Shown: piece after piece, positions 1 through 20,000 of the stretch | Layout of the letters: the number at the start of each line of letters is the position of its first letter | How positions within the stretch are numbered: position 1 is the first letter of the stretch | Source: an uncultured virus (IMG/VR IMGVR_UViG_3300015615_000325) | Taxonomy: Duplodnaviria > Heunggongvirae > Uroviricota > Caudoviricetes | IMG/VR virus record: IMGVR_UViG_3300015615_000325 | Location: 51,018-71,017 of that record | DNA length: 20,000 bases | Strand: one strand, 5' to 3' | The notes under the pieces: generated by a model | The model's input: the letters and a program-made list of their open reading frames with translations, nothing else | The model's database searches: none | What the model was told of the DNA's origin: nothing | Made by a program: the position numbers and the translations under genes

Positions 1-95
1 CGAGCACACCAAGCCCGGAAGACAGTGAATGCGGACTTGACGCGAGCTCGTTGCGGCTGCGTAGAGCCAGCGACCTCGGTCATACGGAGAAAGCC

Positions 96-374
96 ATGAA
101 GCTCAAACGCGTATTGTTCTGCACCGGACTGATCGTGGTGGCCGCTTTCTGGTCGAACTGCAGCGACACTGAACCGCGCACCCAGAGCGATTCGGTGAAG
201 CTGCAAGCCGAGACCGCCGCGATCGCGGCGAAGAAGTCGTGCTGGTGTGAAGGCGTCGAGTACAAGGACGGCTCAATCATTTGCCGATCCGACGGCTATC
301 GGCACAAGTGCTACGATGGAAGTTGGTCCAACACGAGAGAAAAGTGTCAGGTCGGAGACACAAAATGCAAGTGA
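96..374 (+). CDS. Small secreted or lipoprotein with Cys-rich C-terminal domain (DUF1496/VWC-like pattern)
   Basis: ATG at 96 preceded by GGAGA (86-90). Basic N-terminus plus hydrophobic stretch (MKLKRVLFCTGLIVVAAFWSNC). C-terminal CWCEGVEYKDGSIIC...KCYDGSW...C...C. Confidence 0.7.
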   Translation: MKLKRVLFCTGLIVVAAFWSNCSDTEPRTQSDSVKLQAETAAIAAKKSCWCEGVEYKDGSIICRSDGYRHKCYDGSWSNTREKCQVGDTKCK

Positions 375-436
375 GTGACATTGCCGGAGTTGCCCGCTCG
401 ATCGTCCGTCGCGCCGACAATCGCGGATCTTGCCTT

Positions 437-1594
437 ATGTGCCGCGGTTACCACGGAGTTTTGATTCTCGCGGTGGCGCTCGCTTCGAGCACGTGTCGGC
501 CGGCCCCGGCCGACGAGACGCTGAGGCTTCGCGAGGAGCTCGACCGCGCCCAATCGCTCCTCCTCCAGGATCAACGCAGAGCGGAGCTGCTCTGCGCCGA
601 CGCAACGGCGGCGTTCGATCAGGTCCGCGTTGCCGTTCGTGATGGGAAATCGACTGGCGAGCAAGAGCTGCAAGCGGCAGCCGGAACACTCGATCAGGCA
701 ACGCTGGCGTATCGTGAGGCGGTTGCGCTCGTCGGCCCGTACGAGGCTGCAAGGACAAAGTGGCTCGACGTTATCAAAGCTCCCCAGCAAGGCAGAGTCG
801 CTGATCCAGTGATCGCAAAGTCCCGACAGATTCTCGATCTCGTAATGCGCGCCGCATTTCGCGCGTCATGCTTGGCGAAGTCTGCTGTCTCGGGACAGCC
901 GATCAAGATCATCAAGGGCGAGCCGATCGTTCCGGGCCTGTTGGTTGCCGAGGCGGACGACGCGATCTCCGGCCGGCTCGATAAACGAGGCATCAAGAGC
1001 AAGCGGTTCAGCACTGGCCGTCATCGGGGGAGCGCGGAGGGAATCGCTGAGGTCAAGATCCCGGACGGTTTCGCCTACGTATCGCACCGATTCGACGAGG
1101 TAAACGCAGGTGGCCCCCACGGCACACGCATTGCCTACGACGAGCGAACAAACACGGTCCGAGGAAAGTATTGGATTCGCGCCGACAGCAGCGTCGGCCA
1201 TTTCGGCCCAATCACGTTCGGCCGTCACAGTTGGCTCTCGTTCAACATTGTCGTCACGGTGAAGGAGTTGTTGCCTTCGGAGCGTACGGTTGTAGCGACG
1301 CCGAAGGCAAAGGCGAAACCAAACCCGACGCCGGCGCCGGGCGAACCGGCGACCACCGCGACAGTGGTAACGATTTGGTGCACCGGCGTCGCCTGTCAGC
1401 CATCGTTCTCATACTGGGACACCAAGAAAACGATAGTGAGCTTCGCTGCCCGGGATTCAAAAGGACTGGGACATGCGGATGTGACGCAAATTGGTCCGCA
1501 TCGCCTGCGAATCCAGCACCAACCGATCGCTGGGACTCCGTGCGGTAATTCGTACGCCGGCTCACTCAACGTGGATGTTGCGATCTCCAACTAG
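437..1594 (+). CDS. Secreted hypothetical protein (helical N-domain, beta-rich domains, Pro/Thr/Lys linker)
   Basis: Long ORF (281..1594 in track). Likely start at ATG 437, giving signal-like MCRGYHGVLILAVALASSTC. Linker TPKAKAKPNPTPAPGEPATTAT precedes a C-terminal domain with Cys residues. Start uncertain. Confidence 0.7.
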   Translation: MCRGYHGVLILAVALASSTCRPAPADETLRLREELDRAQSLLLQDQRRAELLCADATAAFDQVRVAVRDGKSTGEQELQAAAGTLDQATLAYREAVALVGPYEAARTKWLDVIKAPQQGRVADPVIAKSRQILDLVMRAAFRASCLAKSAVSGQPIKIIKGEPIVPGLLVAEADDAISGRLDKRGIKSKRFSTGRHRGSAEGIAEVKIPDGFAYVSHRFDEVNAGGPHGTRIAYDERTNTVRGKYWIRADSSVGHFGPITFGRHSWLSFNIVVTVKELLPSERTVVATPKAKAKPNPTPAPGEPATTATVVTIWCTGVACQPSFSYWDTKKTIVSFAARDSKGLGHADVTQIGPHRLRIQHQPIAGTPCGNSYAGSLNVDVAISN

Positions 1595-1629
1595 TCGGCG
1601 ATCGGGAAGTATCTGATGGCATCGCTCCA

Positions 1630-1959
1630 TCACGATCGCGCGAACGCACCACACTCGGGGCAAGTGCCACTCTGATTTCCGACCATGCTGTAATTGCATC
1701 GCCAGCAACCGTCGTCGCTCGTTCGCGTCCAGTTTTTCGGGACGCTTCGACCACTACGCCGCGCCAGGGACTCTGCGGGCGTCAGCATCCGATCCGGTAC
1801 GAAATCGGGAACGTCGTCGGCGAAGATCCGGCGCCGGCGTCGAACCGCCGCCCGCCAGGGAAGGCGCCAGCACGGCCAGTCCGCCGGGTCTGGACGCGGA
1901 CAGAGCAGGCCGAACAGTGCGGCGAGCGGGAAGGTACAGCGATAGAGAGTGCGGAGCAC
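1630..1959 (-). CDS. Hypothetical protein with C-terminal zinc finger CWRCNYSMVGNQSGTCPECG
   Basis: The C-terminal motif matches the CxxCGYxLxGxxxxxCPECG pattern common in Planctomycete proteins. Start uncertain: GTG at 1959 chosen because the longer ORF (to 2058) runs through a terminator-like palindrome. Confidence 0.5.
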   Translation of the reverse strand: MLRTLYRCTFPLAALFGLLCPRPDPADWPCWRLPWRAAVRRRRRIFADDVPDFVPDRMLTPAESLARRSGRSVPKNWTRTSDDGCWRCNYSMVGNQSGTCPECGAFARS

Positions 1960-2009
1960 GAGGCGATTATCGCGATCGCGCCATCCGTTTACAACGCCGC
2001 ATCGTGCGC

Positions 2010-2042
2010 ATGAAAAAAGGCCGCTGCAGCGGCCTTTTTCAT
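2010..2042. terminator. Bidirectional intrinsic terminator-like palindrome
   Basis: AAAAAGGCCGCTGCAGCGGCCTTTTT (2014-2039) is a perfect 26-bp palindrome with A and T tracts on the flanks. Confidence 0.65.
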
Positions 2043-2052
2043 TGGTGTTACG

Positions 2053-2340
2053 CTCCACACAGTAGCACAGCCCTCCGGAGGGCTGAGAAGTCGGTGGAGG
2101 ATCAATTAAGTTTTCCTACAATGGTCCACCTCTCTTTCCGGGGTTCCATATAGGAAAAACCACCGCCAGATGATAGTCGCCTCGCGCCGGCGTTTCAGAT
2201 GGTCGCTTGATCAGGCGCGGGATGAGGATACGCTTGAATTGTCCATCACCACGGATTCGGGCAACCCCCCCTGCCTGAATCCACGATGGACACGGGGACG
2301 ACTGTTGAGTGTGCCAGTCGTCCCCACCTTTTTGGGTGGG
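2053..2340. ncRNA. Candidate structured non-coding RNA locus (multiple stem-loops)
   Basis: Stems: 2053-58/2094-99 enclosing palindrome 2068-2085; 2111-18/2151-58; 2240-47/2285-92 with inner 2253-63/2272-82; 2294-2304/2315-2325. No convincing ORF. Confidence 0.45.
2294..2333 (+). terminator. 11-bp GC-rich hairpin with loop TTGAGTGTGC followed by a T tract (terminator-like)
   Basis: GGGGACGACTG-TTGAGTGTGC-CAGTCGTCCCC-ACCTTTTT, located just past the methyltransferase stop codon. Confidence 0.5.
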
Positions 2341-2350
2341 AGCCAGCGGC

Positions 2351-4117
2351 CTAGTCGAACGGCAGAGTTGCGTCCGCTTTTTTGGCTTGCCTCGCTCTCG
2401 GGGCCTGCTTGAATGAACGGATGTCCTGAGTCAGCGGGAAATCGATTCGCTTTCCAGCCAGCAATTCCTTGATCGTCAGAATCTGAATCCGCGAGTGCTT
2501 TGTCCGCGCCAGCGTCTTCGTCTGGAAAAAGCCGGCGTCGGCGGCCTCCTTGCGCATCGCACCGGTCGGTGGTTCCAGCGTGATGAAAACTCCGATTGCC
2601 GCCTCCTCGCGCTCGACGACACCGCGCAAATCTCGGATCTGAGAGACGGTGACGCCCCCACCCTTGACGGAGATGACAACCGATTTTGTCTCACCGACCG
2701 CGTCGGTGATGTAGAGCCGCCCGTCGATTCCCTTGTCGGCACCTTTCTTTTCCTCCATCGGACGGGCGCCGACGAGCCCCAAGGCCCAATACTGGAACTG
2801 ATATTTGTCTTGTTCAGCGAGCGCCTTCGCGCTTTCGAGGTCTTCGGGTTCGCCGATGACTTCGTACGTTTCGGCGATCTTGGGACCGAACGCATCGGCT
2901 AGTCGCACCTTGATAAGATTGATGGCCAGGTGTGTGATGTCGATGCCGATCCAGCGGCGCTTAAGCTTCTGAGCAGCAGCGACAGCGGTTCCACATCCAC
3001 AAAACGGATCGAGCACGAGATCGTTCTCGTCTGTCGAAGATGAGATAATTCGTTCCAGCAGGCCCTCGGGTTTCTGCGTCGGATAGCCAAGTCGCTCATT
3101 ATCCCCTTGTGCAACCAGCCACCGAACATCTTCATCGATGCCCTCGTCAGTTCCGTACAGCGTTTCTCGCGTATGCGGTTGATACGCCCAAATGTCCGGA
3201 ATCGGCATGCCACGTGAGGTGTGAAGGTACTGGCGGTATGTCGGCATTGTACGGGAATCTGCCCCCGCGGCTTGGATGTATCCGGCTGCGTCGAGGGCGT
3301 CGAGCTTTGCCTGCGGTGACAGGTCGGGATCGATTCCCAATTCGTCGATCAGCTTCCCGGGTATTGCCCAGTGACGACCAACGGCGGTCGGATTGAACTT
3401 TCTCCACGGGAGGCCGCTTGCCCCTCCTCGTTGTCCCGCCCCGGTTAATGAGTTCGTCCAATATCGCCCCCGATCGTCCTTCGACTTGAAGTACCCCTCG
3501 ACGTGCCCCTTCATGTATGGCCGGAAAACACGGTTGAATCGCGACGAGTCGCCTTTGGAGTAGAACAGTATTACGTCGTGTATTGGACCGAATCGCTTCG
3601 AGCTGTTGTGAGAGCCGGTGCGGCGCCAAATGATCTCGTTCCTGAACTTGTCGGGTCCAAAAACCGAGTCCATCACGATCTTGAGGTAATGCGATGCCGT
3701 CGGATCGCAGTGGAGATAGATCGAACCGGTTTGCTTGAGCACACGACGGAGTTCGATCAGTCGCAGCGCCATCATGCTCAGATATGCAAGCATGTCCGAG
3801 CCCCCGAGGAAATCGTGCAGGCCCTTGAGGGCTCTGGCGACACGATCGTGGCCGGAATTCAGAACTTCGTGGTACTCCCTCGCGGCTTCCTCATCCCACG
3901 TCCAGCTATCTTCGAACGCCTTGATCTGAGCGTGCGCCTGCGTGCCATCCTTCTCAGCGAAGAGCACGTTGTAGTCTGCGTCTGAATTGAATGGTGGGTC
4001 CAAATAGACAAGATCGACGGACTCGTCTTCGACGTATCTGCGAAGAATATCGAGATTGTCGCCGTAGTAGAGGAAGTTCTTCGGTACACGGCCCGGATCG
4101 GATTTGCGTTTTCCCAT
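2351..4117 (-). CDS. Site-specific DNA methyltransferase (beta-class N6-adenine/N4-cytosine) with C-terminal Mrr-like restriction-endonuclease-fold domain
   Basis: Motif IV DLVYLDPPFNS precedes GYPTQKPEGLLERII and motif I VLDPFCGCGT (beta order). C-terminal DKYQFQYWAL...GADKGIDG...VISVKGG...IRDLRG is Mrr-like. Confidence 0.92.
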   Translation of the reverse strand: MGKRKSDPGRVPKNFLYYGDNLDILRRYVEDESVDLVYLDPPFNSDADYNVLFAEKDGTQAHAQIKAFEDSWTWDEEAAREYHEVLNSGHDRVARALKGLHDFLGGSDMLAYLSMMALRLIELRRVLKQTGSIYLHCDPTASHYLKIVMDSVFGPDKFRNEIIWRRTGSHNSSKRFGPIHDVILFYSKGDSSRFNRVFRPYMKGHVEGYFKSKDDRGRYWTNSLTGAGQRGGASGLPWRKFNPTAVGRHWAIPGKLIDELGIDPDLSPQAKLDALDAAGYIQAAGADSRTMPTYRQYLHTSRGMPIPDIWAYQPHTRETLYGTDEGIDEDVRWLVAQGDNERLGYPTQKPEGLLERIISSSTDENDLVLDPFCGCGTAVAAAQKLKRRWIGIDITHLAINLIKVRLADAFGPKIAETYEVIGEPEDLESAKALAEQDKYQFQYWALGLVGARPMEEKKGADKGIDGRLYITDAVGETKSVVISVKGGGVTVSQIRDLRGVVEREEAAIGVFITLEPPTGAMRKEAADAGFFQTKTLARTKHSRIQILTIKELLAGKRIDFPLTQDIRSFKQAPRARQAKKADATLPFD

Positions 4118-4177
4118 ATCGATCCGCTCAGAGCGACAGTCTGGCTCGCCACCGCGATGGCCACCTTCCCCATGTCG

Positions 4178-4747
4178 TCACGGCGCCGTGGGCTCTCCGC
4201 GCAGCTCCCTGAATCGCGTGGTGAGTTTCCCAGCCTTTGATGCGTGGTCGACGAGTCGTTCCAATCTATCGATCCGGCCTTTTTCCTTGGGGTCAAGGTC
4301 CTTTCCTTGATAGGCTTTCTCGATACGTTCTCGCGTGGCCTCTTTCATCGATGCAATGCCTCCGCTCGCAACTGCGTCGGCGATCGTCGTGGCCATCAGG
4401 TCGCACTCGACCGCCGCGTCACTCAGGCACTTAAACGCCAACGATTCGCGAATGACGGGCGTAGCTCTGCCTTTAAGATCCGCTGCGGCCTGCTTGATTT
4501 CCGTTAGAAGCGCCGCGTCATAGTTATCGATCGGAACATCCTGATTTTCGACGATCACCGATGCGAAACGCCGAATGCGGTCAGCCTGCTCGAGCAGAGC
4601 GGCGTTTAAGTCCTGTGAATCTTGGGGTTGCGGCGCAGTGGCCGCCGGGATTGGCGGAGGAATTGCCGCCGGCTGTGACGTCGGCGCCTGCCGGCATGAG
4701 GCGGTCGACGCTGCGAGCACGGTGAGGATGATCAGTCGCGTTTTCAT
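4178..4747 (-). CDS. Putative lipoprotein
   Basis: MKTRLIILTVLAASTASC is a signal peptide with lipobox-like TASC, followed by a Pro/Ala/Gln linker and a helical domain. Start overlaps the stop of the upstream ORF. Confidence 0.7.
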   Translation of the reverse strand: MKTRLIILTVLAASTASCRQAPTSQPAAIPPPIPAATAPQPQDSQDLNAALLEQADRIRRFASVIVENQDVPIDNYDAALLTEIKQAAADLKGRATPVIRESLAFKCLSDAAVECDLMATTIADAVASGGIASMKEATRERIEKAYQGKDLDPKEKGRIDRLERLVDHASKAGKLTTRFRELRGEPTAP

Positions 4748-5064
4748 TTGAACCACGACGCTATCCACGCGCGCACCCCGCCAGTTGGACGCTCCGGCGG
4801 AAGGTCTCGTGACGGCGCGCCGCCGAGCGCAGACCGCAGCTCCGCAATGAACTCGCGGGCTTCGGCCGGCGTAATTCTGCCCGCTTCCATCTCTCGCTCG
4901 ATGTAGTCGATTCCTGCGTTGGGATCGTCGCTGAGAATTTTTTCTGCCAGCTCTGCGGCGCCATGATCTCCCGTCATTTGGAGATAGTCCGCGAGAATTC
5001 CGCCCCCCGGCAGCTTGCCTTCGAGAGTGAACTCATCGTTTTTTGGGACGTTATCGTCGAGCAT
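4744..5064 (-). CDS. Hypothetical protein (short helical, SHOCT-like MEAGRITPAEAREFIAEL segment)
   Basis: 106-aa ORF with AAGGGA upstream of the ATG and a 4-nt overlap with the lipoprotein start. Confidence 0.6.
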   Translation of the reverse strand: MLDDNVPKNDEFTLEGKLPGGGILADYLQMTGDHGAAELAEKILSDDPNAGIDYIEREMEAGRITPAEAREFIAELRSALGGAPSRDLPPERPTGGVRAWIASWFK

Positions 5065-5070
5065 TTTCCC

Positions 5071-5100
5071 TTGACACCGAACATCACCCTAACTTATACT
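5071..5100 (+). promoter_or_regulatory. Sigma70-type promoter TTGACA-18-TATACT
   Basis: Consensus -35 TTGACA (5071-76) and 5/6 -10 TATACT (5095-5100) in a GC-rich background. Confidence 0.7.
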
Positions 5101-5205
5101 CGCGGCTGATCCGGACACGCCGGATGCCGCCCATTTGGACTCCTGCCGACGGCCACGGAATCGCACTCGCACGGACGCGGGCCGGCAGGATGGAGGGCGC
5201 GGTCC

Positions 5206-5535
5206 ATGCACTCACAGCCAACCTTCGACGATCTCCGTCGTGCCGAGGCGATTGGTCGCATCGTCAGCTTGCTCCCCGCTTTCGACGATGAGTACCTTTA
5301 CGATCTGGCCGACCGCCTTCGATGGCGGCTAGATCACGCTCGGCACGAGACTGAACCGCAGCTTCGCCTTTCCCGCTGTGATGTGAACGCGCCTCAAGCG
5401 CAACAAGCAACGGACGAAAGGAGTCGCAAAGAGCCCTTAGATCGCCCAATTCCAGTTCAGCTACCGCAGGTTTTGCAAGTTTCGCGATCAATTGGACCTG
5501 TCGCGCGAAATCAAGCCTCCCCACGGTCAGCGTAA
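5206..5535 (+). CDS. Hypothetical protein antisense to the RHH gene
   Basis: Downstream of the 5071 promoter with GGAGG at 5192-96. N-terminal half looks like a natural helical protein. Overlaps the RHH ORF on the opposite strand by 272 bp. Confidence 0.45.
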   Translation: MHSQPTFDDLRRAEAIGRIVSLLPAFDDEYLYDLADRLRWRLDHARHETEPQLRLSRCDVNAPQAQQATDERSRKEPLDRPIPVQLPQVLQVSRSIGPVARNQASPRSA

Positions 5536-5674
5536 GGATTCGAACGCCCGCACGTAACACAGCAGAGCGGTCTTGACCCGAAACATCCGTCCACTGGTCT
5601 AGCCAGGCGGCGTCTTCCGGATGCAACCGAACTGATTCGGGGGGCGGCGTTTTCTTGATTTTCTTCTCGCTCAT
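5264..5674 (-). CDS. Ribbon-helix-helix (CopG/Arc/MetJ-like) regulator, candidate phage repressor
   Basis: SVRLHPEDAAWLDQWTDVSGQDRSAVLRAGV fits the RHH strand-helix-G-x-x-RS-helix pattern. First gene left of the divergent control region. Confidence 0.65.
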   Translation of the reverse strand: MSEKKIKKTPPPESVRLHPEDAAWLDQWTDVSGQDRSAVLRAGVRILTLTVGRLDFARQVQLIAKLAKPAVAELELGDLRALCDSFRPLLVALEARSHHSGKGEAAVQSRAERDLAAIEGGRPDRKGTHRRKRGAS

Positions 5675-5790
5675 AACCGGATGCTACCGAACGATTTAGC
5701 CTTGTGAAAAATGTAAACAAAAAATCGTTGTATTTTTTGTTGACGACGTGACGACATCGGATGTATGCTGTGTCAGTCATGTTTACAAAA
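5675..5790. promoter_or_regulatory. AT-rich divergent promoter/operator region
   Basis: Rightward TTGACG (5740-45)-18-TATGCT (5764-69). Leftward TTCACA (5708-03)-16-TAGCAT (5686-81). Perfect 10-bp inverted repeat AACAAAAAAT/ATTTTTTGTT (5716-25/5732-41). TGTAAACA (5712-19) and TGTTTACA (5780-87). TGACGAC direct repeat (5741, 5749). Confidence 0.7.
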
Positions 5791-5973
5791 CCGACACGAC
5801 GCGTACGGATCACGGCCCGGAACGTCCACGACGGGAAATCCAAGACGTTCACGCTCTACGACACGGACTGCGATGAGGTCATCAATACCCTCGAATCGTC
5901 ATTCGCATCCGAGCAGGCCCCAGCGAAACGCACGCCCCGCAAGTCGGTCAAGCGATCAACGGTCTCAGCGTAA
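5779..5973 (+). CDS. Small basic hypothetical protein, first gene of the rightward operon
   Basis: ATG 9 nt after the -10 box (probably leaderless). MFTKPTRRVRITARNVHDGKSKTFTLY... Occupies the Cro-like position. Confidence 0.65.
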   Translation: MFTKPTRRVRITARNVHDGKSKTFTLYDTDCDEVINTLESSFASEQAPAKRTPRKSVKRSTVSA

Positions 5974-6076
5974 GCGAGTGGAACGCAGCGCGGTATGACG
6001 AATCACGGACGAAAATTCGGCGACGGATTGTGCAATCGCAAAAGATTCGGCTCAGGCCGAAATCAGGGGATTTGCA

Positions 6077-6355
6077 ATGCGTCCGGGGTTTTCGGGGAAG
6101 GAACTCGCAGAGGTTTTCAAGGTGGACGTGCGGTCCACCACCAAGACGTCTCGTGCGTTCTTCCGGCTGCTCGCGGAACTCTGGCTGCTCGGTCCAGACA
6201 AGGTGTTCAGGGACTTCCTTCCGATTCTCGACGAGGTCGTTCAGGAACGATTCGAGCGGATCGAGTTGGAACGCCTCGAAGCAATGCAAACCGGCAGAGC
6301 CGATCGACCGGTTCCAGCCTCACGACCCGTTTCCGCGCGGGCCGTGCGGCCGTGA
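6077..6355 (+). CDS. Small protein with HTH-like N-terminus
   Basis: AGGGGA SD-like sequence upstream. GFSGKELAEVFKVDVRSTTK resembles an HTH motif. Confidence 0.55.
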   Translation: MRPGFSGKELAEVFKVDVRSTTKTSRAFFRLLAELWLLGPDKVFRDFLPILDEVVQERFERIELERLEAMQTGRADRPVPASRPVSARAVRP

Positions 6356-6516
6356 CCGTGTTGGTCTCGGGTCCGGCGCGTCGTTTAACGAAGGCGACCC
6401 CGGTCAATTCTTGTCGCCCGTGTCACCGTGCCGTGGCACGGGCAACTATTCGAGGACAGAAGAATCGCGGCGTAGCGGTTCTGAGGCTGACGCAAGGGTG
6501 GCGCGTGGCCTGAATG

Positions 6517-6552
6517 AAAAGCCCCCGGCGAACTTGGCGGTCTGCCGGGGGC
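6517..6552. promoter_or_regulatory. GC-rich hairpin with TTGGCG apical loop, preceded by an A tract
   Basis: GCCCCCGGC (6521-29) pairs with GCCGGGGGC (6544-52). Apical AC-TTGGCG-GT. Lies 21 nt upstream of the 6574 start. Confidence 0.55.
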
Positions 6553-6573
6553 ATTGGGAAAGGTTGACAGATC

Positions 6574-8052
6574 ATGTCGAGCACAACGCTTCCAGTCAAG
6601 CGCGAAGCGCCGCAAGCGCCGGAAAAATCCGGACTCGCGAGCATCATTCTAATCCCATCCGACGAAGCTGGGGGGAAGCCAACAAACGCCCTCGTCAAAA
6701 TGACTCCGAACGGGCTGGTGCGATCCATTCACGTCCGCGTGCCGCTGAGCGAGGCGAAGGGCGAGGTCTGGTATCTCGGCGGATACGACGAAAACAATCG
6801 CTGGAACAAGAAAGCCAAAGCGGCGATCACGGCCGCTGGCTACAACAAGCTCAATCTAGTTGGCGGCGTCAGCTTCGCCACGCCCGAAACGCTCGTGTCC
6901 GAAGATGGGAAGGCATCGAGCAATCCGTACTTTCATCGCGAGTCCGGCGAGCTGGTGTATGTGAAGGTGCGGCGGATCGGCATCGGCCGCAACGCGGCGG
7001 GCAACCTCGTCGCGATCGACCTGACCGTCACGTACAACATCCGCGACTACTTCGCTCAGGACTGCTTTGCGAAGTGGAGCGGCAAGAAATCCGACACCGC
7101 GACGGCTGGCTGGGGGCAAATCTTCGACGCCGAAAACATCCCCGACGAAGTGCGGAAGGACGGGCGCCGCAAGCTCATTCGTTGCCCGGGCGGCGTGGTG
7201 CTGTCGATCGACCTGACGCAGAAAGACGCGATCGCTGTCATTCAGGAGCACATCAACCGCCAGAAGTTCGCTGAGCGGAATGCCTGGACCATCTGCGAGC
7301 GAAACATCCTCAAGAAGTTCTACGCAGCCGCGCAGCTCCGGCCGACGGACCTGACGGTGCCGGTAGTCGCCTGGCAGACGGTCGATCGAGCCCTTGAAGA
7401 GTTGGCACGGATCGCAGCGGAATCGCGCGGCGGTCGCGTCACGGTCGGCAATGAAGAACTCGAAATCGAGCGGCAGAACGAGGTCGCGAACGACAAGGAT
7501 GAAGTCGACGCGGCCCTTGCTGGTGACGCCGACGAGGAAATGCAACCGACGGAGCCGGACGGTCCGAGCGAACCATCAAGCATCGGCACGCCCGTTGATA
7601 CACCAGCCCCGAAGGACGGCGGTGCGTCCAAGCATCTGGAAGAACTCCGCGCCAAAGTGCGAGACCTGTACGGAAAGCTTCCAGCGGAAGTCGCTGACGA
7701 GCTGCTCACGGCGGCGAATCTGAACGCTGGCATTGGGTGGATCGCGGCAGTGAACGCAGCGGGCCCGCTCGAAGCGGCTGCCGGCGTCCTCACGATCGAC
7801 GTTGCGGGGCTCGTCGCGGACACGAAGCGAATCGTCGCGAAAGTCGCGGACTCGATCGCGAATCGGGATTTCATTTTCTGCCATCTGCTCGGAACGAAGG
7901 ACACCAAGTCGACCGGCGATGTCGCCCCGGCCCGGGCAATTCTCGGGCTCAAGACGGCCCGCGCCATCGAGGCGGGCCGCGACAAGATCAAGGCCACAAA
8001 TCACGACGAGTGGGCGGCGGCAATTCAGGACATTCAGGAAGGCTGGCTCTAA
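6574..8052 (+). CDS. Phage protein, putative single-strand annealing protein/recombinase (RecT/Bet-like position and motifs)
   Basis: 492-aa ORF with GGGAAAGG upstream. ITAAGYNKLN and KFAERNAWTICERNILKKFY are reminiscent of SSAP motifs. Acidic/Pro linker then a C-terminal helical domain. Sits upstream of the SMC-like ATPase. CDS is confident, function tentative. Confidence 0.55.
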   Translation: MSSTTLPVKREAPQAPEKSGLASIILIPSDEAGGKPTNALVKMTPNGLVRSIHVRVPLSEAKGEVWYLGGYDENNRWNKKAKAAITAAGYNKLNLVGGVSFATPETLVSEDGKASSNPYFHRESGELVYVKVRRIGIGRNAAGNLVAIDLTVTYNIRDYFAQDCFAKWSGKKSDTATAGWGQIFDAENIPDEVRKDGRRKLIRCPGGVVLSIDLTQKDAIAVIQEHINRQKFAERNAWTICERNILKKFYAAAQLRPTDLTVPVVAWQTVDRALEELARIAAESRGGRVTVGNEELEIERQNEVANDKDEVDAALAGDADEEMQPTEPDGPSEPSSIGTPVDTPAPKDGGASKHLEELRAKVRDLYGKLPAEVADELLTAANLNAGIGWIAAVNAAGPLEAAAGVLTIDVAGLVADTKRIVAKVADSIANRDFIFCHLLGTKDTKSTGDVAPARAILGLKTARAIEAGRDKIKATNHDEWAAAIQDIQEGWL

Positions 8053-8109
8053 ACGCGCCTGCGTTCTGGAACGACATCGTCAATCGACCCAACAACGGAG
8101 AGACGGATC

Positions 8110-10713
8110 ATGCGTATCGAAGAGATCAACATCAACGGGATCAAGTGTCTCGACACCACCATCCGGCCGGAGCGATGCAATCTGCTGGCCGGCGAGAACG
8201 GGCAGGGCAAGACGGCTGTCATGCAAGCCTTGCAGTTCGCGATTGAGGGAAGGACTTCGCTCGGAGATCGGCCGGAAGCGACGCTCCAACTGGTTCGCGG
8301 CGGCGAGTGCTCCATCAAGGTGCAGCTCGCGGATGGGTTCGCGTTCGAGCGATCGCTGCGACGCGACGCGCGCACTGGTTCGGTTTCGCAGCGGCTGCTC
8401 GTCTCGGGGCAGCAGTCGGTGAAGTTGCAGGACACCGAGCCACTCGTGAACGCGCACGTCGGGCAATTCTCCGAAATGTTCGATTTGTCCCTGTTCACTG
8501 GCCTCTCATCCGACAAGCAGCGCTCGAAACTGTTGGATCTGTGCGGCCGGGCTCAGAAGTCGGCGGACCTCGATGTCGCAGGCATCGGGCGTCGGATTTC
8601 GATGGAGTGGCTCCGCCTCGAGCGCGGCCCCGGGACGGTCGCTCAGGCCGAGAAGATGCACAGGGGCGCCGCCGACGAGCTGATCGCCCTACTACTCGAA
8701 GATGTCGCGAAGGATCGGCGGGAATCGTTCACTGAGATTCTCGCGGAAGTGCGGGCGGAGATCGCGGGGGAACTGACGGAGAGCATCGGCTCGGCGCTCG
8801 CGAAGGCGAAGGCGATCGAAAACTCCACGAAGGCGACGTGCGAGCAGGCCAACCAGGCGAAGCAGCGGCTCACCGATCGCAAGAACACGATGCGGGTGAT
8901 CGCTGCGACCGTCGAGGCCATGAAGGCGGAGCGGGCCAAGCTGATCGCGCAGCGCGAAGAGATCGTCGGGCAGATCGAGAATCAGAAGGGTCGCGAGGAA
9001 TCCATCAGGCAGGCCGAAACACGGCTGCTGACGCTGGACTCCGAGATCAAGCGGATGGAAACCACGCTCGCGGGCGTGACCATCGCGGACGAAAGCGAGG
9101 CGGTGCGGTTCACTGAGGCGGCGGAGATTCTCAAGTCCGCGCCGAAGCATGTACATGGGGTCATCGGCAATTTCCGCGAGAGCGCGGCAGCAAGGATGCT
9201 GACCGAAGCACTCAAGGTCATCGCACGACGCGACGCTCTCATCAAGGAACTGGAATCGCCAATTCCGACACCGGCCGACATCAAGGCGTGCGAGGACGTT
9301 CTCGCCTCGATGAAGCTGCCGGAACTTCCGGATCTGACGGCTTGCACCATCGCCGCGAACAACGCTCGCGACGCCGCCATAACGGCGCGGACCAATCGCG
9401 ACGCCGCCGGCAATCGGATGTACGCGGCTGACCGTGCGATGACGCTGGCAGAGCTGCAGATCGAGCAGCATGAGGCCGGGCCGTGGGCTCGGGCTCTGAA
9501 CCTGTTGACGTCATTCGTCGAGACGATCCCCGACGATGTTCGCGGCAAGCTCGATTTCGTCGTGCTCAACAAGTTGCAGACGACGATCGAGGAAGGCGTC
9601 GGCGTCGGTCGCAGGGCGGAACTCGACACCGCGGCCGGCAAGGCTCGGACCGAATGCGAGGCGGCGAAGGCTGCTTTCGAAGCGACAGAAAGGACGCTGG
9701 CGACGGCAGACCGCGAACGCGATGCTGCAATCGCCACTCTGGTAGCTGCCCAAAAGTCGCTCAACGAGGCGAAAGCCGCTCAGGAGACACAGAGAGCTAG
9801 CATCGAATCAAACCGACGCACCATCGAGTCGATGCGTCAGGATCTGGCGTCCGCCGAATCCAAGCGGGCCGAAGTTGAGCGGCTCGGCGCGGAACTCATC
9901 CGCATCGAAAAGAACGCGGCCGAGTCACTCGCTGCCGACCTGACCCACAAGGCCAACAACATCCGCCAGTCCATCACGATGCACGAGCACAACGTCGCAT
10001 CACTAGACCGCAAGCGGCAGGACCGCATCGCGGCCGAGAAGGCGCTGAATGAACTTCGGTCGGCGGGCGGATGGATTCCGAACGAGCAGCTCGAACAGCA
10101 GCGGAACGGAATCACCGATCAAGTCAACGCGATCGACGCCGACATTGACGCGAAGGGGAAGTATCAGGCCCTCGAATCGGAACTGGCCCGGGCGATCGCA
10201 GACACGGAGCGTGAGACGGTTCGGCACGACGTCGCGAAGCGGGTTGCACAGGCGATCCGGGCGATTCGTGACGGACTGATGGGCGAGCTGGTTCGGCCGC
10301 TGCTCGATCGGATCAACAAGTTCCTCGCCGTGGCCGCTCCGGGGTGCGTTGCGTACTGCGAACTCGAACAGATCAAGGGCGAGACGCGCAAGCCGATCTT
10401 CGAAATCGGCTGGGAAGTGGACGGGATGAAGCGCGTCTCGTTGCCGGCGCTTTCCGGCGGGGAAGCTGCTCTGTTCGGGGCCGGGCTGGCCTACGCCCTG
10501 GTCTGCATCGCGAATCCGCCGCTGCGGCTGCTGCTGATCGAGGCGGCGGAAATCGACGCAGCGCACATGACGCGGATGCTCGATGCGTTGCGGGCGGTCA
10601 GCGACGACGTCGGGAACATCTTCGTCGCGACCTGCGACGAGAGCTTCGCGACGGAGATCGAGGGCTGGAATCACGTTCAGTTGCAGCAAGCGGCTGCGGC
10701 GGTGGCGGCGTGA
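8110..10713 (+). CDS. SMC/Rad50/SbcC-like coiled-coil ABC ATPase
   Basis: N-terminal MRIEEININGIK and Walker A GENGQGKT, long coiled coil, signature LSGGE, degenerate Walker B LLLIEAAEID. Confidence 0.88.
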   Translation: MRIEEININGIKCLDTTIRPERCNLLAGENGQGKTAVMQALQFAIEGRTSLGDRPEATLQLVRGGECSIKVQLADGFAFERSLRRDARTGSVSQRLLVSGQQSVKLQDTEPLVNAHVGQFSEMFDLSLFTGLSSDKQRSKLLDLCGRAQKSADLDVAGIGRRISMEWLRLERGPGTVAQAEKMHRGAADELIALLLEDVAKDRRESFTEILAEVRAEIAGELTESIGSALAKAKAIENSTKATCEQANQAKQRLTDRKNTMRVIAATVEAMKAERAKLIAQREEIVGQIENQKGREESIRQAETRLLTLDSEIKRMETTLAGVTIADESEAVRFTEAAEILKSAPKHVHGVIGNFRESAAARMLTEALKVIARRDALIKELESPIPTPADIKACEDVLASMKLPELPDLTACTIAANNARDAAITARTNRDAAGNRMYAADRAMTLAELQIEQHEAGPWARALNLLTSFVETIPDDVRGKLDFVVLNKLQTTIEEGVGVGRRAELDTAAGKARTECEAAKAAFEATERTLATADRERDAAIATLVAAQKSLNEAKAAQETQRASIESNRRTIESMRQDLASAESKRAEVERLGAELIRIEKNAAESLAADLTHKANNIRQSITMHEHNVASLDRKRQDRIAAEKALNELRSAGGWIPNEQLEQQRNGITDQVNAIDADIDAKGKYQALESELARAIADTERETVRHDVAKRVAQAIRAIRDGLMGELVRPLLDRINKFLAVAAPGCVAYCELEQIKGETRKPIFEIGWEVDGMKRVSLPALSGGEAALFGAGLAYALVCIANPPLRLLLIEAAEIDAAHMTRMLDALRAVSDDVGNIFVATCDESFATEIEGWNHVQLQQAAAAVAA

Positions 10714-10988
10714 AACGCAAACTTCGATTCCTACTCCGCGAGATTCGCCGGTTCGAACTCGTGACCGGGTTCGTCTGCCTGACTCGAACAGTTACCGGAG
10801 CGGGAATCACGTTCGCGTTCGCCAACGTCGCCGCCGGCAAGAAGGCGAGTCTCACGATCAGCAGCCACGACCTGCGTCGCAGCGAGAACAGTATCGCGGT
10901 CACGCTGAATCATCGGTTCGCGGCGGTCAAGAAACTACTCGCGTCGCCGAAGTCGAATCGGGTCGCGGTCGAAGAGGTTGCACGATGA
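10710..10988 (+). CDS. Hypothetical phage protein
   Basis: GTGA overlap with the ATPase stop. Ends with SD-containing GAGG and an ATGA overlap with the next gene. Confidence 0.65.
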   Translation: MKRKLRFLLREIRRFELVTGFVCLTRTVTGAGITFAFANVAAGKKASLTISSHDLRRSENSIAVTLNHRFAAVKKLLASPKSNRVAVEEVAR

Positions 10989-11224
10989 ACGTCCCCTGGT
11001 CCCGAGACTGGCCCGCCACGCGCGAGATCACCGGCGGACGCACGTACTACCTGCTCGAACAGGCGGACTTCGATCGGGCGTGCGCGTGCGTGAACGCGAT
11101 GGATGGCATCGACGACCCGGCGGCGTTCGTCGCTGAGGCTCAGAAGCAGTGGCCGGCCGGCGACGCGATGGCGGTTCAGAACTCAATGGGCGAGGGCATG
11201 AACAACGGAGCGCTGAAGCCGTGA
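10985..11224 (+). CDS. Hypothetical phage protein (RACACVNAMDGI motif)
   Basis: ATGA coupling and GAGG SD. Resembles the R-x-x-A-C-V-N-A-x-x-G-I pattern seen in small phage early proteins. Confidence 0.7.
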   Translation: MNVPWSRDWPATREITGGRTYYLLEQADFDRACACVNAMDGIDDPAAFVAEAQKQWPAGDAMAVQNSMGEGMNNGALKP

Positions 11225-11445
11225 TCTGCACTTGCTCAGTCCATTGTGTTGAGTCCGCGTATCACGAATCGGCGTGCTGTGGAGAACTCGATTGCAAATG
11301 CGATTGCCACGGCAGTCTTGTTGTCGAGTGGACAGATCGGAATGGCCGAAGTCGATCGACTCGATTCAAGACTCACGCCGACGCGGCACGATTCGAGGAA
11401 GGCCATAAATCAACAGGTAGGCATAACGGAGCGCTGAAGCCGTGA
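11204..11445 (+). repeat. Exact 21-bp direct repeat AACGGAGCGCTGAAGCCGTGA at 11204-11224 and 11425-11445
   Basis: Both copies read directly from the sequence. Each contains an SD (GGAG) and an overlapping GTG start/TGA stop. Confidence 0.95.
11221..11445 (+). CDS. Small Cys/His-rich protein with C-terminal integrase-arm-like DNA-binding motif
   Basis: GTG start with GGAG SD. 8 Cys and 3 His in the first 30 aa, then VEWTDRNGRSRSTRFKTHADAARFE. Confidence 0.6.
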   Translation: MICTCSVHCVESAYHESACCGELDCKCDCHGSLVVEWTDRNGRSRSTRFKTHADAARFEEGHKSTGRHNGALKP

Positions 11446-11684
11446 CGATCATCGGCCGTCCAGTTCGACGCGAGACGTTCGGCTCGGTTCACGAGCGCGG
11501 CAAACGCCGCAACGTGATCGTGATCCTTGAGCCCCCAAATCTCATCAGCTTCCGCGCGAAGGGAACGCGGCGGACCTACGCGCTTACGACTGATGCGTGC
11601 TGGACCTACGCAGTCAAGGTGCAAGTGGAGTCAGAGAAGGCGAGGAAGCGGAAGGAACGCGCCGAGAAACGAAAACGGAAATGA
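11442..11684 (+). CDS. Small basic hypothetical phage protein
   Basis: GTGA coupling and GGAG SD. ISFRAKGTRRTY motif and a Lys/Arg-rich tail. Confidence 0.75.
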   Translation: MTIIGRPVRRETFGSVHERGKRRNVIVILEPPNLISFRAKGTRRTYALTTDACWTYAVKVQVESEKARKRKERAEKRKRK

Positions 11685-11686
11685 CA

Positions 11687-11743
11687 TCGCCCCCCGCCCG
11701 CAGCGACGCTGTTGAGTGTGCCAGCGGCCTGCGGCGGGGGCGA
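11687..11743 (+). promoter_or_regulatory. Long intergenic hairpin with loop TTGAGTGTGC upstream of the UvrD gene
   Basis: TCGCCCCCCGCCCGCAG..CGCTG / CAGCG..CTGCGGCGGGGGCGA. The apical 16 nt are identical to 2302-2317. Confidence 0.65.
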
Positions 11744-11766
11744 CCCTTGAACGATCGGATTGAACG

Positions 11767-13671
11767 ATGAAACTCACGACCGCCCAACAACACGCAGTTG
11801 ATACCGACGCCCGCGAAGTGCTCGTCATCAGCGGAGCCGGCAGCGGCAAGACTCGCACGATGGTCGAGCGAACCGTCCGGATGATCCGCGGCGGTGCATC
11901 GCCGCTCGATTTCCTCGTGCTCACGTTCACCCGCCGGGCGTCGAACGAAATGCGCGAGCGTCTGGCTCGCCGACTCGGCGAACTCGGATACGACAACCCC
12001 GAGCGAACCATCGGCTCGATGCTTTGCGGCACGTTCCACTCGATCGCCCTTCGGTTTCTGCGGCTCGACGGCGACAAGCTCGGGCTCAACGGCCCGACGC
12101 TGACGGTGCTCGATCAGAAAGACGCCGACATGGTGCTCGAACAGGTCTGCCGAGACCTGGGGTACGTCAACGGCCGCTCATGGAAACACGATCTCTCGTG
12201 GTCGAAGGTCACGAAGTATCGCGAGGCCATCTATACCGGGCAGGCCGACGACTACGCGGCCTCGCCGTACCGCCAGCCACTGACCCGGGCATTCACTGAA
12301 TATCGGCACCGGATGGTCGGGCTGAACTCACTCGACTTCGGTTCGCTGCTGCAGGAATGCCGGCGGCTGCTGACGGAGTACCCCGACGTACTCGCCAGGT
12401 ATCGCGATCGCATCAAGCACGTCGTCGTCGATGAGGTTCAGGACTGCGACGCAACGCAATTCGATCTGCACGATTTCTTCGCTCCGCCGGCGACTTTCTT
12501 CGCGGTCGGCGACTTCCGCCAGTCAATCTACGGCTGGCGTGGCGCCCGCCCCGATCTGTGCCTCAAGCGGCACCCGAACGCCGAGCTGATCCAGCTTCGC
12601 GAAAACTTCCGCTCGGGCGCTCGGATCGTCACGGCCGCGAACTCGCTGATCGCCCACAACGGGAAGTACATGGCGGAGCCGATGGTCTCTGCCACCGGCC
12701 GCGACGGCATCGTCGTCGATGCGTTCGGCCGTTCCGCCGATGTTGCTCGTCTGCTGCCGAAGGTTCGATCGGTTCACGGATTCGCCTGGCGTGACGTCGC
12801 GGTGCTCGCTCGGAATCACCGGGCGCTCGCGCGGCTGGCGGACGCATGCCACGAGGCCGGCGTTCCGCACTACCGCGTCGGGGCCGGGTTCGACATCTGC
12901 GACACGGACGACTTCCGGAAGCTGCACGCTGCGATGCGGCTGTGCGTGAATCACGCCGACAACGTCGCGTTCCTGCGACTGCTTGAGACGTTCAACCTGA
13001 CGCCGACGCAGTACGCCGAGGTCCGCAAGACTGCGGCCGATCGGGCGATCTCGCACTTCGAGGCGATGGTGCAGTCGAAGTTCGGCGAATGCACCGAACT
13101 CGAAACGCTCGTCGACATTCACGGTCACGTTCCCACCGAGGCCGAAAGCCAGCAGGCAATCGAGGACGTCAAGACGCTGGTTAATACCGGCGTCGCTGAA
13201 CCGCTCCCGCTCACCCCCATCGGAGTAATCGGTACGGACTTGACCGCCCTGATGGCGGCGGTGTTCCCCGCTCCGCTCCCGACCGAGCTGTTCGATTTCT
13301 GGATGAAGCACTGCCAGGGGAAGTCATACGCCGAGGCCCTCGACTGGTTCGTGACGCGCGACGCTCAGGACGACGCGGCATCCGGCGACGTGGTCACGCT
13401 CAGCACGATTCACGCGGCGAAGGGGTTGGAGTGGCCGCTCGTTCTCATCGTGAACTGCAATGACGGCGAACTGCCGTCGTCGATGTCGATGCGAAACGGC
13501 GACGTCGATCACGAAGAGCGCAATGTCGCGTACGTCGCGATCACGCGGGCTCGCGAGACCCTGATTCTTCACCACCGCCGCCCGGAGGATCAGGACGAAT
13601 CGCGAACCATCAAGCCGCCGAGCCGGTTCCTGGCGGAAGCGGGCGTTCTGCAATTAGAGGCGGTGTCATGA
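11767..13671 (+). CDS. uvrD: UvrD/PcrA/Rep family SF1 DNA helicase
   Basis: Motifs GAGSGKT, LTFTRRA, GTFHS, VVDEVQD, VGDFRQSIYGWRGA, LRENFRS, TIHAAKGLEW, EERNVAYVAITRAR. Confidence 0.93.
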   Translation: MKLTTAQQHAVDTDAREVLVISGAGSGKTRTMVERTVRMIRGGASPLDFLVLTFTRRASNEMRERLARRLGELGYDNPERTIGSMLCGTFHSIALRFLRLDGDKLGLNGPTLTVLDQKDADMVLEQVCRDLGYVNGRSWKHDLSWSKVTKYREAIYTGQADDYAASPYRQPLTRAFTEYRHRMVGLNSLDFGSLLQECRRLLTEYPDVLARYRDRIKHVVVDEVQDCDATQFDLHDFFAPPATFFAVGDFRQSIYGWRGARPDLCLKRHPNAELIQLRENFRSGARIVTAANSLIAHNGKYMAEPMVSATGRDGIVVDAFGRSADVARLLPKVRSVHGFAWRDVAVLARNHRALARLADACHEAGVPHYRVGAGFDICDTDDFRKLHAAMRLCVNHADNVAFLRLLETFNLTPTQYAEVRKTAADRAISHFEAMVQSKFGECTELETLVDIHGHVPTEAESQQAIEDVKTLVNTGVAEPLPLTPIGVIGTDLTALMAAVFPAPLPTELFDFWMKHCQGKSYAEALDWFVTRDAQDDAASGDVVTLSTIHAAKGLEWPLVLIVNCNDGELPSSMSMRNGDVDHEERNVAYVAITRARETLILHHRRPEDQDESRTIKPPSRFLAEAGVLQLEAVS

Positions 13672-14219
13672 AACGAAACGGCGCAACCTTGCATGAAACC
13701 GTGTCGCCCGACCGTGCTATATCGCGATCGCGGTTGCGTCGTTCTGGACTGAGCGGTCGTGATTTCTCCACGGTGGTGCGCGGCCCGGCACGGCCGACTC
13801 GAAACGGTAACGGTCGGGACAGGGCCAAACTCATGCCGCGGACTCCGAAACAGGTCCGCATCGTCACGTTCATGCGCGAGTACCACGCCAAGTACGGCTA
13901 CTGGCCACTGCTCTCGGATATCGCCGAGTTCATCGGCATCAAGAAGGTCACAGTTTACGAGCACCTGAAATTGCTGATCGGTCAGGGAATCGTTCTTCAC
14001 GAAAAAAAGCACAAGTCTCGCGCGTACAGCGTGGCCGACGGCATCAAACTGCCCGCGAGCGGACCGACGCGGAGCGAGCTGATCGGGCTACTGCGAGAGT
14101 GCGTCACCGAAATCGAGAGCTGCGTCCCTCGCCCGCTGAAACTCGCTAGCGGTCGCGAAGTGATGCGCGGCGAGAACGCGGGGCTGATCGAGCGGGTCAA
14201 GAAAGCAATCGAAGAGTAG
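13668..14219 (+). CDS. LexA-like winged-helix DNA-binding protein lacking the S24 peptidase domain
   Basis: TPKQVRIVTFMREYHAKYGYWPLLSDIAEFIGIKKVTVYEHLKLLIGQGIV matches the LexA N-terminal domain. Start is either 13668 (ATGA overlap) or 13833. Confidence 0.75.
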   Translation: MKRNGATLHETVSPDRAISRSRLRRSGLSGRDFSTVVRGPARPTRNGNGRDRAKLMPRTPKQVRIVTFMREYHAKYGYWPLLSDIAEFIGIKKVTVYEHLKLLIGQGIVLHEKKHKSRAYSVADGIKLPASGPTRSELIGLLRECVTEIESCVPRPLKLASGREVMRGENAGLIERVKKAIEE

Positions 14220-14227
14220 GAGCAATC

Positions 14228-14950
14228 ATGCTTACGCGCGTAACGTTCACCGGGGCCGACGACACCGTCAATGTCGCTGATCTGTTCGACATTTCGAGGC
14301 AATATGGATTCGTCGAGTGGGGCATTCTGATCGGAAGTCACAGCGGCGAGTCGCGATTCCCATCCTTCGATTGGATCGAATCGCTGCATAGCTGGATCGG
14401 CTGCACAACCACACCGCCGCTGCTCTCACTTCATGTCTGCGGCCTGCCACTTCGGATGCTCGTGAACGGGAACGACTATCCGCTGAGCGAATCCAGGCGA
14501 AAGCTGTTCGACCGAATGCAGCTCAACTTCCACGGCGAACCGGTCACTCGGGCCCAAAGCACGCGGCTGATCGACTCACTGCTCGATCGCCGCAGCGTGC
14601 TGCCGGAAGTAATCGTCCAGCTCGACGGTGTGAACGATTTCATTCTCGATCGGTGCATGGATTTGGATCTGAACGCGAGCGGGCTCTACGACGGTTCGCA
14701 CGGCGCTGGCATTCGACCCGAGAAATGGCCGGCACCACACAAGCGCTGGCGCGTCGGATACGCGGGCGGAATCGGCCCCGAGACCATTCACGACGACATC
14801 CGGGCGATCGAAGCGGCTGCTACAGGCACGTCCTACTGGATCGACATGGAAACGAAGGTCCGCTCGCAGCGCGACGGTCGCGACGTGTTCGATCTCGAAA
14901 AGTGTGTGAGCGTTCTCGAAGCGGTCATTCCGTACATCAACCGTCCGTAG
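14228..14950 (+). CDS. Phage-type TIM-barrel protein, phosphoribosylanthranilate isomerase (PRAI/TrpF)-like
   Basis: AGGAG SD. Motifs VTFTGADD, EWGIL, LHVCG, QLNFH, DGSHGAG, GYAGGIGP, WIDMET..FDLEK. The last three parallel TrpF D..GGTG, LAGGL and VDVSSG. Confidence 0.7.
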   Translation: MLTRVTFTGADDTVNVADLFDISRQYGFVEWGILIGSHSGESRFPSFDWIESLHSWIGCTTTPPLLSLHVCGLPLRMLVNGNDYPLSESRRKLFDRMQLNFHGEPVTRAQSTRLIDSLLDRRSVLPEVIVQLDGVNDFILDRCMDLDLNASGLYDGSHGAGIRPEKWPAPHKRWRVGYAGGIGPETIHDDIRAIEAAATGTSYWIDMETKVRSQRDGRDVFDLEKCVSVLEAVIPYINRP

Positions 14951-14990
14951 GGGTCTAACAGGGAAGTCAATCAGTCACGGAGGATTGCCA

Positions 14991-15185
14991 ATGTTGGTTC
15001 TCAGCAGGCAGCGCGACGAAGAAATCATGGTCGGCGAAATCAGTGTGAAGGTCGTTGACATCCGCGGTGACAAAGTTCGACTCGGAATCACCGCACCGCC
15101 TGACGTGATCGTGCACCGCAGGGAAGTGTACGACGCGATGAAGCGGAATCACGCAATCGCAGCAGCGAAGCAATCCGGCAAGTAG
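14991..15185 (+). CDS. csrA: Carbon storage regulator CsrA/RsmA (RNA-binding translational regulator)
   Basis: MLVLSRQRDEEIMVGEISVKVVDIRGDKVRLGITAPPDVIVHRREVY is a canonical CsrA sequence. GGAGG SD. Confidence 0.95.
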   Translation: MLVLSRQRDEEIMVGEISVKVVDIRGDKVRLGITAPPDVIVHRREVYDAMKRNHAIAAAKQSGK

Positions 15186-15231
15186 GCACGGACGTCGACC
15201 GTTGGCGCGGTCGGACAGACACGGAGGCAAC

Positions 15232-16146
15232 ATGGCGAGCGAGAAGCTCAAAATCCATCCCGTTTGCGAACTGTTCCCACCGATGAGCGCGGAGCTATTC
15301 GCGAAGCTCAAGGCGGACATATCGACGCACGGAGTGCGCGAGCCCATCGTGATTCACGAGCAGTTCATTGTCGATGGCAAGAACCGATTCCGCGCGTGCA
15401 ACGAACTCGGCATCGAGTGTCCAAGCAGGCCGTGGGAAGGCGGTGAGTCGCTGACACTGTGGGCGCTCTCGAAGAACCTGCATCGGCGACATCTCACACC
15501 CAGCGAGCGGGCGGTAATCGCACAAAAAATGGTCCCGCTGATAGAGGCCGAAACGAAGGCTCCGAAGCCCCGCAGTACCCCCGCAACCGTCGGCCAATCG
15601 CCCCGCCGTACAAATGCGGCGGATTCCCGCGAGCATGAACGCGATGCTGTGAAAACCGCCGCGTCTGCGGTCGGAGTGTCGTCGCGGCTCGTGTCGCAGG
15701 CCGACGCAGTCGCGAAAGCCGCCCCCGAGAAACTCGATGAGGTCGCCGCCGGCAAGAAGTCTGTCGGCAAGGCGTATCGCGAAGTTACGGCGCCGACGCC
15801 CGCGGAGCCCAGCGATTCGCCGCCCACCGATGGCCGCGGCAAGCCGGTCGAGGACAGGAAACTGTGGGAGGCGTTCCGCTCGGAATCGCACGAAGAGATC
15901 ATCCGGCAGTTGCGACGCGCCAAGGCGGACGCGAAGGCGCTCTGCGGAACGCCGCTCGGCGCACACCTGCAGCTCCAAGCCGTAACCGCTGACATCGACA
16001 ACGCGATCAACGCGATCAAGTTCGCCGCGCCGTACGCGCCGTGTCCGTACTGCAGGGCCGACGGGTGCAAGGTCTGCAAGAAAACCGGCTGGGTTGGAAA
16101 GACGGCGTTCGAGTCCGCTCCCCCTGAGAACAAGGCAGCGATCTAA
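15232..16146 (+). CDS. ParB/Srx-like N-terminal domain phage protein with C-terminal Cys cluster
   Basis: HPVCELFPPMS...LKADISTHGVREPIV...IVDGKNRFRAC...NLHRRHLTPSERA. C-terminal CPYC...CKVC...GW. GGAGG SD. Confidence 0.85.
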   Translation: MASEKLKIHPVCELFPPMSAELFAKLKADISTHGVREPIVIHEQFIVDGKNRFRACNELGIECPSRPWEGGESLTLWALSKNLHRRHLTPSERAVIAQKMVPLIEAETKAPKPRSTPATVGQSPRRTNAADSREHERDAVKTAASAVGVSSRLVSQADAVAKAAPEKLDEVAAGKKSVGKAYREVTAPTPAEPSDSPPTDGRGKPVEDRKLWEAFRSESHEEIIRQLRRAKADAKALCGTPLGAHLQLQAVTADIDNAINAIKFAAPYAPCPYCRADGCKVCKKTGWVGKTAFESAPPENKAAI

Positions 16147-17810
16147 TGAAACTGCGCGAATATCAATCACGATGCGTCGACGCCGTGCTGGACGAGTTCC
16201 AGCGCGTGTCATCAACGCTCGTCGTGCTGCCGACCGGCACGGGCAAGACCGTGATGTTCGCGCACGTGATTGATCGCATGCGGTCACGCGGCCGCTGCAA
16301 AGTGCTGGCACACCGCGAAGAGCTGATCTTCCAGGCACGCGACAAGATTGAGAAGGTCACGGGGATCCGGCCCGACGTCGAGATGGCATCAATGTGGGCC
16401 AGCGAACGCGGCCTGTTCGGTCAGAAGTCGCCAGTCGTCGTCAGCACGGTTCAGACGCAAAACGCCGGCGGCGACGGCGAGGGGCGCAAGGCTCGGTTCG
16501 ATCCGGATGAGTTCATCCTCGTCATCGTTGATGAGGCGCATCACGCCACGGCCGACAGCTACAGGAAGGTCATCGACTACTACCGCCAGAATCCGAAGCT
16601 CAAGGTGCTCGGCGTTACAGCCACGCCGGATCGGCACGACGAGGAAGCACTCGGCCAGGTGTTCGGGTCCGTCGCGTTCGAGTACGGCATCGTCGACGCG
16701 ATCGGCGACGGCTGGCTCACGCCGATCCGTCAGCAGGTGGTTTCGGTTTCCGATCTGGATCTGAGCCAGGTGCGGACGACAGCCGGCGACCTCAATGGTG
16801 CCGATCTCGCGAAGGTGTTGGAGTTCGAAAAGAACCTGCACGGCATGGTTTCGCCGACCCTCGAGATCGTCGGCGAGCGAAAGACGCTGATATTCGCCGC
16901 CTCGATCGCCCAGGCAGAGCGGATCGCCGAGATCATCAATCGCCACAAGCCGAACAGTGCTGAGTGCATCTTCGGGAACACCGAAAAGGACCGGCGCCGC
17001 GAGATCCTGCGGCAGTACGCGACCGGGATGTTTCAGTTCCTCGTGAACGTGGGAGTCGCGACCGAGGGTTTCGACGCGCCCGACATCGACGTCGTCGTGA
17101 TGGGACGGCCGACGGAGTCGCGGGCCCTTTACGCACAGATGCTCGGACGTGGAACGCGGCCACTGCCGGGGGTTGTTGATCCGATCGAATCGCCGGACGG
17201 CCGGCGGGATGCGATCGCCGCGAGCGCGAAGCCCTCGCTGCTCGTTTTGGACTTCGTCGGCAACGCCGGGCGTCACAAGCTGATCCACGCCGCCGACATT
17301 CTCGGCGGCAACTACTCAGACAACGTTGTCGCGCGCGCGAAGCGCGAGATCGAGCGCAAGGGGAAGGATGCGGACGTTTCGGAAGAGTTGAAGAAAGCCG
17401 AGCGCGAGCAGCGTGAGGAAGCGGCCAAGTTCGAAGAGGCGAAGCGCCGCACGCTCAAGTTCGGCGTGAAGCATACCGCTCGCGACGTGAACCCGTTCGA
17501 CGTGCTGGATTTGACTCCGGCCCGCGAGCCAGGTTGGCACCGCGGCCGAGAGCCGAGCCCGAAGATGATCGAGATGCTCGAAAAGCAGGGCATTCAGGAT
17601 CCGGAGCGGCTGTCGTTCGTTCAGGCCGGCCAGCTCTGCGGCGAGATCATCAAGCGGTGGAAAGAAAAGCGGCCGAGCTTTCGACAATCGCGACTACTTC
17701 AGCGCTTTGGTTACGAGACGAAGGACATGCTCGGTTCTGACGCGAAACGTCTGATCGACGCATTGAAAGCGAATGGATGGCGCAGACCGCCGGAAGAGGC
17801 GGTCGCCTGA
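16146..17810 (+). CDS. SF2 DEAD/DEAH-box helicase (ResIII/YejH-like)
   Basis: LREYQ, LPTGTGKT, LAHREEL, VDEAHH, GVTATPDR, TEGFDAP, QMLGRGTR, LDFVGN. Confidence 0.93.
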   Translation: MKLREYQSRCVDAVLDEFQRVSSTLVVLPTGTGKTVMFAHVIDRMRSRGRCKVLAHREELIFQARDKIEKVTGIRPDVEMASMWASERGLFGQKSPVVVSTVQTQNAGGDGEGRKARFDPDEFILVIVDEAHHATADSYRKVIDYYRQNPKLKVLGVTATPDRHDEEALGQVFGSVAFEYGIVDAIGDGWLTPIRQQVVSVSDLDLSQVRTTAGDLNGADLAKVLEFEKNLHGMVSPTLEIVGERKTLIFAASIAQAERIAEIINRHKPNSAECIFGNTEKDRRREILRQYATGMFQFLVNVGVATEGFDAPDIDVVVMGRPTESRALYAQMLGRGTRPLPGVVDPIESPDGRRDAIAASAKPSLLVLDFVGNAGRHKLIHAADILGGNYSDNVVARAKREIERKGKDADVSEELKKAEREQREEAAKFEEAKRRTLKFGVKHTARDVNPFDVLDLTPAREPGWHRGREPSPKMIEMLEKQGIQDPERLSFVQAGQLCGEIIKRWKEKRPSFRQSRLLQRFGYETKDMLGSDAKRLIDALKANGWRRPPEEAVA

Positions 17811-18089
17811 GTCGCGCTGGGTGCAACCCGCAGGGCGCGCAAAAGAAATTGCTGCGGGAGTAGTGACGGGCGGAAAGCTCGCGGTCACGAGGACTCAACA
17901 CGACGGCGCATCGCCTAGACGTTGATTCGGTGCGCATCCGAGACCTCTGATCGGCCCCGGCGTGGCAGCCACACAAGGCGGCGCTGCGGCAAACCCTCGA
18001 CCAACCGCTTTGCGACGTGGTTTCTCGGAAACCATTGGCGAAGGGGGGTGGGGGGGTAGTAGCCCGGGCGGGCGTTCTGAGGCGAATCG
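17811..18089 (+). other. Structured ~280-nt intergenic region with G tracts (candidate replication origin or ncRNA)
   Basis: Several stems (17863-67/17884-88, 17906-13/17928-35, 17937-43/18023-29, 18018-24/18028-34) and G6-T-G7 at 18043-18056, between helicase and primase genes. Confidence 0.4.
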
Positions 18090-18896
18090 ATGGTCAGGCC
18101 GGAAACCAAGTGGGTACGAGTGACACGCGCAGAGCCGTGCGTCGTGTGCAAGCGCCCCGATTGGTGCACTCGCGCTGCGGATGGCACAGCGGCGTGCTGC
18201 ATGCGCGTTGAGTCGCCGAAGTCGATGCGGAACGGCGGATGGCTTCACCGCCTGAGCGAGCCACTTCCGCCGGCACCGGCGCCGCGACGAGTCACTCCGG
18301 TCGTGACATCGGAAATCGGCGAGTTGGCGGACAAGTACGAATGGAGCGTTGGCCCCGACCGCTTGAAGTTGTTCGCGAAAACACTGGGCGTCTCGGCTAC
18401 CGCGCTGAGGAAGTTACATGTGGGTCACGACGGCGAGGCATGGACTTTCCCAATGAGAGAAGCGTCCGGGCGAGTCGTCGGCATCCGCCGGCGATTGCCA
18501 GACGGTCGCAAGTTCTCAGTAAAAGGTGGTCACGAGGGACTGTTCTTCGACCCGGCCGGAATCGACCTGCGCGACCAGGTGCTGATCCCCGAGGGCCCGA
18601 CGGACACAGCCGCACTGCTGTCGCTCGGTTTCGCTGCTGTCGGACGGCCGTCGTGTCTCGGTGGCAGGGAGATCGTCAAGCAGCTCGTCGGGCGTCGTGA
18701 CTGTGTAGTCGTCGCCGACTTCGACGAACCGGGCCGGCGTGGCGCGAAGGTGCTGGCGGGCGAATTGAAGCTGGTCGGGCGGGCCGTGCGAGTGATCAGC
18801 CCGGTCGCACCGCACAAGGACGTGAGGGCGTGGGTTCAGGCGGGTGCGAATCGGCTGATGGTCGAGTCGCTGATTCGGAACGCGGCGGTCGTATGA
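18090..18896 (+). CDS. DNA primase (N-terminal zinc finger plus TOPRIM domain)
   Basis: WVRVTRAEPCVVCKRPDWC zinc finger, FPMREASGRVVGIRRR, TOPRIM IPEGPTD and VVADFDEPG, KDVRAW. Confidence 0.88.
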   Translation: MVRPETKWVRVTRAEPCVVCKRPDWCTRAADGTAACCMRVESPKSMRNGGWLHRLSEPLPPAPAPRRVTPVVTSEIGELADKYEWSVGPDRLKLFAKTLGVSATALRKLHVGHDGEAWTFPMREASGRVVGIRRRLPDGRKFSVKGGHEGLFFDPAGIDLRDQVLIPEGPTDTAALLSLGFAAVGRPSCLGGREIVKQLVGRRDCVVVADFDEPGRRGAKVLAGELKLVGRAVRVISPVAPHKDVRAWVQAGANRLMVESLIRNAAVV

Positions 18897-19315
18897 ACGC
18901 GAATCTGAAACGAAGCATGTGGCGACGTGCGCGGCGAAGGATTCGATCGCTGCTGACCGAGCATGGCAGTCGCTGCCATTGGTGCAAAGAACCGATCGAG
19001 GTCGTGAACGTGAATGCGTTGCAGCGGGCAGGTCGAGGGTTGTATCGCACCGCAGGCGGGCGAATTGTTCGCGCCGCGACCGTCGATCACCTGATCCCGC
19101 TGAGCCACGGCGGCGACAACGACCGGCGGAATCTCGTACCGGCGTGCGAGCCATGCAATCACACGCGGCAGCCGAGTCCGCGAGCGGCCGGCGTGCGGTC
19201 AACGCGAGCGCGGACATTCGGCTCGATCTGCGTCAGGTGTCTCAGGCACGCGCCGATCGATGCGATGTTGTGCGAGAGCTGCAATCAGGAACTGACGAAG
19301 GCGGCGGTGGCGTGA
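18893..19315 (+). CDS. HNH endonuclease
   Basis: CHWC...TVDHLIPLSHGGDNDRRNLVPACEPCN plus an extra C-terminal CVRC...CESC. ATGA overlap with the primase stop. Confidence 0.9.
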   Translation: MNANLKRSMWRRARRRIRSLLTEHGSRCHWCKEPIEVVNVNALQRAGRGLYRTAGGRIVRAATVDHLIPLSHGGDNDRRNLVPACEPCNHTRQPSPRAAGVRSTRARTFGSICVRCLRHAPIDAMLCESCNQELTKAAVA

Positions 19316-19509
19316 TGCACGTGCTCTACATGGACATCTCGCCGCAAGAAGCCGAGCGGATCGCGAATCTGCTGCTCGTGATCTCTCAGAAGGTGCGCGA
19401 GAAGCCAGCGGAGCCGCGGGGTCTGTCGCACGACGCGAAGTTCGCGACGAAGCCGACGGACGGTGACGAGGACGCCCGGGTTGTTGTGACGGTAAGGCGG
19501 GAAGCATGA
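19312..19509 (+). CDS. Hypothetical phage protein
   Basis: GTGA/TGATG coupling to the HNH gene and ATGA coupling to the methylase gene. Confidence 0.6.
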   Translation: MMHVLYMDISPQEAERIANLLLVISQKVREKPAEPRGLSHDAKFATKPTDGDEDARVVVTVRREA

Positions 19510-20000
19510 CGGCTGACACTGTGAAAGCCCGACCTGGCGGAATCGGCGGTCATCACCACCGAACGCCGAACCGCACCGACGAGTGGCTGACGCCGCCGGA
19601 CATTCTTCGTGCGCTCGGGACATTCGATCTTGATCCGGCCTCGCCGCTTGTCAGGCCGTGGCCGACAGCAGCTCAGCACTTCACGAAGCACGACGACGGA
19701 CTGATGCGAGAGTGGCACGGGCGCGTATTCCTGAATCCGCCGTATGGCCGAATGACCGAAGCGTGGATCGAACGCCTCGCCCTTCACGGGAATGGAATCG
19801 CTCTGATCTTCGCCAGAACCGACACAACTTGGTTTCACCGCCTCGTATTCGGCCGCGCAGATGCGGTGCTGTTCATGCTGAGTCGGATTGCGTTCTGCCG
19901 ACCCGATGGTCGCCAGATGAAACACAACAGCGGCGGACCGTCGTGCCTCATCGCGTACGGCCAGCAAAACGTAGATGCACTCGGCGTCTGCGGAATCCCC
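19506..20000 (+). CDS. Phage DNA N6-adenine methyltransferase (Dam-type), truncated by the window end
   Basis: Not in the ORF track; translated by hand from ATG 19506: DEWLTPP...FDLDPAS...DDGL..EWHGRVFLNPPY...GIALIFARTDTTWF...RIAF. Confidence 0.92.
   Translation, partial: MTADTVKARPGGIGGHHHRTPNRTDEWLTPPDILRALGTFDLDPASPLVRPWPTAAQHFTKHDDGLMREWHGRVFLNPPYGRMTEAWIERLALHGNGIALIFARTDTTWFHRLVFGRADAVLFMLSRIAFCRPDGRQMKHNSGGPSCLIAYGQQNVDALGVCGIP

Follow-up and report, generated by a model that had tools for sequence, protein, structure and literature searches.

Two intergenic hairpins of this temperate phage, 9.4 kb apart, carry the same 16 nucleotides at their tips, and the locus raises the question of whether this tip is under selection and, if so, what it is for. 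The window, by which we mean the whole 20,000-nt stretch of DNA that was analysed, belongs to a 71,017-bp phage record that is otherwise poorly annotated. The 16-mer, CTGTTGAGTGTGCCAG, is present as two exact copies, both on the + strand (Table 1). Each consists of a 10-nt loop and three closing pairs and sits atop a GC-rich non-coding hairpin, H1 on the left and H2 on the right. The initial annotation had described an identical 16-nt apex in two intergenic hairpins, and exact matching, folding and checks of non-coding status agree with that description. A third copy was not found in the window at up to 2 mismatches. A search of the whole phage record for further copies, also proposed there, returned just these two (2 forward and 0 reverse matches at up to 1 mismatch, and nothing more at up to 3 mismatches). 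At 4 mismatches 5 extra matches appear, none of which, by eye, has a hairpin in its printed flanks. A covariance model found no third copy in the 71 kb, and 2040-2350 has just a single block of 12 nt or more in common with the rest of the genome.

Table 1. Coordinates of the two tip copies, their hairpins and the neighbouring features in the window.
Feature	Position	Strand	Evidence
Canonical bidirectional intrinsic terminator, AAAAAGGCCGC-tgca-GCGGCCTTTTT	2014..2039	.	terminator scan
C-rich-loop hairpin directly abutting H1	2240..2292	.	folding
Hairpin H1, 11 perfect pairs and 10-nt loop	2294..2325	.	folding, perfect-stem scan
Left tip copy, CTG + TTGAGTGTGC + CAG	2302..2317	+	exact match
Mini-hairpin CCCACC/GGTGGG, loop a T5 (A5) run, between H1 and the methylase stop	2325..2345	.	
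DNA methyltransferase, C-terminal Mrr-like / inactive-REase domain	2351..4117	-	PF01555 2.3e-43, PF22722 1.7e-9, phrog_67 1.2e-59
Predicted lipoprotein, signal peptide end lipobox-like ...STASC	4178..4768	-	translation by eye
RHH-like protein, 136 aa, first gene of the leftward operon	5264..5674	-	N-terminus by eye
80-aa ORF, very basic (Lys/Arg-rich) C-terminal tail, ends 2 nt before H2	11442..11684	+	
Hairpin H2, long imperfect GC-rich stem, same tip	11687..11743	.	folding
Right tip copy	11709..11724	+	exact match
UvrD/PcrA-type helicase, first gene after H2	11767..13671	+	PF00580 7.4e-55, phrog_1967 9.2e-99

Both hairpin sites are non-coding. The open reading frames that can be drawn over them have a flat GC content by codon position (0.59/0.60/0.62 and 0.71/0.60/0.55, against 0.67/0.44/0.81 for uvrD as the reference), and no protein-family match was found for any ORF that overlaps the sites. 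H1 lies 26 nt from the stop of the methylase gene, which is the last gene of a leftward operon with a promoter-like site at 5708-5681. The RHH-like product of the first gene is, by its sequence, a candidate regulator; neither this protein nor the lipoprotein has a family match. H2 lies between two + strand genes inside a rightward operon and ends 23 nt before the uvrD ATG, with no overlap with the uvrD ribosome-binding site. The gene uvrD heads a block that also encodes an HTH/O-like protein, a ParB-like protein, a DEAD helicase and a primase-like protein. This context, a leftward RHH-lipoprotein-methylase unit that ends at 2351 and a UvrD start at 11767, is as it had been annotated initially. 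The 80-aa ORF before H2 (GC3 0.73) matches only viral hypothetical clusters in the Atlas, and neither it nor the other small ORFs there had matches in the 78 related loci (0/78). An integrase gene and a candidate attP are located ~40 kb away from the 9.4-kb block, and the phage is probably tRNA-integrating.

The two hairpins are built differently below the tip. H1 (arms GGGGACGACTG and CAGTCGTCCCC around the 10-nt loop) is one of 24 perfect-stem hairpins of at least 8 bp in the genome, and H2 has an imperfect stem of 21-22 pairs. In folding energy H1 is less exceptional than H2. In a 66-nt context, H1 has a z of -1.6 on the + strand (14 of 200 shuffles equally good) and -2.5 on the - strand (2/200), and H2 reaches -37.0 kcal/mol on the + strand (z -3.0) and -40.2 kcal/mol on the - strand (z -4.0), with 0/200 shuffles as good on either. 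The minimum-energy fold of H2 in the + RNA shifts the register through two G-U pairs and leaves a 7-nt loop; the canonical 10-nt loop is just 0.5 kcal/mol above it. For H1, the whole loop is predicted to be unpaired with a probability of 0.93 in the - RNA, the top of its transcript, and of 0.45 in the + RNA; for H2 in the + RNA the value is 0.20, the 97.8th percentile. The G-U pairs in the hairpins favour neither strand. On the + strand H1 is followed by ACCTTTTTGGG, and ACCUUUUU comes after the stem. H2 is without a U tract on the + strand and has a broken U-rich tail on the - strand. Both hairpins fail the terminator scan, in which loops are limited to 8 nt, and transcription leaving the leftward operon would first meet a canonical terminator at 2014-2039. 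A 6C RNA (RF01066) at 2251-2329 on the + strand was considered and rejected, with a score of 19.3 bits against a gathering threshold of 47 and only the first of its loops C-rich.

A repeat of this length is weak evidence when taken alone, because such repeats are common both in simulations and in the real genome. An exact 16-nt direct repeat of some kind was present in 23 of 100 windows simulated with a Markov-2 model, and the real genome holds 19 direct 16-mer pairs where the simulations give 4.5 on average; the expected count of 0.01 refers solely to this particular 16-nt word. What is rare is the placement of the repeat. Pairs with both copies on a hairpin tip and a stem running beyond the repeat, here called tip-centred, account for 2 of the 1,195 pairs of at least 12 nt in this genome, namely the H1/H2 tip and a minimal one that resembles a tRNA T-arm. 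In 158 other loci (1.93 Mb) there are 2 among 6,338 pairs, both minimal. Beyond the repeat, the stem continues for 8 more perfect pairs in H1 and for 2 perfect pairs and a long imperfect stem in H2. The tips are identical at 16 of 16 positions, and the flanks are no more alike than shuffled sequences (p 0.54 left and 0.45 right in local alignment), which bears out the earlier statement that the lower stems differ.

An identical loop on unrelated stems argues for selection on the tip, as had been suggested from the conserved loop and divergent stem, and the rarity counts and unrelated flanks back that suggestion. A conserved tip with random flanks is the reverse of the pattern expected from a duplicated terminator that has drifted. 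The interpretation of the 16-nt tip as a selected recognition element on two independent hairpins is thus supported. Pure coincidence between two unrelated hairpins draws on the abundance of exact 16-nt repeats in this GC-rich genome and on the fact that, by the minimal criterion, tip-centred pairs do arise by chance. However, the exact centre of the repeat coincides with the loop in both hairpins, the stems extend further and no background case comes close; simple arithmetic puts an identical 10-nt loop with 3 closing pairs in two given hairpins at ~4^-13. We consider coincidence extremely improbable. A dispersed REP-like repeat or a PeSL-like cassette was also rejected, since there are only 2 copies in 71 kb and their flanks are unrelated.

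The leading reading, which we hold tentatively, is that the selected tip serves a kissing interaction between two phage transcripts from opposite strands. If the two sites are transcribed from opposite strands, as predicted, the direct repeat in the DNA becomes complementary in the RNA, and the loops are then fully complementary by construction. The direction of each transcript is taken from gene orientation and terminator position; that the transcripts exist, reach the hairpins, meet and have consequences is what we infer. The leftward RHH-lipoprotein-methylase mRNA would run beyond its stop at 2351 into a structured 3' tail, where H1 would display the loop GCACACUCAA. On the rightward early mRNA, 23 nt ahead of the uvrD start, H2 would display the loop UUGAGUGUGC. 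Between the loops 10 Watson-Crick pairs are possible, rising to 16 on opening of the three closing pairs, with predicted duplex energies of -15.0 kcal/mol and -29.3 kcal/mol, respectively. Such pairing would couple the fates of the two divergent operons: while the leftward operon is on, the uvrD-led replication block might undergo cleavage or termination or have its expression blocked, or the effect might run the other way. The fuller proposal, that one complementary loop pair wires the operons together, with the 3' tail of the leftward mRNA kissing an intercistronic hairpin that gates the uvrD-led replication block, is slightly more doubtful.

With just two copies in the genome, the element looks more like a dedicated pair than a dispersed repeat, and the geometry of the antisense model put forward initially, with H1 past the - strand methylase stop and H2 in a + strand operon, was recovered. 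The argument from a YUNR motif in the loop carries little weight, as ~36% of random 10-nt loops contain one (arithmetic). On the other hand, the complementarity ends at 16 nt, the H2 loop is partly closed by the two G-U pairs in the + RNA minimum-energy fold, and ACCUUUUU after H1 looks like an intrinsic terminator, which would suggest a + RNA that ends there. A scan for sigma-70-like promoters of at least 8/12 speaks for the antisense model, though weakly since the consensus may not be that of the host: it gave none from which a + RNA over H1 or a - RNA over H2 could start.

Alternatively, a single factor of the phage or the host may recognise the loop with its closing pairs in both hairpins, reading them on the same strand either as + RNA or as DNA that is extruded or single-stranded; an RNA-binding regulator, a processing or termination factor and a replication or priming protein are candidates. 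Recognition of loop and closing pairs is known from the boxB, MS2 operator and RAT elements, and here the copies have the same orientation and keep three closing pairs together with the loop. The terminator-like tail of H1 on the + strand agrees with this, a weak TTGATC-16-TACGCT site (7/12, by eye) could start a ~95-nt + RNA near 2241, and H2 is at the head of the replication gene block, directly after the Lys/Arg-rich ORF. However, the bidirectional terminator cuts H1 off from known + strand transcription and so shields it from read-through out of 281-1945, and no + promoter of at least 8/12 lies between that terminator and H1. Searches of families and clusters gave no candidate binding protein, an HUH/Rep or similar hairpin-nicking enzyme was not found among the proteins of the window, and there are only two sites. 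A same-sense site is, on balance, unlikely. At the DNA level, the direct copies flank a gene block and might bound a 9.4-kb segment for recombination or nicking in the hairpin loops, as part of excision, the control of inversion or a rolling-circle type of processing. HUH-nuclease origins typically combine a conserved loop with variable stems, yet no recombinase or HUH enzyme was detected in or beside the block, and the integrase and candidate attP are far off. The block is also not a discrete island, because two of its genes, the 492-aa and the SMC-like one, are still linked to uvrD in L099, the closest available relative. This explanation is highly improbable.

The remaining explanation is that the hairpins are ordinary 3'-end or intercistronic structures (terminators, attenuators or mRNA stabilisers) and that the functionless tip is a relic of module exchange or patchy recombination where gene boundaries carry hairpins, as with the PeSL cassettes of T4-like phages. 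Both hairpins are found at gene-block boundaries. H2 closes a ~1-kb small-ORF stretch that is missing from L099, which retains the order 492-aa / SMC-like / UvrD with a gap of 70 nt. Further short exact repeats lie in this stretch, among them a repeated gene junction of 21 nt and 17 nt copied from the attP-side tRNA-like sequence. Recombination inside a loop is documented, in the available text of the sources, for the stem-loop cassette of RB49 (PMC2839356, PMC4122927). The PeSLs of T4-like phages are likewise conserved intergenic stem-loops that border variable genes, with crossovers mapped even inside the loop (PMC2839356); they are ~100 bp long, with a sigma-70 promoter, conserved GGGG...CCCC stems and many copies, whereas here just 16 nt are shared by 2 copies. 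Furthermore, in a duplicated hairpin free of selection the stems should persist and the loop be lost, and the reverse is seen; nor can one crossover put different sequence on both sides of a 16-nt patch. We regard a relic as improbable. In the collections searched, no close relative of the phage was found, and the motif was not found in any usable relative.

Several known systems resemble the antisense reading in part. In P1/P7 C4 and P4 CI, short stretches of an immunity-side RNA pair with the early or replication transcript and shut it down, and pairing stretches of 10-16 nt are in the usual range for this type. In contrast, the proposed regulator would be a hairpin in an mRNA 3' tail, whereas theirs is a 5' leader RNA released by processing; here a single segment would pair where those systems have two, and the target leaves the ribosome-binding site uncovered. 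A c4 antisense / c4-a1b1 target assignment was accordingly rejected, with one pairing segment rather than two and H2 placed 23 nt before the uvrD ATG. The comparison with Rfam that had been advised (c4, c4-a1b1) gave no family match at either hairpin, with no c4-type match at E<=10 over the window or in close-up at 1950-2400 and 11600-11850. CopA/CopT of R1 and RNA I/RNA II of ColE1 also have fully complementary hairpin loops with a YUNR-type word, but these are cis-antisense RNAs from one locus, complementary along their whole length, whereas the partners here are 9.4 kb apart and match only at the tip. The boxB hairpins of lambda nutL/nutR offer another likeness, with two near-identical tips, one for each early operon of a temperate phage. 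They have 5-nt loops, are promoter-proximal and are read in the sense of each divergent operon, so that their DNA copies are inverted. Here the loops have 10 nt, the copies are direct and H1 is at an operon's 3' end. The boxA consensus is YGCTCTTWA, and at up to 1 mismatch it has 4 matches in the window (chance mean 6.75), none within 700 nt of either hairpin. The nut/boxB model, offered initially as the second possibility, is therefore disfavoured, because sites in divergent operons should be inverted and near promoters.

If the tip is a protein site or a relic, the result is a modest annotation of two regulatory hairpins. If the tips do pair, they would form a compact, portable post-transcriptional link between lysogeny-side and replication-side transcripts. 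This would amount to a trans-acting, RNA-level layer of mutual exclusion or immunity outside the known RNA families, with an anatomy distinct from the P1 C4 and P4 CI systems and needing only a 10-16-nt tip on freely evolving stems. It would also provide a search rule for uncultured phages, namely to look, in units transcribed in opposite directions, for hairpins that share an identical tip but have unrelated stems.

The 16-nt sequence CTGTTGAGTGTGCCAG is present twice in the window, on the + strand in both cases, and forms the apex, here termed the tip, of a left hairpin (H1) and a right hairpin (H2). The tip consists of a 10-nt loop and three closing pairs. Across the whole genome, no further copy is found on either strand with up to three mismatches. 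In H1, the loop TTGAGTGTGC is closed by 11 perfect pairs, which places H1 among the 24 perfect-stem hairpins (≥8 bp) of the genome; a looser census returns 305 hairpins and is not discriminating. H2 is 57 nt long, GC-rich and imperfect, with 21-22 pairs, and its folding energies of -37.0 kcal/mol on the + strand (z -3.0) and -40.2 kcal/mol on the - strand (z -4.0) are each equalled by 0 of 200 shuffles. Two G-U pairs in the + strand tip of H2 allow a slip to a 7-nt loop, and the canonical 10-nt-loop form is 0.5 kcal/mol less stable than the slipped form. Both sites are non-coding, since the ORFs overlapping them have no codon-position G+C pattern and no family match. The identical apex on two intergenic hairpins described in the initial annotation is confirmed, with exact matches at two non-coding sites. 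A coding function common to both copies has been ruled out, as the overlapping ORFs read the tip in different frames. Sigma-54 promoters carry a -24 box together with a -12 GC. The - strand of the tip gives TGGCAC-N5-ACAG, and this candidate -24 box was rejected by eye since the -12 GC is absent.

The 16-nt repeat alone is no more than chance. Exact 16-mer pairs number 19 in direct and 13 in inverted orientation across the genome (means of 4.5 and 4.2 in second-order Markov simulation), and of 100 simulated windows of 20 kb, 23 have a direct 16-mer repeat. What departs from chance is where the copies sit, on hairpin tips. The centre of the repeat coincides with both loops to the base, the stems run past the repeat with differing sequence, and the 60-nt flanks of the two copies are no closer than shuffles (p 0.54 and 0.45). 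A left-flank homology across a 16-nt gap in a MAFFT alignment has been rejected, local alignment scores being equal to those of shuffles. The placement was measured by counting repeat pairs in which both copies contain the loop and sit on a stem of 5 or more perfect pairs that extends 2 or more pairs past the repeat. Only 2 of the 1,195 repeat pairs of ≥12 nt in this genome are of this kind, namely H1/H2, with 8 and 2 pairs outside the repeat, and a minimal, tRNA-T-arm-like pair; the count in 158 other loci (1.93 Mb) is 2 of 6,338, both minimal. The two-copy element is real and statistically unusual, in one genome. The tip has probably been under selection or was inserted very recently: a duplicated terminator decaying neutrally would show the opposite of the pattern seen here (identical loop and closing pairs, unrelated stems). 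The rarity of the placement and the unrelated flanks favor the earlier proposal that an identical loop on divergent stems marks a recognition element under selection, with very recent insertion as an alternative.

The window is the final 20 kb (51018-71017) of a 71,017-bp IMG/VR record that has 141-bp direct terminal repeats, 62% G+C and a rating of complete. Judging from its gene content (integrase, tape-measure protein, portal, large terminase and modification-type enzymes), the phage looks like a temperate tailed phage. Next to the integrase gene, the - strand reads like the 3' part of a tRNA; ARAGORN calls no whole tRNA there. The phage probably integrates into a tRNA gene, with this segment as the likely attP core.

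Features of the window and of the phage genome (window coordinates, or genome coordinates where marked; L007 is the phage genome)
Feature	Position	Strand	Description
ORF	1630-2058	-	Ends with a zinc-ribbon-like CxxC...CxxC motif (CWRCNYSMVGNQSGTCPECG); no family match; started at 2058 it would cross the terminator palindrome, and an in-frame start near 1957 seems likelier
Structured stretch	1990-2350		360 nt, non-coding, z -3.1 and -4.5
Bidirectional terminator	2014-2039	both	Textbook form; ends the structured stretch
Palindrome	2068-2085		Perfect, 18 nt
Low-GC segment	2100-2160
Promoter-like site	2198-2170	-	Could yield a ~150-nt RNA ending at the 2014-2039 terminator
H1	2294-2325		Middle of three abutting hairpins in the structured stretch
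Tip in H1	2302-2317	+
Methyltransferase gene	2351-4117	-	PF01555 2.3e-43, Mrr-like C-terminal domain
Promoter-like site	5071-5100	+	TTGACA-18-TATACT, 11/12, top such site in the window; inside the leftward unit; its RNA would be antisense to the RHH-like gene
RHH-like gene	5264-5674	-
Inverted repeat	5716-5741		AT-rich, perfect 10 bp, AACAAAAAAT-cgttgt-ATTTTTTGTT; in the promoter region between divergent units; candidate operator
17-nt direct repeat	10750-10766		GGTTCGAACTCGTGACC, exact; 40 nt past the SMC-like gene stop, at the start of the small-ORF stretch ending in H2
17-nt direct repeat	11954-11970 (L007)		GGTTCGAACTCGTGACC, in the attP-side tRNA-like T arm
Junction copies	11195-11224, 11416-11445		Two consecutive small ORFs end here in the same 21 nt, AACGGAGCGCTGAAGCCGTGA
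H2	11687-11743
Tip in H2	11709-11724	+
Rejected third copy	8194-8225 (genome)
Integrase gene	10699-11826 (genome)	-	Outside the window
tRNA-like sequence	11930-11990 (L007)	-	T arm ACGAG/TTCGAAC/CTCGT, 7-nt acceptor strand, discriminator A
Tape-measure protein, portal, large terminase			Elsewhere in the genome, outside the window
Several DNA-modification-type enzymes			Elsewhere in the genome, outside the window

H1 lies 26 nt past the stop of the methyltransferase gene, which closes a leftward unit that also includes a lipoprotein gene. The first protein of this unit, of 136 aa, has an N-terminal sequence suggestive of a ribbon-helix-helix (RHH) fold. The bidirectional terminator would halt the leftward transcript and any + transcript from 281-1945, so that transcription of H1 is predicted for the - strand. 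No promoter-like site (≥8/12) is found on the + strand in 2040-2300. On that strand ACCTTTTT lies 3' of H1, making the hairpin terminator-like there as well.

H2 lies within the rightward unit. An 80-aa ORF whose tail is rich in Lys and Arg stops 2 nt before the 5' edge of H2. The uvrD gene (PF00580 7.4e-55) begins 23 nt past H2 and leads a block encoding an HTH/O-like protein, a ParB-like protein, a DEAD-box helicase and a primase-like protein. From the SMC-like ATPase gene to uvrD there is a stretch of ~1 kb that holds small ORFs, which have no match in 78 related loci, and H2. The closest available relative locus, L099 (42% UvrD identity), is without this stretch and keeps the order 492-aa protein, SMC-like protein, UvrD, with a 70-nt gap. 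The 17-nt repeat may be coincidental or may reflect the way in which the small-ORF stretch was acquired. Two consecutive small ORFs in this stretch end in the same residues, with GGAG and a GTGA stop/start overlap with the next ORF, a translational-coupling junction duplicated 221 nt apart.

When the whole genome and 38 related loci (534 kb together) were scanned with a covariance model built from both tips, only H1 and H2 were recovered (E about 1e-6). The further copies sought on the lead of the initial annotation thus amount to a two-site element in the whole genome, with no third site in the 38 related loci. One candidate third copy (17 bits, E 1.5) was rejected as it lies inside an ORF and its fold is not on the tip. 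The c4-type RNA that had been considered for H1 and H2 was not found: Rfam gave no match to H1 or H2 with an E cutoff of 10, c4 families included, the one exception being a sub-threshold 6C match (19.3 bits, threshold 47) on the C-loop hairpin adjoining H1. Among cultured phages, 10500-13000 has no match and 1-4200 only distant methylase matches. The exact 16-mer has 4 matches in IMG/VR, none in a hairpin, and at least 120 in JGI metagenomes, with no comparable hairpin among the matches listed; the longest gapless stem extension among these is 5 pairs, in AT-rich DNA. In many of the JGI loci L168-L287 (e.g. L221, L233, L241, L247), the 16-mer sits inside an AT-rich repeat, …TTATTGCAAATTTA-16mer-TGAAAGAATTTTGAAAATCGGTCAATATT…, an unrelated family without a hairpin at the 16-mer and with many copies in a few metagenomes. 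UvrD alone and the SMC-like protein each gave no IMG/VR locus; a UvrD alignment gave 78 loci (top identity 42%), and the methylase led to 2 loci, whose 3' context differs. GTDB genomes gave cellular UvrD/Rep only (26-33%), and of the two nearest UvrD proteins, one has 60% identity and the other 86%, the latter across 57% of the length. No close relative carrying the motif was present among the cultured phage, IMG/VR, JGI metagenome and GTDB matches examined.

An RNA-pairing mechanism for the two-copy element is plausible. Since the repeat is direct in the DNA and the predicted transcripts come from opposite strands, the two RNAs would form a complementary pair, with GCACACUCAA in the 3' tail of the leftward mRNA and UUGAGUGUGC in the rightward mRNA, just 5' of uvrD. 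The predicted duplex has -15.0 kcal/mol over 10 nt and -29.3 over 16 nt. The modeled probability that the whole loop is unpaired is 0.93 for H1 in the - RNA, the top of its transcript, and 0.20 for H2 in the + RNA, the 97.8th percentile in its transcript. Antisense pairing of the loops, one of two models in the initial annotation, is ranked first, as a tentative reading. The YUNR word cited as a sign of an antisense loop adds little weight because, by simple arithmetic, about one third of random 10-nt loops contain one.

The other readings account for the same placement differently. Both hairpins may be read on one strand, on which the tips do have the same sense, by a protein or, in extruded or single-stranded DNA, by a replication factor; this is rather doubtful, and requires either a + RNA over H1, predicted by nothing, or a role at the DNA level. 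The nut/boxB version of such same-sense sites, the second model of the initial annotation, fits poorly: the copies are direct and not inverted, H1 is at an operon end, the loops are of 10 nt, and no boxA-like word is near H1 or H2. It is unlikely that the pair is a functionless relic, in which ordinary boundary hairpins share a common remnant of module exchange; a precedent is described for PeSL cassettes in T4-like phages (PMC2839356, PMC4122927). DNA sites bounding the 9.4-kb block are a very unlikely explanation, and coincidence, sufficient for the repeat by itself, is extremely improbable for the pair.

In its mode of action, the proposed loop pairing resembles the kissing-loop controls of plasmids and the P1 and P4 immunity RNAs, which act in trans. 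The H1/H2 pair falls outside both groups because it has no family match, consists of a single segment and does not overlap a ribosome-binding site. If shown, the pairing would be a new form of phage antisense control.
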